A stretch of 64,000 nucleotides of DNA. Source: a virus. Lineage: Duplodnaviria > Caudoviricetes. The notes beneath the pieces are model-generated. The model did no database searches. It was not told where the DNA came from and saw nothing but the letters and a program-made list of their open reading frames with translations. Made by a program: the position numbers and the translations under genes. How positions within the stretch are numbered: position 1 is the stretch's first letter; every line of letters starts with the position of its first letter. The stretch is taken from IMG/VR virus record IMGVR_UViG_3300022752_000014; one strand, given 5' to 3'. Shown piece after piece: positions 1 to 64,000 of the stretch.

Positions 1-1
1 T

Positions 2-178
2 CTTCTGGAACTTGGTGAGATTGGTGGACTCTGGAAGAATGTAGCAGGTCGCTATGAGATTGATGGTAAGAAAGTATATGCTAAACAGATTCTCAAAGAA
101 CCTGAAGCATACTTTACTGAAGAAGTGATGCAAAAACTTGATGAAATTGCAAGAGAAGAGTTTAGTTACGGATCGTGA
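2..178 (+). CDS. uvsX: UvsX RecA-like recombinase, C-terminal fragment
   Basis: Frame 2 reads LLELGEIGGLWKNVAGRYEIDGKKVYAKQILKEPEAYFTEEVMQKLDEIAREEFSYGS*; T4-like position upstream of gp41. Confidence 0.75.
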   Translation, partial: LLELGEIGGLWKNVAGRYEIDGKKVYAKQILKEPEAYFTEEVMQKLDEIAREEFSYGS

Positions 179-717
179 TAAAGGTTCTTAAGACTGGAAT
201 CAATGTATCTAAAGTTGTAGAACAACTTAAAAAGTATCCTCAGGACTGGGATCATCAGAAACATCTAAAGGATTCTCAGTCCTTAGTTGATAGAGGATTT
301 GCTGACTTGCCAGTCAGTGCTCTTCAACTTATAATGGGTGGAGTCAAAAGTAAAGAAGACTTTGTTGGAGATTCTGAGATCAGCATCAAAACTCCAGCAT
401 ATGAACATCACAGCGAAATCCGAAAGATTATACGCAAGCATTTTGGAAATAGAGAACTACATCGTTGTGGGTTTCTTTCTCTTCCTGTTGATGAAATTGT
501 GGGTGCTCATATTGATGAAGGCACTTATTACTTAACAAGAGACAGATATCACCTTTCCATTGTTGGAAGATATCAGTATTTCTGTGGAACTGATAGTGTG
601 ATTGTAGAACCTGGCACACTTTTATGGTTCAATAATAAACTACCACACGGCACCGTGAATATCGGTGATGAGACAAGAATAACATTCGTATTTGATATGC
701 CCCATGGACAAAGTTGA
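175..717 (+). CDS. 2OG-Fe(II) oxygenase, Asp/Asn beta-hydroxylase-like
   Basis: HID...H triad (GAHIDEG, KLPHG), RITFVFD; GTGA overlap with uvsX. Confidence 0.72.
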   Translation: MIKVLKTGINVSKVVEQLKKYPQDWDHQKHLKDSQSLVDRGFADLPVSALQLIMGGVKSKEDFVGDSEISIKTPAYEHHSEIRKIIRKHFGNRELHRCGFLSLPVDEIVGAHIDEGTYYLTRDRYHLSIVGRYQYFCGTDSVIVEPGTLLWFNNKLPHGTVNIGDETRITFVFDMPHGQS

Positions 718-2080
718 GTTTCTGATTCTTCGCAATCTTCTTCATAATGAAGAGTATGTTCGCAAAGTTATTCCTTTTATTAAGGGGGAATATTTTGAGG
801 ATACAAATCAGAAAGTTGTATTTGAAGAAATCTTGAAATTTATTCAAGAGTACAATGAACCTGCAACAAAAGAGGTTCTCTGTATTGAAGTAGAAAAGCG
901 TCAGGATATTACTGACACTTCTTTCAAAGAAATTACTCATCTGATTGGTTGTCTTGACGATGTTCCTGCAGAATTTAATTGGTTAGTAGATACTACTGAA
1001 AAGTGGTGTCGTGACCGTGCCATCTATCTTGCTCTTATGGAGTCTATTCATATTGCAGATGGCAAAGATGAAAACAAAAATCGTGACAGCATCCCTACAA
1101 TTTTATCAGATGCTTTGGCAGTATCTTTTGATACTCACATCGGACACGATTATCTGTTAGACTATGAACTACGTTATGAGTCCTATCATAAAAAGGAAGA
1201 CAAAATTGAATTTGACCTGGAATATTTCAACAAAATCACGAAAGGTGGTCTCCCTAATAAGACTCTCAATATCGCTCTCGCTGGGACGGGCGTTGGGAAA
1301 TCGCTATTCATGTGTCATGTGGCTAGTTCCGTCTTACTGCAAGGCAGGAACGTTCTCTATATCACTCTTGAAATGGCGGAGGAGCGAATTGCTGAGCGAA
1401 TTGATGCCAACCTTCTCAATGTACCCATCCAAGATATTACTGACCTTCCCAAACAAATGTTTGAGAATAAGGTTACCAACCTTGCGAAGAAGACTCAAGG
1501 AACTCTTATAATTAAGGAATACCCTACGGCATCTGCTCATGCTGGGCACTTCAAGTCACTTCTTAATGAACTTGCACTTAAGAAATCATTTAGACCTGAT
1601 ATTATTTTCATTGATTACCTTAATATTTGTGCTTCCAGTAGGTATCGCGGAAATAGCAACATCAACTCTTATACTTTCGTCAAAGCAATTGCTGAAGAAC
1701 TTAGGGGGCTCGCAGTGGAGTTTAATGTCCCAATTGTCTCCGCTACTCAGACCACTCGTTCAGGTTATGGTTCTTCTGATGTTGAACTTACTGATACTTC
1801 TGAGTCCTTTGGTCTTCCTGCTACTGCTGACCTTATGTTTGCCCTTATTAGCACTGAAGAGTTGGAGGGACTTGGACAGATTTTAGTTAAGCAACTTAAG
1901 AATCGTTATAATGATCCTACCATTCATAAACGTTTTGTGATTGGTATTGATCGTGCCAAGATGCGTCTTTATGACTGTGAACAATCTGCTCAGCAAGATA
2001 TTCTTGACAACGGAAAAGAAGAAGAGTATGATTATGAAGAAAAGAAACCTAAAAAATCATTCGAAGGATTTAAATTCTAA
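704..2080 (+). CDS. 41: Replicative DNA helicase gp41 (DnaB-like)
   Basis: Walker A AGTGVGKS, YITLEMAEE, IFIDYL, SATQTTR; ATG 704 preferred. Confidence 0.95.
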   Translation: MDKVEFLILRNLLHNEEYVRKVIPFIKGEYFEDTNQKVVFEEILKFIQEYNEPATKEVLCIEVEKRQDITDTSFKEITHLIGCLDDVPAEFNWLVDTTEKWCRDRAIYLALMESIHIADGKDENKNRDSIPTILSDALAVSFDTHIGHDYLLDYELRYESYHKKEDKIEFDLEYFNKITKGGLPNKTLNIALAGTGVGKSLFMCHVASSVLLQGRNVLYITLEMAEERIAERIDANLLNVPIQDITDLPKQMFENKVTNLAKKTQGTLIIKEYPTASAHAGHFKSLLNELALKKSFRPDIIFIDYLNICASSRYRGNSNINSYTFVKAIAEELRGLAVEFNVPIVSATQTTRSGYGSSDVELTDTSESFGLPATADLMFALISTEELEGLGQILVKQLKNRYNDPTIHKRFVIGIDRAKMRLYDCEQSAQQDILDNGKEEEYDYEEKKPKKSFEGFKF

Positions 2081-2484
2081 TGACTATTGATCTTAACAAA
2101 TATGTTGAATTTGTTGATGCAACCACATCAAACCCCAGCAAACAATATAGTGAATTTCTCAAGCGTCTTCACAATCTTGAAGTTGAAGGATTTCCTACCG
2201 AGCGATTGCTTACTGCTGCTGTAGGAATGTCTGCCGAAGCAGGTGAATTTACTGAAGTTGTAAAGAAAATGATTTTCCAAGGCAAACCGGTAAATGAAGA
2301 AAATCTATTTCACCTGAAGCGTGAACTTGGAGATATTATGTGGTATGTTTCTCAAGCGTGTATTGGTTTGGATATTTCTCTTGAAGAAGTCATTCAAATG
2401 AACTTTGAGAAACTGAGTGCTCGTTATCCTGAGGGTGCTTTCACTATTGAACGTTCTGAAAATCGTAAAGAAGGAGACCTATGA
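2080..2484 (+). CDS. mazG: MazG-like NTP pyrophosphohydrolase
   Basis: EAGEFTEVVKK...ELGDIMWY. Confidence 0.9.
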   Translation: MTIDLNKYVEFVDATTSNPSKQYSEFLKRLHNLEVEGFPTERLLTAAVGMSAEAGEFTEVVKKMIFQGKPVNEENLFHLKRELGDIMWYVSQACIGLDISLEEVIQMNFEKLSARYPEGAFTIERSENRKEGDL

Positions 2485-2636
2485 GTGAAACAACTTGGCC
2501 TTATAATCACCGACATTCTTCCGAACTCTGGGACATCACTGCTGAAATTCTTACAGAACTTTCCCGAAGAGATGAGGTTGAATATAGAGTCAAAGCAACA
2601 TCAGAATCTGTAAAGCAAAAATTAGAGGCATTATGA
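2481..2636 (+). CDS. Hypothetical protein (51 aa)
   Basis: MSETTWPYNHRH...KLEAL*; ATGA overlaps at both ends. Confidence 0.55.
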   Translation: MSETTWPYNHRHSSELWDITAEILTELSRRDEVEYRVKATSESVKQKLEAL

Positions 2637-2821
2637 CCAAGGAAAAACAAGTATCAATCAAAGTAGATGTTCGTGCTGCAGCAGCAGTTCGCCAAGTTCT
2701 GTTTGATGCACAGCGAGGATATACTTATGATGAAGTAAGTGTTCCTCCTCGTATTGCTGATATTCGCTCAGTCGTTCAACAACTTGATGAAAGTATTGGT
2801 TCAGTATTAGGTGTTGAATAA
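2633..2821 (+). CDS. Hypothetical protein
   Basis: Coupled ORF, 62 aa. Confidence 0.65.
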   Translation: MTKEKQVSIKVDVRAAAAVRQVLFDAQRGYTYDEVSVPPRIADIRSVVQQLDESIGSVLGVE

Positions 2822-2838
2822 ATACTTAGAAAACAGCA

Positions 2839-3348
2839 ATGTATTTTTCTGAGTGGAGAAAACTTCAAAGAGACAGTGAGATGTTTAATATTTCACTGTC
2901 TTTTGTTGCAGAAGGAATTAGTAAAGAACACTTTGAAAAAATCGTTCATATGTTTCTTCCTTTTGCAAAAAAAGAACTTGGAATTAAAGAACTTCCAAAA
3001 ATACACTTTGTTGATGATCCAAAGTTTGCAAAGAGAATTGCTGCATTTGGACAGATTAAAGATAATCGTATTGTGATTGATATTCAAGATCGCCATACAA
3101 TAGATATTTTAAGAACTGTTGCTCACGAACTTACACATTATCGCCAACATAGAAGTGGAGTTCACGGAAATAGTGCTGCTGGAAGTCCTTCGGAGAATGA
3201 GGCAAATAAACTTGCTGGAACAGTTGTAAGAAAGTTTGGTGAAAAACATCCAAACTTATTCACAGTTTCCGCAGTAAATGAAGCTAGAAAGAAAAGAAAG
3301 AAAACGATTAACATTGATTCCGAACACTATCCAACGGAACTAGTCTGA
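2839..3348 (+). CDS. Hypothetical protein with HExxH zincin-like motif
   Basis: RTVAHELTH...ENEAN; TAAATA late-promoter-like motif upstream. Confidence 0.65.
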   Translation: MYFSEWRKLQRDSEMFNISLSFVAEGISKEHFEKIVHMFLPFAKKELGIKELPKIHFVDDPKFAKRIAAFGQIKDNRIVIDIQDRHTIDILRTVAHELTHYRQHRSGVHGNSAAGSPSENEANKLAGTVVRKFGEKHPNLFTVSAVNEARKKRKKTINIDSEHYPTELV

Positions 3349-3381
3349 TTGATAAATAAATCAGAAGATATTGTTAATCTA

Positions 3382-3951
3382 ATGGATAGCAAAGAACTTA
3401 GAGGTTTGATGGAAGCATATTCTGAAGTGTATGCTCCTCTAGATATCTTTGTTGATGAGGGATATCAAAGAGATCCTGAAGGTGCTGAGAGAAAGAAAAC
3501 TCATTCCAAGCAACCAGATCCATCTAAACCTGGATTCACTGGTATTGGAAATATGAGCATCGATCAGATTAGAAAAATGTCTGCTCGCATTGAAAAAGAA
3601 AATACGAAAAAGGAAGAAGTAGATATCTTTGATACAGTTCTTGAGTATCTCGTTGCTGAAGGTTATGCTGATAATAACCAAGAAGCACTTTATATTATGG
3701 CAAATTTAAGTGAAGAGGAAATTCTTGAGTATAGAAAATTAGCAGCAGGGCTAGTTGGTGGAATGATGGCACTGAATATGATGAAGCCTGGAGTGGCTCC
3801 AACAGGAATAAAGAGCCAGGCGCCAGAACCAGACAAAACAGAATTAGTATCTAAAGCAGATAAAGCAAAAAAAGATGCAGAAGAGCGCAGACAAGCAGAT
3901 TTATACGCACAGTCTAGAGTTGAATATTCAAGACAAATTGGTATGAAGTGA
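3382..3951 (+). CDS. Hypothetical late protein, Glu-rich
   Basis: ATG 3382 MDSKELRGLMEAY; YLVAEGYA...ANLSEE segment; ATAAATA upstream. Confidence 0.65.
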   Translation: MDSKELRGLMEAYSEVYAPLDIFVDEGYQRDPEGAERKKTHSKQPDPSKPGFTGIGNMSIDQIRKMSARIEKENTKKEEVDIFDTVLEYLVAEGYADNNQEALYIMANLSEEEILEYRKLAAGLVGGMMALNMMKPGVAPTGIKSQAPEPDKTELVSKADKAKKDAEERRQADLYAQSRVEYSRQIGMK

Positions 3952-3953
3952 TG

Positions 3954-3981
3954 AAAAAAAGGAGGGATAAAACCCTCCTTT
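3954..3981. terminator. Bidirectional intrinsic terminator
   Basis: A7-GGAGGG-ATAAAA-CCCTCC-TTT between convergent ORFs. Confidence 0.8.
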
Positions 3982-3985
3982 AACT

Positions 3986-4189
3986 TTATTTGGAACTCAC
4001 AAAAGAGTTGATTTTATTTGCAAGTTCTTCAATATACTCATAAGAAGGAAATTGGGGATAATCCATCTTTACAGTATTCATAGAGTTCTCATTCCAGCAA
4101 CGAGCAGTATCATATTCAATATTAAACTTATCATTTGCGTGAGCATATGCTTGCTTGAAAATTTCAAACCGAAGTTCATAAGGTGTCAT
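3986..4189 (-). CDS. Hypothetical protein
   Basis: MTPYELRFEIFKQAY...; GGAG SD upstream. Confidence 0.7.
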   Translation of the reverse strand: MTPYELRFEIFKQAYAHANDKFNIEYDTARCWNENSMNTVKMDYPQFPSYEYIEELANKINSFVSSK

Positions 4190-4268
4190 AGGTATTCTCC
4201 TAATTTGTGTGTGATGTGTATTAAACACAAAAGCACTATATCATAAATAATCAAAAAGTCAAGAAATA

Positions 4269-4814
4269 ATGAAAACCTTTCAACAATTTGTGAATGAAGC
4301 ATATCAGAAACTTGATGAAAGATATAAACCACTTCCAGTAGGAAGAATGGATCGCAGAGCAATTAGAACTGCTGCAACTGGAGTAGGTCATTTGGGAGTT
4401 GCTGGAGCAGCAATTGGAGCAGAAAATGCTGTTGGTGAAATTGGTGATTTGCCAGATGAAATTGCCAGAAGGTCTGTAGAGAGGTCAGTTAGACCTTTAG
4501 AAAGATCTTCTAAAATAATAAAAACAAGATTAACTCACTCTCCAGAAAGATCTCAAGAAAGAGAAAAGATTAACAAACAAAAAGCAAATAAAGTTAATGA
4601 AGATTTAAGACAACTTCAAAAAGATTTGGATACTCTTGAGTATAAGGCAGGACCTAGACAAAGACTTGCTGCAAGAAAACAAGCAGCAAGACAAAGAAGT
4701 AGAACTTCGGCAGCGGACTTTAGAGAAAGGTCTCTACAAAGAGCAGCAAGTATGAAAGCAAGACAGCAACAAATGAGAAAAGACTATCTTCATAGGACTG
4801 GACAGGCAAACTAA
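4269..4814 (+). CDS. Arg-rich late protein with capsid-targeting-like N-terminus
   Basis: MKTFQQFVNEA; ATAAATA at 4253. Confidence 0.65.
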   Translation: MKTFQQFVNEAYQKLDERYKPLPVGRMDRRAIRTAATGVGHLGVAGAAIGAENAVGEIGDLPDEIARRSVERSVRPLERSSKIIKTRLTHSPERSQEREKINKQKANKVNEDLRQLQKDLDTLEYKAGPRQRLAARKQAARQRSRTSAADFRERSLQRAASMKARQQQMRKDYLHRTGQAN

Positions 4815-4835
4815 ATAAACACGGAAGGTTGCTCC

Positions 4836-4871
4836 AACCCACTTGACTTTTAGTTAAGTGGGTTTTATAAT
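4836..4871 (+). promoter_or_regulatory. Sigma70-type promoter within a 12-bp inverted repeat
   Basis: TTGACT(4843)-17-TATAAT(4866); arms 4836-4847 and 4853-4864. Confidence 0.75.
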
Positions 4872-4881
4872 ATCTGTATTC

Positions 4882-4954
4882 GGGGAATTAGCTCATTTGG
4901 TAGAGCACCGCCTTTGCACGGCGGGGGTGAGGGGTTCGAGTCCCCTATTCTCCA
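4882..4954 (+). tRNA. tRNA-Ala(UGC)
   Basis: Cloverleaf; anticodon arm CCGCC-TTTGCAC-GGCGG; encoded CCA. Confidence 0.95.
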
Positions 4955-4986
4955 TTCTAAATACTTAAAATAAGTATGAAATATAA

Positions 4987-6528
4987 ATGGCAGGCAAGAT
5001 AGCTGCAGAAACTTTAAACGAAACAATGTGGGTTGTTTATTATGCCATTTGTAAGAAATCCAGCAACTTTGTTATAAGAGGAACTAATATTGATGCAAAC
5101 TATTGGATTGATGTGTTTGGGTCAAAGGATAAACTAAAAGGATTTCTAAAGAAGTTTGGATTGGAATCTGACTTGGAAGAGTTTTCTTATGAGATAAGAG
5201 ACATTGATTCAAAGATGGATGCAACTTATGCTAAAAGTTTTTTTGTTAGTAATGACTGGCACAACGCACTGAAATCACAAGTTCAAAATTTTCTAAAGAA
5301 TAGTAAAGTTGGTTTTACTAAAAATCTAGATATTATTCGCCAAGATGGTTTTTATAAGGTCAGTGGTTTAGAAGAATTTTTAAAAAAGATTTGGAACGTA
5401 TTCCAATTTAGGGGAACTTTTGATCGTTGGAATCCATCCGACGTTTGGTTTTATGATGCATCTTCCATTAGAGAAATAAAGGCATATCTGAAAACAACCT
5501 CTGTTTATAATCGGGAAGTAATACTTCTCTCTCAAAGAGTTCAAAAAAATTATGCTTTGGAGGACGTTGTTGGATTAAACAGATTATTTGTTAAATTATA
5601 TGAGGAGAAAAAATTAGCACCAATATCACTTAAAAAGGCAACATCCACAAAGGGAGTTTATTCTTCCCGAATTGGATTGGTGAATGTTCCTCAAGATGAT
5701 ATGGGAAGACCAACTCCACCAAAAGTTACTGCAACACAATTACCAATTAAACCTTATCCTAAAGATTATGTCGCTGGTGGTTTATCTGGTAGTGGTGGTA
5801 AAGATTTGAAATATGATATTGAAATTGACCAAGTGATTTTGGATGAGAATGGAAGAAAAAAGTATGTGAGAGAATATGATTACGTCGGATATAATGCAAA
5901 GGGAAAAACTCTTGGTGTTAAAAAGGAAAGGCAATTCTCTCAAGCACAAGGCGGTTCTTTAGGACTGGATATTGCAGAAAAGGTTTTATACACTGCTCAG
6001 GGAAGTAGAGAAATTAAAAAAGTCAGAGATGAGGTATTTAAATCAAGTTTATCCGCTGATATGTTAAGTAAGGGTGAGATGAAGGGTAAAGATAGAGATG
6101 CACAATTTAGTAATGCTCTTGATTATATCCAGAGAATGTGTGAGGAACTTGAACCATCTGTTAAGAACAAATCAATTAGATTTGCTAGAACCGATGCAAA
6201 CAATAACCGAGAACTCAAAAACAAAGATGCTTATATAGAAGCGCAAAATAAACTTGAAATTGCAATGGCGATTGAAAAATCAGGAGTGCCTGATGAAATT
6301 GTGTTAGACTTGTGGAAGGCAATTACAAGTAAAGGTATAACTAATAGAAAAGATTATGAAAGATTGATTGAAAGAATTGGTAAGTCTAAGTATGAACAAT
6401 CCAGAAAGAAAGGACAAAAAAGACTCACTCAACAACAAGCGGATGAAGCAGCAGCACAATCTTTAAGAGCAACTATTGTTGGTAGTGCATCAAAGGTCCC
6501 TGGGTCCTTTCATTTAAAACTCTATTAA
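4987..6528 (+). CDS. Hypothetical protein, possible PD-(D/E)XK-like nuclease
   Basis: DRWNPSDVWF...APISLKK; weak motif only. Confidence 0.5.
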   Translation: MAGKIAAETLNETMWVVYYAICKKSSNFVIRGTNIDANYWIDVFGSKDKLKGFLKKFGLESDLEEFSYEIRDIDSKMDATYAKSFFVSNDWHNALKSQVQNFLKNSKVGFTKNLDIIRQDGFYKVSGLEEFLKKIWNVFQFRGTFDRWNPSDVWFYDASSIREIKAYLKTTSVYNREVILLSQRVQKNYALEDVVGLNRLFVKLYEEKKLAPISLKKATSTKGVYSSRIGLVNVPQDDMGRPTPPKVTATQLPIKPYPKDYVAGGLSGSGGKDLKYDIEIDQVILDENGRKKYVREYDYVGYNAKGKTLGVKKERQFSQAQGGSLGLDIAEKVLYTAQGSREIKKVRDEVFKSSLSADMLSKGEMKGKDRDAQFSNALDYIQRMCEELEPSVKNKSIRFARTDANNNRELKNKDAYIEAQNKLEIAMAIEKSGVPDEIVLDLWKAITSKGITNRKDYERLIERIGKSKYEQSRKKGQKRLTQQQADEAAAQSLRATIVGSASKVPGSFHLKLY

Positions 6529-6565
6529 CTTAAAAATAATAAATATAGGTATAGAAACAAACAAT

Positions 6566-7858
6566 ATGAAGAGTTTTTTCCAATTTTTATCAGAGGCAGC
6601 ACAATCGCAAGCATCAATGCAAGCGAAGAAACTTGGATTGACTGGTGATGGCCACGGCGGTTGGATAGACCGTAGCGGAAAAACTGTAGCGAGAACAGAT
6701 AAAGGCAAACTCAAATTCATTGATGGTCGTCAAGCAAATGGTGCCGAAGAACCAGCACCTGCAGCACAACCAGCAGCACCTGCACCAATGCCTCAACAGG
6801 CAGCACCTGCATCTGCACCACAACCTCAAGCAGCACCAGCGGGAGCACAGGCACCTGAGGAACAACCTCAAGAACTTCCACCACTCACCATTGTATTTGG
6901 TCGCTTCAATCCACCAACAGTAGGGCACGAAAAACTTCTTAAGTCTGCGAAGAGAATTTCGGGTGGAGGAGACATTAAGATTTATCCTTCAAGAACTCAA
7001 GATCCTAAGAAGAACCCATTAGACCCGAGTAAGAAGGTTGGGTATATGAAGAAGATGTTCCCTGAGTTTAAGGATAACATCATCAATGACCCTGAGATGA
7101 AATCAATTTTCAATGTTCTTGTAACTGCAAACGAAGACGGATATACTTCAGTCAATATCGTTGTTGGTTCAGATCGTCAGGCAGAGTTTGAAAATCTAGC
7201 GCAAAAATATAATGGAGACCTATATGACTTTGATCAAATCCGTGTAATCTCTGCTGGTGCTCGTGATGCTGATGCTGAAGGTATTGAAGGAATGTCAGCA
7301 TCTAAAATGAGAAAAGCAGTGATGGACGATGACTTCAAATCTTTCCGCAGAGGAACTCCAAAAACTTTGAGTGATGGTGAAACACAATCACTTTTCAATG
7401 CAGTTCGCCAAGCGATGGGAGTTAAGAAGGCAAAGGTCAAGAAGGAAAATTATTCTTTATGGGAAGTTGCTCCAAAATTTGATATGAAAAATCTTCGTGA
7501 GAATTATGTATTAGGAAACATTTTTAGAATCGGAGACAGTGTTCAAAACTTGAATACTGGATTAGTTGGTGAAGTCATTCGTAGAGGAACGAACCATCTT
7601 ATCTGTGTAACTGAAGAAGGTTATATGTTCAAGTCCTGGATTAAGGATGTGATGGAATATACTGAAGTCAAAATGGATAAGACATATAGACTTCCTGGAA
7701 AACCAAATACTCTTGCTGGAACCACTGGGTATTTGAAATATGCAAAACAACAAACACCAGGATCTACTTTAGGAAAACAAAATCTTCAATCTGGCGGTAA
7801 GGCATTTTTAGACAAATTTATAAATAAGTATAAGAAAGAAAAAGTACGTACTTATTAA
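6566..7858 (+). CDS. Cytidylyl/nucleotidyltransferase (HxGH family) with Pro/Ala/Gln linker
   Basis: FGRFNPPTVGHEKLL, VVGSDR, MSASKMR. Confidence 0.85.
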   Translation: MKSFFQFLSEAAQSQASMQAKKLGLTGDGHGGWIDRSGKTVARTDKGKLKFIDGRQANGAEEPAPAAQPAAPAPMPQQAAPASAPQPQAAPAGAQAPEEQPQELPPLTIVFGRFNPPTVGHEKLLKSAKRISGGGDIKIYPSRTQDPKKNPLDPSKKVGYMKKMFPEFKDNIINDPEMKSIFNVLVTANEDGYTSVNIVVGSDRQAEFENLAQKYNGDLYDFDQIRVISAGARDADAEGIEGMSASKMRKAVMDDDFKSFRRGTPKTLSDGETQSLFNAVRQAMGVKKAKVKKENYSLWEVAPKFDMKNLRENYVLGNIFRIGDSVQNLNTGLVGEVIRRGTNHLICVTEEGYMFKSWIKDVMEYTEVKMDKTYRLPGKPNTLAGTTGYLKYAKQQTPGSTLGKQNLQSGGKAFLDKFINKYKKEKVRTY

Positions 7859-7859
7859 G

Positions 7860-9497
7860 ATGTCTATCAATCCTCTGAATGATATTTCCAGAGTGTATCT
7901 GGAACAGGTTGCCGCAGAAGCATTTGTCGATCCAGAGCACGGTGAGGCACCTAGCGGAAGAACCCCCCTTCAAAATGTATCTGATCATCCAAAAGCATCT
8001 GTGAGAAAAAGGGCGGTTGGTGCATTTAAGAAGCAGATGGGTAAGGAGTATGGTGGAACTTGGAAGTCAAGATCAAAAGACCCGGTTGATGAAGCAGCAA
8101 AACCAGATTACTTAGATTTTGACAAAGATGGCGATGAAAAAGAATCAATGAAGAAGGCTTTAAAGGACAAAGCAAAGAAAAAAATAGAAGAAGCAAAGAA
8201 AGAAAAACCAAAGCGTTGGTGGGATGATGATGGTGATAATATTGGATATGAACCCGGCGAAGTGTCTGGTAAATTTAAGAAAAAAGTTGCAAAAGAAGGA
8301 TTCTCAAATTGGAGAGAAGAATTGATTGAAGTTGTTGATAAAATTGAAACCAATAAAACTAAGGATCAGAGAATAACTGAAAAGGAAGTTAATAACAAAA
8401 TTGTAATCAATCCTAAACTTGACCTTGGTGAAGCGATTGAAAACTTGGGTGGTCAATTGCTTGAGATGGTTGAAATTGAAAGTTTTGATTCTATTTTTGA
8501 TGACCTTTCTGAATCTGAAATCTTTTTACTATCTGATGATTTAATTGAAGAAGTTGTAGAGGAGTTTTTTCAAGAGTGCCTAGAAGAAGGTTATGACGCT
8601 GAGTATATTGAAAATACTTTGGTAGAATCAATTGAACTTTCTGCTGCTCTGTTGAATGAAGCAAAAGTAACTCTTGGTCACGATACCCAAATCAAGAGTG
8701 ATAGACTTGAAAAAGTAAAAACTGCTGTTAAGAAAGTTGGTGGTGCTGTTGCCCGTGGTGCTGGGTATGTCGCCGGTGCTGCAGTGAGAGGAGCAAAAGC
8801 GGCAGGTAGAGAATTTGCTGCTGGATATGCTAGAGGTAGGGGAGGTTCTTCTTCTCAAGCATCTGCCCCTTCATCATCAACTGCTTCAAGCACTGGTTCT
8901 TCAAGACCAGGACTCCTTGGAAGAATTGGTTCTGCTCTTAAGAGTGGATTGAAGAGAGCTGTTGCAAAAGGAGCAAGAGCAGTTTCCAGAGGAGCAAGAA
9001 ATGTTGCTCGTAGAATGGAAACCGGAGAAGCACCAAAGGCAGCAACTCCAACTCCAACAACACCAAAAGCAGCAGCAAAACAAAAAGCACCTTCTAAGAG
9101 CAAAAGGGGTCAGTTAAGTTCAAAAGCAGATGAACTCCTTGCTGATATTAGAAAAGAGGAGACTCAACTTGACGAAAAAACACTGACTTCTGCTGAAACT
9201 AAAGAAAAGGAAAGAATTGTAAAATCTATGAAAGATAAGGCAGCAGATTTTGAAAAGAGATACCCTGGTCGTGGTAAAGAAGTGATGTATGCTACTGCTA
9301 CTAAAATGGCGAAGAAAGTAGCGGAGCAAGCTATGGAACTTCAACCAAAAACCCAACCACAAACAGCACAACCAGACCCAAAAGCAAAAGTTGCTGCACA
9401 GAGAGCAAAGTCTGCCGAGATTAACATTCTCCAAAGAAGACTTCAAGCAATCCGTCAAACTCCTGCTGGAACACCAGTATCTGGAATTGGTGGTTGA
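7860..9497 (+). CDS. Large hypothetical late protein
   Basis: 545 aa; alternating acidic and basic low-complexity blocks. Confidence 0.7.
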   Translation: MSINPLNDISRVYLEQVAAEAFVDPEHGEAPSGRTPLQNVSDHPKASVRKRAVGAFKKQMGKEYGGTWKSRSKDPVDEAAKPDYLDFDKDGDEKESMKKALKDKAKKKIEEAKKEKPKRWWDDDGDNIGYEPGEVSGKFKKKVAKEGFSNWREELIEVVDKIETNKTKDQRITEKEVNNKIVINPKLDLGEAIENLGGQLLEMVEIESFDSIFDDLSESEIFLLSDDLIEEVVEEFFQECLEEGYDAEYIENTLVESIELSAALLNEAKVTLGHDTQIKSDRLEKVKTAVKKVGGAVARGAGYVAGAAVRGAKAAGREFAAGYARGRGGSSSQASAPSSSTASSTGSSRPGLLGRIGSALKSGLKRAVAKGARAVSRGARNVARRMETGEAPKAATPTPTTPKAAAKQKAPSKSKRGQLSSKADELLADIRKEETQLDEKTLTSAETKEKERIVKSMKDKAADFEKRYPGRGKEVMYATATKMAKKVAEQAMELQPKTQPQTAQPDPKAKVAAQRAKSAEINILQRRLQAIRQTPAGTPVSGIGG

Positions 9498-9542
9498 TAA
9501 ATCCTAAATAGGACAGGATACACTCTTTATACGGAGGTCATT

Positions 9543-9722
9543 ATGTCAGCACTCGTCGCTTGGTGTCTTGCTAATCAGGCTCTAATCGCAACCGTTTTGT
9601 TTGCGGTTTCTGAGGCACTGGGAGCAAACCCAAAAGTAAAATCAAATGGCATTCTTTCACTCATTCTTCTACAAGCACAAGCACAGTTGAAGAAGAAGGG
9701 TGCAACAGATTTAACTCCTTGA
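9543..9722 (+). CDS. Small membrane protein (59 aa)
   Basis: MSALVAWCLANQALIATVLFAVSEALG...; GGAGG SD; terminator follows. Confidence 0.65.
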   Translation: MSALVAWCLANQALIATVLFAVSEALGANPKVKSNGILSLILLQAQAQLKKKGATDLTP

Positions 9723-9740
9723 TTTAATCAATTAAAATTT

Positions 9741-9772
9741 ACAGAGACCCTTTTTCAGGGTCTCTGTTTTTT
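9741..9772 (+). terminator. Intrinsic terminator followed by late promoter TATAAATA (9772-9779)
   Basis: ACAGAGACCC-loop-GGGTCTCTGT-T5. Confidence 0.85.
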
Positions 9773-9813
9773 ATAAATATTTCTAAGAAATTTAACCTTA
9801 CGGAAGAAAGAAC

Positions 9814-10575
9814 ATGGCACTCTGGGGAAATAATGATGCTAAAGGTTCAGGGGGAACAGTATCTCTAGACTATTCTACTGGTGTAGTAACTGGTTCTGGA
9901 ACCACCTTTGGTCAAGTTGGTGCTGCTGCAACTGGAGATATTATTCGCTTTGGTAGCAGAACTGGAACTTACTATGGTGATGCTGTAATTGTTGGCATTG
10001 CCAGCACCACCCAATTATCAATTGGAAGAACTTGTGGTTTAAGTGGTGCAGCAATTTCTGGAGTTCAATTTGATATTAGCGAACTTCCAAAATATACAAT
10101 TAAGGATCCAAGATATCAACAAATTTTTACTGATCCTACCGAAACTTCTCTTGCTCTTGAAACTACCGCATCTTTAACTGCTGGTATTGGAACTAATATT
10201 GTTGCAATTGCTAGCACTTCTGGAATTATTGTTGGAGATACTTTAGTAAGTAATAGTGTTTCTAAAGTTGTTACTTCCATTGCTTCAACAACGGTTTCTC
10301 TTGCATCTACAATTGCCACGGCAATTACTGCAGGAAGTTTAGTTAGATTTACTAGAGTCACTGGTGGATATGAAGCATCAATTTATGGTGTTGCTGAAGG
10401 TGGAATGGATTCTGCCGCTACAACCAGATATGAACTATCCCACGAGGGATGGGTTGGTATTCAAACCTATATGGATGCTGAAGGTAATCTAAGAGTTAAG
10501 AAAGAAACTCTTGTAGCAATGTCTGGCATCACCACTGGCAATACTCCACTTTATGATTCTAATCCACTAGTCTGA
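9814..10575 (+). CDS. Virion structural/fibre-like protein
   Basis: MALWGNND start; Gly/Thr/Ser-rich; late promoter upstream. Confidence 0.65.
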   Translation: MALWGNNDAKGSGGTVSLDYSTGVVTGSGTTFGQVGAAATGDIIRFGSRTGTYYGDAVIVGIASTTQLSIGRTCGLSGAAISGVQFDISELPKYTIKDPRYQQIFTDPTETSLALETTASLTAGIGTNIVAIASTSGIIVGDTLVSNSVSKVVTSIASTTVSLASTIATAITAGSLVRFTRVTGGYEASIYGVAEGGMDSAATTRYELSHEGWVGIQTYMDAEGNLRVKKETLVAMSGITTGNTPLYDSNPLV

Positions 10576-10581
10576 TAATAT

Positions 10582-10974
10582 ATGATCTTTAATGAATTGA
10601 ACGAGGACAACTTCCTCTTATTCGCTATTAAAAATTATGAAAATCCTCAGGCAGTAACCAGAGAAGATTTTGAAAAGGACTTAAATCATTTCAAGTATAT
10701 TAAAAGACTCTTGAAGCGATACAAGAATACAGGTGAGCTAAAAACTCACCTTCTTCTTAATCACTTTATTGTTCTTTATAATATTTTTGGCGAAGCAACA
10801 ACTCCAATGTTATTTTTTAAAATTGAAAAAGATTTATGGTCATCTATGAAAAGTTTTATTATTTTTTTGAATAGACTTCCAGAATACCCTAAATCAAGTA
10901 TTCATGATATAAAAGTCGATCTAGACTGTTTATCCGAACTTAATAAAATCTACAATGGATCCCAAGAAACTTGA
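10582..10974 (+). CDS. Conserved T4-like cyanophage hypothetical protein
   Basis: FLLFAIKNYENPQ...LLLNHFIVLYNIFG. Confidence 0.75.
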   Translation: MIFNELNEDNFLLFAIKNYENPQAVTREDFEKDLNHFKYIKRLLKRYKNTGELKTHLLLNHFIVLYNIFGEATTPMLFFKIEKDLWSSMKSFIIFLNRLPEYPKSSIHDIKVDLDCLSELNKIYNGSQET

Positions 10975-11179
10975 TAAAATTATTTCAATAGTCAGAGAGC
11001 AAATGGTTGCAAATGCTCCAGGAGGTTCTGGTGGTTTTAGTGGTTCAGCAGATCCTAAGGGACCTGTTGCTGGATTTGATCCTGTTATGAAATTTGATGG
11101 CAGAGGTAAATTGGCTAGAAGATTGCCTCCTCCATATCGTGCTGACTTAATTAAAAAGAAAAAGAAGTCAACCCCATAA
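10955..11179 (+). CDS. Hypothetical protein
   Basis: 74 aa, operon-coupled. Confidence 0.6.
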   Translation: MDPKKLDKIISIVREQMVANAPGGSGGFSGSADPKGPVAGFDPVMKFDGRGKLARRLPPPYRADLIKKKKKSTP

Positions 11180-11184
11180 ACGCC

Positions 11185-11532
11185 ATGTTCGGTCAAGACT
11201 CAAAAATTAAAGTTGCAGTTCTTGAAGAGAGAGTTAAAATTCATGAGGAAATGGTAGAGCGCGTAGATGCTGCCATTACAACTCTCAGTGAAACTAATCA
11301 AAACATCTGCAAAATGCTAGCAGTTCATGATGAAAGAATTTTCAACTGTGCTAGAAACGATGAAGATACTAATGAGAAGATTGGAAAACTTGAAACTAAA
11401 GTTGATGAACTCTCTAAATTTAGATGGATGGCAGCGGGTGTTGTAGCACTTGCTTTGTTATTTGTTCCCGTTGTAACAGATTTTATTACTTCATCTCTAA
11501 ATTCAGTCACAGAACAAGTAAAAAATAAATAA
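11185..11532 (+). CDS. Coiled-coil protein with C-terminal TM helix
   Basis: Heptad-like N-terminus; WMAAGVVALALLFVPVV. Confidence 0.65.
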   Translation: MFGQDSKIKVAVLEERVKIHEEMVERVDAAITTLSETNQNICKMLAVHDERIFNCARNDEDTNEKIGKLETKVDELSKFRWMAAGVVALALLFVPVVTDFITSSLNSVTEQVKNK

Positions 11533-11645
11533 TTGAGTGTTGGCACTTGCTGCCATGAAAACTAAAAAGAAACTGTCCGCTTACTCTCTTCAAAAAATAA
11601 CAAACTCTGTTATAAAATGGACAGGAATTATGACGTATTTTTGCC

Positions 11646-11673
11646 TTGACAAGGCGCGATAGTCTGATAGAAT
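11646..11673 (+). promoter_or_regulatory. Sigma70-type promoter upstream of primase
   Basis: TTGACA-16-TAGAAT. Confidence 0.55.
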
Positions 11674-11696
11674 AGATAGACCTTGAAGATTTGATT

Positions 11697-12665
11697 ATGG
11701 ATTATGTTGATGTTAAATACATCAATCTGATTTCTGCGCGATTTCAAAAGTTTAAAAAGGTAAAGAATAATCTTTATAACTTTCGATGTCCCATTTGTGG
11801 AGATTCCCAGAAGAACAGGAACAAGGCAAGGGGATATTTGTATCAAGTCAAGAATAATACAAACTTCAAGTGTCATAACTGTGGAGTTAATATCTCTTTC
11901 AATAATTTTCTGAAAGAGATAGATTCAGTTATTCATAAACAATATACATTTGAAAAATTTAAAGAGGGTCATACTGGTAGAAATTTCACTGTAGAAGAAC
12001 CAGTGTTTCAATTTGAAGTACCAAAGTTTAAACCAAAGTTAGACTTACCAAAAGCATCAGAAAATCCTGACGCAAAAGAATATCTAGTAAGGAGAAAGTT
12101 AAATCCGGATAAATTCTATTACACCGATAAATTTAAATCGTGGACAAATTCTATTAAGAAAGTCTTCGATGATACAACTAAAGATGAACCTAGGATTATT
12201 ATTCCTTTGTTCTATCAAAATACTCTTGTTGGATTTCAGGGTAGAGCACTTGGTCCCAGCAAGATTAAATACATTACTGTGATGCTTAATGATGACGCAC
12301 CAAAAATATATGGGCTCGATGAAATTGAAAAGAACAAAACTGTATACATTACCGAAGGACCTTTCGACTCAACATTCATTTGTAATGCGATTGCTATGTG
12401 CGGAGCTGATGCTGATGTTAGTAAGTGGGGGATTAGCAATCCTGTTTGGATCTATGATAATGAACCACGGAACACAGAAATCGTATCCAGAATCTCCCGC
12501 ACCCTTGATAAAGGAGAAAACATCGTCATTTGGCCATCTAGTGTAAAAGAAAAAGATATTAATGATATGGTTTTATCTGGACTAGATGTTCAGTCTGTGA
12601 TAGAATTAAATACTTATTCTGGATTAGAAGCAAAACTTAAATTTACCACCTGGAAGAAAATATGA
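11697..12665 (+). CDS. 61: DNA primase gp61
   Basis: Zn finger CPICGD...KCHNC; TEGPFDS TOPRIM; KDIND. Confidence 0.95.
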   Translation: MDYVDVKYINLISARFQKFKKVKNNLYNFRCPICGDSQKNRNKARGYLYQVKNNTNFKCHNCGVNISFNNFLKEIDSVIHKQYTFEKFKEGHTGRNFTVEEPVFQFEVPKFKPKLDLPKASENPDAKEYLVRRKLNPDKFYYTDKFKSWTNSIKKVFDDTTKDEPRIIIPLFYQNTLVGFQGRALGPSKIKYITVMLNDDAPKIYGLDEIEKNKTVYITEGPFDSTFICNAIAMCGADADVSKWGISNPVWIYDNEPRNTEIVSRISRTLDKGENIVIWPSSVKEKDINDMVLSGLDVQSVIELNTYSGLEAKLKFTTWKKI

Positions 12666-14959
12666 GCAACGGAACCAAAGTTAAAAAGCGTGATGGACGT
12701 ATTGAGTCTCTTGACCTAGAGAAAATGCATTTAATGGTCGAAGAGGCGTGTAAAGGTCTTGCAGGCGTCTCTGCGAGTCAAGTAGAAATGAAGTCTGGTA
12801 TTCAATTTTATGACGGCATTACAACTGCAGAGATTCAGGAGATTCTAATTCGTTCTGCTTCTGACCTGATTGATCTGGACCATCCCAATTATCAATTCGT
12901 TGCTGCTCGTCTGCTCCTTTTTGCTGTTCGTAAGCAACTTTATGGGAAGATGAAGGAACTTCCTCATCTTGAACAGCATATTTACACCTGCACAAACATT
13001 GATGTATATGATAAAGACATCTTTGCAAAATATTCACGAGAAGAAATTGATAAAGCTAATTCGTTTATTGATCATGATCGTGACTATCTGTTCACTTATG
13101 CGGGTCTACGTCAAGTCGTTGACAAGTATCTTGTGCAGGACAGGAGTAATGGTGGAGTATATGAAACTCCACAGTTCATGTATATGATGATTGCGCTGAC
13201 TATCTTTGCAGAATATCCCAAAGAAACCAGAATGTCATACGTCAGGAGGTACTATGACGCAATCTCCAAGCACAAAATCAACATTCCAACTCCCATCATG
13301 GCAGGAGTGCGGACACCACTGCGACAATTTGCTAGTTGTGTTCTTGTTGATGTTGATGACACCCTCGATAGCATCGGTAGTAGCGACTTGGCTATTATGC
13401 GCTATGTTGCTCAAAGGGCGGGAATCGGTATCAACGCAGGCAGAATCCGTGGTATCAATAGCAAAATCAGAGGCGGAGAAGTTGCTCATACTGGGGTTAT
13501 CCCATTCCTCAAGAAGTTTGAAGCAACTGTGCGATGCTGTACACAGAATGGCATCAGAGGTGGAAGCGCAACGGTCCACTTCCCAATCTGGCACCAAGAA
13601 ATAGAAGATATTCTTGTTCTTAAAAATAACAAGGGTACGGAAGATAACCGCGTCCGTAAACTTGACTACTCAATTCAAATTAGCAAGTTGTTCTATGAAA
13701 GATTTATTCAAGACGGTGAGATCACACTTTTCTCTCCGCACGATGTCCCTGGACTTTATGATAGCTTTGGACTCCCTGAGTTTGACGCTCTCTACGTACA
13801 ATATGAAAAAGATCCGTCCGTTAAGAAAAAAACTCTTAAGGCGCAAGAACTCATCCTTAACCTTCTTAAGGAACGTGCGGAGACGGGTCGCGTCTACATT
13901 ATGAACATTGACCATTGCAACTCTCACTCCTCATTTAAAGATAAGGTGAATATGTCTAATCTCTGTCAAGAGATTACTCTACCAACCTATCCCATCAATC
14001 ATATTGATGATAAGTTTGGTGAGATTGCATTGTGTATTCTTTCTGCTATTAACGTTGGAAAGGTAAAGTCTGATGAAGAACTTGAGGAACTTTGTGATCT
14101 GTCTGTTCGTGGACTTGATGAGTTGATTGACTATCAGAAGTACCCCGTAGAGGCAGCAGAAATCGCCACCAAGGCGCGTCGTTCCCTTGGCATAGGGTTT
14201 ATTGGTCTTGCCCATTATTTGGCAAAACTTGGATTTAATTATGATTCTCAAGAAGCATGGGATGCAGTCCATGGACTCTCAGAGTCATTCCAGTATTATC
14301 TACTGAAAGCATCCAACCAACTTGCCAAAGAAAAGGGACACTGTGAATACTTTGGTCGCACAAAGTATGCGGATAGTCTTCTTCCGATTGATACATACAA
14401 AAAAGATGTAGACGAAATCACTTCAGTTTCTTACCAACATGATTGGGAATCTCTCAGAGCGTCTATCCTGGAGCACGGGTTACGGCACTCAACACTGTCC
14501 GCACAGATGCCATCGGAGAGCAGTTCCGTTGTGTCAAACGCAACCAACGGAATCGAACCACCTCGCGGATACTTGTCCATTAAGAAGTCGAAGAAGGGAC
14601 CACTCAAGCAAATCGTTCCTCAGTATCATACCCTTAAGAACAATTACACGTTACTGTGGGATATGCCTAGCAATCGTGGGTATATCAATATTGTTGCTGT
14701 TATGCAGAAGTTCTTTGATCAGGCGATTTCTGGAAACTGGTCCTATAACCCAGAGAATTATGAGGATAATGAAGTCCCAGTGTCCGTGATGGCACAAGAC
14801 TTTCTGACTACATACAAGTATGGGTGGAAAACTTCTTACTACCAAAACACTCACGATATGAAGAATGATGAGGTAGAAGAAGAAAAACCCAAACTTCAAG
14901 ATTTGCTAAGTGAGTTAAGTTCAGTAGAGGAGGGAGAGTGTGAATCCTGTGCAGTTTAA
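12662..14959 (+). CDS. nrdA: Class Ia ribonucleotide reductase alpha subunit
   Basis: ATP cone, ASCVL, SNLCQEI, C-terminal CESC. Confidence 0.97.
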   Translation: MSNGTKVKKRDGRIESLDLEKMHLMVEEACKGLAGVSASQVEMKSGIQFYDGITTAEIQEILIRSASDLIDLDHPNYQFVAARLLLFAVRKQLYGKMKELPHLEQHIYTCTNIDVYDKDIFAKYSREEIDKANSFIDHDRDYLFTYAGLRQVVDKYLVQDRSNGGVYETPQFMYMMIALTIFAEYPKETRMSYVRRYYDAISKHKINIPTPIMAGVRTPLRQFASCVLVDVDDTLDSIGSSDLAIMRYVAQRAGIGINAGRIRGINSKIRGGEVAHTGVIPFLKKFEATVRCCTQNGIRGGSATVHFPIWHQEIEDILVLKNNKGTEDNRVRKLDYSIQISKLFYERFIQDGEITLFSPHDVPGLYDSFGLPEFDALYVQYEKDPSVKKKTLKAQELILNLLKERAETGRVYIMNIDHCNSHSSFKDKVNMSNLCQEITLPTYPINHIDDKFGEIALCILSAINVGKVKSDEELEELCDLSVRGLDELIDYQKYPVEAAEIATKARRSLGIGFIGLAHYLAKLGFNYDSQEAWDAVHGLSESFQYYLLKASNQLAKEKGHCEYFGRTKYADSLLPIDTYKKDVDEITSVSYQHDWESLRASILEHGLRHSTLSAQMPSESSSVVSNATNGIEPPRGYLSIKKSKKGPLKQIVPQYHTLKNNYTLLWDMPSNRGYINIVAVMQKFFDQAISGNWSYNPENYEDNEVPVSVMAQDFLTTYKYGWKTSYYQNTHDMKNDEVEEEKPKLQDLLSELSSVEEGECESCAV

Positions 14960-16124
14960 AATTTCTTCCACAGAAGAAACCCAAATCAAAGGAATGACGG
15001 TTTTTAATACTGAAAAAGTTGATACTAAAAAACAACCAATGTTTTTTGGACAACCTCTTGGAATTCAGAGATACGATTCATACAAATATCCTGTATTTGA
15101 TAAACTAACCACTCAGCAACTTGGATACTTCTGGAGACCCGAAGAGGTGTCTCTCCAGAAGGATCGTGGAGATTATCAGACTCTTCGCCCAGAACAAAAG
15201 CATATCTATACTTCTAATTTGAAGTATCAGATTATGCTTGATTCTGTTCAAGGTCGTGGTCCTGGCATGGCATTCATTCCATACTGCTCACTTCCTGAAT
15301 TGGAAGCATGTATGGAAGTGTGGGGATTTATGGAGATGATTCATAGTCGCTCATACACTTACATCATTAAAAATGTCTATTCAGACCCCAGTGAGGTGTT
15401 TGATACTATCATCAAAGATGAGCGTATTCTGGAACGTGCTAAGACCGTTACAGAGTCTTATGATGACTTTATTCAATCAGCACAAAACTATGGAACTTCC
15501 AACGACTGGATGTTCAGACTTGAAGGAGTTCAAAACGCAAAAGAAACACTCAACGATGTCAAACGAAAACTGTACAGAGCAGTCGCAAACGTTAACATTC
15601 TTGAAGGTATTCGGTTCTACGTTAGTTTTGCTTGTAGTTTCGCCTTTGGCGAACTTAAGCTTATGGAAGGATCCGCTAAGATCATCTCTCTTATCGCAAG
15701 AGACGAAAACCAACATCTAGCCATTACTCAGAATATTCTGAACAAATGGCGTGATGGTGATGATCCAGAAATGAAGCAAATTATGAAAGAAGAGGAAGAG
15801 TGGACGTATAAAATGTTTGACCGTGCTGTAAACGAAGAAAAGAAATGGGCAGATTATCTGTTCAAAGATGGCAGCATGATTGGACTGAACGATAAACTTC
15901 TTCAACAATACGTAGAATGGATTGCAAATAGAAGACTTAAAGCAATTGGGTTAAAGCCCCAGTATGATATTTCAGCAAACAATAACCCACTTCCTTGGAC
16001 ACAGCACTGGATTTCTTCCAAAGGTCTTCAGGTTGCTCCCCAGGAAACTGAGGTAGAATCATATGTTGTAGGCGGAATTAAACAGGATGTTACCAAAAAT
16101 ACTTTCTCAGGATTCAAACTATGA
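14940..16124 (+). CDS. nrdB: Ribonucleotide reductase beta subunit
   Basis: FWRPEEV, EMIHSRSY, LEGIRFY, RDENQH, PQETE. Confidence 0.97.
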   Translation: MNPVQFKISSTEETQIKGMTVFNTEKVDTKKQPMFFGQPLGIQRYDSYKYPVFDKLTTQQLGYFWRPEEVSLQKDRGDYQTLRPEQKHIYTSNLKYQIMLDSVQGRGPGMAFIPYCSLPELEACMEVWGFMEMIHSRSYTYIIKNVYSDPSEVFDTIIKDERILERAKTVTESYDDFIQSAQNYGTSNDWMFRLEGVQNAKETLNDVKRKLYRAVANVNILEGIRFYVSFACSFAFGELKLMEGSAKIISLIARDENQHLAITQNILNKWRDGDDPEMKQIMKEEEEWTYKMFDRAVNEEKKWADYLFKDGSMIGLNDKLLQQYVEWIANRRLKAIGLKPQYDISANNNPLPWTQHWISSKGLQVAPQETEVESYVVGGIKQDVTKNTFSGFKL

Positions 16125-16251
16125 TGAGTGGTGTGAACAGGCAATTCTAAATGCCTATCAAGAGGCAGCAGAATGCGATGAGTTTATGTTTGGAGATTAT
16201 GACTATTGTAAAGAGTGGATGAGTAATAATGACTACATAGAGGAGCAATAG
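16087..16251 (+). CDS. Hypothetical acidic protein (54 aa) overlapping nrdB end
   Basis: MLPKILSQDSNYDEWCEQAILNAYQEAA... Confidence 0.5.
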   Translation: MLPKILSQDSNYDEWCEQAILNAYQEAAECDEFMFGDYDYCKEWMSNNDYIEEQ

Positions 16252-16264
16252 TCTCCTCTTTTTT
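16239..16264 (+). terminator. Intrinsic terminator
   Basis: AGAGGAG-CAATAGT-CTCCTCT-T-tract. Confidence 0.75.
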
Positions 16265-16426
16265 ATGTCTAAGAATTCGGTATCAAAAGAAGAACTCAAG
16301 GTCCGTGTCTTAAAACTCAAGAATCAACTTCATACAGAGCACGTTAGACACGATATGGATATGAAAGGACTTGCTCATAAATATCTGGACGAAGTGTTAC
16401 ATATTCTTGATGAGTATAGATATTGA
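16265..16426 (+). CDS. Hypothetical protein (53 aa)
   Basis: MSKNSVSKEELKVRVLKLK...DEYRY*. Confidence 0.55.
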   Translation: MSKNSVSKEELKVRVLKLKNQLHTEHVRHDMDMKGLAHKYLDEVLHILDEYRY

Positions 16427-16853
16427 CTATGAAAATCCTTGGACCTACGATGGAGAGGTATTTGGTTCAAGTGATATTCAAGATTATTTTGGCTTTGTAT
16501 ATCACATTCATTGCAACAAAACTAATCGTGACTATATTGGTAGAAAGTATTTCTGGAGTTTCCGCACACCAAGAGGAAAATCTAGAAAAGTTAAGTCGGA
16601 GTCTGACTGGAAAAAATACTACGGATCATGTCCAGAACTTAAGGAAGATGTAGATAAGTATGGTAGGGAGAATTTTACGCGCACTATTTTATCATTACAT
16701 AAAACAAAGGGCAAAACTAACTTTGAGGAAACGAGACAACTCTTCGCGCATAACGTCCTCACAGAGTCCCTTGACAACGGAGTGCCAAGATACTACAATA
16801 GCAACATCCTCAATAGGTACTTCCGAAAAGATTATTATGAACGCAACGACTGA
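16410..16853 (+). CDS. GIY-YIG-like nuclease domain protein
   Basis: GFVYHI...DYIGRK...YYGS; ATG 16410. Confidence 0.7.
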   Translation: MSIDIDYENPWTYDGEVFGSSDIQDYFGFVYHIHCNKTNRDYIGRKYFWSFRTPRGKSRKVKSESDWKKYYGSCPELKEDVDKYGRENFTRTILSLHKTKGKTNFEETRQLFAHNVLTESLDNGVPRYYNSNILNRYFRKDYYERND

Positions 16854-17010
16854 AGATATCGTCGCGCATGTGAGGGAGTGGTCCCTTGACCGTGCTGCAG
16901 ATATGAGTATTCCAAAAGAGGATGCCCGTGCTATTCTTGCTGAGTTCTATGAATGGATTGAACCAGAAGGTGACGAATTAGAAATTGTCTCTCTAGACCC
17001 AGAATCTTGA
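16837..17010 (+). CDS. Hypothetical protein (57 aa)
   Basis: MNATTEDIVAHVREWS... Confidence 0.6.
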   Translation: MNATTEDIVAHVREWSLDRAADMSIPKEDARAILAEFYEWIEPEGDELEIVSLDPES

Positions 17011-17035
17011 CAAAATCTAAATAAAAACTTATAAT
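17007..17035 (+). promoter_or_regulatory. Sigma70-type promoter with nested late motif TAAATA
   Basis: TTGACA-17-TATAAT; TAAATA at 17018. Confidence 0.75.
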
Positions 17036-17041
17036 GCTAAT

Positions 17042-17155
17042 AACCCACTGAAAGGTGGGTTTTCTCGTAATGAGACTTTGATTTGATTTAGAGCCGTGGG
17101 GTCTGCCCTCTGAGAAGAGGGAAGTGCGCTTTCCCTATACGGATGTAGAGTTCAA
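17042..17155 (+). other. Structured 5' leader of lysozyme-like gene
   Basis: Three hairpins plus closing CCGT/ACGG stem. Confidence 0.5.
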
Positions 17156-17164
17156 TTAAAACTA

Positions 17165-17800
17165 GTGCAAAATTTCTTTACAGTAGCCCTGCCTCTTCTG
17201 GCAACGGTTACAACCAATGTGGCAACACTGCCGATATTTCCTCCTTTGACGGCACCTCCAGTGCCCTTCTCAATCATTAAGGAGTTTGAAACACCGACAG
17301 CGACCAAAGAGGTTGCTCCCGCTGAAAAGCCAAAAGAGAAAAGGCTAATTTGTAAAGGGTGTAATGAACATGAGAATGCTACCCTGGCATTTTTCCAGGA
17401 TCGTGGTATTAAAGACAGAAACGCCCTTGCTACTATCATGGGCAACATTAGGCAAGAGTCTACTTTTGTTCCTAATGTTTGTGAAGGTGGTAGCAGGACC
17501 AGTTACTATAACTGCTACGGCGGTTATGGACTGATCCAATGGACATCTGCCAACAGATATTATGGATTGGGTGATTTTGCTAAGAAGATTGGTGGTTCTC
17601 CATCAGATCTTCACACGCAACTTCGTTATCTCACGAATGAAGTTCAATGGCAACGTATTGAGGACAGGATGAAAATTCCTGGCAAGTCTATCAATCGTTA
17701 CATGGACTATGCGTATAGTTGGATTGGTTGGGGGCATCATGGTGCCCGCACTTCGTATGCTCATGAGTATGCTTCCAAACTGATCACGGTAGAAGTTTGA
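17165..17800 (+). CDS. Signal-peptide-bearing phage-tail-type lysozyme
   Basis: ALATIMGNIRQES...GGYGLIQWT; hydrophobic N-terminus. Confidence 0.8.
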   Translation: MQNFFTVALPLLATVTTNVATLPIFPPLTAPPVPFSIIKEFETPTATKEVAPAEKPKEKRLICKGCNEHENATLAFFQDRGIKDRNALATIMGNIRQESTFVPNVCEGGSRTSYYNCYGGYGLIQWTSANRYYGLGDFAKKIGGSPSDLHTQLRYLTNEVQWQRIEDRMKIPGKSINRYMDYAYSWIGWGHHGARTSYAHEYASKLITVEV

Positions 17801-17821
17801 TACAATTAAATACAAAATAAA

Positions 17822-17857
17822 ATAAATATAGGGGAGTGCTGCAGACCTCCCCTTTTT
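17822..17857 (+). repeat. Late promoter + hairpin cassette, copy 1
   Basis: ATAAATATAGGGGAGTGCTGCAGACCTCCCCTTTTT. Confidence 0.7.
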
Positions 17858-17863
17858 AGTAGA

Positions 17864-19474
17864 ATGAAAACGTTTAAAGAATTTATAATTGAATCTAATC
17901 AATGTATAATTAATTCCATTCTTTTTTTATGTGAAGGTGATTATAGTGATGAGGACGCTTTTAGAAAAATATGGAATCATTTTATAACTCATAAAAAATA
18001 TGGTTCTGAACTTAGACAACTTCTTCGTGCTAAAGATTTTAATGGTGCTAAAAAATATATGGAAAGTGAAGTTGAAAGTGCTAGAAATAATCCCAATCAT
18101 CCATTAAGTTTTGAAAAGGCAAAAAGAGGTTTTAAGGGAGGAAAAACTTCCGGAGATATAGATTCATATTTTAATATGATGAAATTAGCTCCAGATAGCG
18201 TCACTGCATTCGTTAAAGGACGTAGAGGTTCTAATACTTCAGATAGGGTTGGAGTTTATGCAAGAGTTTCGGGTGGGGCAAAACCGCCAACTTCTTCCGA
18301 ATGGGAGAAAGAAACCGGAAAGTCATCAGATACTTCCAAAAGAGATATTGAGTTTGTTGATCCCAAAAATAGAAAATATGGTTTAGGATTGAGTTTAAAA
18401 ATGGGTAAAGGTTCTCAGACAATTTCAGCAGAACCGGATGAAGCATATGCTACTTTCCAAGCAGCAGGAAAAGAATATATTAAAAAATTAAGAAAACGAG
18501 GTGCATCAAGAGAAGAAATTGATGCCTTTCAATCTCAATTGAACAAAACATCACAACAGGTGCGTAAATCATTGGGATTTACCTCACCTCAAATGACACC
18601 AAAGGTAAATAAAGAACTTTCTGATAGAAGACTTTCTTTAGCGCAAAGAAGTATTGATAAACTCTTTGATAATCATCCAAAATTTATTTCTGATTTTGAT
18701 AAAGAAGGTGCTGAAGGTAGAGTAAAGTTTGGTAAAGGAGTATCTTCCTTACCTGACAATGAATCACCTCAGGTGCGTGCAGCAAAAGATGCTTTGCAAG
18801 TTAGGAGGGGTGAAATTGAAATATCAGGATTTAAAGCAAATAAAAATGACGATACGGACGATACTGAACATAAAAAACTTGTAAGAGGTTTATATAAAAA
18901 TCCGAAAAAAATAATCGCGGCATTAAAGTCGTCTCCATCAGGAAGTGCTCAAGAAGTTGTCACTGGAACTAATATTGATAGTAAAGGTAATATTATTTCC
19001 GGAGCAAAAAGTGTTCCTGTATCACAACGTGGCAGAACAACACCAGAAACAGGGCCTGCTGCCAGTGCTCCTAAAGGAATGACTAAAGATCCTAATGTTT
19101 CTAGACCCGCGAATGTCAAGTTAAGAGTTTCTGGATCGCAAGAACCAGTTTCTAGACAATCTTCTTTTGCCGCTTTTTCTCAACAAGCATCTCAACAACA
19201 AATTCCCCCACCACCACAACCAACACAACCAGTTGTCCCTAAAGGTATAAAATTACAACACATAGGTAATTTCATCAGAAATCAAGCAGCGCAGCAAGCA
19301 CATCAAACAAGACTTCAACAAGCACAAGCACAAGCAGCAACACAACAACCTCAACCTCAGACCACACAACCTCAACCAACACAGCAACAAACTCCACCAC
19401 CAGACCAACAGAATCAAAGAAAGAAAAGAATACAACCACAACAACCTGTTCTAGCTACACCAATTACACAATAA
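17864..19474 (+). CDS. Hypothetical protein with capsid-targeting-like N-terminus, nuclease-like motif and Gln/Pro-rich tail
   Basis: MKTFKEFIIES; TSKRDIEF...GLSLKMG. Confidence 0.65.
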   Translation: MKTFKEFIIESNQCIINSILFLCEGDYSDEDAFRKIWNHFITHKKYGSELRQLLRAKDFNGAKKYMESEVESARNNPNHPLSFEKAKRGFKGGKTSGDIDSYFNMMKLAPDSVTAFVKGRRGSNTSDRVGVYARVSGGAKPPTSSEWEKETGKSSDTSKRDIEFVDPKNRKYGLGLSLKMGKGSQTISAEPDEAYATFQAAGKEYIKKLRKRGASREEIDAFQSQLNKTSQQVRKSLGFTSPQMTPKVNKELSDRRLSLAQRSIDKLFDNHPKFISDFDKEGAEGRVKFGKGVSSLPDNESPQVRAAKDALQVRRGEIEISGFKANKNDDTDDTEHKKLVRGLYKNPKKIIAALKSSPSGSAQEVVTGTNIDSKGNIISGAKSVPVSQRGRTTPETGPAASAPKGMTKDPNVSRPANVKLRVSGSQEPVSRQSSFAAFSQQASQQQIPPPPQPTQPVVPKGIKLQHIGNFIRNQAAQQAHQTRLQQAQAQAATQQPQPQTTQPQPTQQQTPPPDQQNQRKKRIQPQQPVLATPITQ

Positions 19475-19505
19475 ATAGAGGGGAGTGTTGCTACTCCCCT
19501 TTTTT
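19471..19505 (+). repeat. Late promoter + hairpin cassette, copy 2
   Basis: ATAAATAGAGGGGAGTGTTGCTACTCCCCTTTTTT. Confidence 0.7.
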
Positions 19506-19904
19506 ATGTTCAATTTTAATTTCGGAAAGAAGAAACCAGATAAGAACCAGATAATCCTTATAAGCGTTGTATTAAGTGGTATCGTAGCAACACTCTCCCA
19601 ATGCACTGGAGCGTCCCAGGAGACGCTCTGGGACCTCTTAGACGAGGTTCAGAGGTCTCTGTTCCCAGGAACGATAATCAACGATGTGCTGCTTAAAGAC
19701 CCAAAGATTATCGAAAGGAGAGTTGAGCGTGATGTTGATAGAGCCATTCGTGAATATGAACGCTTGACAGGGGACACTGGAACGCCTAAAATACCTTTGC
19801 CACGGTTAAGCGAGAAAGCTCCAGATGGCTCAGAGGTTCAAAGATTATTAGGAGGTGAAATGAGAATCTGTTCTGTATGGGTTGACGACTGCCCTAAGGA
19901 CTGA
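19506..19904 (+). CDS. Hypothetical membrane-anchored protein
   Basis: MFNFNFGKKK...IILISVVLSGIVATLSQC. Confidence 0.7.
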   Translation: MFNFNFGKKKPDKNQIILISVVLSGIVATLSQCTGASQETLWDLLDEVQRSLFPGTIINDVLLKDPKIIERRVERDVDRAIREYERLTGDTGTPKIPLPRLSEKAPDGSEVQRLLGGEMRICSVWVDDCPKD

Positions 19905-19910
19905 TACAAT
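19882..19910 (+). promoter_or_regulatory. Sigma70-type promoter of tRNA array
   Basis: TTGACG-17-TACAAT. Confidence 0.7.
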
Positions 19911-19918
19911 ACTCTTAT

Positions 19919-19992
<74 letters not shown>

Positions 19993-19996
19993 CCTT

Positions 19997-20078
19997 GTCG
20001 ATGTGGCGGAATTGGTAGACGCGCTGGGTTTAGGTTCCAGTAGATTAATCTGTGAAGGTTCAAGTCCTTTCATCGACA
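19997..20078 (+). tRNA. tRNA-Leu(UAG)
   Basis: CTGGG-TTTAGGT-TCCAG; long variable arm. Confidence 0.92.
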
Positions 20079-20079
20079 C

Positions 20080-20112
20080 TTGACAATCATACTCAACTAC
20101 TCTATGATTGTC
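20080..20112 (+). promoter_or_regulatory. Sigma70-type promoter spanned by a 10-bp inverted repeat
   Basis: TTGACA-17-TATGAT; GACAATCATA...TATGATTGTC. Confidence 0.7.
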
Positions 20113-20118
20113 TTATAA

Positions 20119-20189
20119 GCGGGTATGGTGTAGCGGTAACACGCCATCCTTCCAAGTTGGAATCACCGGTTCGAACCCGGTTACCCGCT
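20119..20189 (+). tRNA. tRNA-Gly(UCC)
   Basis: CCATC-CTTCCAA-GTTGG. Confidence 0.92.
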
Positions 20190-20277
20190 CTTGGTAGTCG
20201 TTAGGCAGATAGCCTAGAAAGACGCCAATGGGAGAAGTGATCCTGCGGGTTCGCCCAAGAGCTCTCCTTCTCCTCAT

Positions 20278-20349
20278 TCCTCCTTGGCGCAGCGGTAGCG
20301 CAGATGACTGTTAATCATTTGGTCCCTGGTTCGAATCCAGGAGGGGGAG
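20278..20349 (+). tRNA. tRNA-Asn(GUU)
   Basis: GATGA-CTGTTAA-TCATT. Confidence 0.93.
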
Positions 20350-20480
20350 TTGGAAGTACTTCGGTTCTTCCAACTATGTTCTGGGTGGAATTCCCAGCGG
20401 TTTCGTTAGAGACTGTCCTTTGTAGGTTCGATGCCTACATCTTCCTTATGGGAGATAAGAGTGGCTACTGGAAACATAAC
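20350..20480 (+). ncRNA. tRNA-like multi-hairpin element of unknown class
   Basis: T-arm-like GTAGG-TTCGATG-CCTAC plus several other stems. Confidence 0.4.
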
Positions 20481-20482
20481 AC

Positions 20483-20554
20483 GGGCGATTAGCGCAGCGG
20501 TAGCGCAGTTGCTTTACACGCAATTGGTCGGCGGTTCGAATCCGTCATCGCCCA
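20483..20554 (+). tRNA. tRNA-Val(UAC)
   Basis: GTTGC-TTTACAC-GCAAT. Confidence 0.95.
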
Positions 20555-20582
20555 CTTGATAAATATTTAAAAAAAGAGTATA

Positions 20583-21017
20583 ATGGAAAAACTATTTAAA
20601 CTCTTGAGTGATGCTCAGTCATCACTTTTTGTTTTGTTTCATAAAACTTGGGCATTTCATTGGAATGTAGTTGGTTCTGATTTTACTCAACTACATCAAC
20701 TCTTTGGTGGACAGTATGAAACTATGTTTGAAGAGATTGATCGTCTCTCAGAGCATATGCGTTATTTGAATGTAAAACCTCTCAGTTCTCTCTCTAGAAT
20801 GCTTGAGGTTACACAGATTAAGGAGGCAGCAAGTTCCACAGGAGCAAAAGAAATGCTCCAAGAACTTCTTGAAAATAACGAAAAGTTTTGTGAATTAATG
20901 CAAGGGATTTCAGAAGAAGCAGAAGAGCAAAAGCAATATGCGACTGCTAATCTAGTTCAAGATTTAATGGAATCTCACGGCAAATTTGTTTGGCAGTTAA
21001 GATCTCATTTACAATGA
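20583..21017 (+). CDS. dps: Dps ferritin-like protein
   Basis: HWNVVGSDFTQLHQLF...EEIDRLSEH...ESHGKFVWQLRS. Confidence 0.9.
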   Translation: MEKLFKLLSDAQSSLFVLFHKTWAFHWNVVGSDFTQLHQLFGGQYETMFEEIDRLSEHMRYLNVKPLSSLSRMLEVTQIKEAASSTGAKEMLQELLENNEKFCELMQGISEEAEEQKQYATANLVQDLMESHGKFVWQLRSHLQ

Positions 21018-21032
21018 GTAGGATGAAGGACA

Positions 21033-21284
21033 ATGATTTCAATACGATGCAAAGATTGCAATAAAGAAATAACAGGGCACCCAACAAAAACAATCACTTG
21101 TGGTTGTTCAAATATGGCAACAATTCGTGGCGATAAGATTTCAGCACTTGACTTATCACGTATTGTAATGCTAAACTCTATTCAGAAAGAACAAAAAACA
21201 AATGTTCTCTCTTCACAAGATATTGCCTGGCAAGAGGCAAGACGCCAACGCAAAGTAAAGCGTTTGGATTTTGAGGTTCGTTGA
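21033..21284 (+). CDS. Small Zn-ribbon hypothetical protein
   Basis: CKDC...CGC. Confidence 0.65.
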   Translation: MISIRCKDCNKEITGHPTKTITCGCSNMATIRGDKISALDLSRIVMLNSIQKEQKTNVLSSQDIAWQEARRQRKVKRLDFEVR

Positions 21285-21295
21285 ACCTCCCCACT

Positions 21296-21380
21296 GGAAA
21301 GGTGGTCGAGTGGTTGAAGGCTCTAGTCTTGAAAACTAGCGATGTGAAAGCATCCGTGGGTTCGAATCCCACCCTTTCCG
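21296..21380 (+). tRNA. tRNA-Ser(UGA)
   Basis: CTAGT-CTTGAAA-ACTAG; long variable arm. Confidence 0.95.
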
Positions 21381-21494
21381 TTTCAATAAGTTACAAATTT
21401 AACAATTGCTTAATAAGTGTTACGTAACGAACACAAAAGATTGACTGTGAAAGTCTTGTGGATAGTATATAGTAGTATCACAAGTATTAAACCT

Positions 21495-21644
21495 ATGGAT
21501 CAACACACCTATGAAAACTGGGTGAAGATCAAGGAAACTTTTGAAGCTTCTGGCAACACCGACAACATGTTTTATTATAGATCTTGCGAAATTGTAAAAA
21601 CTAAAAAAGATCCTCTTGCAAAATTTCTTGGAGACGAGAAATGA
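21495..21644 (+). CDS. Hypothetical protein (49 aa)
   Basis: MDQHTYENWVKIKETFE... Confidence 0.6.
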   Translation: MDQHTYENWVKIKETFEASGNTDNMFYYRSCEIVKTKKDPLAKFLGDEK

Positions 21645-21844
21645 TGCACGAACAAGAAGAATTAGTTACACGTTCTGAAGTTCAGGAGATGATTGATGCT
21701 GCTATACGAAGGCACAATCGGAATGCTTCCATTATTAGTATGTGCGTTGGGTGGGTGGTTCTTGCTTTATTTGCTGAAGGACTGCTAAGACTGATTGGGG
21801 TTATTCCGCCAGTTCTACCATGGCTCAAGATTACTCTCCACTAA
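21641..21844 (+). CDS. Small membrane protein
   Basis: IISMCVGWVVLALFAEGLLRLIGVIPP. Confidence 0.65.
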   Translation: MMHEQEELVTRSEVQEMIDAAIRRHNRNASIISMCVGWVVLALFAEGLLRLIGVIPPVLPWLKITLH

Positions 21845-22131
21845 TATTTTTAGTTCCTTGGTTTGTACTTGTGGGTATTGCACTTTCAATGATTGTGCAA
21901 GGTTGGATGATTATGAATGCTCAACACGGGTATTCTAAGAGTCCAAAAGTAAAACATCCAGAGTTAAACGACGTTAAAGCAGGAGACCCGTTACTAGTGG
22001 TTAGATTTACAGACGAAGACATCGAACAACTTCAAAGAAGAGTTTTACAACAGAAGATAGACGAATTATTCGAAGAACCCTCTAGTTACGAGGACGACGA
22101 TGATGACGATGGAATGGCAGGAGTTAATTGA
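21820..22131 (+). CDS. Membrane protein, DUF2973-like
   Basis: N-terminal TM, KHPEL...LLVVRF. Confidence 0.55.
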   Translation: MAQDYSPLIFLVPWFVLVGIALSMIVQGWMIMNAQHGYSKSPKVKHPELNDVKAGDPLLVVRFTDEDIEQLQRRVLQQKIDELFEEPSSYEDDDDDDGMAGVN

Positions 22132-22222
22132 ATTCCTTACAAAACAAATCTTGATTTTTATCGTGTTTATGTGTGGACTTATTGTTGGTTATGTTTATGG
22201 ACTACGAGAAGGAGGACAATGA
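22109..22222 (+). CDS. Single-TM micro-protein (37 aa)
   Basis: MEWQELIEFLTKQILIFIVFMCGLIVGYVYGLREGGQ*. Confidence 0.55.
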   Translation: MEWQELIEFLTKQILIFIVFMCGLIVGYVYGLREGGQ

Positions 22223-22311
22223 ACAAAAATTTACTGTTCAATGCATTAACTGTAATTGGTGCAATTGGATGCTTTGTTATATGGGGTTTAAATAACGCTT
22301 ATCCACAATGA
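22219..22311 (+). CDS. Single-TM micro-protein (30 aa), NdhQ-like C-terminus
   Basis: MNKNLLFNALTVIGAIGCFVIWGLNNAYPQ*; GGAGG SD; ATGA overlaps at both ends. Confidence 0.55.
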   Translation: MNKNLLFNALTVIGAIGCFVIWGLNNAYPQ

Positions 22312-22808
22312 AAAAACTCAACGATACAATTCTAACAGTCACGATTGCAATCATTGACTTTCTGTATCGTGACTTACCCATTCAAAGATTCTGGGTTCTA
22401 GAGACTATTGCCAGAGCACCTTACTTTGCCTTTTTAAGTGTGTTGCATCTGAGAGAGTCTCTTGGATTGCGAACAGATTCACACTACTATTTGATGAAAG
22501 AACACTTTGCACAAACCGTCAATGAAACAGAACACCTTATCGAAATGGAATCGCGTGGTGGGAGTAACCGTTGGATTGACCGCTTTTTCGCTTATCATTT
22601 GGTTATCATCTATTATTGGATTCTGGTGGTTTATTATTCTATTGCTCCCATCTCTGCTTATCATCTAAACACGGGTATTGAGTATCACGCCACAGAAACT
22701 TATCTCTCATACCTCTGGGAGCATCCAGAAGACACAAAGATCGCTGAGATTGCGGTTGATGAAATGAATCACTATATTGAACTTACAAGAGCAATGGAGA
22801 TGATTTGA
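22308..22808 (+). CDS. ptoX: Plastoquinol terminal oxidase
   Basis: RFWVLETIARAPYFAFLSVLH, ETEH, EYHATETY, DEMNH di-iron ligands. Confidence 0.95.
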   Translation: MKKLNDTILTVTIAIIDFLYRDLPIQRFWVLETIARAPYFAFLSVLHLRESLGLRTDSHYYLMKEHFAQTVNETEHLIEMESRGGSNRWIDRFFAYHLVIIYYWILVVYYSIAPISAYHLNTGIEYHATETYLSYLWEHPEDTKIAEIAVDEMNHYIELTRAMEMI

Positions 22809-22930
22809 TGTTATTAGCAAAAGCACTTTTATTTGTTTCAATTCCTTTCGTTTTAGCAACACTCTATTTCGGAACAAAAGGAGGGTATTATGACTCCAAA
22901 GATTATAAGGGAAACGGAACCGCACATTAG
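22808..22930 (+). CDS. ndhP: NdhP-like small subunit of photosynthetic complex I (NDH-1L), 40 aa
   Basis: MLLAKALLFVSIPFVLATLYFGTKGGYYDSKDYKGNGTAH*; TM + FGT.x.G.YD...Y.GNG.AH signature. Confidence 0.82.
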   Translation: MLLAKALLFVSIPFVLATLYFGTKGGYYDSKDYKGNGTAH

Positions 22931-23108
22931 GCAAAGATACCACTTTGCGACAACTGCATTTGTAAGAATGTGGGGGCACAGTTCACTACACGATCATAAG
23001 ATTGTAGACTTTTGTATTGAATGGGCACATAAAGAAGAGAATGCTCCACTTGACAACACAGTTGATCAATATTTTTATTATGAATTTAAGACTTGGAGGG
23101 GATATTGA
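22890..23108 (+). CDS. Hypothetical protein
   Basis: 72 aa; overlaps the ndhP-like ORF in another frame. Confidence 0.6.
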   Translation: MTPKIIRETEPHIRQRYHFATTAFVRMWGHSSLHDHKIVDFCIEWAHKEENAPLDNTVDQYFYYEFKTWRGY

Positions 23109-23260
23109 TGGGACACTTTGCAAGATGGGTATTAGAAAATCCATATACTCTGGGTATTATTGGATATCTGTTAATTGTTGTACCTATTATGGGTATCTGG
23201 GCAATTCATAAGTATGGTTGGCAGCACTGGGCTCCATTTGACAAGGGGCACAAGGAGTAG
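23108..23260 (+). CDS. Single-TM micro-protein (50 aa)
   Basis: MGHFARWVLENPYTLGIIGYLLIVVPIMGIWAIHKYGWQHWAPFDKGHKE*. Confidence 0.6.
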   Translation: MGHFARWVLENPYTLGIIGYLLIVVPIMGIWAIHKYGWQHWAPFDKGHKE

Positions 23261-23266
23261 TATAAT
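23238..23266 (+). promoter_or_regulatory. Sigma70-type promoter
   Basis: TTGACA-17-TATAAT. Confidence 0.8.
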
Positions 23267-23300
23267 TAGTTCTGTTGAGAGGCAAGACCACTCAACGCAA

Positions 23301-23374
23301 CGGGGTGTAGCGCAGCTTGGTAGCGCATCTGCTTTGGGAGCAGAGGGTCGCAGGTTCGAATCCTGTCACCCCGA
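23301..23374 (+). tRNA. tRNA-Pro(UGG)
   Basis: TCTGC-TTTGGGA-GCAGA; C1:G72. Confidence 0.95.
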
Positions 23375-23392
23375 CTCATAAAACTTTACATT

Positions 23393-23632
23393 ATGAAAAT
23401 GTACAAAGACCTTAACGAACTCGAATCATTTACGGTTGAACAGTTTCAGGTAGATTTTGATACTCTGATAGAAAGAGTTGAAAATGGAGAATCATTTATC
23501 ATAACAGATGGGGAAAGGAACGCGGTAATAGTTCCTTATAACGAAACTATTAAGTTTGCAGTAGAATCAACAGAATCAATTGTGGATGACGAAATGATAC
23601 GTCTTCACACTGATCACGAAGAGGGATCGTAA
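23393..23632 (+). CDS. Phd/YefM-like small protein
   Basis: FDTLIERVENGESFIITDGERNAVIVP. Confidence 0.6.
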   Translation: MKMYKDLNELESFTVEQFQVDFDTLIERVENGESFIITDGERNAVIVPYNETIKFAVESTESIVDDEMIRLHTDHEEGS

Positions 23633-23639
23633 ACTAACT

Positions 23640-23711
23640 GGGGGTGTCGCATAAAGGTCAATGCGCTCTGCTTATAACGGAGTCATCCTGGTTCAAGTCC
23701 AGGCATCCCTA
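23640..23711 (+). tRNA. tRNA-Ile(UAU)
   Basis: CTCTG-CTTATAA-CGGAG; T-arm CCTGG-TTCAAGT-CCAGG. Confidence 0.85.
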
Positions 23712-23766
23712 TGGAGGTTTCGTGCCTGTGAAGAGGAAACTCTGAGGCTGTGTAAATCCTCCTTTT

Positions 23767-23839
23767 GCTCCTTTAGCTATCTGGTGAAAGCACCCGACTC
23801 ATAATCGGATACAGGCGAGTTCGATCCTCGCAGGGAGCA
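23767..23839 (+). tRNA. tRNA with CAU anticodon (Met or Ile2)
   Basis: CCGA-CTCATAA-TCGG; G1:C72, so not a typical initiator. Confidence 0.88.
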
Positions 23840-23840
23840 C

Positions 23841-23870
23841 TTGACAGAAACCCTGTCAAACCCTTATAAT
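23841..23870 (+). promoter_or_regulatory. Sigma70-type promoter with inverted repeat
   Basis: TTGACA-18-TATAAT; TTGACAG-AAACC-CTGTCAA. Confidence 0.7.
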
Positions 23871-23892
23871 ACTAAGGTCAACATTCAAAACA

Positions 23893-24105
23893 ATGACTCT
23901 CACAGCAAAATTCAAGAAAGACGTTCAAACTCTGCGTGGTGCAGCAAACGGCGAATTCTACCTTGATGTAAAGAATCCGAAACTCTACAAAAAGGTTCGT
24001 CGGTACTATGAGAATGAGGGTGTAGTATTTTCTGGTGATCCTCTGGATGATTATGAGATGCTTATGGAATACGTCGCTAGTGATCTTGAAGCGGTCGAAG
24101 CGTGA
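23893..24105 (+). CDS. Conserved hypothetical protein
   Basis: 70 aa. Confidence 0.7.
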   Translation: MTLTAKFKKDVQTLRGAANGEFYLDVKNPKLYKKVRRYYENEGVVFSGDPLDDYEMLMEYVASDLEAVEA

Positions 24106-24368
24106 TGAATGTAGTAAGAAAACCAACTGTTCTTATGGAGCGGTTTCCTTATCGTTATGTTCAGGTCGGTACTTTGGAAATCAATGGAAAACCTGATTGT
24201 CGAATTCAAAAAGTAGATTCCTATACTGGTCGTTATCGTGATATGTATCTCTGCGATAATGAGATGCAACTGATGACTGCTATGGAAGACTTTGATTATA
24301 CCTGTTGGTTAGATCCAGACAGGGTTCCTGCTTATGTGCAGGACGATGAAGACACGGATGGTCTATAA
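24102..24368 (+). CDS. Conserved hypothetical protein
   Basis: 88 aa, ERFPYRYVQVG. Confidence 0.7.
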   Translation: MMNVVRKPTVLMERFPYRYVQVGTLEINGKPDCRIQKVDSYTGRYRDMYLCDNEMQLMTAMEDFDYTCWLDPDRVPAYVQDDEDTDGL

Positions 24369-24394
24369 CAGCACTGGTCGGGAGCAAACCCCTT

Positions 24395-24622
24395 ATGGAA
24401 AAGTCTGATTTACTTCGGTGGATTGGAAATAGTCTTCTCATTATTGGTTATCAAATTATGCTATGGGGAGACTTTAAAAATGGTTTGTTGCTAAAATGTA
24501 TTGGAGGATTACTCACAGTACCTTTTGCGATCAAACTTAAACTTTGGGATGTGCTTTTCTTATGCGCTTTCTTTGGTATTTCCGAGATATCAAAATTATC
24601 CCAACTTTTCTTGGTTTCCTAA
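24395..24622 (+). CDS. Small multi-TM protein
   Basis: 75 aa, hydrophobic; GGAG SD. Confidence 0.6.
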   Translation: MEKSDLLRWIGNSLLIIGYQIMLWGDFKNGLLLKCIGGLLTVPFAIKLKLWDVLFLCAFFGISEISKLSQLFLVS

Positions 24623-24755
24623 AACCAAGTGGTGGAGTCAAGTATGACCCTATTATGAGTTTCTTGCTTCTCTCAAGAGCAAGTGGTGCGGATGGGACTC
24701 TCTCCCGCCTGGTTTCCAATTTCCAGTCAAAGAATTGGTGGCGAGCCTGAGTTAC
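24610..24755 (+). ncRNA. wcaG/manA-like structured RNA
   Basis: Three hairpins each followed by TGGYG; upstream of sugar-nucleotide genes. Confidence 0.5.
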
Positions 24756-24759
24756 CTAA

Positions 24760-24794
24760 GGTGGGTTGCATAAACCCACCTTTTTTAGTATAAT
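24760..24794 (+). promoter_or_regulatory. Fused terminator/promoter cassette, copy 1
   Basis: GGTGGGTT-GCATA-AACCCACC-T6; TTGCAT-17-TATAAT. Confidence 0.75.
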
Positions 24795-24812
24795 GACAAA
24801 AACTATATTCAT

Positions 24813-25304
24813 ATGAAAATCGGTTTTAACTGTAGTTGCTTTGATCTTTTTCACGCAGGGCACGTTACAATGCTCAAGATGGAAAAAGAAATGTGTGACT
24901 ATTTGAAGATAGCACTTCAGGTTGATCCGACAGTTGATAGACCAGGTTTAAAAAATAAACCAGTGCAGTCCATCTATGAAAGATATGCTCAGGTGCAAGG
25001 ATGTAAATATGTGGATGAGATACTTGTTTATGATTCAGAAGCAGATCTTTTGAATTTAATTAAAACTCAAACCTTTCACATTAGATTTTTGAGTGAGGAA
25101 TATAAGGATATTGATTTCACAGGTAAGCAATATTGTATTGATAACGATATTGAGATTTACTATCATCTGAGAAGGCATCAATATTCAACCACAGAACTCA
25201 GAAATCGTGTTTACGAACTTGAGAAAGCAAAAAGGGAAGAGAAAGATATTAAAGATATTTTACAGTATTCTCCAGAACTCTTAGAAAGATACGGACAAAA
25301 ATGA
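24813..25304 (+). CDS. Cytidylyltransferase (TagD-like)
   Basis: CFDLFHAGHV, STTELRNR. Confidence 0.85.
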   Translation: MKIGFNCSCFDLFHAGHVTMLKMEKEMCDYLKIALQVDPTVDRPGLKNKPVQSIYERYAQVQGCKYVDEILVYDSEADLLNLIKTQTFHIRFLSEEYKDIDFTGKQYCIDNDIEIYYHLRRHQYSTTELRNRVYELEKAKREEKDIKDILQYSPELLERYGQK

Positions 25305-26233
25305 CTATCTTAGTTACAGGTGGAGCAGGATTTATTGGAAGTAATTTTCTTCATTACCTTGTTGCATGTACTACCGAAGAAATTATTTGTCTTGATAAAT
25401 TGACCTATGCTGCGGATTGGCATAATATTCCAGATCCAGTAAAACTTTATACAATAGATATTGCTAATGAACAAGAATGTGAAATAGCATTTAAGAATAA
25501 TAAAATAACAAATGTATTCCACTTTGCCGCAGAAAGTCATGTAGATAATTCAATTAAAGATTGTTCTCCATTTGTTCATACTAATATTAGTGGTACTATA
25601 AGTATTCTGAACTTGTCTTTAAAGTACGGAGTTGAGAAGTTCATCCACATCTCTACTGATGAAGTTTATGGGTCAATTGATTTTGGTCAATTTACAGAAC
25701 AATCAAATTATTCTCCAAGAAATCCATACTCCGCATCAAAGGCAGCAAGCGATCATTTTGTAATGGCATATCATAACACATATGGTCTGCCTGCAATAAT
25801 TACGAATTGTTCCAACAACTATGGACCTAGACAATATCAGGAAAAGATGATTCCGAAGACAATCACCAATTTGTTGTCTGGTAAAAAAATTCCTGTTTAT
25901 GGAGATGGTAAACAAGTTCGTGATTGGTTATATGTACAGGATCACTGTGAAGCGTTGATCGAAGTTTGGTTAAAAGGTAGAATCGGGCAAAAATATAATA
26001 TTGGTGGTGAGTGTGAAGTTCGCAATATCGATCTGGTCAGAATGATTCTAGACCGTATGAATATGAAAGAAGATATGATAGAATATATCAATGATAGACC
26101 TGGGCATGACCGTCGTTATTCTACGGATATTGCTAAGATTCGCCACGAATTAAAATGGTCTCCCAGATTTGACCTAGATACTGGGTTGGATAAAACTATT
26201 GCTTGGTATACTGAACGACATGATCATAATTGA
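25301..26233 (+). CDS. rmlB: dTDP-glucose 4,6-dehydratase
   Basis: TGGAGFIG, AAESHVD, STDEVYG, YSASK, DRPGHDRRY. Confidence 0.92.
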   Translation: MTILVTGGAGFIGSNFLHYLVACTTEEIICLDKLTYAADWHNIPDPVKLYTIDIANEQECEIAFKNNKITNVFHFAAESHVDNSIKDCSPFVHTNISGTISILNLSLKYGVEKFIHISTDEVYGSIDFGQFTEQSNYSPRNPYSASKAASDHFVMAYHNTYGLPAIITNCSNNYGPRQYQEKMIPKTITNLLSGKKIPVYGDGKQVRDWLYVQDHCEALIEVWLKGRIGQKYNIGGECEVRNIDLVRMILDRMNMKEDMIEYINDRPGHDRRYSTDIAKIRHELKWSPRFDLDTGLDKTIAWYTERHDHN

Positions 26234-26296
26234 TTATTTGCTACATACTAAACTAATTATCAATCGAAATATTGGCGTCAGAGATGAATTACAAAA

Positions 26297-26330
26297 GTGG
26301 GTTGCATAAACCCATCTTTTTTAGTATAAT
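26297..26330 (+). promoter_or_regulatory. Fused terminator/promoter cassette, copy 2 (33/34 identical to copy 1)
   Basis: GTGGGTTGCATAAACCCATCTTTTTTAGTATAAT. Confidence 0.75.
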
Positions 26331-26353
26331 AATGTAAATACTTTTATGAATTT

Positions 26354-27598
26354 ATGAATATGTTTCATAAAATAGAAAAATGTAGAGTTTGTGGAAATAA
26401 AAATTTTTTCACACTTTTAGATCTGGGTAATCAATATTTGTCTGGAATTTTTCCCAAAATGATTGACTTAGATATGTATCGTGGTCCATTGAAACTTGTA
26501 AAATGTGACGAAACAACAGGTGGGTGTGGTCATGTTCAATTGGAACATACATTTGATTTGCCAACAATGTATGGACAAGAATATGGATATCGTTCTGGAT
26601 TAAATTCCAGTATGGTTAGTCACCTTCATCAAAAATATAAAAATATTACAAAATTCATTGATTTAAAAAATGAAGATATTGTAGTTGACATCGCGGGGAA
26701 TGATGGAACATTTCTTGGATTTTTTCCAAGTAATCTTAGACTTGTAAGTATTGACCCCACATCTAGTAAGTTTAAAAAATATTTTGCGGAACATGTAAAT
26801 TACATCGCAGATTTTTTTACTGAAAAAACATTTAGGGATTTTTTTGGAACTTCTAATGCCAAGTTGGTGACTTCATTTTCAATGTTTTATGATTTAGAAG
26901 ATCCGTGTGATTTTGCCAGACAAGTTAATTCTATTCTTGATCAAGAAGAAGGAATATGGGTTTTGGAGCAAAGTTATATGCCAGAGATGCTTAAAGTTAA
27001 TTCGTTTGATACTATATGTCACGAACATCTTTCTTATTATAGTATGAGGCAATTGAAATATATTATGGATAATGCCGGATTAAAAATCATTCAATTTGAA
27101 TTTAATGATGCTAATGGTGGAAGCGTATCTTTGACTGTTGCCAACAAAGATAGTAAGTATGAAGAGTGTAGTGAAATGTTGAATGAAATTCTTCATAAAG
27201 AACTTGAACTCGGACTTGACACTATAAAACCCTGGCAAGAATTTTCTTTTAGAATTAATGAGTGTAAAACTAAATTCTGGAAACTTATTGATGAGTGTAA
27301 AAAAGATGGTCTTAGAATTGCTGCTCTTGGAGCAAGCACTAAAGGTAATGTGACTCTCCAAACCTGGGAAATTACATCACAAGATATTTTAGCAATCGGT
27401 GATGTTAATCCGGATAAAGAAGGATCATTTACTCCAGGAACATGGATTCCCATTAAATCTGAAGATTTCGTTATTAATGAATATGATGTCTTTGTAGTCT
27501 TGCCTTGGCACTTTAAAAATTTCTTTATTAATAATCAAAAATTCAAAGGTAAAAAACTGCTATTTCCTCTTCCTAATCCTGAAATCGTGAGTGTTTAA
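26354..27598 (+). CDS. NDP-hexose C-methyltransferase
   Basis: N-terminal CRVC, YGYRSG, DIAGNDG, ICHEHLSYY, GASTKG, LPWHF. Confidence 0.85.
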   Translation: MNMFHKIEKCRVCGNKNFFTLLDLGNQYLSGIFPKMIDLDMYRGPLKLVKCDETTGGCGHVQLEHTFDLPTMYGQEYGYRSGLNSSMVSHLHQKYKNITKFIDLKNEDIVVDIAGNDGTFLGFFPSNLRLVSIDPTSSKFKKYFAEHVNYIADFFTEKTFRDFFGTSNAKLVTSFSMFYDLEDPCDFARQVNSILDQEEGIWVLEQSYMPEMLKVNSFDTICHEHLSYYSMRQLKYIMDNAGLKIIQFEFNDANGGSVSLTVANKDSKYEECSEMLNEILHKELELGLDTIKPWQEFSFRINECKTKFWKLIDECKKDGLRIAALGASTKGNVTLQTWEITSQDILAIGDVNPDKEGSFTPGTWIPIKSEDFVINEYDVFVVLPWHFKNFFINNQKFKGKKLLFPLPNPEIVSV

Positions 27599-27600
27599 TT

Positions 27601-28536
27601 ATGAATAAAAATTCTAAAATATTTGTTGCAGGACATCGAGGACTAGTTGGATCTGCTATTGTTAGGACACTAACTGAACGAGGATATACAAATATTATTA
27701 CAAGAACTCGTCAAGAACTAAATCTTTTAAATCAAAATGCTGTAGAACATTTTTTTGATACTGAAAGACCAGAATATGTTTTTGATGCAGCTGCTCGCGT
27801 TGGTGGCATCTATGCAAACGATACGTACTCAGCAGATTTCATTTATGAAAACATTCAAATTCAAACAAATTTAATTCATAATTCTTGGAAGCACGGAGTT
27901 AAGAAGTTTTTGTTTTTAGGATCTGTTTGCATTTATCCAAAGTTTGCTGAGGTTCCTGTAAAAGAAGAATCTTTACTGACTGGTTTTCTTGAACCAACAA
28001 ACGATGCCTATGCTGTTGCAAAAATTTCTGGAATTAAAATGCTTCAAGCATATCATAAACAATATGGATTTAAGAGTGTTTCTTTAATGCCCTCTAATTT
28101 GTATGGTCCTGGTGATAATTTCCATCCAGAAAATGGACACGTCATTCCTGCTATGATGAGTAAATTTAATAATTCAAATGGCAAGACTGTATCTTTTTGG
28201 GGAGATGGAACACCAATGAGGGAATTTTTGTATTCTGATGATTTGGCAGACGCTTGTCTTTTTGCTATGGACAAATTTGAAAGTGCAGAACTTATTAATG
28301 TTGGATCTGGATATAACGTAAGTATTAAAGAACTTGCAGAGACTGTTGCGGCGGTTGTTGGATATGGTGGTGAAATCAAATGGGATATTTCTCGTCCAAA
28401 TGGCACTCCTAATCGCCCTCTTGATTATTCTAAAATGACTGAACTTGGTTGGAAACCAAAATATAGTTTACTTTCAGGACTTTTAAAAACTTATAAGTGG
28501 TTTAATGAAGCAACTTATTTGGATAGTTGTAAATGA
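27601..28536 (+). CDS. fcl: GDP-L-fucose synthase
   Basis: AGHRGLVGSA, AARVGGI, LGSVCIYPK, YAVAK, PSNLYGPGDNF. Confidence 0.93.
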   Translation: MNKNSKIFVAGHRGLVGSAIVRTLTERGYTNIITRTRQELNLLNQNAVEHFFDTERPEYVFDAAARVGGIYANDTYSADFIYENIQIQTNLIHNSWKHGVKKFLFLGSVCIYPKFAEVPVKEESLLTGFLEPTNDAYAVAKISGIKMLQAYHKQYGFKSVSLMPSNLYGPGDNFHPENGHVIPAMMSKFNNSNGKTVSFWGDGTPMREFLYSDDLADACLFAMDKFESAELINVGSGYNVSIKELAETVAAVVGYGGEIKWDISRPNGTPNRPLDYSKMTELGWKPKYSLLSGLLKTYKWFNEATYLDSCK

Positions 28537-29351
28537 AATTTTCAATTTATGGAGGAACAGGATTTGTCGGTAGAAATTTCTGCCGACTTTTTTCTGACAA
28601 TGTGATTCTCCAACAGAGGGAAGAACGAAAACCAAATACAAATGAGATAATTTATTTCATTTCTACAGTTGATAATTATAACGTTTATACGAATATTACT
28701 CTAGATGTCGAGACTAACCTCAAAGTTCTTTGTGAAGTTTTGGATTTTTGTAGAGATACTAATATTGTTTTCAATTTTATTAGCTCTTGGTTTGTTTACG
28801 GGGAAGTTGAATTACCAGCAAAAGAAGACGACTATTGCAATCCCACAGGATTTTACTCAATCACAAAAAAGGCAGCAGAAGATCTTTTGATTTCTTTTTG
28901 TAGAACCTATGGAGTCAAGTATCGTATTCTTCGTCTATGTAATGTAATGGGCAATGGAGATGGTAAAGTCTCTGCTAAAAAGAATGCTCTGAGTTATATG
29001 ATAGACCTTCTCAAGAAAGATGAAGATGTCTATTTGTATGATGACGGAACCCCAATTAGAGATATTATGCACGTTGATGATGTTTGTCGTGCCATCGAAC
29101 TCGTCTGTAGAGAGGGTGAATTTAATGAAATATATAATATCGGAAGTGGACAACCAACACCTATCTCTGCTATAATTGAAACAGCAAAGAGGTATTTGGA
29201 ATCCAACTCAGTTATCAAATCTAAAGAAGCACCTGAGTTTCACAAGATTGTCCAGGCAAAAGACTTTTGGATGGACACAACTAAACTAAATCGACTTGGA
29301 TTCACTCGTCAAATTAGTAATGAACAAATCATTCAACAACTATGTCAATAA
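28533..29351 (+). CDS. NAD-dependent epimerase/dehydratase
   Basis: GGTGFVG, YSITK, RDIMHVDD, YNIGSG. Confidence 0.85.
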   Translation: MKFSIYGGTGFVGRNFCRLFSDNVILQQREERKPNTNEIIYFISTVDNYNVYTNITLDVETNLKVLCEVLDFCRDTNIVFNFISSWFVYGEVELPAKEDDYCNPTGFYSITKKAAEDLLISFCRTYGVKYRILRLCNVMGNGDGKVSAKKNALSYMIDLLKKDEDVYLYDDGTPIRDIMHVDDVCRAIELVCREGEFNEIYNIGSGQPTPISAIIETAKRYLESNSVIKSKEAPEFHKIVQAKDFWMDTTKLNRLGFTRQISNEQIIQQLCQ

Positions 29352-30661
29352 ATCAAGAGGTTTTAAATCTCATTTCCAACCTTCAAGATAAGGGTGAGAA
29401 ACTCTTTCCCTATATCTGCAACAACAACTATGAGAAGGGGAAAAGTAATATCTATTATTCTGGTCCTTACTGGGATGAGAAAGAAGTTGCTGCTGCAATC
29501 ACTACACTTCTGAGTGGTAAGTGGCTTCCTTCTGGTGAGGAAGTTAATAAGTTTGAACGTGCTTTTTCGAAGAGGTTTGGATTCGAGCATTCTGTGATGG
29601 TGAACTCTGGTAGTTCTGCCAATCTTGTAATGATCGCTGCTCTGAAAAAGTATTTTGGTTGGGAAGATGGGGATGAAATTATTGTTTGTGTCTGTGGATT
29701 CCCAACTACAATTAACCCAATTATTCAGAATAATTTAAAACCAGTATTTGTTGATATTAGTTACGATGATTTGAACTGGGATCTTGACCAAGTTAGAGAA
29801 AAAATTACATCAAAAACCAAAGCAGTTTTCTCTTCGCCTGTCCTTGGAAATGCTTATGACTATGACAAACTCCTTGACATCTGTAATCGTTACAACATTA
29901 AGTTGATTGCCGATAACTGTGATAGTCTTGGTAGTAAGTGGAAAGGTGAGTATCTAACTAAACACGCTGTAGCAGCATCGTGTTCTTTCTATCCTGCCCA
30001 CCACATTGCCGCCATTGAAGGTGGTATGGTTTCATCTAACATCAAGGAGATTGTAGATATCGCCCGCAGTTTTGCCTGGTGGGGTCGTGATTGCTATTGT
30101 GTGGGAGCACAAAATCTTCTGGAGTGCGGTGTCTGTGGTAAGAGATTTGATTATTGGTTGGAGGGATATAATGAACTTGTGGATCACAAATATGTGTTTG
30201 GACATATTGGATATAATTTGAAACCAGCAGATCTTCAGGGGTCAATTGGTCTTGTTCAACTTGAAAAGTTTGATGAGATTCACCAAAAGCGTCGTCATAA
30301 TAAAGAACGCCTTCATAAAATCTTTGAGAAACTTCCTTTTTGTAGGCTAATTGATGAAAGAGCAGAAGCAGAAACAAGCTGGTTCGGTGTTCCAATTGTA
30401 TTTGAATACGATAAGGCAGGATTAGTTAAATGGTTAGAAAGTCATAAGATTCAAACTCGTAACTATTTTGCTGGTAATATTCTGATGCACCCTGCATATA
30501 AGCATCTTGAACCAGCAAGTAATTATCCAAATGCTTCTAAAGTTCTTGATAACGTTTTCTTTGTCGGTTGCTCACCAACAATTACAGATGAAATGATTGA
30601 TTATATTGATGAAGTCGTTGAAAAATATAAAAATATTCAAATTAACTATCACCCAGTATAA
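29342..30661 (+). CDS. DegT/RfbH-family PLP enzyme (CDP-4-keto-6-deoxyglucose 3-dehydrase-like)
   Basis: NSGSSANL, DNCDSLG, SFYPAHH, WGRDCYC, GYNLKP. Confidence 0.85.
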   Translation: MSINQEVLNLISNLQDKGEKLFPYICNNNYEKGKSNIYYSGPYWDEKEVAAAITTLLSGKWLPSGEEVNKFERAFSKRFGFEHSVMVNSGSSANLVMIAALKKYFGWEDGDEIIVCVCGFPTTINPIIQNNLKPVFVDISYDDLNWDLDQVREKITSKTKAVFSSPVLGNAYDYDKLLDICNRYNIKLIADNCDSLGSKWKGEYLTKHAVAASCSFYPAHHIAAIEGGMVSSNIKEIVDIARSFAWWGRDCYCVGAQNLLECGVCGKRFDYWLEGYNELVDHKYVFGHIGYNLKPADLQGSIGLVQLEKFDEIHQKRRHNKERLHKIFEKLPFCRLIDERAEAETSWFGVPIVFEYDKAGLVKWLESHKIQTRNYFAGNILMHPAYKHLEPASNYPNASKVLDNVFFVGCSPTITDEMIDYIDEVVEKYKNIQINYHPV

Positions 30662-30665
30662 AAAT

Positions 30666-31379
30666 ATGATTCCCCTATTAGGCATTTCTACTTTAAATCA
30701 AATTGATGGATTTGAAAGACTTATTAAATCAATTAACTTTCCTGTAGATGTTGTTTCGATTGTTGTTAATTCTACTTTTGAATACTTTGAAGAGGTAAGA
30801 AAATTATCAAAATCTAGTTTTGTTAATAAATTTGAAATTGCTTTTTGTCCGCAAAATTTAGGATTTGGTCCCAGCGTCAATTATCATATCAAAGCATATC
30901 CAAGTAAAGATTATTGGGTATTTGTGCAGGATGATGTTATAATGGGAAAAGATGATTTATCTCAAATACAAAATTTGATCAAATCCCACGATGGAGTTTT
31001 TTGTGATAAGAATGCAGAATATATTTTCTTTGCTCTTAATAGAAATATGATTAAGAAAGTTGGATTTTTTGATGAAAATTTTTATCCATCTAATTATGAA
31101 GATAATGACTATAGAGATAGAATATCAATTTCCGATGTAAAGGTTTGTCATTTTAATAGTTCTTGTCTGCATAATGAACTTCCAATAGAACAAGAAGGTG
31201 GAGGAAGTACTGGAAAAAAAATTCAAAAACTATCGCCAGAAAAATTTAGTGAATTGGAAAGATGTTATAATATGAACGGTGAATATTATTATAGAAAAAA
31301 ACAAAATCTCAATTCAAATAATGTTAATGATTATTTGTATGATATTGATGAAAGATCTAAAAAAGAATTTAGGATTTAA
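30666..31379 (+). CDS. Glycosyltransferase GT2-like
   Basis: NLGFG..VN, FVQDD, VGFFDENFYP..YEDND. Confidence 0.7.
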   Translation: MIPLLGISTLNQIDGFERLIKSINFPVDVVSIVVNSTFEYFEEVRKLSKSSFVNKFEIAFCPQNLGFGPSVNYHIKAYPSKDYWVFVQDDVIMGKDDLSQIQNLIKSHDGVFCDKNAEYIFFALNRNMIKKVGFFDENFYPSNYEDNDYRDRISISDVKVCHFNSSCLHNELPIEQEGGGSTGKKIQKLSPEKFSELERCYNMNGEYYYRKKQNLNSNNVNDYLYDIDERSKKEFRI

Positions 31380-31382
31380 CAA

Positions 31383-32954
31383 ATGAAAAATATATCCATA
31401 TTTGCGGGTCATGATGCAAATATTACATTTGCAGATACTGAAAAGAACAAGTATCACGTAATAGAAATTGAGAGACTTGTTAAAAAAAGATATTTTAGAC
31501 TTCACGTTGATAATTCTTTTGAGGAGATTTTAAATATTCTTTTAGAATGCCAAAGAATTGCAAAGAAATCTTTTGGTATGGACGATGAATATGACGTTCT
31601 TACAATAGTCGCTGATGGAGGATTGATTCCCTATGAGATTTTAAAACAGGTCTTTCCTCATAAAAGAATAGAAACTTATGATCATCACTTATCACATGCT
31701 GCATCTACTTTCTATCAATCTTCATTTGAAGAGTCATTAATTATTTCATATGATGGTGGCGGGAATGATGGATTCTTTAATGTTTATCATGCAAACGAAA
31801 ATGGCGTTCATCCCATAGAAAGCATCAAATCTGATTTTGGTGGTGGATACTTGCTTCTTGCATCTTGTTGCACTGAGATTACAAAAAGTAGTCGGCATGA
31901 GTTATCTCTTGCTGGTAAATTGATGGGTCTTTGTGCTTATGGAAAAACAGATCAAAAACAAATTGATGTTATGAAGCATCTGTTTATTGATAAAAACTAT
32001 AAGAGACTTTCTGAGTCCTTGGGTTATAATTTAAAAAATGTAGAATGTCCTTGGAGAAATCCACTAGAAAACTATATTTTTGAAGGACAAGATTCTTTTG
32101 ATTTTGCGGCAAATGCTCAGAAAGCTTATGAAACAATGTTCTTGGAAATTTTTGATCGATTGATTGTAGAGTATCCAATTAAAAATATTTGCTTAACTGG
32201 TGGTGGTGCTCTGAATGTTCTTCTTAATCAAAGAATTAAAGATACCTATGATTTAAATCTCTTTGTATCTCCAAATCCAAATGATTGTGGTCTCTCTTTA
32301 GGTGCATCATTTTTAACTAAAACTCCAACAGAAAAAATTAATATCTCTTATAATGGCATTCCTTTGATTGACGAAGAAAAAGCAAACGATTTATTGAATG
32401 GTAGAAAAACATCGAGTCTGGATTTAGACTATGTTTGCAAACTTTTAAAGAGTGGAAAAATTATAGGAGTATGTAGAGGTGATTCTGAGGTTGGACCTAG
32501 GGCACTTGGAAATAGATCAATTATTTGCGATCCTTCTTTTAAAGATATGAAGGATATTTTGAATGCAAAAGTAAAGTTTAGAGAATGGTTTAGACCCTTC
32601 GCTCCTTTCTGTCTAAAGGGTGAAGCGCATCTGTATTTTGATAGCAAAGACTTTGATAATATGGAGTTTATGAGCTATGCTCCATTAGTAAAAGAAGAAA
32701 TTCAAAATCGTCTTCCTTCAATCACTCACGTTGATGGTAGTTCAAGATTGCAAACCGTCACAGAAGAATCTCATAAATTTTTCTATGACCTGTTGAAAAC
32801 CTATTCTAATTATTCTGATATCAATGTTCTTCTAAACACATCATTTAACATTCGTGGTAATCCAATTTTAACTACGATTGAAGATGCATTATATGTTTTG
32901 GACAACACTGAATTAGACTGTGTAATCATTAATGACGTTTTAGTAGAAAAATGA
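31383..32954 (+). CDS. Carbamoyltransferase (NodU/CmcH family)
   Basis: GHDA, HHLSHAAS, GKLMGL, EVGPRALGNRSI, REWFRPFAP, LNTSFN. Confidence 0.92.
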   Translation: MKNISIFAGHDANITFADTEKNKYHVIEIERLVKKRYFRLHVDNSFEEILNILLECQRIAKKSFGMDDEYDVLTIVADGGLIPYEILKQVFPHKRIETYDHHLSHAASTFYQSSFEESLIISYDGGGNDGFFNVYHANENGVHPIESIKSDFGGGYLLLASCCTEITKSSRHELSLAGKLMGLCAYGKTDQKQIDVMKHLFIDKNYKRLSESLGYNLKNVECPWRNPLENYIFEGQDSFDFAANAQKAYETMFLEIFDRLIVEYPIKNICLTGGGALNVLLNQRIKDTYDLNLFVSPNPNDCGLSLGASFLTKTPTEKINISYNGIPLIDEEKANDLLNGRKTSSLDLDYVCKLLKSGKIIGVCRGDSEVGPRALGNRSIICDPSFKDMKDILNAKVKFREWFRPFAPFCLKGEAHLYFDSKDFDNMEFMSYAPLVKEEIQNRLPSITHVDGSSRLQTVTEESHKFFYDLLKTYSNYSDINVLLNTSFNIRGNPILTTIEDALYVLDNTELDCVIINDVLVEK

Positions 32955-33913
32955 AAGTAATTATTTGGGGATACCCCCTATATTCTCACACTCACTCATA
33001 TATTCACAATGCATTTTATAATGCGTTTAAATATATGGGATATGAAACTTATTGGTTTCATGATAATGAATATCCAGATGATTTTGATTGGGATGATTGT
33101 GTATTTTGGACGGAAGGATTTGCGGATAAAAATATTCCACTGAACAAAAACAGTTCTTATTTTGTCCATGTATGTCCAGATCCTGCAAAATATATTAATG
33201 CTGGCGTTAAAAAATTTATTGACGTTAGACCTAATGGCATTTGGCAAAAGGATCATGTTTATGATTTTACTTTAGATAAGTCAAAAGTAGAAAAACTAGG
33301 TCCTTGTGCTTATCATATTCCAAAACAAAATAAAAAAACCGAAGTAAAAAATCATTATCATTCTTATACTATTGATGATTATGATATTATTCATCTTTCT
33401 TGGGCTGCAAATGCTTTGCCCAATGAGTTTAATTTAGATGATGTTTATTATCCACGCCTTAATAAAATTTGGTACAGTGGAACTATTTCGAATTTTGGAG
33501 TTTGTGAAAATTACTCTAATTTTGCTCCTTTTATTGAGGAGTGTTATAGAAATAATATTGAATTTGTTTGTAATGACCCCTGGCAAAATCCTTTAACAGA
33601 GGAACAAGTCAAAAAAAGAACTATGAATTCTATTCTTGGAATTGATATTAGGGGACCAGAACTTTTAAAAAATGGTTATATCCCTTGCAGGGTATTTAAA
33701 TCTATAAGTTGGGGTCATCTTGGAATTACAAATTCCGAAGAAACGAATAAAGAACTGGAAGGACATGTTCTTTTTCAACCAGATCCAAGACAGTTATTTT
33801 ATGATGCTATGGAAAAAAGATTAGACTATGATTTTATCAGGCAGTCTATGCTGTATGTACAAGAAAATCATACTTATGTGAATCGCATCAAAGCTATTAT
33901 GAGCATTTTATAG
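32951..33913 (+). CDS. Glycosyltransferase-like protein
   Basis: C-terminal PCRVFKSISWG...NHTYVNRIK resembles GT-B spore-maturation type. Confidence 0.55.
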   Translation: MKVIIWGYPLYSHTHSYIHNAFYNAFKYMGYETYWFHDNEYPDDFDWDDCVFWTEGFADKNIPLNKNSSYFVHVCPDPAKYINAGVKKFIDVRPNGIWQKDHVYDFTLDKSKVEKLGPCAYHIPKQNKKTEVKNHYHSYTIDDYDIIHLSWAANALPNEFNLDDVYYPRLNKIWYSGTISNFGVCENYSNFAPFIEECYRNNIEFVCNDPWQNPLTEEQVKKRTMNSILGIDIRGPELLKNGYIPCRVFKSISWGHLGITNSEETNKELEGHVLFQPDPRQLFYDAMEKRLDYDFIRQSMLYVQENHTYVNRIKAIMSIL

Positions 33914-33914
33914 T

Positions 33915-34841
33915 ATGAACACTGTAGTATTTGTCAATCATAATGTTGTAAATTGTGGTGTTTATCAGTATGGAAAGAGGGTTTTTGATATATCTCAGAA
34001 ATCAAAAATATATGATTTCCAATATGTAGAAGTAACTTGTGTCGAAGATTTACTTACTTTTATACAAGATAAAAAACCAAGTATAATTTTTTATAATTAT
34101 CTTCCAACTACAATGCCATGGTTTAATGATTCAATTTTTAATCAAATTAAATCATTAGGAATAAAACAGGGTAATATAGTTCATAATTGTCAATACGGAA
34201 ATTTTGATTTTTATTTACATCAAGATCCATATTATAAGAATAGTGAAAACAATTTTGCACTCTTGAGACCACTTTTTGAATATGTCCCTAAGAATGACTT
34301 GAAAAAAAGTGATACCATTCAAATTGGTACATTTGGATTTGGTGGTCAACATAAATTTGTTCCTGAGATTTGTAGATTGGTATCTGAAGAGTTTATTGAT
34401 ACGCCAGTAACATTAAATTTGCACGTCACTGAAGGATTTTATTCTGGAAATATTTTTGAAGAAGTAAAAAATGATTGTCTTAATAATTTAAGTAATAAAA
34501 ATATTAATTTAAATATTACAAATAATTTTTTAACTACCGAAGATCTTTTAAATTTTTTATATCAAAATGATTTAAATATTTTCTTTTATGAAAATTATCC
34601 ATTTTATAATGGAATATCTTCTTCGATTGATTATGCTCTTTCTGTAAAAAAACCAATTGCAATTTGTAGAAGTAATATGTTTTCTCACATCATAGATGTG
34701 ACTCCTTCAATATGTGTAGAAGATACTGATTTGGTCGATATTATGAATAATGGATTTTTACCATTACAAGAAAAGTACGATTCTTGGTCCCATAAAAACT
34801 TCATAGATAACATAGAAATGATCGTTGAAAAATTATTATGA
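33915..34841 (+). CDS. Putative glycosyltransferase
   Basis: SSSIDYALSVKKPIA; island context. Confidence 0.5.
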   Translation: MNTVVFVNHNVVNCGVYQYGKRVFDISQKSKIYDFQYVEVTCVEDLLTFIQDKKPSIIFYNYLPTTMPWFNDSIFNQIKSLGIKQGNIVHNCQYGNFDFYLHQDPYYKNSENNFALLRPLFEYVPKNDLKKSDTIQIGTFGFGGQHKFVPEICRLVSEEFIDTPVTLNLHVTEGFYSGNIFEEVKNDCLNNLSNKNINLNITNNFLTTEDLLNFLYQNDLNIFFYENYPFYNGISSSIDYALSVKKPIAICRSNMFSHIIDVTPSICVEDTDLVDIMNNGFLPLQEKYDSWSHKNFIDNIEMIVEKLL

Positions 34842-35572
34842 TCTTGGCAGCATTTCATTCAGCATACAAAAATAAAAGAGCAACAGAAGAGGCAATTAAA
34901 AATTTTCGTAAATTTAACGATGGTCCATATTTTTTGGTATCGGATGGTGGCGATGATTTTTCCGATATTGCTGAAAAATATAATTGCTTTTACCATCATT
35001 CAGATTGGAATTTAAAATTAAGGGATCATAATGATCCATCTGGAATATATGGCAACACAAAAGAAGAAACTTTAGAGTGGTTGCGTAGATTTCATCTGGC
35101 ATGTGCATTTGAGAAATCTGATCATATTATGATGATGGAAGATGATGTCCTGATTAAAGGTAACATATCAGTAGAAAATGATGTAGAATTTAGTGGTTTG
35201 GGGGGTCCTGGTAATCGTGTTCATCAAGAATTAATTGATTATTTGACCGAAAAGTATGACGCAAAATTTTATAATAATTGGTATGCTCTTTCTGGTGGAG
35301 CAATTTTTAAAACAGAAACTTTTATTGAAAATTATGATAGAATAGTTAATATCTTGGATTTAGAATTTGATTTCATCAAATCAAATTTGATGAAAAGTAT
35401 TGGTTGTATAGATGTTTGGATGACAGTATACTATGCTCTTTGCAAAAAAAATTATACTGTAAATCCTTATATTACAGAAACTACAACTAATATGAATTGG
35501 AGAGATCCTTCTTACGCAATTGTGCATCAATATAAAGAACACTATGAACACCTTGGATACTTTTATGAATAA
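34838..35572 (+). CDS. Putative GT-A glycosyltransferase
   Basis: LVSDGG, MMEDDV. Confidence 0.55.
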   Translation: MILAAFHSAYKNKRATEEAIKNFRKFNDGPYFLVSDGGDDFSDIAEKYNCFYHHSDWNLKLRDHNDPSGIYGNTKEETLEWLRRFHLACAFEKSDHIMMMEDDVLIKGNISVENDVEFSGLGGPGNRVHQELIDYLTEKYDAKFYNNWYALSGGAIFKTETFIENYDRIVNILDLEFDFIKSNLMKSIGCIDVWMTVYYALCKKNYTVNPYITETTTNMNWRDPSYAIVHQYKEHYEHLGYFYE

Positions 35573-36374
35573 AGATTTTGCTATTGTATCTGCTCTCTTT
35601 AATATCGAAAGAGAGGGAATGGATGGAAGAACCTGGCAAGAATATCTTAATTGGTTTGAAATTACTCTTAAATTAAAATGTCCTATGATCTTCTTTGTTA
35701 CTGAAGATCTTGAATCATTCATTTTAGAAAGACGAGGAGATCTTCCTACTGAAGTAATTGTACAAACTATTGATGATATTCCATATTACCATCTTAAAGA
35801 ACAAATTGATGAAATTATTTCATCAGAACAATATAAAACTACAATTGCTGACCCAAATAGAATTGAGTGCCAGCATTCGTTGTATTCTATTATCCAATAC
35901 TCTAAGTTTAAGTGGTTGACGGCAGCTGTTGAAAAAAATCCATTTAGTAGTAAGTTTTTCTTCTGGGTTGATGCTGGAGGATCTAGATTCTTTGATGATT
36001 ATGATTTAGATCTCTCTTATCCAAGTCCAAATGCAATGGAAGCTCTGAATGATATGGGTGATAAATTCCTTGTTCAAATGAATATGGAATATTATAAGGA
36101 TCTTGCTAATGCATCTATTCTTCCTAAGAGTTATCTTCTTGATAATAGATCTTATGTTCTTGGATCTATGTTTGGTGGAGGTGTAGAGTCAATTAAAAAA
36201 GTTGCAACAGACATTGAAGATATTTTCTTGAATAAAATGATCGCAGAGAACTTTGTAAATAATGAACAAATTGCTCTAGGTTATCTCGTAAAATTGTACC
36301 CCAATGATTATGAGATTTATGAGCGTTATAATGGTAAACACGCTGCTTTATTTGAGGAGTTGGGTAAGCGATGA
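35565..36374 (+). CDS. HtrL/YibB-like protein
   Basis: IVSALFNI, NPFSSKFFFWVDAG, GSMFGG, NNEQ. Confidence 0.7.
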   Translation: MNKDFAIVSALFNIEREGMDGRTWQEYLNWFEITLKLKCPMIFFVTEDLESFILERRGDLPTEVIVQTIDDIPYYHLKEQIDEIISSEQYKTTIADPNRIECQHSLYSIIQYSKFKWLTAAVEKNPFSSKFFFWVDAGGSRFFDDYDLDLSYPSPNAMEALNDMGDKFLVQMNMEYYKDLANASILPKSYLLDNRSYVLGSMFGGGVESIKKVATDIEDIFLNKMIAENFVNNEQIALGYLVKLYPNDYEIYERYNGKHAALFEELGKR

Positions 36375-37315
36375 AGATTACTTTAGTTGGTCCTGGCATT
36401 ATGCCTATCCCTCCCACTGGATGGGGAGCAGTTGAAATTTTAATTTGGGATACTAGAAATGCTCTAAAAAAATTAGGACACGAAGTTCAGATTGTAAACA
36501 CTAGAGATCCTAATCAAATCATTAATGAAATAAACGCCTTTAGACCTGATTTCGTACATGTACATTATGACGAATTTATAGGTGTCTATCCATACATTCA
36601 ATATCCAAAAGTAATTACAAGTCACTTCGGGTATTTGGAAAGACCAGAAATGTTCGGTGGATATGCAAATATTGCCAATGCATTTGCTCAGATCAAACCA
36701 AATATTTTTTGTTTATCTGATGGGATTAAGAACATCTATAAAATTTTGATGAATATTCCAGACGAAAAACTTTTTGTTACCCCTAATGGAGTTAACTGCG
36801 AAGCATTTAGATACGCTGAGACTCCCGCTTATCCTGATCGATCAATTTATCTTGCAAAGATTGATTATAGAAAAAGACAGCATTTGTTTCAATCAATTGA
36901 TAGTCTTTGGTTTGCTGGTAATAATGCAGACAGTAGGTTTAATACTTCTAAAAATTATCTTGGTGAATGGGATAAACCAACTTTGCACGACCAGTTAACT
37001 GAATATGGAAATCTTGTTCTACTAAGCGATGGTGAAGCACATCCTCTGGTGTGTATGGAGGCTCTATCTGCAGGACTTGGCGTTGTTGTTACTGAATGGG
37101 GAAAGGCAAACTTAGATCAGTCGAAGGAATTTATTACAATCATTCCTGAAGACAAGGTAGAGGACATTTCATACGTTGAAGAAAAAATTATAGAGAATAG
37201 AAATTATTCTGTACAAAACAGAAAAGAAATTTTAGAGTATTCTAAAGAGTTTGATTGGGTAAATATCATTCAAAATTATTATCTACCAAATGTTGAAAAG
37301 GTGATTGCGTTATGA
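36371..37315 (+). CDS. Glycosyltransferase GT4-like
   Basis: IPPTGWGAVE, EAHPLVCMEALSAG. Confidence 0.8.
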   Translation: MKITLVGPGIMPIPPTGWGAVEILIWDTRNALKKLGHEVQIVNTRDPNQIINEINAFRPDFVHVHYDEFIGVYPYIQYPKVITSHFGYLERPEMFGGYANIANAFAQIKPNIFCLSDGIKNIYKILMNIPDEKLFVTPNGVNCEAFRYAETPAYPDRSIYLAKIDYRKRQHLFQSIDSLWFAGNNADSRFNTSKNYLGEWDKPTLHDQLTEYGNLVLLSDGEAHPLVCMEALSAGLGVVVTEWGKANLDQSKEFITIIPEDKVEDISYVEEKIIENRNYSVQNRKEILEYSKEFDWVNIIQNYYLPNVEKVIAL

Positions 37316-38103
37316 TTGGTTTTAATGCACTGGGACAACTTGGTAGACTTGGAAATCAAATGTTCCAATTTGCCGCACTCAAAGGTATTGCTAGGAATAG
37401 AGGATTTGAGTATTGTATTCCACCAACAAAAAATCAAAATGAATGGACGGACCATCAATTATTCAATCCTTTTAAACTTTCTAATACCACACAGTTAAAC
37501 GTTCAGTTTATTGATGCTGATCGTCCTATAGTGGTAGAAGGTAGTTTTTCTTTTGATGAAAAACTGTTTAGTGGATGTCCAGATTGGGTTTCTATTCAAG
37601 GATACTTTCAAACAGAAAAGTATTTCGAACATATCAAAGATGAAATCAAAGGAGATTTTTCTTTCAAGGATGAAATCTTTGAACCTTGTAATGAAATGTT
37701 ATCTGAACTAGACTCCCCTATTTCGTTACATATTCGTAGAACAGATTATGTCACTAATCCAAATCATACTGCTCTTGGACTTGATTATTATGAAAAGGCA
37801 TTAAAAGAGTTTGATAAAGCATCAACAGTTCTTGTTTTCTCCGATGATCCAGAATGGTGTAACCAACAAGACATTTTTTCTGAAGATCGATTCTTGATTG
37901 CTGAAGGAAATTCAAATTATGTTGACCTTTGCTTAATGACTCTTTGCTCTAAGCATATTATTGCCAACAGTTCTTTTAGTTGGTGGGGGGCGTGGTTATC
38001 TGAACAAGAAAAAGTAGTTGCTCCCTCTGGTTGGTTTAAAGGTTCAAATAATGAACACCTAGATACTAAAGATATAATTCCTGAAGATTGGATGGTTATT
38101 TGA
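37312..38103 (+). CDS. Alpha-1,2-fucosyltransferase (GT11)
   Basis: GRLGNQMFQ, GYFQ, HIRRTDY, VFSDD, IANSSFSWW. Confidence 0.92.
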   Translation: MIGFNALGQLGRLGNQMFQFAALKGIARNRGFEYCIPPTKNQNEWTDHQLFNPFKLSNTTQLNVQFIDADRPIVVEGSFSFDEKLFSGCPDWVSIQGYFQTEKYFEHIKDEIKGDFSFKDEIFEPCNEMLSELDSPISLHIRRTDYVTNPNHTALGLDYYEKALKEFDKASTVLVFSDDPEWCNQQDIFSEDRFLIAEGNSNYVDLCLMTLCSKHIIANSSFSWWGAWLSEQEKVVAPSGWFKGSNNEHLDTKDIIPEDWMVI

Positions 38104-38822
38104 TGAAAGTTGCTATTTGTTTTATAGGTACGGGAGAGTATTTAAACTTTCTTCCAAACTATTATGAAAACCTTGAAAAGTATTTTTTGCCAAATACAGA
38201 AAAAACTATTTTGGTTTTCACTGATGGAGAGTTGAATGAAACTCCAGATAATTTAATTCCTTATTATCAAGAACATTTGGAGTGGCCTTATATTACACTG
38301 ACTCGTTTTGAAATTATTCAAAAAGCAAAAGACATCATTTCACAAAACGATTGGTTTGTTTTTATTGATGCTGATGCTTTAGTTGTTGACACAATTACAG
38401 AGGAAGACTTCTTTGATAGTACAAAGTCTTTCTTTGGAGTGCATCATCCTTGCCATTATCTTCAAATGCCACCTCACGATCAACTACCAGGTGCATTTGA
38501 AATCAATCCACTTTCAAGAGCGTGTATAACTGATAATGATGATACTTCTGTTTATTATCAGGGATGTTTATGGGGAGGAAAAGTTCCCGAAGTTCTTGAT
38601 ATGATTGGTGAGTTAGAGGATAGAGTTAAAAAAGATTTGGATGACAATGTAATTGCAGTTTGGCACGACGAAAGTCATCTCAATAAATTTTTCATTGAAA
38701 ATAAAAAAGAGGTTCATCTATTAGGACCTTCGTTTGCATATCCAGAAGTCTTTGAAACATATTGCAATTTTGAACCAAAGATAGTACACTTAGCGAAAAA
38801 CAATTCAAAATACCATGTTTGA
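38103..38822 (+). CDS. Glycosyltransferase family 6
   Basis: IGTGEY, WPYITLTRF, FIDAD, YYQGCLWGG, WHDESHLNK. Confidence 0.9.
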   Translation: MKVAICFIGTGEYLNFLPNYYENLEKYFLPNTEKTILVFTDGELNETPDNLIPYYQEHLEWPYITLTRFEIIQKAKDIISQNDWFVFIDADALVVDTITEEDFFDSTKSFFGVHHPCHYLQMPPHDQLPGAFEINPLSRACITDNDDTSVYYQGCLWGGKVPEVLDMIGELEDRVKKDLDDNVIAVWHDESHLNKFFIENKKEVHLLGPSFAYPEVFETYCNFEPKIVHLAKNNSKYHV

Positions 38823-39630
38823 TCTTAATGATAAGAATAAATCAACATATAAACTAAAAGGAATTGGACCAATCTATTATTTGAATCTTGATGGTCAACC
38901 TGATAGGAAAGAGTATATGGAATCCCAGTTCAAATACTGGGAGATAGAAAATTATACTCGTATTTCTGCGTATGATGGTCGTGAAGATGATCTAAGTGAT
39001 ATTATCTCTGGAAGATATCCTGAGATGATGACCTCTGGTGAGATTGGATGTATTACGTCTCATCTCAAAGCAATCAAGCATTGGTATGAAACTTCCGATA
39101 GTCAATATGCAATTATGATGGAAGATGATTGTAGTTTAGACTTAGTGAGATATTGGAATTTTACCTGGCAAGATTTTTATGCAAACATTCCTTATGATTG
39201 GGATATTGTACAAATTGCTATTATTTGTACAGGAGATATTCACGTTAAACTTCATAAGAGATTTGTAAATGATTTTTCAACGGCTTGCTATCTAATTAAT
39301 CGACATCACGCCGAAAAACTTCTAAAGCATCACGTAAGAGGAGAAAAATATAAACTTGATAATGGCGTAAAACCACGTCCAGTAGCAGATGATTTAATCT
39401 ATAATTCTGGTAATACTTACTCTATTCCTCTTCTTCTTTATAGAACGGAACTTGGTTCCAGTATTCACCCAGAGCACGTAGATGCTTTTCATAAAGGCAA
39501 CTACCAAGCACAATCTCAGTTCTGGGAACAGAATGGAGCAACCATTGATATCAAAGACTATATGAACTATGATCCGTACCTTGGTCGGATAACCGAAAAT
39601 TCAATGCACCAACAACAAGAAAATTCTTAA
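38815..39630 (+). CDS. Glycosyltransferase family 25
   Basis: YLNLD..DR, GEIGC..SH, MEDD. Confidence 0.85.
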   Translation: MFDLNDKNKSTYKLKGIGPIYYLNLDGQPDRKEYMESQFKYWEIENYTRISAYDGREDDLSDIISGRYPEMMTSGEIGCITSHLKAIKHWYETSDSQYAIMMEDDCSLDLVRYWNFTWQDFYANIPYDWDIVQIAIICTGDIHVKLHKRFVNDFSTACYLINRHHAEKLLKHHVRGEKYKLDNGVKPRPVADDLIYNSGNTYSIPLLLYRTELGSSIHPEHVDAFHKGNYQAQSQFWEQNGATIDIKDYMNYDPYLGRITENSMHQQQENS

Positions 39631-39644
39631 CCAAATCTTAATTG
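39626..39644 (+). promoter_or_regulatory. Pho-box-like tandem repeat upstream of porin
   Basis: CTTAACCA-AAT-CTTAATTG overlapping TTGACA. Confidence 0.55.
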
Positions 39645-39773
39645 ACACATCTGATACGGTTATGCTATGATACCGTTAACTTAATAGTCTTTTAAGATTT
39701 GATTAAGTCCCTCTAAATACTGAGGTTTTATCCAAAACCACATTTGTCGTTTAGTACAAAAACAAAAACTTTT

Positions 39774-41279
39774 ATGAAACTCAAACAACTGATGCTTGCA
39801 CCTGTTGCTCTGGGAATGGTTGCTCCTGTTGCTGCGAATGCGGCAGATCTTAATATGGCTGCAGTCAACCAATATGTTTCCTCAGAACAAGCTACAAGCG
39901 TCACACAATTTACAGATGTCAAGCCTGGTGATTGGGCATATCAAGCCCTAGGCAATCTTATTGAAAAGTATGGTTGCATTGCTGGACTCACCGACAGCAC
40001 TTTTGCTGGTGGTAAGACTCTGACTCGTTTTGAGGCAGCAGCACTTTTGAACTCCTGTCTTGAGCGTGTAACCGAAAACACTGATGAACTTAATCGTCTT
40101 GCTAACGATTTTGCCAAGGAACTAACTGTTCTCCGTGGGCAAATCGCTAAACTGGACAAGAAGATTGGTTCTGTTGAAGCACAACAGTTTTCCACTACCA
40201 CCAAACTCAAGGGCGAAGCAACCTTCGTTCTGGGTGGTGTAGAAGGTGCTCGTCTTGCTAACAATACTAACGTTGGCAACACTGCTTTCAACTATGATCT
40301 TCGTCTGAGTTTTGATACTTCCTTCACTGGTAAGGATCTGCTCAAGACCCGTCTGCGTACTGGCAACTTCTCCAGTCAACCCTTCGGTTCATCTTCTTCC
40401 CTGTTCAAACTGGACAAGGCAGAAACCTATGCAAATGCTTTCCAACTGGATCGCCTTTACTATCGTTTCCCCGCACTTGCCAAGGGCGTGAACCTGACTG
40501 CTGGTGCTATCGTTCGTAACACCGAAATGGCGTGGATGCCCACCGCATACAAGTCTGATATTCTAGACTTCTTTGCTGTTGCTGGTGCTCCTGGTGTTTA
40601 TAACAAGGCAACTGGTTCTGGTTTCGGCGTAGAGTGGACTCAACAAGTCAAGAAGGGCAAACCTGCTCTTACTGCTGCTCTGAACTATGTTGCTCAAAGT
40701 GGTGACAACTCTTCTAAGGGACAGTTTGATGAGACTGGTGCTCTGAACACTCTTGCTCAAGTTGGTTATCGTGCTCCTCAGTATGGTATTGCTTTCGGTT
40801 ACCGCTATGGCACTGAAGGAACCCGTGTTCGTAACTTCAATGCTATCGGTGGTGGTTCTGCTGCTCTTGTTGCTGGACAAACTTCTAGCAGCTATGCTAT
40901 CAACGCATACTGGCAACCTAAGAAGTCGGGTATCATTCCTTCTGTGAGTGGTTCCTACGGTTGGACTGATGTAAGTCTGAATGCTGCTGGTAAGCAAACT
41001 CCTACTGGTGCTACCAACTCTCAGACTTGGATGGCAGGTCTTCAGTGGAGTGATGTATTTGCCAAGGGTAATGCTGCTGGTTTTGCCATCGGTGCTCCTG
41101 GTAATGCTGCTTCCCTTGCAGATGATAAGAAGGCTCTCATGTGGGAAGCATTCTATCGTTACAAGGTCAGTGACAACATCAGTGTAACTCCTGCTGTGTT
41201 CTATGTTTCCAACAACCAAGGATTCAAGAATGCTTCGGACAACTACGGTGGTGTGATTCAGACGACTTTCCGTTTCTGA
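39774..41279 (+). CDS. Cyanobacterial SLH-domain outer-membrane porin (Som-type)
   Basis: Signal peptide, FTDVKPGDWAYQAL SLH, FSTTTKLKGE, terminal Phe. Confidence 0.92.
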   Translation: MKLKQLMLAPVALGMVAPVAANAADLNMAAVNQYVSSEQATSVTQFTDVKPGDWAYQALGNLIEKYGCIAGLTDSTFAGGKTLTRFEAAALLNSCLERVTENTDELNRLANDFAKELTVLRGQIAKLDKKIGSVEAQQFSTTTKLKGEATFVLGGVEGARLANNTNVGNTAFNYDLRLSFDTSFTGKDLLKTRLRTGNFSSQPFGSSSSLFKLDKAETYANAFQLDRLYYRFPALAKGVNLTAGAIVRNTEMAWMPTAYKSDILDFFAVAGAPGVYNKATGSGFGVEWTQQVKKGKPALTAALNYVAQSGDNSSKGQFDETGALNTLAQVGYRAPQYGIAFGYRYGTEGTRVRNFNAIGGGSAALVAGQTSSSYAINAYWQPKKSGIIPSVSGSYGWTDVSLNAAGKQTPTGATNSQTWMAGLQWSDVFAKGNAAGFAIGAPGNAASLADDKKALMWEAFYRYKVSDNISVTPAVFYVSNNQGFKNASDNYGGVIQTTFRF

Positions 41280-41301
41280 TAGTATTCATCTGATACACTC
41301 T

Positions 41302-41325
41302 AACCACCCTTCGGGGTGGTTTTTT
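41302..41325 (+). terminator. Intrinsic terminator
   Basis: AACCACCC-TTCG-GGGTGGTT-TTTT. Confidence 0.9.
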
Positions 41326-41340
41326 GAGTGTTTGGGGACA

Positions 41341-41359
41341 TTTAACCTCCTCTTAAATT
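41341..41359 (+). promoter_or_regulatory. Pho-box-like tandem repeat upstream of pstS
   Basis: TTTAACCT-CCT-CTTAAATT, then TACAAT at 41368. Confidence 0.65.
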
Positions 41360-41397
41360 TAATCAAGTACAATTACTCAAGAAGTTTTTTAATTCTA

Positions 41398-42366
41398 ATG
41401 AAACTCAAACACATTGCTACAATTGGTCTTGCTCTGATGCCTACCACTGCATTTGCTGGACCTGCTCTCAATGGTGCTGGTGCTACGTTCCCTGCACCTC
41501 TTTATCAACGTTGGCTTGCTGATTATGCTGCTGCCACTGGTAACCGTGTGAATTATCAGTCCGTTGGATCTGGTGCTGGTATCAAACAGTTTATCAAAGA
41601 AACTGTTGACTTTGCTGCATCTGACGAACCTATCAGTGCCAAGGATGGTGCCAAAGTCAAGCGTGGATATGTTCAACTGCCGATGACTGCTGGCACTATT
41701 GACGTTGCCTACAACAAACCTGGATGCAAACTGCGTCTGACCCAGAAGCAGGTTGTTGATGTATTCCAAGGTGATATCAAGGATTGGAAAGCACTTGGTT
41801 GTGCTGCTGGTCCTATCAAAGTTGTTTATCGTTCTGATGGTTCTGGCACTACCTTTGCCTTTACCAACTCTCTGAAGGCATTTGGTGGTTGGACTGCAGG
41901 TGCAGCTAAGTCAATCAATTGGCCTACTGGTGTTGGTGCCAAAGGTAACGAAGGTGTTGCTGGAACCCTTGTGAATACTCCTGGTTCTATTGGTTATCTC
42001 TCACACGCATTTGTGAAGAATAACAAGCAACTTCAGTCCGCCTCTCTTCAAAACAAGGCAGGAAACTATATTCTTCCCACCCTCAAAAGTGGATTTGCTG
42101 CTGTTAATGGTATCAAACTTGATCCCGCTTCTCTTGCTGGCGAAGATCCTAATCCTGCTGCTCCTAATGCTTATCCTATTACGACGCTAACTTGGGTCCT
42201 TGCTTATAAAGAAGGTAATGGTGCCAAGCGTGATGATATCCGCGATGCCCTTAACTACATGCTGAGTGGTAAGGCACAACTGCTTGCTGATGATCTGGGT
42301 TATGTTCCTCTTGCTGGTTCTGTTCTGAACAGAGCAAGGAATAAAGTAAAGCAAATCGGTCAGTAA
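41398..42366 (+). CDS. pstS: Phosphate-binding protein PstS
   Basis: GAGATFPAPLY, VGSGAG, RSDGSGTT, GAKGNEGV, YPITTLTW. Confidence 0.96.
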   Translation: MKLKHIATIGLALMPTTAFAGPALNGAGATFPAPLYQRWLADYAAATGNRVNYQSVGSGAGIKQFIKETVDFAASDEPISAKDGAKVKRGYVQLPMTAGTIDVAYNKPGCKLRLTQKQVVDVFQGDIKDWKALGCAAGPIKVVYRSDGSGTTFAFTNSLKAFGGWTAGAAKSINWPTGVGAKGNEGVAGTLVNTPGSIGYLSHAFVKNNKQLQSASLQNKAGNYILPTLKSGFAAVNGIKLDPASLAGEDPNPAAPNAYPITTLTWVLAYKEGNGAKRDDIRDALNYMLSGKAQLLADDLGYVPLAGSVLNRARNKVKQIGQ

Positions 42367-42396
42367 ATCCTAACAAATTAAGTATAAATTACTACC

Positions 42397-42433
42397 AGGG
42401 GTGCTTGACACCCCTTTATTTTTCCTATATAAT
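42397..42433 (+). promoter_or_regulatory. Fused terminator/promoter cassette upstream of hli
   Basis: AGGGGTG-CTTGA-CACCCCT + T-rich; TTGACA-17-TATAAT. Confidence 0.8.
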
Positions 42434-42460
42434 TGTGTAACAATTCTTAAAGAATGTACA

Positions 42461-42655
42461 ATGACTGTAACAACTAACGAACTTGGACAACAGAATATGT
42501 TTGCCAAGGAACCTGTAATGTATTACGAAAACTATGGGATGTTATCTCCCAATCAAGTAAAGGAGAGAACTAATGGGCGCTGGGCAATGGTCGGTATTGT
42601 TGCTGGTTTTATTTCTTATGCGCTCACTGGCAACCTCTACTTCGGACTCTTCTGA
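42461..42655 (+). CDS. hli: High-light-inducible protein
   Basis: ERTNGRWAMVG. Confidence 0.9.
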   Translation: MTVTTNELGQQNMFAKEPVMYYENYGMLSPNQVKERTNGRWAMVGIVAGFISYALTGNLYFGLF

Positions 42656-42664
42656 GGGTTGACA

Positions 42665-42751
42665 ATGGCTTCAATTATCTTTACAATTACTAGTGTTGCC
42701 TTTTTCGTTTTACTGGCACACTCCGTAAATCAACTATCAGAAACCTACTAA
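42665..42751 (+). CDS. Single-TM micro-protein (28 aa)
   Basis: MASIIFTITSVAFFVLLAHSVNQLSETY*; GAGG SD. Confidence 0.5.
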   Translation: MASIIFTITSVAFFVLLAHSVNQLSETY

Positions 42752-42754
42752 TTT

Positions 42755-43045
42755 ATGGCTTACAATGTTACTCTCCGTTCTCCCGACGGCTCCGAAACCA
42801 CTATTCAGTGTGAGGGTGATCAGTATATTCTTGAAGCAGCAGAAGAAGCAGGTGTGGATCTTCCTTCTTCGTGTAAGGCAGGTGCTTGCTCCGCTTGTGC
42901 TGGCAAACTGATTAGCGGCACTGTGGATAACGAAGAGCAGTCGTTCCTGGATGATGAACAGCAGGCAGATGGTTGGATTCTCACTTGTGTTGCATATCCC
43001 ACCAGCGACTGCGTAATTCTGACCGAACAGGAAGAGAACCTGTGA
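42755..43045 (+). CDS. petF: Plant-type [2Fe-2S] ferredoxin
   Basis: CKAGACSAC...LTC. Confidence 0.96.
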
Positions 43046-43317
43046 GTGCTGAAATGCTTGGGCAGTTTGCAATTGCTCTTCAAAAACTTGGATGGGATGC
43101 CGACGATGAACTCTCTGTTGAGATTGGCGGTGTAGCAGTTACAGGAACTGCTACTCACCCAGATGCCAACGCTAAGTGGGCAAAACCATTTGGAACTGTA
43201 TCTTATCAGAACGATGCTTTTATTGTCATCAAAAATAAAACCAGGAGTCCTATGGTTTTTTCCCAACCTAATCCTGAACTTAAACAACAACACCCCTATC
43301 AAGGAGAAAAACAATGA
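43042..43317 (+). CDS. Conserved hypothetical protein
   Basis: GTGA overlap with petF; 91 aa. Confidence 0.65.
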
Positions 43318-43421
43318 ACGAAAAAGCAGAACGTATTAATGGTTGGGCAGCAATGATCGGTATTGTTGCTGCAATGGGCTCTTATGCCTTCACCGGACAG
43401 ATTATTCCGGGTGTATGGTGA
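43314..43421 (+). CDS. hli: High-light-inducible protein (35 aa)
   Basis: [35 protein letters not shown]. Confidence 0.92.
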   Translation: MNEKAERINGWAAMIGIVAAMGSYAFTGQIIPGVW

Positions 43422-43960
43422 TGGAGGTTAAGATGCGTAAAGAAGGTTATACAATCCCTGAGGTTCAGTTTCAGTTTCGTGAATCAGGTGAGTTTGTAAC
43501 ACGTACTTCTACCGAACTTTTCAATAGCAAGCGTGTTGTAATCTTCTCTCTTCCTGGTGCATTCACTCCTACTTGCAGTGCTTATCAACTCCCTGGATTT
43601 GAGGAGAAGTATGAGGACTTTATTGCTCTTGGAGTAGATGAAATTTATTGCATCTCTGTTAATGATGGTTTCGTAATGAATGCCTGGGCACAAGACCAGA
43701 ACATTGAGAAAGTCAAACTCATTCCTGACGGCAATGCATATTTCACTCGCTCTATGGGATTCCTTGTCAGCAAGTCTAACCTTGGTTTCGGTGATCGCTC
43801 TTGGCGTTATGCTGCAATTGTGGATAACGGAATCATCGAGAAACTCTTCGTGGAGGAGGGTATGCGTGACAATGCGGACACAGACCCATATGAGGTATCG
43901 ACACCTGAAAATGTTTTGAGTTATGTTGCTGCCAATGTAAAAGTTGGTGCTACGGTTTGA
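43421..43960 (+). CDS. Type II peroxiredoxin (PRX5-like)
   Basis: LPGAFTPTCS, SVNDGFVMNAW, RSWRYA. Confidence 0.92.
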   Translation: MEVKMRKEGYTIPEVQFQFRESGEFVTRTSTELFNSKRVVIFSLPGAFTPTCSAYQLPGFEEKYEDFIALGVDEIYCISVNDGFVMNAWAQDQNIEKVKLIPDGNAYFTRSMGFLVSKSNLGFGDRSWRYAAIVDNGIIEKLFVEEGMRDNADTDPYEVSTPENVLSYVAANVKVGATV

Positions 43961-43969
43961 AAATAAATG

Positions 43970-43994
43970 AGCGCCCCAAAAGGGCGCTTTTTTA
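43970..43994 (+). terminator. Intrinsic terminator followed by late motif TAAATA
   Basis: AGCGCCC-CAAAA-GGGCGCT-T-tract. Confidence 0.85.
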
Positions 43995-44025
43995 CTAAAT
44001 ACCTCAGTGTTTAGAGTAATATCCA

Positions 44026-44697
44026 ATGACCCTAGATCTTCATAACTTTTTTAAGTTTTATGATGAGAAGAACGCAAACCACGTTGCTGCTGTTCAGTGG
44101 TTGGAAGACCATCTTCCAGAAAAATTCCTAGATGATGCAGAGACTGACTGGATTGGTATTTTTAGAACGAAACCACCAACTCCAGAAGTACTCGCAGTTC
44201 CATACTTTAATCAAGTAGACAACTACAGAGATGCACATAGAACTTGTAACAGTTCATCGTGCGCTATGTGCCTTGCTTTCCTCAAACCAGGTAGCATCAA
44301 AGGCGACGATGAATATGTCAAGAAAGTATTTGAGATTGGCGACACGACTGACCATGCGGTACAGACAAAAGTTCTGGCGGCTTATGGAGTTAAGTCACAC
44401 TTTAGTTACAATCTTTCTTTTGCTGATATTGATAAAAGTCTCGATGCTGGGAAGCCCGTTGTTATTGGTATCCTTCACAGGGGTCCTCTTTCTGCACCTA
44501 CTGGCGGGCACATGGTTGTAGTCATTGGCAAGACTCCTGATGAAAAAGGATATTTTGTCAATGATCCATATGGTTCTTGCAACGATAACTACACTGGTCC
44601 AGTAACAAATGGTAAGAAGACCATTTACACAAAGGCAATGCTTAAGCATCGTTGGTGCCCAGGTGGCAACGATGGTTGGGGTAGAATTTTCGACTGA
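44026..44697 (+). CDS. Peptidase C39-like protein
   Basis: RTCNSSSCAM, GGHMVVVIG, VNDPYG. Confidence 0.82.
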   Translation: MTLDLHNFFKFYDEKNANHVAAVQWLEDHLPEKFLDDAETDWIGIFRTKPPTPEVLAVPYFNQVDNYRDAHRTCNSSSCAMCLAFLKPGSIKGDDEYVKKVFEIGDTTDHAVQTKVLAAYGVKSHFSYNLSFADIDKSLDAGKPVVIGILHRGPLSAPTGGHMVVVIGKTPDEKGYFVNDPYGSCNDNYTGPVTNGKKTIYTKAMLKHRWCPGGNDGWGRIFD

Positions 44698-44711
44698 TAG
44701 GAGAAACAACA

Positions 44712-45380
44712 ATGGCACGTATCGATCTGCATAACTTCTTTCAATTCTATGATGAAAGAAATCCTAACCACGTCAAAGCAGTTCAGTGGTTAGAGGACAA
44801 TCTCCCCGTTGAATATCTTGGTGATACTGTGGAGTGGGCGGAGATTTTTAGAGGAAAAAAGACTAGTGCTGCACCAGCAACCCCAGCTGCTGCAGCTCCT
44901 GTAACAGGTGGTGATGATGTTCCTATGATGGGCATCAAGTTGATCAAAGAGTTTGAGGGTTGCAGACTAAATGCATACCCAGACCCTCTGACTGGTAATC
45001 TTCCAATCACAATTGGTTGGGGATGCACTCGTAAGAAGGATGGTTCAGCGTTCAAGATGGGAGATAAGATTACACAAGCAGAAGCAGATGAACTTCTGAT
45101 TGAAGAATGTAAGCATAACTTTCTCCCAGCACTCAGAAAAATCCCACACTGGAGTGAAATGTCTGATGGAAAAAGAGGCGCTCTGCTCAGCTTTGCTTAT
45201 AATCTTGGTGCCGCTTTTTACGGTGGCGATAACTTTAATACTATTACTAAACGCTTGAAGAATAAAGAATGGGACTTAGTTCCTGATGCTTTATATCTCT
45301 ACCGCAATCCTGGTTCAAATGTAGAAGCAGGTTTAGCACGTAGAAGAAAGGCAGAAGGAGAAGCGTGGAAGAAAGGATAA
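44712..45380 (+). CDS. Lysozyme GH24 endolysin
   Basis: IKEFEGCRLNAYPD...TIGWG, LSFAYNLG, GLARRRKAE. Confidence 0.92.
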   Translation: MARIDLHNFFQFYDERNPNHVKAVQWLEDNLPVEYLGDTVEWAEIFRGKKTSAAPATPAAAAPVTGGDDVPMMGIKLIKEFEGCRLNAYPDPLTGNLPITIGWGCTRKKDGSAFKMGDKITQAEADELLIEECKHNFLPALRKIPHWSEMSDGKRGALLSFAYNLGAAFYGGDNFNTITKRLKNKEWDLVPDALYLYRNPGSNVEAGLARRRKAEGEAWKKG

Positions 45381-45520
45381 ATAGTAACAATCACAACTGA
45401 TTCTTGATCTTCTGATCTGAATCTACATACCCCAAGTCCTCTAAGACTTGGTGAATACTTTACTTTTAAACAACTTCGGTTTGTTTTGTTTAGTACACAC
45501 TAAGTAATAGAGGACTTTTT

Positions 45521-47455
45521 ATGTCTTACACCACGAGGGCGCTCGCAGCAGCGTCTGCCCTTCTGCTTGGGGCTCCAACTGCAGTCTTAGCACACACCAA
45601 CTCTATCGGATATGTTGGTGGGGGAAATGGATCGGTTACCTTCTGGTATGGTAACTGGCACCCAGGAACTACCTTCAACGAAGGAACCCTAACCTTACAA
45701 GGTATCAACGGGACTAATTTTTCCGCAACAACCGTAAACTGGACTTTACTTTCATCAACAAGACCAGACGGTTTGATTAATGGTACAAACTATTTTACTT
45801 CTAATGGATCACAACTGGTTCCTTATGGAAGTAATAGTCAGGTATCATCGACTTGGCAGGGTGTAAGTTTTACTGGACTTGGCGCTGGTGATTATCAGTT
45901 TACCTATAATGCTGCTGGATCTCCAACAGTCAACTGGATGCCTATGGATAATGTTATCCTTTCCAGCACTGTAACTCTTACTGCAGCAGCTCTTTCTGGT
46001 GATGCTGATGGAGATGGTATTAATGATGCAACAGGACAACCAGTAGCACCAGCAACTCCAACATTAGTATCTTCTGCTGCTGGAACTCCTATCATCACAA
46101 CTTCAACTAGCAGCGGTTCTAGAACTGAAACCAGCACCCAAGGTAGAACTGTGATGGGTACTGATGCTAATGGTAATCAGACAGAAACTTATTATACAGA
46201 TACAGTTGTAACGACCATTCCTACAACCACAACAGTTACAACTACAACTCCAACGACAGTTGATACTTATAGTGATGGTAGTACAGTAACTACTAACGGA
46301 ACATCATCATCATCTTCATCAACTTCGGATGCGGGTTCCGGAACTTCAGTAGTTACACAGGCAAGTGTTGCTGATTGGGTAAGAACTAGAACCTATGACG
46401 TTCAGAGAACTGCATATGCTCCTTCTGGTGCAGCACCAACAGTAACAGAGACCCATCGTTTTACTGCAACTGAAACTGAGGTTAAGCAAAAAGTTAATCA
46501 TCACACAACGACTGGAGTTACAACGCCAACAGTTAGAACTGTAACTACTACACCAGTTTATACAAAGGTTTATACTAATGGTTCTCCTGATGTGGTGACA
46601 ACTGATACTGCTGTTATTACATACGAAACCAGCACATCATATGCAGAGTATTATGCATCCAGAGATTACTTTGGACGTATTGATCAACTTGAAACCCTTG
46701 ATAATATGAGCGGTGCGATTAATGGACTTTTGAATCACGAACCATCAAGAACCAAACAAAAGTTTAGAGTATTTGAGAACAATAGATTTGTTCAATCCTA
46801 TAATGCTGATGGATACTCTGCTGATAGTAAAATCTTCGGTGGCGGATTTGAGTTAGATCTATCCAAAGGTTGGACTATTGGTTATCAATACAATAATGTC
46901 AATATCAATCTTCGTGGCGTAGATTCAACTGCAAAACAGAATAAAGATGTTCACGGAATTTTTAATACATTCCACGGCAACACTTTAACTTTGAATACAA
47001 ATGCTGCGATTGCAAACAGCAAGTACAACTATTCAAGAACAGTAGAGGGTGTTTTTAACAACCAAGGAGAAACAACTGGTTCTGAGTGGTGGGTGTCTAA
47101 TAGATTATATTTACATTTGACCAAGTGGTTACATCCTTTTGTTGGACACACTGTATCTAACTTGAAGAGAAATTCTTACACTGAGTCTGGTGATGTCAGA
47201 TCAGCAAGAAGTGTTAGCGAGTTCTCACAAACTACACACGTTGGTGAAGCAGGTGCTAAACTTGAAACCAGATTTGGTGGTAAGAAGAGAGATTTATTTG
47301 GCGTAAGTGTTGAAGGTGCTTATGCAACTGATAACTCTTATGGTGTAACTGCTTCTGTTGATTATAAAGAGATGTTGATTATTGAAGGTTCTCACGGTGT
47401 AAGTGATGGTGTTACAACAAATTCCATCGCTGGAAAGGTTAAATTTAGGTTCTAA
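45521..47455 (+). CDS. Secreted protein with Thr/Ser-rich stalk and autotransporter-like C-terminal beta-barrel
   Basis: Signal peptide; Thr-rich middle; amphipathic strands; ends KVKFRF. Confidence 0.7.
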   Translation: MSYTTRALAAASALLLGAPTAVLAHTNSIGYVGGGNGSVTFWYGNWHPGTTFNEGTLTLQGINGTNFSATTVNWTLLSSTRPDGLINGTNYFTSNGSQLVPYGSNSQVSSTWQGVSFTGLGAGDYQFTYNAAGSPTVNWMPMDNVILSSTVTLTAAALSGDADGDGINDATGQPVAPATPTLVSSAAGTPIITTSTSSGSRTETSTQGRTVMGTDANGNQTETYYTDTVVTTIPTTTTVTTTTPTTVDTYSDGSTVTTNGTSSSSSSTSDAGSGTSVVTQASVADWVRTRTYDVQRTAYAPSGAAPTVTETHRFTATETEVKQKVNHHTTTGVTTPTVRTVTTTPVYTKVYTNGSPDVVTTDTAVITYETSTSYAEYYASRDYFGRIDQLETLDNMSGAINGLLNHEPSRTKQKFRVFENNRFVQSYNADGYSADSKIFGGGFELDLSKGWTIGYQYNNVNINLRGVDSTAKQNKDVHGIFNTFHGNTLTLNTNAAIANSKYNYSRTVEGVFNNQGETTGSEWWVSNRLYLHLTKWLHPFVGHTVSNLKRNSYTESGDVRSARSVSEFSQTTHVGEAGAKLETRFGGKKRDLFGVSVEGAYATDNSYGVTASVDYKEMLIIEGSHGVSDGVTTNSIAGKVKFRF

Positions 47456-47489
47456 ATCCTAAATAAAAAGGACATCATCGCACAGACTG

Positions 47490-47831
47490 ATGGAAAACAA
47501 TAAGAAAGAAAAAGCTATGGGACAATTAATTCGTATTGCTATCTTGAGTTGGTCTGCTGCTCTCCTAACTGCTAGTTATGCAGGTATGCTCGCTAAAATG
47601 GATCCTACCTTCATTGCTACAGTCTTCACTGCTTCTGCTGCCACATTTGGTATTAATACGATGAAGAAAGGTGGAGAAGAAGACGAAAAGAAAGAAGAAC
47701 CACGTAGAGAAGAAGTTGTAGAAACCCCACCAGAACCACCAGCACCTACCGCTGAAGCACCTGCTGCAAGTCTTGAAGAAAGAGTTGAAGCACTTGAGGA
47801 AGGATTCGTTCAACCTCGCACAGGAGCCTAA
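47490..47831 (+). CDS. Two-TM membrane protein (holin candidate)
   Basis: Two hydrophobic helices, charged tail; late motif upstream. Confidence 0.6.
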   Translation: MENNKKEKAMGQLIRIAILSWSAALLTASYAGMLAKMDPTFIATVFTASAATFGINTMKKGGEEDEKKEEPRREEVVETPPEPPAPTAEAPAASLEERVEALEEGFVQPRTGA

Positions 47832-47947
47832 TGGCAAAGTCCGCAAACAAAGCAAAAAAAGGTGGAGCAGGCTCTGCTAATAACAAGAAGCAGAACTCTG
47901 GCAATGCTAATGCAAATAAAGCAAAAAATGGTGGAAAGAAAAAATGA
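47831..47947 (+). CDS. Lys/Asn/Ala/Gly-rich basic peptide (38 aa)
   Basis: MAKSANKAKKGGAGSANNKKQNSGNANANKAKNGGKKK*; AGGAG SD. Confidence 0.6.
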   Translation: MAKSANKAKKGGAGSANNKKQNSGNANANKAKNGGKKK

Positions 47948-47953
47948 GGTATT

Positions 47954-48148
47954 ATGCCAAGAGAATGGAATACTCCTATACGGGAACCTTGGAACCCTGT
48001 AATTAAAAAGTGTCTTGATGCTGTTGATGAACATATGCGACAGCATCTCAAGACAGGTGATGAGTGGCACTTTTCTCAAGCAGAAACCTTAAGAAAGTAT
48101 GTAAAAGATTTGAAAGTTTGGATACATAAACAAGAGGGGCGAGAATGA
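47954..48148 (+). CDS. Hypothetical protein
   Basis: 64 aa; GAGG SD. Confidence 0.65.
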   Translation: MPREWNTPIREPWNPVIKKCLDAVDEHMRQHLKTGDEWHFSQAETLRKYVKDLKVWIHKQEGRE

Positions 48149-48891
48149 AAAAATTCCTCACAGCAATTAGTTTATCATTAACTCTAGTTGCTCCATCAAC
48201 CGCAAACACAATACTCAAAAAACAACCCACCGTTCCAGCATACAGTCTGGCAGCGATGGGTTGTATGATTTTAAGAGAATGTACTGAAGGTGTAGAACAA
48301 CTCACAACACAATCAAAACTATTAGAAGATAAAAGTTTTGATGCGTTTAGAGATGAAATTAAATCTATTCTTGTTGGATTGGATAAACTTGGTGTTCCTG
48401 TATATGTTGGACCATCACGTTACTTCACGCCAAGAACAGTAGGTTTATACAAACCAGAGTACAATCGGTTCTTTGTAAACGAAGAACTACTCAAAGACCC
48501 TAGAGAGTTTCTAGGAACGATGAGACACGAAGGATGGCACACAGTCCAAGATTGTATGGGTGGTGGTCTGAAGACCTCCTTTATGGCACAGGTCCATCAA
48601 GATAGTGAGATCCCTGCCTGGGTAATGAAGATGACTAAACTTTCTTATGAAAGTATAGGTCAGGGTCGTGCAGTGCCTTGGGAAGCAGATGCTAACTGGG
48701 CAGAAGAACAATCAAATACTACAGCAAAGCACCTAGAAATGTGTGCCAAAGGTCCTTTGTGGGAACAGATCAGACCGACACCACTTACAATGGAATGGTT
48801 GATTGGTTGTGGATGGATGAAACCACAAGAAGGATATAAAGAATATACACCAAATAAGAAAGCGGATTATTGTGTAGAAGGTAAATACTGA
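48145..48891 (+). CDS. Secreted zincin-like protein
   Basis: Signal peptide; RHEGWH, PWEADA. Confidence 0.7.
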   Translation: MKKFLTAISLSLTLVAPSTANTILKKQPTVPAYSLAAMGCMILRECTEGVEQLTTQSKLLEDKSFDAFRDEIKSILVGLDKLGVPVYVGPSRYFTPRTVGLYKPEYNRFFVNEELLKDPREFLGTMRHEGWHTVQDCMGGGLKTSFMAQVHQDSEIPAWVMKMTKLSYESIGQGRAVPWEADANWAEEQSNTTAKHLEMCAKGPLWEQIRPTPLTMEWLIGCGWMKPQEGYKEYTPNKKADYCVEGKY

Positions 48892-49046
48892 TGCCACAAG
48901 ATTTTCCTTGGGGTGTAATTGCAATCTTGGGAACTGGTCTAGTATTTGTTTTGTATATTATTTACTACATATTAAAGTTAGCTAATGAGGAAATGAAAGA
49001 TGAAGAACCTAGCAATCATTCTGTCAGCGACAAGTCTGGCGATTAG
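48891..49046 (+). CDS. Single-TM small protein (51 aa)
   Basis: MPQDFPWGVIAILGTGLVFVLYIIYYIL... Confidence 0.5.
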   Translation: MPQDFPWGVIAILGTGLVFVLYIIYYILKLANEEMKDEEPSNHSVSDKSGD

Positions 49047-49209
49047 TGGAGCACTTTGTTATGGTGCTTATGTGACTTATAAGAGAGCAGAAGCAATTCT
49101 TAATAACCCAGAAGAGTTTGTTGGTAAGGTTGTAGAGAACCAAGTAAGTAAAGCATTTGAAAAGTTGCCTATTCCTAAACTAAATACTGAGAAGTTTAAA
49201 CTATTCTAA
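49000..49209 (+). CDS. Hypothetical membrane-anchored protein
   Basis: 69 aa, N-terminal hydrophobic. Confidence 0.6.
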   Translation: MKNLAIILSATSLAISGALCYGAYVTYKRAEAILNNPEEFVGKVVENQVSKAFEKLPIPKLNTEKFKLF

Positions 49210-49212
49210 CAA

Positions 49213-49626
49213 ATGGCTGACAAAGATCCTTACATTTATAGAATAAGAGAAATTCATAAGGTTGTAGATGGCGACACTATTGACGCTGATATTGATTTGG
49301 GTTTTGATATCTCCCTTACTAAGAGAATTCGTCTTGCTGGTGTCGATACCCCAGAGAGCCGCACAGCTGATGCGAATGAGAAAAAATATGGGCTCGAATC
49401 AAAAGAATGGTTGAAGCACCGTTGTGAGGGTGCTAAGAACATTCTAATCAAGACTGAACTTCCAGATTCTACTGAAAAGTATGGAAGAATCATTGGGCAC
49501 TTGTTTATTAATGATGAACCAACATCACTCAACGAGCAGATGATAGTTTCTGGATACGCCTGGGAATACGATGGGGGCACTAAAAAGAAGAACTTTGCCG
49601 AACTAGATGCGAAGCGTAAGAAATAA
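49213..49626 (+). CDS. Thermonuclease (SNase)-like protein
   Basis: VVDGDTI, IRLAGVDTPE, KYGRII. Confidence 0.85.
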   Translation: MADKDPYIYRIREIHKVVDGDTIDADIDLGFDISLTKRIRLAGVDTPESRTADANEKKYGLESKEWLKHRCEGAKNILIKTELPDSTEKYGRIIGHLFINDEPTSLNEQMIVSGYAWEYDGGTKKKNFAELDAKRKK

Positions 49627-50325
49627 TTATTTGTTGTGAGCTTTCCTGTATTGCTCTAACTTTTGTTTCTTGAACTCTTTCTTTAAAATCTTATTGACTT
49701 TCTTTTGATGTTCATAGGCAAAGAATAGTTGTAGCTCATAGTCAGTTACATCTCTATTCAATGCCTTTTTGATTTGTGCGAATATTCTTTCAACAACTGG
49801 CTTGAATTTCTTTACCATCCATTCCACCAAAGATTTGCCAACAAGAGCCGCAGCAACAGAAGCAGTAGCAGTGGTGCCAGCAAGAATAACCTGCTCTTTA
49901 GGTGGGATGGGAACTTCTCCGACGATTGGTACTTCAATGACGGGTACTCCTAGGTTTGTATTAGGTGTATTAGTTTCTTCAGCGATATTTTTATTTTCTT
50001 GTTTATCAATAACAGGAATTTGAACTTGAGGGACAACTGGTTTTGTATCAGGAAGTCCTCTATGTTTTTCTTGTTGTTCTTGTGTTTGTTTTTCTCTTTC
50101 TGCTTTTACAGCAGCATCGAACTCTTCCTGCGTTGGGACATTAACGGTTGGATACTTGATCCTTGTATCTGGCATCAGAATCACAGGAAGTTCCATACCG
50201 CGAACAACAGGAACTTCTACACCTTTATTGACTGGTGGATTGATTGTTGGTATTATGTTAGGTCCAGCAACATTAATATTTGGAGAATTAATATTACTTA
50301 TTGGTTGTATTTCCATTGACAACAT
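49627..50325 (-). CDS. Pro-rich protein with C-terminal TM
   Basis: ILAGTTATASVAAALVG. Confidence 0.65.
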   Translation of the reverse strand: MLSMEIQPISNINSPNINVAGPNIIPTINPPVNKGVEVPVVRGMELPVILMPDTRIKYPTVNVPTQEEFDAAVKAEREKQTQEQQEKHRGLPDTKPVVPQVQIPVIDKQENKNIAEETNTPNTNLGVPVIEVPIVGEVPIPPKEQVILAGTTATASVAAALVGKSLVEWMVKKFKPVVERIFAQIKKALNRDVTDYELQLFFAYEHQKKVNKILKKEFKKQKLEQYRKAHNK

Positions 50326-50872
50326 CCTGTACTCGTGGATATTTCACAACAATATCAGCACATATTTTTGCATATGGACTGTCAGGATGAAAACTAATTC
50401 CATTCTTGAGTGCTTCACCACACTTTAACAATCTCACAAGTTCAAAGTCTAATCTGGCTTTATCTGCCTCTGCTTGTTGTCTTGCAATTTCAACTCTTGC
50501 TCTTGATTTACATATCTCTGTAAGACTTCCATCAAGAGGAAAGTTAAAACCCATCGAGAATCCAGCATTTGCGCTATGAGTTTGATATGTGGTGGGATCT
50601 TTATCTCCATTTATATTTCCCATTACAAACGGAGATAAACTCATTGTTGGTCCTTGGCAACTCACTCCAGAACCATAAGTGTTCATAGCATAAGGACCCT
50701 GCAACACTTGAACTGCCTGGTTGGTTACATTACCAGTAGCAGATGCTGAGGGTCCTGCAATGTTTGTATTGCTAGGTGCTTGTTGTGCTAGTGCTGTCCC
50801 ACTTAAGATTATTGAGTAAAGACAGATATAGAGTTTGTTGTAGAATCGGTTGTAGTAGTTCTTTCGATCCAT
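50294..50872 (-). CDS. Secreted hypothetical protein (start uncertain)
   Basis: Signal-like ..LSGTALA; cysteines; coiled coil. Confidence 0.65.
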   Translation of the reverse strand: MDRKNYYNRFYNKLYICLYSIILSGTALAQQAPSNTNIAGPSASATGNVTNQAVQVLQGPYAMNTYGSGVSCQGPTMSLSPFVMGNINGDKDPTTYQTHSANAGFSMGFNFPLDGSLTEICKSRARVEIARQQAEADKARLDFELVRLLKCGEALKNGISFHPDSPYAKICADIVVKYPRVQDVVNGNTTNK

Positions 50873-51168
50873 GTTTCTTTAGCCACTCCAGGTCCAAGAT
50901 AAGTTTCACTAAACTGGAAAGGAGCACCTTGATTTACAATTGTATAATTCGCTCCTGGAGTAGGAGTTCCAGGAATATTGATATTTGTACCTGTTACTGT
51001 ATAAGACGTTCCAGTGGTATACTCTATTTGTTTAATGGTTTCTATGATTTCAGTATGAGATTTGGTCTCTGCTGTAATCGTCCCCCTTGTAAAATTAGGC
51101 ACAACCGTATTCGCTAAGGCGGGGGAGGAAAACCCTAGCAGCATCAGTGCCGCTAGGGTCCTTCTCAT
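50809..51168 (-). CDS. Secreted beta-rich protein
   Basis: Signal peptide; GAPFQFSET. Confidence 0.7.
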   Translation of the reverse strand: MRRTLAALMLLGFSSPALANTVVPNFTRGTITAETKSHTEIIETIKQIEYTTGTSYTVTGTNINIPGTPTPGANYTIVNQGAPFQFSETYLGPGVAKETWIERTTTTDSTTNSISVFTQ

Positions 51169-51644
51169 TTGAATACGCTCAATTCAATACTACGTTGTGC
51201 TGTAGCAGTGGTTCCAGGACCACCAGCAGTTACAGTAGCAACACCGGTGGGGGATAATGTACCCGCAAGAGTTCCTTTATCACCTGCTAACTGAGTAGTA
51301 GAGTTCCCATAAACATGGGGAGAAGCAATTGCTCCAGCAGAGACAGTTTCAGTGGTGACAACTGTATCTGCAGCATTTTTTGTTTCAGAAAAACTAAATG
51401 CTTGTCCAGCAGTATTGATGTCATAAGTTCCAGTTGTAGCAACCCCACCAAAAGTATTTCCGTTGGCTGTACCAACTTTAATGTTTGAACCAGAAACGGA
51501 ATAAGATGCTCCTATTCTTTCTGTTTGAATCGCTGCGCCCTGAACGCCTAATTGGATAGAGTCAGTGATTTTTGATGTAATTTCAGCAGCACTTACAGGA
51601 GTGATGAAGAATAACGAAAAGGCTAGTAGAAGTCTTTTCATTTT
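51165..51644 (-). CDS. Secreted beta-rich protein
   Basis: MKRLLLAFSLFFITPVSA; GQAFSFSET. Confidence 0.7.
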   Translation of the reverse strand, partial: KMKRLLLAFSLFFITPVSAAEITSKITDSIQLGVQGAAIQTERIGASYSVSGSNIKVGTANGNTFGGVATTGTYDINTAGQAFSFSETKNAADTVVTTETVSAGAIASPHVYGNSTTQLAGDKGTLAGTLSPTGVATVTAGGPGTTATAQRSIELSVFK

Positions 51645-51694
51645 TCTTGTGATGAACACTGCAAGTATTTAGCAGAGTGTCCCCATTTTGGGAC

Positions 51695-51723
51695 TTGACG
51701 CTTTCGGCAAACCGTAGTATGAT
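51695..51723 (+). promoter_or_regulatory. psbA promoter
   Basis: TTGACG-17-TATGAT, followed by ATAAATA. Confidence 0.7.
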
Positions 51724-51779
51724 AAATAGGTAAACAAATGTTACGGATTTCTCATAATTCTTAACATTGTCGAACACCC

Positions 51780-51880
51780 GTTAACCGAGACCTATGGGTG
51801 TATAAATCACGTCTCTCATATCCCCGCTGAGGGTGCGGGGAGCATAGTAACTCCACCATTCCCCTGATGGTCTTACTAAC
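51780..51880 (+). ncRNA. PhotoRC-II-like structured psbA leader
   Basis: GAGAC/GTCTC, CCCCGC/GCGGGG, ACCAT/ATGGT stems upstream of psbA. Confidence 0.65.
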
Positions 51881-51893
51881 TGTTTAAAAAAAA

Positions 51894-52973
51894 ATGACTG
51901 CTTCAATCGCTCAACAACGACAATCGAATACTTGGGAACAATTCTGCAGCTGGATCACCAGCACCGATAACCGCCTTTATGTGGGTTGGTTCGGCGTTCT
52001 GATGATTCCTTGCCTGCTTGCTGCAACAATCTGCTTCATCGTGGCGTTCATCGCCGCTCCCCCTGTGGACATCGATGGTATCCGTGAACCCGTTGCTGGT
52101 TCACTCATGTACGGAAACAACATCATCTCTGGTGCTGTGATTCCTTCGTCCAATGCTATTGGACTGCACTTTTACCCCATCTGGGAAGCTGCTTCCCTAG
52201 ATGAGTGGCTTTACAACGGTGGACCTTTCCAACTGGTAGTCTTCCACTTCCTCATCGGCATCTATGCTTATATGGGTCGTGAGTGGGAACTTTCCTACCG
52301 TCTTGGTATGCGTCCTTGGATTTGTGTTGCCTACAGCGCACCTGTTGCTGCTGCTTCTGCAGTGTTTCTTGTGTATCCTTTTGGTCAGGGTTCTTTCTCT
52401 GACGCGATGCCTCTGGGTATCTCTGGTACGTTCAACTATATGCTTGTGTTCCAGGCAGAGCACAACATCCTGATGCACCCCTTCCATATGCTTGGAGTTG
52501 CTGGTGTGTTCGGTGGTTCTCTGTTCAGTGCTATGCACGGTTCTCTGGTTACTTCTTCTCTGGTTCGTGAAACCACTGAGAACGAGTCCCAGAACTATGG
52601 TTACAAGTTCGGTCAAGAAGAAGAGACCTATAACATCGTTGCTGCACACGGTTATTTCGGACGCCTTATTTTCCAATATGCTTCCTTTAATAACTCCCGT
52701 TCGCTGCACTTCTTCCTTGCTGCGTGGCCTGTTGTAGGTATCTGGTTCACTGCTCTTGGTGTTAGCACTATGGCTTTCAACCTCAACGGCTTCAACTTCA
52801 ACCAGTCAGTTATCGACTCACAAGGTCGTGTATTGAACACCTGGGCTGATGTTCTGAACCGTGCTGGTCTTGGCCTAGAGGTGATGCATGAGCGCAACGC
52901 CCATAACTTCCCTCTGGACTTGGCAGCTGCAGAAGCGACTCCAGTTGCTCTTACTGCTCCAAGTATTGGATGA
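51894..52973 (+). CDS. psbA: Photosystem II D1, Glu130 (high-light-type)
   Basis: Full D1; YMGREWE; no intron. Confidence 0.99.
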
Positions 52974-53322
52974 GTTTAGATAAAATCTGAACATTATCAC
53001 CTACTAATCCGAGAGCAGTGTTGCAATTATTACACAACACTCCTCGGATTTTTTCTGCAGTATGACAGTGGTCAATACATTTCTTTTCTGTAATGTCTCT
53101 GCCACATACTTGACAACTATCGTGCTTCATTAATTCTTGATACTCTGTCTCAGAAAGATTAAACTTTCTTCTCATGTATTCATGGGGTTTGTAATATTTT
53201 TTTCTTACTGATGTAGAACATTCTTTACATTTTGACTGGTGAGATATTTTTCCAGTTTTTAAAGTTCTCTTATGGAAATGATTAAAAGAAAGAGTTCTAT
53301 TACATACACTGCAGAGTTTCAT
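52951..53322 (-). mobile_element. Free-standing EndoVII-family homing endonuclease (F-CphI-like)
   Basis: CQVC...IDHCH...RGVLCNNCNTALG; convergent overlap with psbA. Confidence 0.85.
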
Positions 53323-53362
53323 ATTTGTAATGCGTATTTTCCATACATATTTAGGAGGATAA

Positions 53363-54424
53363 ATGGTTTCATCTACACTTTCACAACCAATTCAACAAAG
53401 GGGGTGGTTTGATGTCCTGGATGACTGGGTTAAACGTGATCGCTTCATATTTGTGGGTTGGTCTGGACTATTACTTTTTCCCACTGCTTATCTTGCCCTT
53501 GGTGGCTGGCTTACTGGCACAACGTTTGTTACAAGCTGGTACACCCACGGGTTGGCGTCTAGTTATCTTGAAGGGGCTAATTTCCTTACGGCTGCTGTGT
53601 CAACGCCTGCAGATTCTATGGGTCATTCTCTTCTTCTACTTTGGGGTCCTGAGGCTCAAGGGGATTTCGTCAGGTGGTTCCAACTTGGGGGACTCTGGCC
53701 TTTTGTGGCACTCCATGGGGCTTTCAGCCTGATTGGATTCATGCTTCGCCAGTTTGAGATTGCCCGTCTAGTAGGTATTCGTCCGTACAATGCGATTGCT
53801 TTTTCAGGTCCTATCGCTGTATTTGTATCTGTGTTCCTGATGTATCCACTGGGTCAATCTAGTTGGTTCTTTGCTCCCTCTTTTGGTGTCGCAGCAATCT
53901 TCAGGTTCCTTCTGTTCCTTCAGGGTTTCCACAACTGGACCCTCAACCCCTTTCATATGATGGGAGTTGCTGGTATACTAGGAGGAGCACTGCTCTGTGC
54001 CATTCACGGAGCTACTGTAGAGAATACACTTTATGAAGATGGTGATGCTTCAAACACTTTCAAGGGTTTTGAACCTACACAGGAAGAAGAAACGTATTCA
54101 ATGGTTACTGCAAACCGATTCTGGTCGCAGATTTTTGGAATTGCTTTTTCCAATAAGCGTTGGTTACATTTTTTCATGCTTTTTGTTCCCGTTATGGGTC
54201 TCTGGACTAGTTCTATTGGGATTATTGGTTTGGCTCTCAATCTTAGGGCCTATGATTTTGTAAGTCAGGAAATTCGTGCTGCTGAGGATCCGGAATTTGA
54301 GACCTTCTACACGAAAAATATACTGCTCAACGAGGGACTACGTGCTTGGATGGCTCCAGTAGATCAGATTCACGAGAATTTTGTCTTTCCAGATGAAGTT
54401 CTTCCTCGTGGAAATGCCCTCTAA
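53363..54424 (+). CDS. psbD: Photosystem II D2
   Basis: Full D2 ending PRGNAL; AGGAGG SD. Confidence 0.99.
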
Positions 54425-54435
54425 TATTATTTTTA

Positions 54436-54463
54436 TATAAATAGTATTGCGAGAGGCAATGCT
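54436..54463 (+). promoter_or_regulatory. Late promoter overlapping RBS-containing hairpin
   Basis: TATAAATA; AGTATTGC-GAGAG-GCAATGCT. Confidence 0.7.
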
Positions 54464-54466
54464 ACT

Positions 54467-55033
54467 ATGGTTTGGAACAAAGGATTAAAAAATGACCCCC
54501 GATTAAAAGGGGGTCGTCCAAAATCAAGTCTCTCATATGTCGGTAAGACTTATGGGAGACTTACTATTTTGGAACAATATAGTCACAAAAAAAGTATAAG
54601 ATTTAAATGTCGTTGTGAGTGTGGAAATATTACTGATGTTCGCAAAGATAATTTAATAACAAAAGCAGATACTGTTTCTTGTGGGTGTAGATTGGAAGAA
54701 CTTCACCAAGAAAGAAGAGAAAAAGGTATTGATGAAGTTTCTGCTATGTGGTCTAGGGCAAAATATAGAGCAAGACAAAAGGGAATGGAGTTTACAATAG
54801 AACAAAAAGATATTATAATCCCAGATGCTTGTCCTTTACTTGGAATACCATTAGTTTTTCATAGGGGTAAAGGAAGTCAGCAGGGAAACTCTCCATCGTT
54901 AGATCGCATTGATTCTTCCAAAGGATACATAAAAGGTAATGTATGGGTTATCAGTAATAGAGCAAACACCCTCAAGAACGATGCCTCCCTACACGAACTT
55001 GAACTCCTGGTAGAAAACTTAAAGAAACTATGA
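54467..55033 (+). mobile_element. Free-standing HNH-type homing endonuclease
   Basis: YGRLTILE..CRCECG..SCGC; SLDRIDSSKGY..GNV..IS..AN. Confidence 0.8.
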
Positions 55034-55158
55034 TATCTTCCACTACACCTTATAAACTCGCAGAGATCATTCGGGACACTTGGCCCAACCTTTACAGAAA
55101 ACCCCAAGTGCCCTATAATAAAGAAAAAGAACAGGATGATGAACAAGTACAACAGTGA
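55030..55158 (+). CDS. Hypothetical protein (42 aa)
   Basis: MISSTTPYKLAEIIRDTWPNLYR... Confidence 0.55.
   Translation: MISSTTPYKLAEIIRDTWPNLYRKPQVPYNKEKEQDDEQVQQ
55091..55119 (+). promoter_or_regulatory. Sigma70-type promoter
   Basis: TTTACA-17-TATAAT. Confidence 0.65.

Positions 55159-64000: not shown

What the first reader, a model, noticed from the sequence alone, without database searches (positions are those of the whole stretch)
21641..23260. Translationally coupled ndhQ-like / ptoX / ndhP-like cassette: a candidate phage module for the plastoquinone pool
ptoX sits in a chain of coupled micro-ORFs, most with one TM helix (67, 103, 37, 30, [ptoX], 40, 72 and 50 aa). If both flanking peptides are NDH-1L accessory subunits, the phage would stabilise the complex that reduces plastoquinone and also supply the oxidase that reoxidises it. 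Phage petF (42755) could be the donor. That gives a Fd > NDH-1L > PQ > PTOX > O2 route favouring proton pumping and ATP over carbon fixation. I know of no description of this arrangement as a unit.
Basis: partly seen in the sequence, partly recalled or inferred. Interest (0 to 1): 0.88.

Follow-up and report, generated by a model that had tools for sequence, protein, structure and literature searches.

The report
Phage ndhQ–ptoX–ndhP gene trio
A freshwater cyanophage carries a plastoquinol oxidase gene wedged between tiny copies of two host genes (NdhQ and NdhP) for the one-helix subunits that hold the host's NDH-1L energy complex together; the NdhP copy was known in phages, a phage NdhQ was in no paper I could search, and the three genes are a swappable arrangement rather than a fixed unit.

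Summary
Nine tightly packed, same-strand ORFs (21495-23260) lie between tRNA-Ser and tRNA-Pro, and six have one hydrophobic helix. The middle gene is a complete PTOX.

The 40-aa ORF that starts on the ptoX stop codon is a true NdhP homolog (PDB 6khi_P, E 6e-8; one hit in each of five host genomes).

The 30-aa ORF whose stop overlaps the ptoX start is an NdhQ homolog without the N-terminus. Its family profile hits only NdhQ chains in the PDB (E 0.009) and matches picocyanobacterial NdhQ at 98.7% probability by hhalign.

The other micro-ORFs are conserved phage genes with no host or solved relative.

The "cassette" is only partly right. In related viral contigs the backbone is o67-ndhQ-[slot]-ndhP-o72-o50. 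The slot is empty, or holds gnd, talC and/or ptoX. Isolated phages carry ndhP, ndhQ or ptoX alone or in any combination.

An NDH-to-PQ-to-PTOX route in infected cells was already proposed (PMC5082946), and phage ndhP is known. Phage ndhQ appears unreported. ndhP is much more common (386 GenBank phage records) than a 2025 paper states.

Two other follow-ups of this scan found the same ndhQ/ndhP pair flanking gnd on other DNA.

Function is inferred, not shown.

The parts
21295..21381 (+). tRNA-Ser(UGA); upstream boundary of the islet
   Evidence: ARAGORN
21441..21468 (+). Promoter-like site (TTGACT-16-TAGTAT, 9/12) ahead of the ORF chain
   Evidence: This is a consensus match only.
21495..21644 (+). 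o49: soluble 49-aa conserved phage ORF, function unknown
   Evidence: Found in 123 related viral loci; dN/dS 0.06. No Pfam or PHROG match.
21641..21844 (+). o67: 67-aa single-helix phage protein (phrog_1096; clusters auto-named 'Gp7')
   Evidence: phrog_1096 2e-38. Found in 134 loci with 85% column identity. No host or PDB relative. Atlas 'Gp7' clusters score 0.96.
21820..22131 (+). o103: N-terminal helix plus acidic C-terminal tail. In many relatives only the roughly 37-aa tail ORF is present.
   Evidence: DUF2973 scores 21 bits, just under the 22.2-bit cut-off. No host hit.
22109..22222 (+). o37: 37-aa single-helix phage peptide, present in a minority of relatives
   Evidence: No PDB or host relative.
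22219..22311 (+). Phage ndhQ homolog (30 aa): one helix plus the invariant W-G-L-x-x-A-Y-P end. It lacks the host N-terminal G-x-D-S-P segment.
   Evidence: Profile A1 hits only NdhQ chains in the PDB (6khi_Q, E 0.0094). hhalign to the host NdhQ family gives 98.7% probability, E 3.7e-16. One hit in each of 5 host genomes. Host members are named NdhQ by their sources.
22308..22808 (+). ptoX, plastoquinol terminal oxidase (166 aa)
   Evidence: Pfam AOX 1e-13. phrog_4235 6.5e-79 over the full length. Ligands E32, E73xxH76, E125 and E152xxH155 are present.
22808..22930 (+). Phage ndhP homolog (40 aa). Its start codon shares one base with the ptoX stop (TGATG).
   Evidence: 6khi_P E 5.8e-8 and 6hum_P E 5.4e-7. 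Profile A7 hits one place in each of 5 host genomes, E 1e-12 to 1e-18. 50-71% identical to host NdhP. dN/dS 0.10.
22890..23108 (+). o72: soluble 72-aa phage ORF (phrog_593) that almost always follows ndhP
   Evidence: No host or PDB relative.
23108..23260 (+). o50: 50-aa single-helix phage peptide (phrog_1184). It closes the block in freshwater and marine phages.
   Evidence: No host or PDB relative.
23301..23375 (+). tRNA-Pro(UGG); downstream boundary
42755..43045 (+). petF, plant-type 2Fe-2S ferredoxin. Context only; it lies 20 kb away.
   Evidence: Pfam Fer2 1.4e-22

Best explanation
This stretch belongs to the hyperplastic auxiliary-gene region of a freshwater T4-like cyanomyovirus. In marine relatives that region lies between g16 and g17.

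Its backbone is a run of small phage membrane-protein genes: o67-(o103)-(o37)-ndhQ-[slot]-ndhP-o72-o50. Two of them were captured from the host. These are ndhQ, shortened to the helix and C-terminal motif, and ndhP. They encode the two one-helix subunits that sandwich NdhD1 and are needed to keep NDH-1L assembled.

The gap between them is a cargo slot. In this phage it holds ptoX. In relatives it is empty or holds gnd, talC, a 55-aa ORF and/or ptoX.

Inferred mechanism: during infection the phage peptides insert into the thylakoid and occupy the NdhP and NdhQ sites on host NdhD1/NdhF1. This would sustain NDH-1L (ferredoxin to plastoquinone, proton pumping) as host synthesis fades. PTOX would independently bleed excess electrons from plastoquinol to O2.

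The genes act on the same quinone pool but are modular. Each is kept or lost on its own.
For: Shown:
- NdhP homology to the solved chain P and to a single-copy host gene in 5 of 5 genomes.
- NdhQ homology. The phage-only profile finds nothing in the PDB except the three NdhQ sequence variants.
- The motif [FW][IV]xWGL[TNH][NH]AY picks 75 genomic loci, nearly all picocyanobacteria.
- That host family matches 6khi_Q at E 9.4e-6 over 35 residues, and its members are named NdhQ by their sources.
- hhalign of the phage family against the host family gives 98.7% probability.
- Across 1.84 billion representative proteins the profile finds only 55 at E<=1e-3, always at the protein's C-terminus.
- Negative controls: o67, o50, o72, o103 and o37 give no host hits.
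- ndhP and ndhQ are far apart in host genomes, for example 0.73 versus 1.51 Mb. They are adjacent or near each other in phages.
- Slot contents.
- PTOX is intact.

From the literature (PMC6992706): NdhP and NdhQ sandwich NdhD, contact NdhF, and deleting either one disassembles NDH-1L.

Model only: phage NdhQ against Synechococcus WH7803 NdhD (NU4C_SYNPW) scored 0.61, with the best of 3 controls at 0.00.
- That mark was reached by 58 of 80 solved complexes and 2 of 110 mismatched pairs.
- The three runs agree in 100% of contacts, and the partner's pLDDT is at least 79.
- The contacts fall on the conserved residues 19-20, 23-24 and 26-29.
- A like complex (T. elongatus NDH-1L) is solved, so this pass may come from memory. 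It shows likeness, not that this copy binds.
Against: - There is no expression, proteomic or physiological data for this phage.
- The phage NdhQ lacks the conserved host N-terminal segment, and its helix evolves fast (dN/dS 0.51 outside the motif). It may not act as a plain substitute.
- The PDB hit for the NdhQ profile is marginal on its own (E 0.0094).
- Many phages have only one of the two peptides. A joint stabilising role is therefore not required.
- The surveyed viral contigs are close relatives, so the counts are not independent events.
Confidence: 0.6

Rival explanations
1. One reading: ndhQ-ptoX-ndhP is a co-adapted, translationally coupled cassette. It was selected as a unit to run a ferredoxin > NDH-1L > plastoquinone > PTOX > O2 proton-pumping route, with phage PetF as donor.
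For: - All three genes act on the plastoquinone pool.
- ptoX lacks its own Shine-Dalgarno site, and its start overlaps the ndhQ stop.
- The ndhP start overlaps the ptoX stop in 41 of 80 ptoX-centred relatives.
- When ptoX is present it sits directly upstream of ndhP in 33 of 80 ndhP-centred loci.
- In marine Synechococcus phages ndhP lies 1-2.4 kb downstream of ptoX on the same strand.
- petF is in the window.
- An NDH-to-PTOX route in infection was proposed from transcriptomes (PMC5082946).
Against: - The exact trio occurs in only 4 of 80 ndhP-centred loci.
- The slot is empty in 19 and holds gnd in many.
- ptoX is upstream of ndhQ in 2 loci.
- Isolates with ptoX lack both peptides (P-SSM4, P-HM1), or have ndhP without ptoX (S-H35, S-RIM8, P-TIM68), or have ndhQ alone (ACG-2014i, S-RIM12, DSL-LC03).
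- GenBank holds 386 phage records with ndhP against 99 with ptoX.
- Overlapping starts and stops are the norm throughout this chain, so they do not mark these three genes out.
Confidence: 0.15
2. The phage peptides are antagonists or re-routers rather than spare parts. The truncated NdhQ (and perhaps NdhP) would compete with host subunits to change which NDH-1 form assembles. That could favour NDH-1L over the CO2-uptake forms, or destabilise the complex, as part of shutting down carbon fixation.
For: - The phage NdhQ consistently lacks the conserved host N-terminal G-x-D-S-P segment (37 phage versus 25 host sequences).
- Its helix is under relaxed constraint while the contact motif is kept.
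- NdhP is exclusive to NDH-1L (PMC4131877).
- The neighbours in the slot are pentose-phosphate genes.
Against: - NdhP is full length and 50-71% identical to the host protein, with every conserved C-terminal residue. That looks like a working copy.
- No data point to inhibition.
- The role of the NdhQ N-terminus is unknown to me.
Confidence: 0.15
3. The 30-aa ORF is not an NdhQ relative. On this view it is a generic phage one-helix peptide whose C-terminal W-G-L-x-x-A-Y resembles NdhQ by chance or convergence.
For: - The peptide is very short.
- As a single sequence it hits no NdhQ in the PDB, and its best weak matches are a CP43 helix (E 0.5).
- The profile hit to 6khi_Q is E 0.0094.
- Overall dN/dS is 0.61.
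Against: - The only three PDB hits of the profile are NdhQ.
- The profile gives E 1e-7 to 3.5e-10 to exactly one locus in each of 5 host genomes.
- hhalign gives E 3.7e-16.
- Five control peptide families give nothing.
- Only 55 hits turn up among 1.84 billion proteins.
Confidence: 0.07

Closest known systems
NdhP (sml0013 in Synechocystis; chain P of T. elongatus NDH-1L, PDB 6KHI/6HUM), including its known cyanophage copies (P-TIM68 gp169, S-SCSM2R ORF226)
   Same: - 40 aa with one helix.
- C-terminal F-G-T-x-x-G-x-Y-D-x-x-x-Y-x-G-N-G-x-A-H is kept.
- E 5.8e-8 to chain P.
- 50-71% identical to picocyanobacterial NdhP.

   Different: - It is phage-encoded.
- Here it overlaps the ptoX stop codon.
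- It is unannotated or 'hypothetical' in nearly all of the 386 GenBank phage records that hold it. A 2025 paper calls phage ndhP uncommon (PMC12801897).
NdhQ (chain Q of T. elongatus NDH-1L; picocyanobacterial 'NADH dehydrogenase subunit NdhQ')
   Same: - One helix ending in W-x-L-x-x-A-Y.
- Profile-level homology.
- Predicted to sit on NdhD through that motif (with its caveats).
   Different: - The phage form is 28-32 aa and begins about where the host helix begins.
- It lacks the 10-20 N-terminal residues that carry the conserved G-x-D-S-P.
- No paper in the searchable library links ndhQ with phages.
Cyanophage PTOX and the g16-g17 auxiliary-gene region of marine T4-like cyanophages (petE-ptoX-gnd-zwf, e.g. 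Syn9, S-RSM4, S-SM2)
   Same: - Same ptoX family (59-68% identity).
- Same small neighbours: o67, ndhP and o50 recur there.
- Same pentose-phosphate cargo genes in relatives.
   Different: - In this freshwater clade the block lies between tRNA genes.
- ndhQ is added.
- ptoX abuts ndhP directly instead of being separated from it by gnd.
Model of infected-cell electron flow with NDH feeding plastoquinone and PTOX as terminal acceptor (Thompson et al. 2016, PMC5082946)
   Different: That model rests on host transcript changes. It names no phage NdhQ and does not describe this gene arrangement.

Membership tests
NdhP | About 40 aa with a single transmembrane helix | tested here: met
   40 aa; best 19-aa hydropathy window 2.19 at residues 1-19
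NdhP | Conserved C-terminal motif F-G-T-x-x-G-x-Y-D-x-x-x-Y-x-G-N-G-x-A-H, and significant similarity to the structurally defined chain P | tested here: met
   6khi_P E 5.8e-8, aligned to the last residue. Alignment with 5 host and 5 phage copies.
NdhP | Corresponds to the single-copy host ndhP gene | tested here: met
   The phage profile hits one place per genome in 5 of 5 picocyanobacteria, E 2e-12 to 1e-18
NdhP | Physically part of NDH-1L and needed for its stability | not testable with these tools
   Needs BN-PAGE/MS or complementation
NdhQ | Single helix ending in the conserved W-x-L-x-x-A-Y C-terminus | tested here: met
   W22, G23, L24, A27 and Y28 are invariant in 37 phage sequences and align with the T. 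elongatus NdhQ C-terminus
NdhQ | Significant sequence relationship to bona fide NdhQ | tested here: met
   The only PDB hits are NdhQ (E 0.0094). The host family matches 6khi_Q at E 9.4e-6. hhalign of phage versus host gives 98.7%. Host members are named NdhQ.
NdhQ | N-terminal acidic segment with G-x-D-S-P preceding the helix (conserved from picocyanobacteria to T. elongatus) | tested here: not met
   Absent from all 37 phage sequences; present in the 25 host sequences and in 6khi_Q
NdhQ | Binds NdhD/NdhF in NDH-1L | tested here: inconclusive
   Model only: score 0.61 versus best control 0.00. The mark was reached by 58 of 80 solved complexes and 2 of 110 mismatched pairs. Runs agree 100%; partner pLDDT at least 79. 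A like complex is solved, so the pass may come from memory.
PTOX / alternative oxidase | AOX domain above the Pfam cut-off and full-length match to cyanophage PTOX | tested here: met
   PF01786 51.9 bits (cut-off 22.7). phrog_4235 residues 1-166 of 167.
PTOX / alternative oxidase | Di-iron ligand set E, ExxH, E, ExxH | tested here: met
   E32, E73/H76, E125, E152/H155
   4 of 80 ndhP-centred loci have it. The slot is otherwise empty or holds gnd, talC, or gnd plus ptoX. Marine isolates have ptoX-gnd-ndhP, and S-CAM9 has ptoX-gnd-ndhP-o72-ndhQ.
   Isolates exist with each gene alone and with each pair. The whole-record searches found no first-look candidates, so absence is probable, not proven.
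   Only overlaps and the lack of internal terminators are seen. The RNA-library data were contigs of relatives.

The most novel reading that the evidence does not exclude
Cyanomyoviruses independently captured both clamp subunits of NDH-1L, placed them side by side and shortened NdhQ. They would use the pair to build a phage-modified NDH-1L. That complex, together with the cargo genes of the slot between them (gnd, talC, ptoX), would burn pentose-phosphate and photosystem reductant through plastoquinone to O2 for ATP while carbon fixation is shut off. On this reading the ndhQ/ndhP bracket marks a functional module, not only a recombination hot spot.
Probability: 0.2. Interest if true: 0.7.

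Novelty: new member of a known kind. Interest (0 to 1): 0.5.

Why it matters
- Cyanophage auxiliary genes for NDH-1 (ndhP, ndhI, ndhD) are documented but treated as rarities.
- This work adds a second NDH-1L-specific subunit, NdhQ. It turned up in 324 IMG/VR contigs and at least 25 GenBank phage records, all unannotated.
- ndhP is in 386 GenBank phage records, not just one or two.
- The two genes frame a slot for pentose-phosphate and quinol-oxidase genes.
- This gives a concrete, testable handle on whether phages maintain or rewire NDH-1L-dependent cyclic and respiratory electron flow. That question bears on how infection uncouples ATP supply from CO2 fixation in abundant freshwater and marine picocyanobacteria.
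- It also flags a systematic annotation gap for ORFs under 50 aa.

Tried and rejected
- **Single-sequence o30 against the PDB.** No NdhQ hit. The weak CP43-helix matches (E 0.5) vanished once a profile was used, so I treat them as chance.
- **Pfam and NCBIfam.** Neither library gave any match for the NdhP or NdhQ peptides.
- **ESM Atlas for o30.** Uninformative; scores were 0.81 or lower.
- **The search for homologous proteins.** It refuses queries under 40 aa.
- **Own genome.** No whole genome is held for the window.
- **The other micro-ORFs (o67, o50, o72, o103, o37).**
  - None gave a significant PDB or host-genome match.
  - o103's DUF2973 hit is just below cut-off, and its cytochrome b559-alpha hits have E about 1. 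Both are unresolved, and I do not count them as evidence.
- **Megablast against phage isolates.** Only short patches matched, with 22% cover or less.
- **RNA libraries.**
  - Contigs of 85-99% similar relatives from two metatranscriptome studies lie on o67, the 5' part of ptoX, and ndhP/o72.
  - These are contigs. DNA carry-over is not excluded, and the parts without cover say nothing.
  - I do not count this as expression evidence.
- **Near-identical DNA elsewhere.** It occurs in lake, freshwater and sediment metagenomes of several studies. This shows presence only.
- **Whole-record searches of ten phage genomes.** The searches for the 'missing' partner gene found no first-look candidates. 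Absence is likely but not proven.
- **Papers not held.** PMC3040284 (Nowaczyk 2011) and PMC3813643 (Schwarz 2013) could not be read.
- **Phylogeny.** I did not attempt a tree of the 30-40-aa peptides because there are too few columns.
Full report
**1. What is in the sequence**

Between tRNA-Ser (21295-21381) and tRNA-Pro (23301-23375), the + strand carries nine back-to-back ORFs:

| ORF | Coordinates |
|---|---|
| o49 | 21495-21644 |
| o67 | 21641-21844 |
| o103 | 21820-22131 |
| o37 | 22109-22222 |
| o30 | 22219-22311 |
| ptoX | 22308-22808 |
| o40 | 22808-22930 |
| o72 | 22890-23108 |
| o50 | 23108-23260 |

- Every junction overlaps, as ATGA, TGATG or 23-41 nt.
- o30, o72 and o50 have GGAGG-type ribosome-binding sites. 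ptoX has none, and its ATG overlaps the o30 stop.
- Six of the eight small ORFs have one strongly hydrophobic 19-mer. o49 and o72 are soluble.
- No terminator-like site lies inside the chain. A weak promoter-like site lies at 21441-21468.

**2. The ORFs are real genes**

- I fetched three sets of 80 viral contigs: 80 around close PTOX relatives, 80 around o30 relatives and 80 around o40 relatives. They yield 24 to 134 copies of each micro-ORF.
- Pairwise dN/dS is 0.06-0.15 for o49, o67, ptoX, o40, o72 and o50, and 0.25 for o37.
- o30 is 0.61 overall. That splits into 0.17 for the eight codons around the invariant W-G-L-x-x-A-Y and 0.51 for the helix. Every helix column stays 79-100% apolar.

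**3. ptoX**

- Pfam AOX scores 51.9 bits.
- The match to phrog_4235 'plastoquinol terminal oxidase' is full length, E 6.5e-79.
- All six di-iron ligands are present.
- It is 59-68% identical to PTOX of 99 GenBank cyanophage records.

**4. o40 is NdhP**

- phmmer against all PDB chains gives NdhP of T. elongatus NDH-1L as the top two hits (6khi_P E 5.8e-8, 6hum_P E 5.4e-7). The alignment runs to the last residue.
- A profile of 20 phage copies hits exactly one strong place in each of five picocyanobacterial genomes, E 2e-12 to 1e-18.
- The phage protein is 50-71% identical to those host proteins.
- tblastn finds it in 386 GenBank phage records. Most are unannotated or 'hypothetical'. Only P-TIM68 and S-SCSM2R among the listed rows are annotated NdhP.
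- The literature already records phage ndhP:
  - 'Some cyanophages' have it (Schwarz 2013, as cited in PMC6596454).
  - Metagenomic reports exist (PMC3877843).
  - A 2025 paper calls it uncommon and previously seen only in P-TIM68 (PMC12801897). The count of 386 records contradicts that.

**5. o30 is an NdhQ homolog**

As a single sequence it finds nothing meaningful. The evidence comes from profiles:

- A profile of 37 distinct phage copies (A1) returns three hits from 177,635 PDB sequences at E<=10. All three are NdhQ variants of T. elongatus, the best at E 0.0094. The profile aligns to the C-terminal half of chain Q.
- Its core motif, scanned over 185,579 species genomes, picks 75 loci. Nearly all are Cyanobium, Synechococcus, Prochlorococcus or Vulcanococcus.
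- The ORFs there are about 38-50 aa.
  - As a profile they match 6khi_Q at E 9.4e-6 over 35 of its 45 residues.
  - Some members are named 'NADH dehydrogenase subunit NdhQ' by UniRef or NCBI.
- hhalign of the phage family against the host family gives 98.7% probability, E 3.7e-16.
- The phage profile hits one locus per genome in 5 of 5 hosts, E 1e-7 to 3.5e-10.
- Five control families (o67, o50, o72, o103, o37) hit nothing in the same genomes.
- Against 1.84 billion representative proteins, only 55 reach E<=1e-3. They are either about 29-34 aa or longer proteins matched at their C-terminal end.
- The phage form lacks the conserved host N-terminal G-x-D-S-P segment.
- No paper in the library links ndhQ with phages. 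The one apparent co-occurrence is a peptide substring.

**6. Arrangement**

In hosts the two genes are unlinked, for example at 0.73 and 1.51 Mb in one genome.

In the 80 ndhP-centred viral loci, 73 have ndhQ upstream on the same strand. The interval between the two genes varies:

| Interval between ndhQ and ndhP | Loci |
|---|---|
| Nothing | 19 |
| ptoX only, as in the window | 4 |
| A short ORF plus ptoX | 4 |
| A roughly 1.2-kb insert plus ptoX | 20 |
| Inserts without ptoX | 23 |

- Of the other three ndhQ-bearing loci, two have ptoX upstream of an adjacent ndhQ-ndhP pair and one has o72, a 1.2-kb insert and ptoX in the interval.
- The roughly 1-1.2-kb insert is a 340-344-aa 6-phosphogluconate-dehydrogenase-like gene, often with a 55-aa ORF. 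One locus also carries a transaldolase-like gene. I read these identities from the sequences.
- ptoX sits directly upstream of ndhP in 33 of the 80 loci.
- In the ptoX-centred set, the ndhP start overlaps the ptoX stop in 41 of 80 loci.
- Of 62 ndhQ-centred loci with at least 1.5 kb downstream, 26 have ndhP without ptoX, 16 have both, 2 have ptoX only and 18 have neither.
- These contigs are close relatives, so the numbers describe a clade, not independent events.

Isolates show every combination:

| Phage(s) | Arrangement |
|---|---|
| Syn9, S-SM2, S-CAM1, Bellamy, S-RSM4 | petE-ptoX-(o67)-gnd-ndhP-zwf-o50, no ndhQ found |
| S-CAM9 | ptoX-gnd-ndhP-o72-ndhQ-o50 |
| Sf-CH3 | ndhQ-gnd-ndhP-zwf |
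| S-SCSM2R | ndhQ and ndhP 4.8 kb apart |
| S-H35, S-RIM8, P-TIM68 | ndhP only |
| ACG-2014i, S-RIM12, DSL-LC03 | ndhQ only |
| P-SSM4, P-HM1 | ptoX only |

- In marine phages this is the region between g16 and g17.
- The window's trio is thus one permutation of a mosaic region, not a conserved cassette.

**7. How it most likely works**

- Established knowledge (PMC6992706):
  - NdhP and NdhQ sit at the distal membrane arm and sandwich NdhD from opposite sides.
  - They contact NdhF and interfacial lipids and carotenoids.
  - Loss of either disassembles NDH-1L.
- NdhP is specific to NDH-1L (PMC4131877).
- Inference: the phage copies occupy these sites on host NdhD1/NdhF1 and keep NDH-1L working during infection. 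PTOX separately relieves over-reduction of plastoquinone.
- A complex prediction supports the NdhQ part, with phage NdhQ as partner and Synechococcus WH7803 NdhD (NU4C_SYNPW):
  - Score 0.61 against a best control of 0.00.
  - The mark was reached by 58 of 80 solved complexes and 2 of 110 mismatched pairs.
  - The three runs share 100% of contacts, and partner pLDDT is at least 79.
  - The peptide's contacts fall on residues 19-20, 23-24 and 26-29, the part under the strongest selection.
  - Caveat: the T. elongatus complex is solved, so this may be recall. It shows likeness, not that this copy binds.
- The truncation of NdhQ leaves room for an antagonist or re-routing role.
- The NDH-to-plastoquinone-to-PTOX route itself was proposed earlier from transcriptome data (PMC5082946).
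- petF is in the window but 20 kb away.

**8. Verdict**

It overreaches on the 'unit' and on novelty of the pathway idea.
- What is new relative to the papers I could search: a phage NdhQ, the ndhQ/ndhP bracket around a cargo slot, and the true frequency of phage ndhP.
- Two other follow-ups of this scan reached the same reading on other DNA. I re-derived it independently here.
- Function remains untested.

Noticed in passing
window 23238-23266 (+): A perfect sigma-70 consensus (TTGACA, 17 nt, TATAAT; 12/12) lies inside the last codons of o50, 35 nt upstream of tRNA-Pro. It is the only full-consensus site in 2.3 kb. It may drive the downstream tRNA cluster.
   Followed up: no
window 20583-21017 (+): A 144-aa ferritin/Dps-like ORF (Pfam Ferritin 2e-22) is embedded in the tRNA cluster. 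A phage-borne Dps-type iron/oxidative-stress protein near ptoX may be worth a look.
   Followed up: partly
window 23393-23632 (+): A 79-aa Phd/YefM-antitoxin-like ORF (24.6 bits, below the cut-off of 29.8) lies between tRNA-Pro and tRNA-Ile. S-SCSM2R and DSL-LC03 have antitoxin-annotated ORFs at the matching position.
   Followed up: no
GenBank loci L323 (Syn9) 7709-7837, L245 (S-RSM4) 5004-5129, L241/L242 about 3980-4063: ndhP and ndhQ are unannotated in many isolate genomes. In Syn9 ndhP lies under the annotated start of zwf. In ACG-2014i and S-RIM12 the ndhQ ORF falls in an 'intergenic' gap.
   Followed up: partly
window 21641-21844 and relatives: The o67 family (phrog_1096) is auto-named 'Gp7' or 'baseplate wedge initiator gp7' in databases and some GenBank records, although it is a 64-72-aa one-helix protein. 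This is probably a propagated misannotation.
   Followed up: no
window 21820-22131: The o103 N-terminal helix part scores just under the Pfam cut-off for cyanobacterial DUF2973 (21 versus 22.2 bits). Its profile gives near-full-length but non-significant matches (E about 1) to cytochrome b559 alpha. In many relatives only the acidic roughly 37-aa C-terminal part exists as its own ORF.
   Followed up: partly
related loci, e.g. L273 3337-3501, L264 3807-3998: A conserved 53-64-aa soluble ORF (F-x-D-x-E-L-x-L-L-A-D-A-V-W-M-R-Q-R) travels with gnd and ptoX in the slot between ndhQ and ndhP. Its function is unknown.
   Followed up: no
window 42461-42655 and 42755-43045: An hli-like ORF (Chloroa_b-bind 19 bits, below cut-off) lies directly upstream of petF.
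   Followed up: no

Follow-up and report, generated by a model that had tools for sequence, protein, structure and literature searches.

A 30-codon gene directly ahead of ptoX in a cyanomyophage encodes a putative minimal homologue of the NDH-1L subunit NdhQ

We describe here a 30-codon gene located immediately upstream of ptoX, the plastoquinol terminal oxidase gene of a cyanophage, whose peptide, judged by its sequence, is a homologue of NdhQ. The window, i.e. the whole 64,000-nt stretch of viral DNA that was analysed, belongs to a T4-like cyanomyophage (Kyanoviridae); its DNA matches Synechococcus phages only, and in public runs near-identical DNA comes from freshwater metagenomes, those of lakes among them, produced by several studies. 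The reading that we prefer, and regard as likely, is that the gene is a phage auxiliary metabolic gene encoding a minimal NdhQ homologue, most likely host-derived, that would act at the NdhQ site and help to keep the NDH-1L complex assembled. The features of the locus to which we refer are the following.

22100..22222, plus strand: ORF of 40 aa with a single helix, coupled to the micro-gene by ATGA; outside the NDH-1 reading, without a PDB match.
22210..22215, plus strand: Shine-Dalgarno-like AGGAGG, 3 nt ahead of the micro-gene ATG, read from the sequence.
22219..22311, plus strand: putative ndhQ-like micro-gene, 30 aa, with one transmembrane helix, a basic N-terminus and the C-terminal end WGLNNAYPQ, as seen in the translation and the family alignment.
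22282..22305, plus strand: codons for the C-terminal motif W-G-L-N-N-A-Y-P (residues 22-29), conserved across the phage family.
22308..22808, plus strand: ptoX, plastoquinol terminal oxidase, 166 aa (Pfam AOX PF01786, E 1e-13; phrog_4235, E 6.5e-79).
22808..22930, plus strand: phage ndhP, 40 aa, whose ATG overlaps the ptoX stop (TGATG); phmmer match to 6KHI_P at E 5.4e-8 with the C-terminus aligned; phrog_2173, E 4.7e-21.

An earlier note on this DNA, made from the letters alone, had translated 22219-22311 as a 30-aa peptide with a Shine-Dalgarno site and ATGA overlaps at both ends, lying directly ahead of ptoX. Our re-translation matches it exactly, and the other elements can be read in the sequence as well. 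Thus, AGGAGG is present at 22210-22215, the ATG at 22219 shares bases with the stop (TGA, 22220-22222) of the 40-aa ORF before it, and the stop TGA of the micro-gene (22309-22311) shares bases with the ptoX ATG at 22308 to give a second ATGA. Several homologues likewise have GGAGG-like purine runs ahead of their ATG.

The micro-gene belongs to a family of single-helix peptides, 26-37 aa long, with the end W-G-L-x-x-A-Y-P; homologous ORFs ending in W-G-x-x-x-A-Y-P are present in 71 other cyanophage loci. A tblastn search with the peptide gave weak matches in 25 phage records, the phages concerned being ACG-2014e/i/j, S-CAM4, S-RIM12, DSL-LC03, Sf-CH3, Sf-FP1 and S-CAM9. Each match corresponds to a small ORF with the end ..WG[LIV][NH]NAYP, and in most of these records it sits in a stretch without any annotated feature; gene callers miss the micro-gene because of its small size. 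A scan of IMG/VR added 66 further loci with 30 distinct peptides of 26-36 aa. Furthermore, when 1.84 billion cluster representatives were searched exhaustively with HMMER, 31 of them matched at E 1e-3 or better; almost all of these are 29-37 aa long, the few longer ones looking like mis-called starts or fusions. Three family members of 74-160 aa (P0262, P0268 and P0273) have the NdhQ-like helix at their very C-terminus and are probably over-extended gene calls rather than real fusions.

In an alignment of 26 phage sequences (A2), residues F19, W22, G23, A27, Y28 and P29 are invariant, and hence the W-x-L-x-x-A-Y pattern, whose conservation among homologs the earlier note had made a test of its reading, is kept. 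Among 35 distinct DNA versions, compared over their last 24 codons, dN/dS has a median of about 0.25, and the near-invariant Gly, like the invariant Ala, Tyr and Pro, is encoded by two to four synonymous codons. The ORF at 22219-22311 is a real protein-coding gene under purifying selection. The 30-aa peptide has no match among the family models of Pfam, PHROG or NCBIfam, none of which holds an NdhQ model, and a feature search of the ESM Atlas with the peptide returned only generic small membrane proteins, all with scores of at most 0.81. When 185,579 species genomes were scanned for the exact phage-type motif, it was absent from cellular genomes except for three Planctomycete stretches, which we take as chance matches inside other genes. 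At the level of transcripts, contigs of two metatranscriptomes (X19, X20) match parts of the operon at 85-99% identity, positions 22190-22299 lying outside them; the two sequencing runs that span 22190-22299 are probably DNA.

The NdhQ-like reading of the earlier note started from a helix given there for NdhQ, which is letter-perfect, being identical to residues 25-44 of chain Q in PDB 6L7O/6NBY. Profile-profile, PDB and six-frame genome searches all support the reading. With hhalign, the 26 phage sequences aligned to 44 cyanobacterial NdhQ (A3, the sequences aligned out of 120 NdhQ proteins collected with one 45-aa query) with a probability of 96.4%, an E-value of 1.1e-9 and a score of 41.6 over 25 columns. 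This score is far above those of all controls against A3: 200 column shuffles of A2 had a mean of 8.9 (sd 2.2, max 15.9), reversed A2 scored 10.2, and five natural single-helix families, namely NdhP and four phage micro-proteins from the neighbourhood, scored at most 10.0, each with a probability below 1%. In the PDB (177,635 sequences), the single peptide gave sub-threshold matches only, the best photosynthetic one being helix V of CP43 at E ~0.5. A 4-sequence profile placed Thermosynechococcus NdhQ first at E 0.19, and the 26-sequence profile placed it first at E 0.019 (6KHI_Q), aligned to the C-terminus.

Six-frame searches of 401 Cyanobacteriota genomes point in the same direction. Most of the matches of the phage profile at E<=0.01 fall on ndhQ genes, and at 28 of the 30 loci inspected the match is an ndhQ gene found independently by the NdhQ profile (e.g. 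in G056, G277, G134, G128 and G041); on the canonical ndhQ of large genomes the phage profile scores more weakly, at E 1.5e-5 to 1e-2. The likeness itself spans only about 25 residues, comprising a hydrophobic helix and a short tail. W, A and Y are invariant in the 44 NdhQ sequences, and the W-[AG]-[LIM]-x-x-A-Y tail and one transmembrane helix are common to them and the phage family. Among the NdhQ tails of 20 cyanobacteria (PMC12038448 supplement), those of S. elongatus (..ILWGLNAAYSF), PCC 7502 (..IWWGLNTAYR) and Trichodesmium (..LFWGLNTAYTVG) have WGL..AY in common with the micro-gene. In tblastn searches of the phages, the Thermosynechococcus NdhQ helix and the short NdhQ of the hosts, both short, low-complexity queries, gave no match, a result that for this reason carries little weight.

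The peptide had been described as lacking the soluble N-terminus of NdhQ, and indeed the canonical motif N-R-G-I-M-K-F-x-G-A-D-S-P is missing from all phage sequences in the alignment. This does not speak against membership of the NdhQ family, because the NdhQ proteins of the hosts themselves are without the motif. Hence, the NRGIMKF block defines a long form of NdhQ and not the whole family, and we file the phage peptide with the short form. Public names are a poor guide to canonical NdhQ as well: in one record a 58-aa, N-terminally extended version from S. elongatus PCC 7942 is called 'PilI type IV pilus biogenesis protein', several others are 'RNA polymerase subunit sigma' in UniRef, and most of the remainder are 'hypothetical protein' (P0276, P0292, P0335, P0375, P0382).

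The short form is found in the clade infected by these phages. A 2025 survey leaves the NdhQ column blank for Synechococcus WH5701 and WH8102 and for Prochlorococcus CCMP1375 (PMC12038448, Supplementary Data 3), which belong to this clade. In our six-frame search of a sample of 401 genomes, the NdhQ profile gave full-length matches (E 1e-19 to 1e-29) in large genomes, and partial matches confined to model positions 14-43 (E 1e-4 to 1e-10) in genomes of 1.7-2.9 Mb. It is on the short ORFs of the latter that the phage profile scores best (E 4e-7 to 2e-5). These ORFs (in G189, G361, G285, G345 and G307, among others; loci L118-L134, L136 and L138) encode 38-45 aa with a short acidic N-terminus and the pattern ..LLGGIG.F[IV].WGL.[NH]AYP. 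WGL..AY is present in all 16 aligned picocyanobacterial short NdhQ sequences, in which W, G, L, A and Y are invariant, and in some of the ORFs remnants (NRG..DSP) of the canonical N-terminal motif survive. In 19 of 19 loci the short gene and ribF are convergent, and since this is also the arrangement of ndhQ in S. elongatus PCC 7942, the short host genes are ndhQ orthologues. The hhalign probability between the host short form and canonical NdhQ is 97.6%. A host-form profile retrieved all 19 host genes (E 1e-17 to 1e-25) and, after them, canonical ndhQ genes only.

The GC content of the short-ndhQ loci is 0.37-0.39 or 0.56-0.70. NdhP in five short-ndhQ genomes carries Prochlorococcus, marine Synechococcus or Cyanobium signatures, and in one is identical to NdhP of Prochlorococcus CCMP1375. 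An exact-sequence look-up showed that a 39-aa protein of this kind is named 'NADH dehydrogenase subunit NdhQ' in GenBank for Synechococcus PROS-9-1, SYN20 and MVIR-18-1; the same short protein is a 'hypothetical protein' in WH 8016, CC9311 and Prochlorococcus SS52/LG. Picocyanobacteria thus do have NdhQ, which corrects the survey for WH8102, WH5701 and CCMP1375. Many Cyanobacteriota genomes of 1.6-2.0 Mb in the sample have neither an NdhQ nor an NdhD1 candidate; these are probably non-photosynthetic lineages of the phylum and are therefore not to be counted as picocyanobacteria without NdhQ. One further observation concerns G307, which has the same short NdhQ as Synechococcus sp. WH 8016. In G307, ndhD1, 3' of ndhF1, is split into overlapping frames of 412 aa and 166 aa (L153 2907-4582), which is a frameshift or sequencing error; four related genomes have an intact ndhD1 of 554-563 aa.

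Compared with this host form, the phage family reaches an hhalign probability of 98.0% (E 1.8e-13). By sequence comparison, then, the closest relatives of the phage peptide are the NdhQ proteins, 38-45 aa long, found in Synechococcus, Cyanobium and Prochlorococcus. The peptide is a further-shortened relative of its hosts' NdhQ, and the phage gene most likely derives from the picocyanobacterial short NdhQ. The phage gene is not convergent with ribF and sits in a phage-specific gene chain, as expected of a captured gene; without the ribF synteny, it is to be seen as a homologue of the short subfamily and not as a positional orthologue.

The genes surrounding the micro-gene were compared across 72 loci. 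The earlier note had supported its reading with an NdhP-like neighbour, and this part stood in an altered form: an NdhP is encoded at 22808-22930, downstream of ptoX, but the adjoining 40-aa ORF upstream of the micro-gene is not one. The NdhP C-terminal pattern FGT(R/K)xG(Y/F)YD..Y.GNG(S/T)AH matches 22808-22930 and has no match in the 30-aa ORF or in the 40-aa ORF, and the latter, having no PDB match, was ruled out as NdhP. Against NdhQ this 40-aa ORF reaches only 0.2% by hhalign; about 16 of the 71 related loci have it ahead of the micro-gene. Co-occurrence of the micro-gene with ndhP and ptoX, both of which are present here, is loose. The ptoX gene adjoins the micro-gene in 3 of the 72 loci, namely this window and two IMG/VR loci, with ptoX-ndhP inserted after the micro-gene, and ndhP lies within 2.5 kb of it in 9 of the 72. 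In five complete or near-complete phage genomes bearing the micro-gene, no ndhP was found at E 0.01 or better. These counts contradict an obligatory co-occurrence. As many phages have the micro-gene without ndhP or an adjacent ptoX, an 'NDH-1L module' is not a fixed unit; the row of ndhQ-like gene, ptoX and ndhP is translationally coupled here and is one arrangement among several.

What is stable across the 72 loci is a chain of small, mostly membrane proteins of 75 aa, 67 aa and 103 aa (DUF2973-like), sometimes the 40-aa ORF, then the micro-gene, followed by proteins of 72 aa and 55 aa; in the group of ACG-2014, S-CAM4 and S-RIM12, petE is followed by the 72-aa gene, the micro-gene and the 55-aa gene. 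In the window, the region 21417-23632 consists of coupled small ORFs of 75, 67, 103, 40 and 30 aa, ptoX, ndhP, and ORFs of 72, 55 and 79 aa, most of them with one predicted helix. The 67-, 103- (weak DUF2973), 72- and 55-aa neighbours, which are kept beside the ndhQ-like gene in most related phages, have no known function. Nine tRNA genes (Arg-TCT, Leu-TAG, Gly-TCC, Asn-GTT, Val-TAC, Ser-TGA, Pro-TGG, Ile-TAT and Met-CAT) flank and interrupt the chain at 19919-20555, 21295-21381 and 23301-23840.

Three other explanations of the micro-gene have to be weighed. That it is a chance ORF in the leader or spacer of the ptoX operon might be thought of, given its mere 30 codons, its lack of any database annotation and the failure of Pfam, PHROG and NCBIfam to match it. 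But frame and peptide are kept across divergent phages at a dN/dS of ~0.25, the start and stop are coupled to the adjacent genes behind a Shine-Dalgarno site, and 31 clusters are found among 1.84 billion proteins, so that this reading is effectively excluded as far as sequence evidence can do so. Another explanation is that the peptide is a conserved thylakoid micro-protein that resembles NdhQ by convergence and serves a different complex, for example by mimicking helix V of CP43 in photosystem II or PetM in cytochrome b6f. CP43 helix V (..FVWFNNTAYP) was the best photosynthetic PDB match of the single sequence, PetM appeared at E 0.51 with the profile, and the stable neighbours are other small membrane proteins without known function rather than ndh genes. 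However, as the profile grew NdhQ rose to first place and CP43 dropped from the list, the phage profile lands on ndhQ genes in the six-frame cyanobacterial searches, and the hhalign probability against host NdhQ is 98%. We consider convergence distinctly improbable, and mimicry of CP43 helix V was dropped, the family profile favouring NdhQ.

The remaining explanation accepts the NdhQ ancestry and changes the role: the truncated peptide could be a decoy or modulator that competes with host NdhQ or sits on other NdhD paralogues, in which case it would destabilise or re-partition NDH-1, for instance between NDH-1L and the CO2-uptake forms. Cyanophages suppress CO2 fixation while electron transport keeps running, which counts in favour of such a role, as do the loss of the host N-terminal segment with its charge reversed and the presence of the micro-gene in many phages without ndhP. 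On the other hand, the helix and C-terminal motif common to all NdhQ proteins are kept almost to the letter, a decoy need not hold the whole docking surface under so strict a selection, and the gene stands here in a row with ndhP, whose product stabilises NDH-1L. An interfering role is therefore an unlikely one in our judgement, and we return to the reading of the peptide as a minimal NdhQ homologue that supports NDH-1L.

NdhP and NdhQ, each with a single helix, sit on opposite faces of NdhD1 and, together with lipids and carotenoids, hold the NdhD1/NdhF1 module on NDH-1M (PMC7021789, PMC11794437). Deletion of either one dissociates about half of NDH-1L, and deletion of both dissociates nearly all of it (PMC7021789, PMC11794437). 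NdhQ touches NdhD1 (PMC11794437, PMC7021789). It is a subunit specific to oxygenic photosynthesis. The binding of the phage peptide to NDH-1L is a candidate function that we infer from these properties and the likeness to NdhQ. When the phage family was folded with Synechococcus NdhD1 (alignment A5), support for binding was weak: the pair scored 0.58, compared with 0.00 for the best of three controls. Of 80 solved complexes, 58 reach the mark, as do 2 of 110 mismatched pairs, and among those passing at 0.60 or less are only 7 of the 80 but both of the mismatches. At least 97% of contacts are common to the runs, with a partner pLDDT of at least 81. Because the NdhQ-NdhD1 complex has already been solved, the score may reflect likeness and not binding.

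By the positive-inside rule, a basic N-terminus faces the cytoplasm. During infection the peptide would enter the thylakoid membrane, its basic N-terminus facing the cytoplasm and its WGLxNAYP end lying on the lumenal side, and would occupy the NdhQ position on host NdhD1, helping to keep NDH-1L together, with the phage NdhP bracing the other side of NdhD1. Upkeep of NDH-1L might sustain cyclic and respiratory flow from ferredoxin to plastoquinone, and hence the ATP supply, as host protein synthesis falls, and the co-encoded PTOX could drain excess plastoquinol and so relieve an over-reduced plastoquinone pool.

Phage-borne ndhP, ndhI and ndhD have been described (PMC10452541, PMC12801897). 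We found no paper on a phage ndhQ, NdhQ and cyanophages occurring together only via the title of a reference, and none that discusses NdhQ in Prochlorococcus. Phage ndhQ would thus be a new addition to a known type of auxiliary metabolic gene, its homologue being a known host protein, and this phage would carry homologues of both small stabilisers of NDH-1L, NdhP and NdhQ. Cyanophage genes for electron transport (psbA, petE, petF, ptoX, ndhP, ndhI and photosystem I genes) shape the behaviour, under infection, of a large share of the primary producers in oceans and lakes. If the reading is correct, a second phage subunit specific to NDH-1L strengthens the view that phages actively maintain the cyclic and respiratory flow that depends on this complex, and the row of ndhQ-like gene, ptoX and ndhP offers a concrete cassette that can be tested as a unit. 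We lean, by a little, towards a broader generalisation: that cyanomyophages of marine and freshwater picocyanobacteria widely encode an unannotated minimal NdhQ of 29-34 aa, also where ndhP is absent (S-CAM4, S-RIM12, ACG-2014e/i/j, S-CAM9), that taking over the accessory shell of NDH-1L is a common strategy, and that a 25-residue helix with WGLxNAYP is the minimal functional NdhQ. The micro-gene also illustrates that genes of about 30 codons escape annotation even in well-studied phage genomes, and the natural truncation series from canonical (45 aa) through host (39 aa) to phage (30 aa) forms maps the indispensable part of NdhQ.

With respect to known systems, there is a local likeness to helix V of CP43 (PsbC), where ..C.FV.W..N.AYP gives 11 identities in 22; the match (E ~0.5) is not significant, fades as the profile grows and involves a segment of a 470-aa protein. 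Cyanophage NdhP (phrog_2173), encoded two genes downstream, is likewise a phage-borne single-helix protein of about 40 aa that is specific to NDH-1L and binds NdhD1, but in sequence it is unrelated to the phage peptide family (hhalign 0.3-0.4%). Canonical NdhQ (Thermosynechococcus chain Q of 6KHI/6L7O/6NBY, Synechocystis Norf6 and Synpcc7942_0491) has in common with the phage peptide a single helix followed by W-[AG]-L-x-x-A-Y, as seen when the S. elongatus tail ..ILWGLNAAYSF is set beside ..VIWGLNNAYPQ of the phage, whereas it has 17 extra N-terminal residues that include the near-invariant D-x-x-R-G-I-M-K-F-x-G-A-D. The short NdhQ of the group of hosts that these phages infect has one helix and the C-terminal F-[IV]-x-W-G-L-x-[NH]-A-Y-P, and it too is without NRGIMKF. 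The phage form differs from it in being about 9 residues shorter, in its basic N-terminus (MNK, MRK) where that of the host is acidic (MDNSGSES), and in the interior of the helix, which reads IFG.I..F in the phage and LLGGIG.F in the host; and whereas the host gene is convergent with ribF, that of the phage lies in a chain of genes for small membrane proteins.

Follow-up and report, generated by a model that had tools for sequence, protein, structure and literature searches.

We identified a 40-amino-acid (aa) open reading frame (ORF), lying directly downstream of the plastoquinol terminal oxidase gene ptoX in a freshwater cyanophage, whose sequence supports its assignment as a conserved phage orthologue of NdhP, a subunit of the cyanobacterial NDH-1L complex. 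The window, by which we mean the whole stretch of DNA analyzed here, comprises 64,000 nucleotides (nt) of a virus of the Caudoviricetes (IMG/VR record IMGVR_UViG_3300022752_000014). The ORF and its immediate neighbors are the following:

22219-22311, + strand: 30-aa single-helix ORF directly 5' of ptoX, conserved next to ndhP in relatives (present in 58 of 80 loci)
22308-22808, + strand: ptoX, plastoquinol terminal oxidase, 166 aa, directly 5' of ndhP (Pfam AOX, phrog_4235)
22796-22799, + strand: GGAG, a Shine-Dalgarno-like site 8 nt 5' of the ndhP ATG, within the last ptoX codons
22808-22930, + strand: ndhP, 40-aa single-pass membrane peptide (NdhP similarity, phrog_2173, pN/pS, family alignment, complex model)
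22890-23108, + strand: 72-aa gene, phrog_593 (E 1.2e-13), function listed as unknown

The ndhP frame begins with ATG at 22808-22810 and ends with TAG at 22928-22930. An earlier sequence-only reading of this DNA had proposed a 40-aa ORF that opens on the ptoX stop codon, and this is what we found: the ptoX TGA lies at 22806-22808, and base 22808 is common to it and to the ndhP ATG (TGATG). The same reading called ndhP fused to the end of ptoX, a description that does not hold because the two frames differ and have only that one base in common; "translationally coupled" fits instead. From the TGATG and the GGAG ahead of it, we infer that ndhP is probably translated via coupling to ptoX. A program-made ORF list began the frame one codon earlier, at TTG 22805, and we rejected this start. 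Relatives carry CTG at that position, hence ATG 22808 is the conserved ndhP start. The ptoX product scored 51.9 bits with Pfam AOX (cutoff 22.7, E 1e-13), matched phrog_4235, which is labelled "plastoquinol terminal oxidase", at E 6.5e-79, and was 66-68% identical to annotated phage PTOX.

The sequence-only reading had likened the single transmembrane (TM) helix and the FGT...AH tail of the peptide to the C terminus of NdhP, and had suggested a sequence search against NdhP. A phmmer search of PDB chains bore out this likeness, with NdhP at the top and significant matches to chain P of Thermosynechococcus NDH-1L (6khi_P, E 5.8e-8; 6hum_P, E 5.4e-7). The next matches after NdhP were noise (antibody CDR3 regions). 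Residues 6-40 of the phage peptide and the C-terminal 35 residues of chain P form a gapless alignment, with identity at 17 of the 35 positions (6KHI, 6NBQ and 6HUM). A hydrophobic helix spans about residues 3-21; the uncharged hydrophobic run extends over 6-23 after Lys5 and is followed by a polar tail. The conserved tail of the product, FGTKGGYYDSKDYKGNGTAH, keeps the elements FGT, G-x-YD, Y-x-GNG and the terminal AH-COOH, and the full motif FGT-x-x-G-x-YD-x3-Y-x-G-N/D-G-x-AH is present in the window peptide. By homology, this tail would be cytoplasmic. The phage peptide resembles cyanobacterial NdhP (Sml0013 of Synechocystis 6803 and Thermosynechococcus chain P) in length, with 40 aa against 40-44 aa, and in having one N-terminal TM helix and an FGT-(R/K)-x-G-(F/Y)-YD-x3-Y-x-GNG-x-AH end. 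It differs in being virus-encoded and in falling into a clade apart from Cyanobium-type hosts.

Among the family libraries, only PHROGs gave a match: phrog_2173, whose function is listed as unknown, covers the full length of the peptide (E 4.3e-21). The window ORF belongs to this unlabelled family, and it was the search of PDB chains that tied it to NdhP. Scans of the Pfam and NCBIfam libraries returned no family for the 40-aa peptide, and we dismissed the sole NCBIfam row, FGAM_small_mem (E 0.16), as noise from the hydrophobic helix. NDF6 and PnsB4 of the plant chloroplast NDH gave non-significant phmmer matches (E 0.27 and 1.6), with weak local similarity in the tail motif, and the chains matched are far longer than the phage peptide (93-161 residues versus 40 aa). 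Judged by these matches, the window ORF is not a member of the NDF6/PnsB4 family. A weak similarity between NdhP and NDF6 has been reported (PMC4131877), with which the NDF6/PnsB4 match here agrees.

We found 102 homologues of 26-69 aa in a large protein collection (E <= 1e-3); the nearest are metagenomic peptides almost identical to the window copy, and the range extends to "hypothetical proteins" from Cyanobium, Vulcanococcus and freshwater Synechococcus. An alignment of 33 phage and cellular sequences (Cyanobium, Vulcanococcus and Synechococcus) has 11 invariant columns, with F21, G26, Y27, Y28, Y33, G35, G37, A39 and H40 invariant in all 33. Relatives are encoded on at least 488 IMG/VR viral contigs. 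By tblastn, ndhP occurs in 379 GenBank phage records, all of cyanophages; for scale, psbD (at least 80% identity) occurs in about 423 and ptoX in 99. Prochlorococcus phages make up 10 of the 379 ndhP records, compared with 34 of the 510 records that match the psbD query, and are under-represented among ndhP carriers. GTDB genomes contained 313 ndhP loci, and those among the 80 listed are named Cyanobium, Synechococcus or Prochlorococcus.

We assessed selection on 59 distinct DNA versions of ndhP, drawn from the window and its 80 closest viral loci. Mean entropy was 0.90 at third and 0.14 at second codon positions, and pooled pN/pS was 0.17. This combination of third-position variation and low pN/pS indicates that the ndhP frame is under purifying selection as a protein. 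One of four RNA-labelled runs (metatranscriptome X20) contained a 385-nt contig from a relative, with 24 differences in 212 nt, which covers 22786-22997, reaching from the end of ptoX across the whole of ndhP into the following gene; the library may contain DNA, and contigs give no expression level, so that this contig is not evidence of transcription, and uncovered stretches carry no information.

The 3' part of ndhP also contains the start codon of the following gene. Codons Tyr28 and Asp29 of ndhP together contain the ATG of the phrog_593 gene, so that the two genes overlap by 41 nt in different frames, and an AGGAGG at 22879-22884, made by the Lys-Gly-Gly codons of ndhP, lies 5 nt 5' of this embedded ATG. 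The ATG is present in all 80 sequences (79 related loci and the window), 69 of which open a 72-75-codon frame from it. All 59 distinct copies have TAT as the Tyr28 codon; the third base of Tyr27 is T in 30 and C in 29, and that of Asp29 is C in 30 and T in 29. A synonymous third base frozen at Tyr28 is what use of the embedded ATG would predict. In the overlapping stretch, pN/pS of the ndhP frame is 0.12, and second positions of the downstream frame vary freely. The marine phages S-H35, S-RIM8, S-SZBM1 and S-T4 have the same embedded-start layout. In S-SSM4 the embedded ATG opens zwf, 14 codons ahead of the GATGDL nucleotide-binding motif. P-TIM68 and S-SCSM2R have the ATG, and the frame it opens ends after 15-16 codons; S-RSM4 has the codon TAC at the site. 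In S-H35 and S-T4, both ndhP and the downstream gene with the embedded start lack annotation.

The region upstream of ndhP is less constant. Of the 80 closest viral loci, 22 have ptoX immediately 5' of ndhP with a 1-nt overlap (TGATG in 20, TAATG in 2), and 20 of these 22 have the GGAG at the same distance. Another 57 loci have ndhP without ptoX within 3 kb on each side; in the remaining one, ptoX lies at a distance of about 200 nt. The functional tie to ptoX implied by the sequence-only reading is weaker than its heading suggests: the overlap stands, in the window and in the 22 loci, but ptoX is absent before most copies of ndhP. Relatives of the 30-aa ORF, which carry an invariant W-G...A-Y-P near the C terminus, precede ndhP in the 58 loci mentioned above. 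The gap between the two is 8-9 nt in seven loci; many loci have a gene of about 1 kb there, identified as 6-phosphogluconate dehydrogenase (gnd) in both cases checked (n = 2), and others have ptoX. This variable content ahead of a constant ndhP suggests that ptoX is one of several interchangeable cargoes in an upstream slot. Among marine phages, S-RSM4 and S-SSM4 have the order ptoX-gnd-ndhP-zwf, with additional small ORFs in S-SSM4; the order is petE...ndhP...talC in S-T4 and nrdB-ndhP...talC in P-TIM68, and S-H35 has petF near ndhP.

We also considered whether the 30-aa ORF encodes NdhQ, to which its similarity was non-significant both by sequence and by profile. As a single sequence, the ORF gave no NdhQ match at E <= 10 in phmmer. 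A 12-sequence profile scored better against PetM of cytochrome b6f (E 0.13) than against NdhQ (E 2.2), neither of them significant; the NdhQ profile alignment pairs positions 6-28 of the ORF with 22-44 of the 45 positions in chain Q.

Elsewhere in the window, we noted the following features:

19919-20555, 21295-21381 and 23301-23840: tRNA genes
51894-52973, + strand: psbA candidate, 359 aa (size and position only)
53363-54424, + strand: psbD, 353 aa, 97% identical to that of Synechococcus phage DSL-LC03

The 359-aa ORF is probably psbA. ptoX and ndhP belong to a run of closely spaced plus-strand genes with a tRNA group on either side; nine tRNA genes (Arg, Leu, Gly, Asn, Val, Ser, Pro, Ile-tat and Met) flank the block of small ORFs, ptoX and ndhP. 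Sigma-70-like promoter matches (12/12) occur at 23238-23266 and 23841-23870. A megablast of 22000-23400 against GenBank phages returned nothing beyond the tRNA-Pro gene at 23301-23375, the sole near-identical phage DNA match in this interval, so that no close sequenced relative was found there. Metagenomes of lakes and other fresh waters, sampled in several studies, contain DNA near-identical to 21600-23300, which identifies the window as a freshwater cyanomyovirus.

We examined the lineage of the phage gene in a maximum-likelihood tree of 40 columns, which resolves only a minority of its forks, and used only its two starred groupings. The window falls in a starred set of 48 rows (100/85) composed of 47 viral sequences and one contig of a metagenome-assembled genome (MAG) labelled Polynucleobacter. 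The second starred clade (99/90) contains 49 Cyanobium-type cellular sequences and excludes the window. Together, the two groupings indicate that phage ndhP forms its own lineage and is not a recent capture from freshwater hosts. The Polynucleobacter-labelled sequence (CAYVBV010000048.1, a 13.7-kb contig) has a phage-type ndhP that groups with the viral copies, and is probably a mis-binned cyanophage contig. Several cyanobacterial ndhP contigs likewise bear non-cyanobacterial labels (Chitinophaga, Rhizobium and Sphingobacterium).

The phage copies also differ from freshwater host NdhP in sequence. Their N terminus is shorter, lacking a 5-residue extension (40 versus 45 aa), and the helix contains Ser-Ile/Val-Pro-Phe (Ser-Ile-Pro-Phe in the window) where the freshwater Cyanobium type has Ser-Gly-Leu-Phe. 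This Pro-Phe helix resembles NdhP of marine Prochlorococcus and Synechococcus. Like the Cyanobium type, the phage copies end at AH and lack the DVKR or KVLK extension seen in the marine sequences.

We modeled the phage peptide in complex with NdhD of Synechococcus WH7803 (Swiss-Prot NU4C_SYNPW), a marine stand-in that may differ from the NdhD of the host of this uncultured freshwater phage, and obtained a score of 0.78, compared with 0.00 for the best of three controls. In a benchmark, 58 of 80 solved complexes and 2 of 110 mismatched pairs reached the 0.78 mark, counts that are only rough because our model used its own alignment. Three runs agreed in at least 97% of contacts, with pLDDT of at least 78 for the partner and 78-79 for the peptide, and the modeled peptide touches NdhD along its whole length. 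Structures of NDH-1L with NdhP have already been solved, and the score may therefore reflect resemblance to these and add no independent support; the result shows likeness, not binding. To the model, the phage peptide looks like a normal NdhP. On the strength of homology and this model, the phage NdhP may be incorporated into host NDH-1L.

NDH-1L is one form of the cyanobacterial photosynthetic complex I, a ferredoxin:plastoquinone oxidoreductase. In the host, NdhP, a single-helix subunit of roughly 5 kDa, is confined to NDH-1L and needed for its stability, and all forms of NDH-1 have the NDH-1M core in common (PMC4131877); the sequence-only reading, which had described NdhP as a subunit that stabilizes NDH-1L, agrees with that work. 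In cryo-EM structures, NdhD is held between NdhP and NdhQ, which also make contact with NdhF, with interfacial lipids and with a carotenoid (PMC6992706). The two subunits have been described as "molecular glue" for the NdhD1-NdhB junction, and their loss lowers NDH-dependent cyclic electron flow and raises reactive oxygen species (ROS) in high light (PMC11794437).

We consider it likely, on the basis of the homology and the complex model, that the phage provides NdhP during infection and thereby maintains or raises the amount of host NDH-1L. The phage peptide would insert into the host thylakoid membrane and take the NdhP position on NdhD1, beside NdhF1, where it would act as "molecular glue" that holds NDH-1L together after host expression is shut down. 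Alternatively, it may shift the NDH-1M core common to all forms in favor of NDH-1L. NDH-1-dependent cyclic flow and respiratory plastoquinone reduction would be sustained, and hence the supply of ATP during infection. The neighboring genes would fit such a role: ptoX as a plastoquinol overflow valve, gnd, zwf and talC as sources of NADPH, and petE and petF. The searchable literature yielded no experiment on an NdhP of phage origin.

The helix differences and the absent N-terminal extension relative to Cyanobium-type NdhP mean that a changed function is possible. The peptide could be a true NdhP homologue that serves as a remodeller or antagonist rather than as a spare part, a reading that we regard as unlikely. 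It has two versions: (i) an excess of an NDH-1L-specific subunit diverts the NDH-1M core from the CO2-uptake forms NDH-1MS/MS', or (ii) the phage variant binds NdhD1 and alters or blocks NDH-1L; in either, carbon fixation would fall while ATP-generating electron flow goes on. In the accepted picture, cyanophages steer carbon out of the Calvin cycle, and the pentose-phosphate genes that adjoin ndhP in many phages fit this. The exclusive presence of host NdhP in NDH-1L, set against a core shared by all forms, and the separate lineage of the phage copies, with helix residues unlike those of the freshwater host type, also speak for a remodeller or antagonist. However, the phage copies keep every invariant residue of the cellular NdhP family, and the modeled interface involves nearly the whole peptide, as for a normal subunit. 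The sequence bears no loss-of-function mark, and the Pro-Phe helix is itself found in NdhP of marine Prochlorococcus and Synechococcus hosts.

Two further explanations depart from NDH-1 altogether. The peptide could serve phage PTOX as a membrane partner or anchor, with the TGATG fixing the stoichiometry, as the 1-nt overlap in 22 related loci and the GGAG ahead of it might suggest. We consider this very improbable, given that 57 of 80 loci have ndhP without ptoX within 3 kb, the slot otherwise holding gnd or nothing, that GenBank records with ndhP outnumber those with ptoX by 379 to 99, that nrdB is the upstream gene in P-TIM68, and that the peptide is homologous to a subunit of NDH-1. We attach next to no weight to the reading that the frame is never translated and either arose by chance or is conserved for the sake of an RNA element or of the overlapping downstream gene alone. 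A frame of a mere 40 codons in an A+T-rich genome, with its last 41 nt overlapping another ORF and with no Pfam or NCBIfam model match, invites such doubt, but the third-position variation and the pN/pS of 0.17 follow the ndhP frame, including within the overlap (0.12), and the homology to a subunit seen in cryo-EM structures is significant. We retain the supply of a working NdhP to host NDH-1L as the preferred reading.

The suspicion, voiced in the sequence-only reading, that viral NdhP might have been noted before proved right. A passage in a 2015 review mentions NdhP homologues in "some cyanophages", citing Schwarz et al. 2013, and passages in two papers cite metagenomic reports of phage ndhP. 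In GenBank, NdhP is named in Prochlorococcus phage P-TIM68 (AIR93506) and Synechococcus phage S-SCSM2R (XQU50139). These copies belong to the same family as the window copy (60-62.5% identity, tblastn E 2e-8 to 9e-11), and all three lie in the auxiliary-gene region of a T4-like cyanomyovirus. They differ in carrying a C-terminal extension (KVL...), which the window copy lacks, and in their upstream neighbor, which is nrdB in P-TIM68, a hypothetical gene after gnd in S-SCSM2R and ptoX in the window. The window copy comes from an uncultured freshwater lineage and is at most 72.5% identical to any GenBank phage copy. It is a further, correctly recognized member of a family known for over a decade.

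Most copies of the gene go unnamed. Among the 60 tblastn rows listed, only the P-TIM68 and S-SCSM2R records name NdhP; the remaining rows are "hypothetical protein", have no feature, or overlap zwf or gnd. In S-SSM4 (HQ316583 148760-148879) and S-RSM4 (FM207411 80184-80312), the annotated zwf start lies inside an unannotated ndhP, and in S-H35 (KY945241 133588-133707) ndhP is absent from the annotation. With Pfam and NCBIfam silent and phrog_2173 unlabelled, most phage genomes call ndhP hypothetical or miss it. A 2025 paper on S-SCSM2R described ndhP as "uncommon" and previously seen only in P-TIM68 (PMC12801897), a statement that the 379 tblastn records contradict.

NDH-1L drives cyanobacterial cyclic electron flow and respiration, and cyanophages depend on ATP from host photosynthesis. 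Correct labels for ndhP would change how common the manipulation of NDH-1 appears among cyanophages. We tentatively raise a broader reading, which we think somewhat doubtful: that ndhP is near-core in Synechococcus-type cyanomyoviruses and anchors a conserved cassette whose 3' end is a start pad. In this case, ndhP would be about as frequent as psbD and about four times commoner than ptoX. The cassette would consist of the 30-aa membrane peptide, a slot that holds nothing, ptoX or gnd, and then ndhP, and the invariant ATG within Tyr-Tyr-Asp would start whichever gene follows (the phrog_593 gene here, zwf in S-SSM4). If the 30-aa peptide were an analogue of an NDH-1L subunit, the phages would supply both "glue" subunits of the complex. 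In that event, control of NDH-1L would be a general requirement of cyanomyovirus infection.

Follow-up and report, generated by a model that had tools for sequence, protein, structure and literature searches.

What kind of RNA stands ahead of a nucleotide-sugar gene cluster in a T4-like cyanophage, how does it accommodate a small gene nested in it, and what might it bind? The locus lies in a 64-kb stretch of phage DNA (hereafter the window) whose nearest isolates are Synechococcus phages with ~73% DNA identity, and in which a scan with Rfam detected ten tRNAs, one PhotoRC-II RNA, one glutamine riboswitch and one wcaG RNA. A preliminary description had proposed a wcaG/manA-like RNA with three hairpin units, possibly looping out a 75-amino-acid open reading frame (ORF) and placed like an attenuator before a terminator. 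The analysis shows an array of four RNA modules on the + strand (24350-24752), the last two of which constitute the catalogued wcaG motif; all features described below are on this strand. The best explanation overall, which sequence comparison leads us to favor tentatively and with a little less than even confidence, would combine this four-module array with a nested gene and with pairing to tRNA 3' ends.

The wcaG core and two further modules

The core at 24655-24752 is a wcaG RNA, as had been proposed: the covariance model RF01761 matches it over positions 1-98 of 98 with 104 bits (E 7e-21, cut-off 42), across the second and third of the hairpins initially recognized. The suggested likeness to manA (RF01745), another orphan cyanophage RNA of the same 2010 survey (PMC2864571), did not hold, and membership of that family was rejected because the covariance-model search returned no match at the gathering threshold in the 64 kb, nor at E ≤ 10 in 24200-24900. 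Some phages carry both RNAs. Weinberg et al. (2010; PMC2864571) described wcaG as a marine/cyanophage riboswitch candidate that precedes exopolysaccharide or high-light genes and, in their Additional file 1, noted that its two UGGYG motifs might bind a dimeric protein. The preliminary description was accurate on both the motifs and the setting: the two motifs are UGGUG at 24684 and UGGCG at 24739, 3' of P1 and P3, respectively, and the RNA, in a T4-like cyanophage and with exopolysaccharide-type genes downstream as in the family at large, precedes a nucleotide-sugar gene cluster. In the literature searched, no later functional work on wcaG was found and no ligand, partner or function was reported, 16 years after its description.

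The elements of RF01761 are all present at 24655-24752, namely P1, UGGUGCGGAUGG, P2, the CUGG/CCAG pseudoknot, P3 and UGGCGAG. The RNA is a genuine member of a known family, and the core itself is therefore not new. Module c (24657-24707) comprises the P1 hairpin (24663-24683), the motif UGGUGC (24684-24689) and the small G/C helix P2 (24693-24697/24703-24707), and module d (24709-24752) comprises the P3 hairpin (24716-24738; stem 24716-24721/24733-24738), the motif UGGCGA (24739-24744) and another small G/C helix. P1, P2 and P3 are supported by covariation, with compensatory changes on 64 relatives in 7/7 pairs of P1, 5/6 pairs of P3 and one pair of P2, which also has a G-C/G-U exchange. The pseudoknot between the P2-P3 linker (CUGG, 24709-24712) and the P3 loop (CCAG, 24723-24726), marked as SS_cons_1 in the original alignment (PMC2864571), is preserved in 30/36 distinct sequences, and two loci (L027 and L074) have CGAG/CUCG instead. 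A pseudoknot at P1 (GAG, 24657-24659, with CUC, 24670-24672) is unmarked in that alignment but covaries in the present analysis: the three bases before UUU (GAG, AGG or UGG) complement the start of the loop in 58/79 distinct sequences, compared with a mean of 20 in shuffles.

All modules of the array have the same plan, in which a hairpin precedes a single-stranded UGGYSG motif and this in turn a short G/C helix; modules c and d also have H-type pseudoknots. The hairpins of modules b, c and d are all built as UUU(U)C-stem-loop-stem-G directly before UGG; they are the three already noted (24610-24629, 24663-24683 and 24716-24738), and each is indeed followed by TGGYG, as TGGTGG at 24630, TGGTGC at 24684 and TGGCGA at 24739. 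Module b (24610-24650) begins with the first of them (24610-24617/24622-24629, 8 bp), whose stem shows compensatory changes in 6/8 pairs across the 64 relatives, and continues with UGGUGG (24630-24635) and a small hairpin, GGaGUCA/UGACCC (24634-24650). It is found 3' of the ORF even in loci without a downstream wcaG core. The Rfam wcaG model gave only an 18-bit partial match on this module (24565-24644), and no second match at E ≤ 1 in the ORF-less relatives L097 and L093; a pseudoknot for the module b hairpin was unsupported, its complement occurring in 3/30 sequences, which is the chance level.

Module a (24350-24392) carries a fourth UGGYSG motif, UGGUCG (24375-24380), which had been overlooked, and represents a second hairpin type with a 4-bp stem, a loop of the form NYGGRRN and a linker of 10-12 nt. 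In the window, the stem (24350-24353/24361-24364) encloses the loop ACGGAUG, the linker is 10 nt long, and the closing helix GGG...CCC (24380-24382/24390-24392) abuts the start of the ORF. The hairpin is encoded by the last codons of the gene upstream, a conserved cyanophage gene of 88 amino acids (24102-24368; phrog_481, PHROG match E 3e-41). The stem covaries, its middle pair being U-A in 45 sequences and A-U in 18. In addition, loop base C24355 pairs with linker base G24371, and across 154 distinct copies of this module type the corresponding pair, between loop position 2 and the linker base 4 nt before UGG, is C-G in 116, U-A in 37 and G-U in one, that is, a perfectly covarying tertiary pair. 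Modules a and b are homologous building blocks that lie outside the catalogued wcaG membership.

These structures were tested on 64 distinct ORF-carrying relatives aligned over 24342-24755. The model with local helices left 95% of cells paired and included 21 pairs with compensatory change, a score equaled by 0/500 shuffles. Pairs in which G-U is invariant or exchanged (U-G in 64/64; G-C in 40 and G-U in 23) identify the + strand as the RNA strand. No further module copies were found in the 64-kb window, in which each specific motif occurs once on the + strand.

To survey other loci, IMG/VR was scanned for the wcaG core only, so that the sample is unbiased with regard to upstream content, and 108 loci had enough flanking sequence. 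The two-motif core stood alone in only three of them, while 71 had four motifs and 21 had five. The layout of the window (a, a gap of ~250 nt, then b, c and d) was found in ~35 of the 108 loci, a gapless a-b-c-d without the ORF in ~20, and the remaining loci had other module orders or other small genes between modules. Copy number ranged from two to six, and the order was largely fixed across loci, with a-b-c-d, b-a-c-d and a-c-b-d represented. The array of phage S-SRM01 has the same layout as the window, Syn9 also carries an array, and arrays may adjoin tRNA genes or directly precede one, as in S-PM2, where four modules run straight into a tRNA gene. Nearly all wcaG-bearing phage records (88/92) belong to Synechococcus phages or cyanophages, and two to Prochlorococcus phages. 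A pattern scan of bacterial genomes for the core was too loose for GC-rich genomes, and 119 of its 120 rows were chance matches; only L318 was real.

As a rule, then, the catalogued 98 nt, which correspond to modules c and d only, form the 3' part of a chain of four modules, between which genes can be accommodated, and the window differs from RF01761 in having two homologous modules upstream and a gene between them. The chain is closed by a terminator/promoter and is not simply the leader of a gene. These features affect the choice of construct to probe and of transcript to map. Several findings extend the catalogued motif: the layout in four modules, the other hairpin type and its tertiary pair, a pseudoknot at P1, a gene located at a module junction, a terminator/promoter at the close of the array and a complementarity to tRNA 3' ends. 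None of them was found in the literature searched.

A membrane-protein gene between modules a and b

The 75-amino-acid ORF (24395-24622; phrog_2318), located between modules a and b, is a genuine protein-coding gene for a membrane protein, as indicated by its PHROG match, by a coding signature (codon-position entropies of 0.57, 0.25 and 0.89) and by homologues with 84-96% identity on >280 viral contigs. An AlphaFold model of the protein (pLDDT 82) has three or four helices. The protein had no Pfam match at E ≤ 10 and its model no PDB match at E ≤ 0.001, on which grounds a SemiSWEET/PQ-loop-type sugar transporter was rejected, and the ESM Atlas returned only DUF6552-like phage proteins. Phage records carry spurious protein annotations over the wcaG RNA, and the S-SRM01 record omits the genuine 75-amino-acid gene.

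The 3' end of the gene is shared with the RNA. Its last codons overlap the module b hairpin and its stop codon lies inside it (24610-24617/24622-24629), and the C-terminal residues vary with the hairpin type (LFLVS, LFLVQSN, LYISPGTT, LTFPNLFVN or LFATDGR), which shows that the C terminus of the protein is set by the RNA hairpin. Ribosomes terminating there would be expected to unwind module b.

The preliminary description had placed the ORF in a loop closed by two long-range helices. The complementarity is present, perfect between ACTGG (24373-24377) and CCAGT (24723-24727) and imperfect between ACACGG (24352-24357) and CTGAGT (24747-24752), but it is not accompanied by covariation. When the two helices were imposed on the 64 relatives, 77% of cells were paired, the covariation was 0.043 as against 0.042 in shuffled alignments, and 205/500 shuffles did equally well. 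The bases concerned are engaged locally: ACGG lies within the 7-nt loop of the hairpin at 24350-24364, CUGG at 24374 opens the motif UGGUCG, and CCAG at 24723-24726 pairs instead with CUGG at 24709-24712 in the known wcaG pseudoknot. The minimum-free-energy fold of 24342-24795 contains neither helix and pairs ORF bases ~24421-24431 with the 5' arm of P3, which was taken for chance. The two helices looping out the ORF were rejected for lack of covariation.

Relatives without the ORF, for which a search had been suggested, do exist, about 20 related arrays having modules a and b adjacent, and they were used in place of the window sequence with 24391-24609 spliced out. One of them (L097) is identical to the window over 47 nt, up to ...CCCCUU, and continues with a 25-nt hairpin plus linker and then with UGGUGGAGUCAA..., and three others (L159, L174 and L200) lack the ORF and retain the window-type hairpin of module b; ORF-less arrays therefore occur with either hairpin type in this module. 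A covariance model, R1, was built solely from 17 ORF-less a-b pairs and run on the 64-kb window, where it matched only two places. The left match (24345-24438; 45.6 bits, E 7.5e-8) has its good part in model positions 1-50, and the right match (24581-24653; 29.6 bits, E 1.7e-4) runs through model positions 70-99, the last 30. Since these are exactly the two flanks of the ORF, the proposal of an RNA larger than the catalogued motif with an ORF inside it holds; the part that does not is the placement of the ORF within the loop of a single fold. The ORF sits at the junction of independent modules and is not looped out of one fold by base pairing.

Complementarity of the module tails to tRNA 3' ends

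UGGY is the complement of the RCCA end of tRNAs. The bases from UGG onward in each module, here called tails, were compared with the 29 tRNAs of one Synechococcus metagenome-assembled genome serving as a proxy host, from which the host of this phage may differ. Tail c, UGGUGCGGAUGGG (24684-24696), is complementary to tRNA-Leu(CAG) (...CCCAUCCGCA plus CCA) over 13 contiguous positions, all Watson-Crick (shuffles, 10/2000), and tail b, UGGUGGAGUCAAG (24630-24642), to tRNA-Ala(GGC) over 13 contiguous positions with one G-U (1/2000). Tail a, UGGUCGGGA, matches tRNA-Pro(CGG) over nine contiguous bases (34/2000) and tail d, UGGCGAGC, tRNA-Arg(CCG) over eight (211/2000); these two are not clearly above background. 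Of the window's 2071 TGG sites, only that of tail c reaches 13 Watson-Crick pairs, the runner-up having 10, and tails b and c are the two best when G-U is allowed.

The 3' end of the tail c partner, ...CAUCCGCACCA, is identical in 30/30 genomes of the family of the proxy host, and is kept with slight changes, as ...CAUCCGCA, in more distant relatives; the 3' end of tRNA-Ala(GGC) is preserved in at least 30 of 41 genomes. The tRNA-Leu(CAG) genes do not encode the CCA, and the match of tail c includes this sequence, which is added after transcription; the relation therefore appears to be one at the RNA level and not the homology of an attachment site. Tail c is nearly invariant across relatives and is the most conserved segment of the array, the tail variants including UGGUGUGG, UGGUGGAUCC and UGGCGUGCAUGG. 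No tRNA in 101 genomes of the host family was found to match tail b or d by Watson-Crick pairs throughout, and such perfect pairing of these two tails with host tRNAs was rejected.

These matches suggest, tentatively and with the balance somewhat against it, that the array may be a multivalent RNA with which certain host tRNAs pair through their mature 3' ends. In this scheme, the CCA would be bound by UGG, the discriminator purine by Y and the 3' strand of the acceptor by the bases that come next. Tails c and b would have tRNA-Leu(CAG) and tRNA-Ala(GGC), respectively, as partners, and tails a and d, with weaker matches, tRNA-Pro(CGG) and tRNA-Arg(CCG). Every tail shares bases with the 5' arm of the small helix in its own module (P2 or, in module b, the small hairpin), and tRNA binding would therefore unfold this helix. 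The codons read by the four candidate tRNAs all end in G or C, and most of the ten tRNAs of the phage have a wobble U; the codons of the partner tRNAs would be those typical of Synechococcus, the phage bringing tRNAs for the others. Binding could sequester the tRNAs as a decoy or, as a T-box does, report uncharged 3' ends, and an AT-rich phage that carries its own tRNAs could in this way damp or monitor host-type translation. The more general claim, namely that wcaG arrays serve phages as antisense RNAs with several binding sites, trapping or sensing host tRNAs for G/C-ending codons (Leu-CAG, Ala-GGC, perhaps Pro-CGG and Arg-CCG) by their mature 3' ends with the CCA, is more doubtful still. 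If true, it would provide a riboswitch candidate that has been an orphan for 16 years with an RNA ligand, place another natural class of RNAs that read tRNA 3' ends beside the T-box, and point to a new means by which phages disturb or monitor the tRNA pool of the host, its basis being the complementarity of UGGUGCGGAUGGG to the invariant mature 3' end of picocyanobacterial tRNA-Leu(CAG).

Several considerations weigh against tRNA pairing. A 13-base duplex requires melting of the tRNA acceptor stem, P2 and the small hairpin of module b occupy part of the tail bases, and the G-rich tails share their composition with G-rich acceptor 5' strands. Pairing with tRNA is nevertheless ranked, at rather low confidence, ahead of a protein platform and of a metabolite riboswitch.

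Two known systems offer analogies. T-box riboswitches are tRNA-sensing leaders in which UGGN pairs with the NCCA end of a tRNA. The array resembles them in having a single-stranded UGGY beside a helix, complementary to RCCA and upstream of a terminator. However, it lacks Stem I, a specifier loop and an antiterminator bulge, its complementarity extends 13 nt into the acceptor and T stems where the T-box pairs 4 nt, and it has four sites for different tRNAs in a cyanophage rather than in Firmicutes. The T-box model (RF00230) had no match in the Rfam scans of the window, and the likeness concerns a possible mode of action, not family membership. The primer-binding sites of retroviruses and LTR retrotransposons start with UGG and complement the 3'-terminal 13-18 nt of a mature host tRNA, CCA included. 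Tail c would be comparable in being a UGG-initial antisense of a mature tRNA 3' end with its non-encoded CCA, but no reverse transcriptase is evident here, and the array is a structured RNA in a double-stranded DNA phage.

The next explanation in rank, though an unlikely one, is a protein-binding platform, in which each hairpin with its UGGYG would bind one subunit of a host or phage RNA-binding protein, dimeric or oligomeric, that would control stability, termination or translation, for example of the ORF with its Shine-Dalgarno-like GGGAG in module a. Weinberg et al. (PMC2864571) suggested that the duplicated UGGYG binds a dimeric protein, and the variable number (2-6) and order of modules recall protein-titrating RNAs; in a minority of loci, moreover, a module abuts a start codon. 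Yet there is no candidate protein: phrog_481 and phrog_552 accompany only ~69% of arrays and have no known RNA-binding domain, and phrog_481, a homologue of which ends no more than ~1.1 kb upstream of the array in 67/97 loci, was rejected as an obligatory partner because it is present with only those 67 arrays. A platform would also leave the complementarity of the conserved bases after UGGY to tRNA 3' ends unexplained.

The closing terminator/promoter and the downstream genes

Upstream of the phrog_481 gene, a consensus promoter of the sigma-70 type (TTGACA-18-TATAAT, 23841-23870; hexamer matches 12/12) likely drives a short early transcription unit of which the array is the last element. The intrinsic terminator that had been noted just after the element was confirmed by a terminator scan (stem 24758-24782, T run 24781-24786), and a putative promoter can be read within it, formed by the loop TTGCAT (24766-24771), a 17-nt spacer and TATAAT (24789-24794). 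The first gene of the nucleotide-sugar cluster, a cytidylyltransferase (24813-25304; Pfam PF01467), follows. An intrinsic terminator ends 89/100 distinct arrays, with a loop that is nearly always TTGCAT, TTGACA or TTTACA and, in 76/89, with a TATAAT-like box no more than 24 nt downstream; in the remaining 11, a start codon follows directly (within ~10-30 nt). The array thus looks like the close of a short early transcription unit, at a terminator/promoter placed just before a nucleotide-sugar island.

The same combination of a T-run stem-loop with -35 and -10 boxes is known as PeSL in T4-like phages (Arbiol 2010, PMC2839356; Comeau 2014, PMC4122927). The element at 24758-24794 has the features of a PeSL, that is, a terminator, sigma-70-like boxes 17 nt apart (a predicted promoter) and a position at the edge of variable genes; the likeness is limited to this element, and the RNA modules themselves are not PeSLs. 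No mention of cyanophages was found in the PeSL paper PMC4122927. The first genes downstream of the arrays represent 26 families, and 54/99 are nucleotide-sugar enzymes (40 of the epimerase/dehydratase family and 14 cytidylyltransferases). This preponderance of sugar enzymes, more than half of the first downstream genes, is left unexplained by pairing with tRNA, whereas a metabolite or protein sensor would explain it.

A metabolite riboswitch or attenuator, in which the core would sense a small molecule, perhaps a sugar nucleotide, and set read-through at 24758-24788, with the upstream modules as extra aptamers, is somewhat less likely than the protein platform. The near-invariant junction bases, the two pseudoknots and P2 suggest a compact fold, wcaG was listed as a riboswitch candidate (PMC2864571), and both the predominance of nucleotide-sugar enzymes and the arrangement of the arrays, with a terminator after 89/100 and a start codon within ~10-30 nt after the rest, are in line with it. 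The attenuator suggested in the preliminary description, however, gained no support. No conserved antiterminator pairing between wcaG and the 5' arm of the terminator was found across 111 loci, where the duplex with the locus's own arm (-9.68 kcal/mol) was no better than with arms from other loci (-9.48 kcal/mol; p=0.36, n=111); in the window, a duplex CCCGCCU:AGGUGGG with the terminator arm (-13.1 kcal/mol) is possible. Further points against a metabolite riboswitch are that the terminator does not overlap the motif, that spacer and stem sequences vary freely, that the terminator's own -35 and -10 boxes would allow the downstream genes to be transcribed without the RNA, that a variable number and order of modules with genes between them is unusual for an aptamer, and that the literature searched reports no ligand after 16 years.

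Lastly, it is very improbable that the modules and the terminator/promoter are mainly DNA-level recombination substrates by which small genes enter and leave a hyperplastic region, as with PeSL cassettes, without any RNA function: gene presence and absence does fall exactly between modules, the element after the array is PeSL-like and the downstream genes span many families, but the compensatory changes, strand-specific G-U pairs, pseudoknots and perfectly covarying loop-linker pair demonstrate selection on RNA structure, the order of modules is largely fixed, and the match to the non-encoded CCA favors a relation at the RNA level.

Genes at module junctions and translation of the nested gene

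Module junctions serve as general sites of gene insertion. The 75-aa membrane-protein gene of the window (24395-24622) lies between modules a and b, and in some phages (L084, L094, L099, L111 and L192) other small genes, encoding a cupin-like protein of ~110 aa and a conserved protein of ~85 aa, occupy the junction between modules b and c. The only Shine-Dalgarno-like sequence 5' of the AUG of the nested gene is a GGGAG that belongs to module a's small helix and is separated from the start codon by a 10-nt spacer (region 24380-24397); translation of this gene could therefore depend on whether the helix is folded or open. The minimum-free-energy fold of 24342-24795 pairs AUUGGAAA within the ORF (24421-24431) with UUUCCAAU (24713-24722), the 5' arm of the module-d hairpin P3. 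This pairing is probably fortuitous, given that coding constrains its ORF strand.

Downstream boundaries of the arrays

In the window, the array is followed on its 3' side by a terminator with a built-in promoter (24758-24794), which carries TTGCAT in the loop and, after 17 nt, TATAAT. This layout resembles the PeSL, the composite terminator/promoter of T4-like phages, and was found in 76 of the 89 arrays closed by a terminator; no mention of cyanophages was found in the PeSL paper (PMC4122927). Four-module arrays with the order a-c-b'-d, present in S-PM2 (L323, 780-1036) and several contigs (L101, L110, L148 and L192), are followed ~90 nt downstream by a tRNA gene, with an intervening hairpin that lacks a T run. 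Such arrays are probably transcribed jointly with the tRNAs and released by RNase P.

Public records and possible occurrence beyond cyanophages

In public phage records, annotated hypothetical proteins overlie the wcaG RNA, namely QPX48260.1 in S-SRM01 (MW015081.1; L321, region 2746-3254) and gp208 in Syn9 (L322, region 829-987), and the genuine 75-aa gene is left without annotation in the S-SRM01 record. The start of the wcaG core (the region of P1, the module-c hairpin) is 91% identical over 34 nt to the T4-like vibriophage nt-1 (Vibrio phage nt-1, NC_021529.2, 94756-94789), a sequence match which hints that the hairpin-UGG building block is also present outside cyanophages. A complete b-a-c-d array was also observed on a contig listed under a bacterial genome assembly (L318, genome_contigs); this contig probably represents phage DNA that was binned with a MAG.
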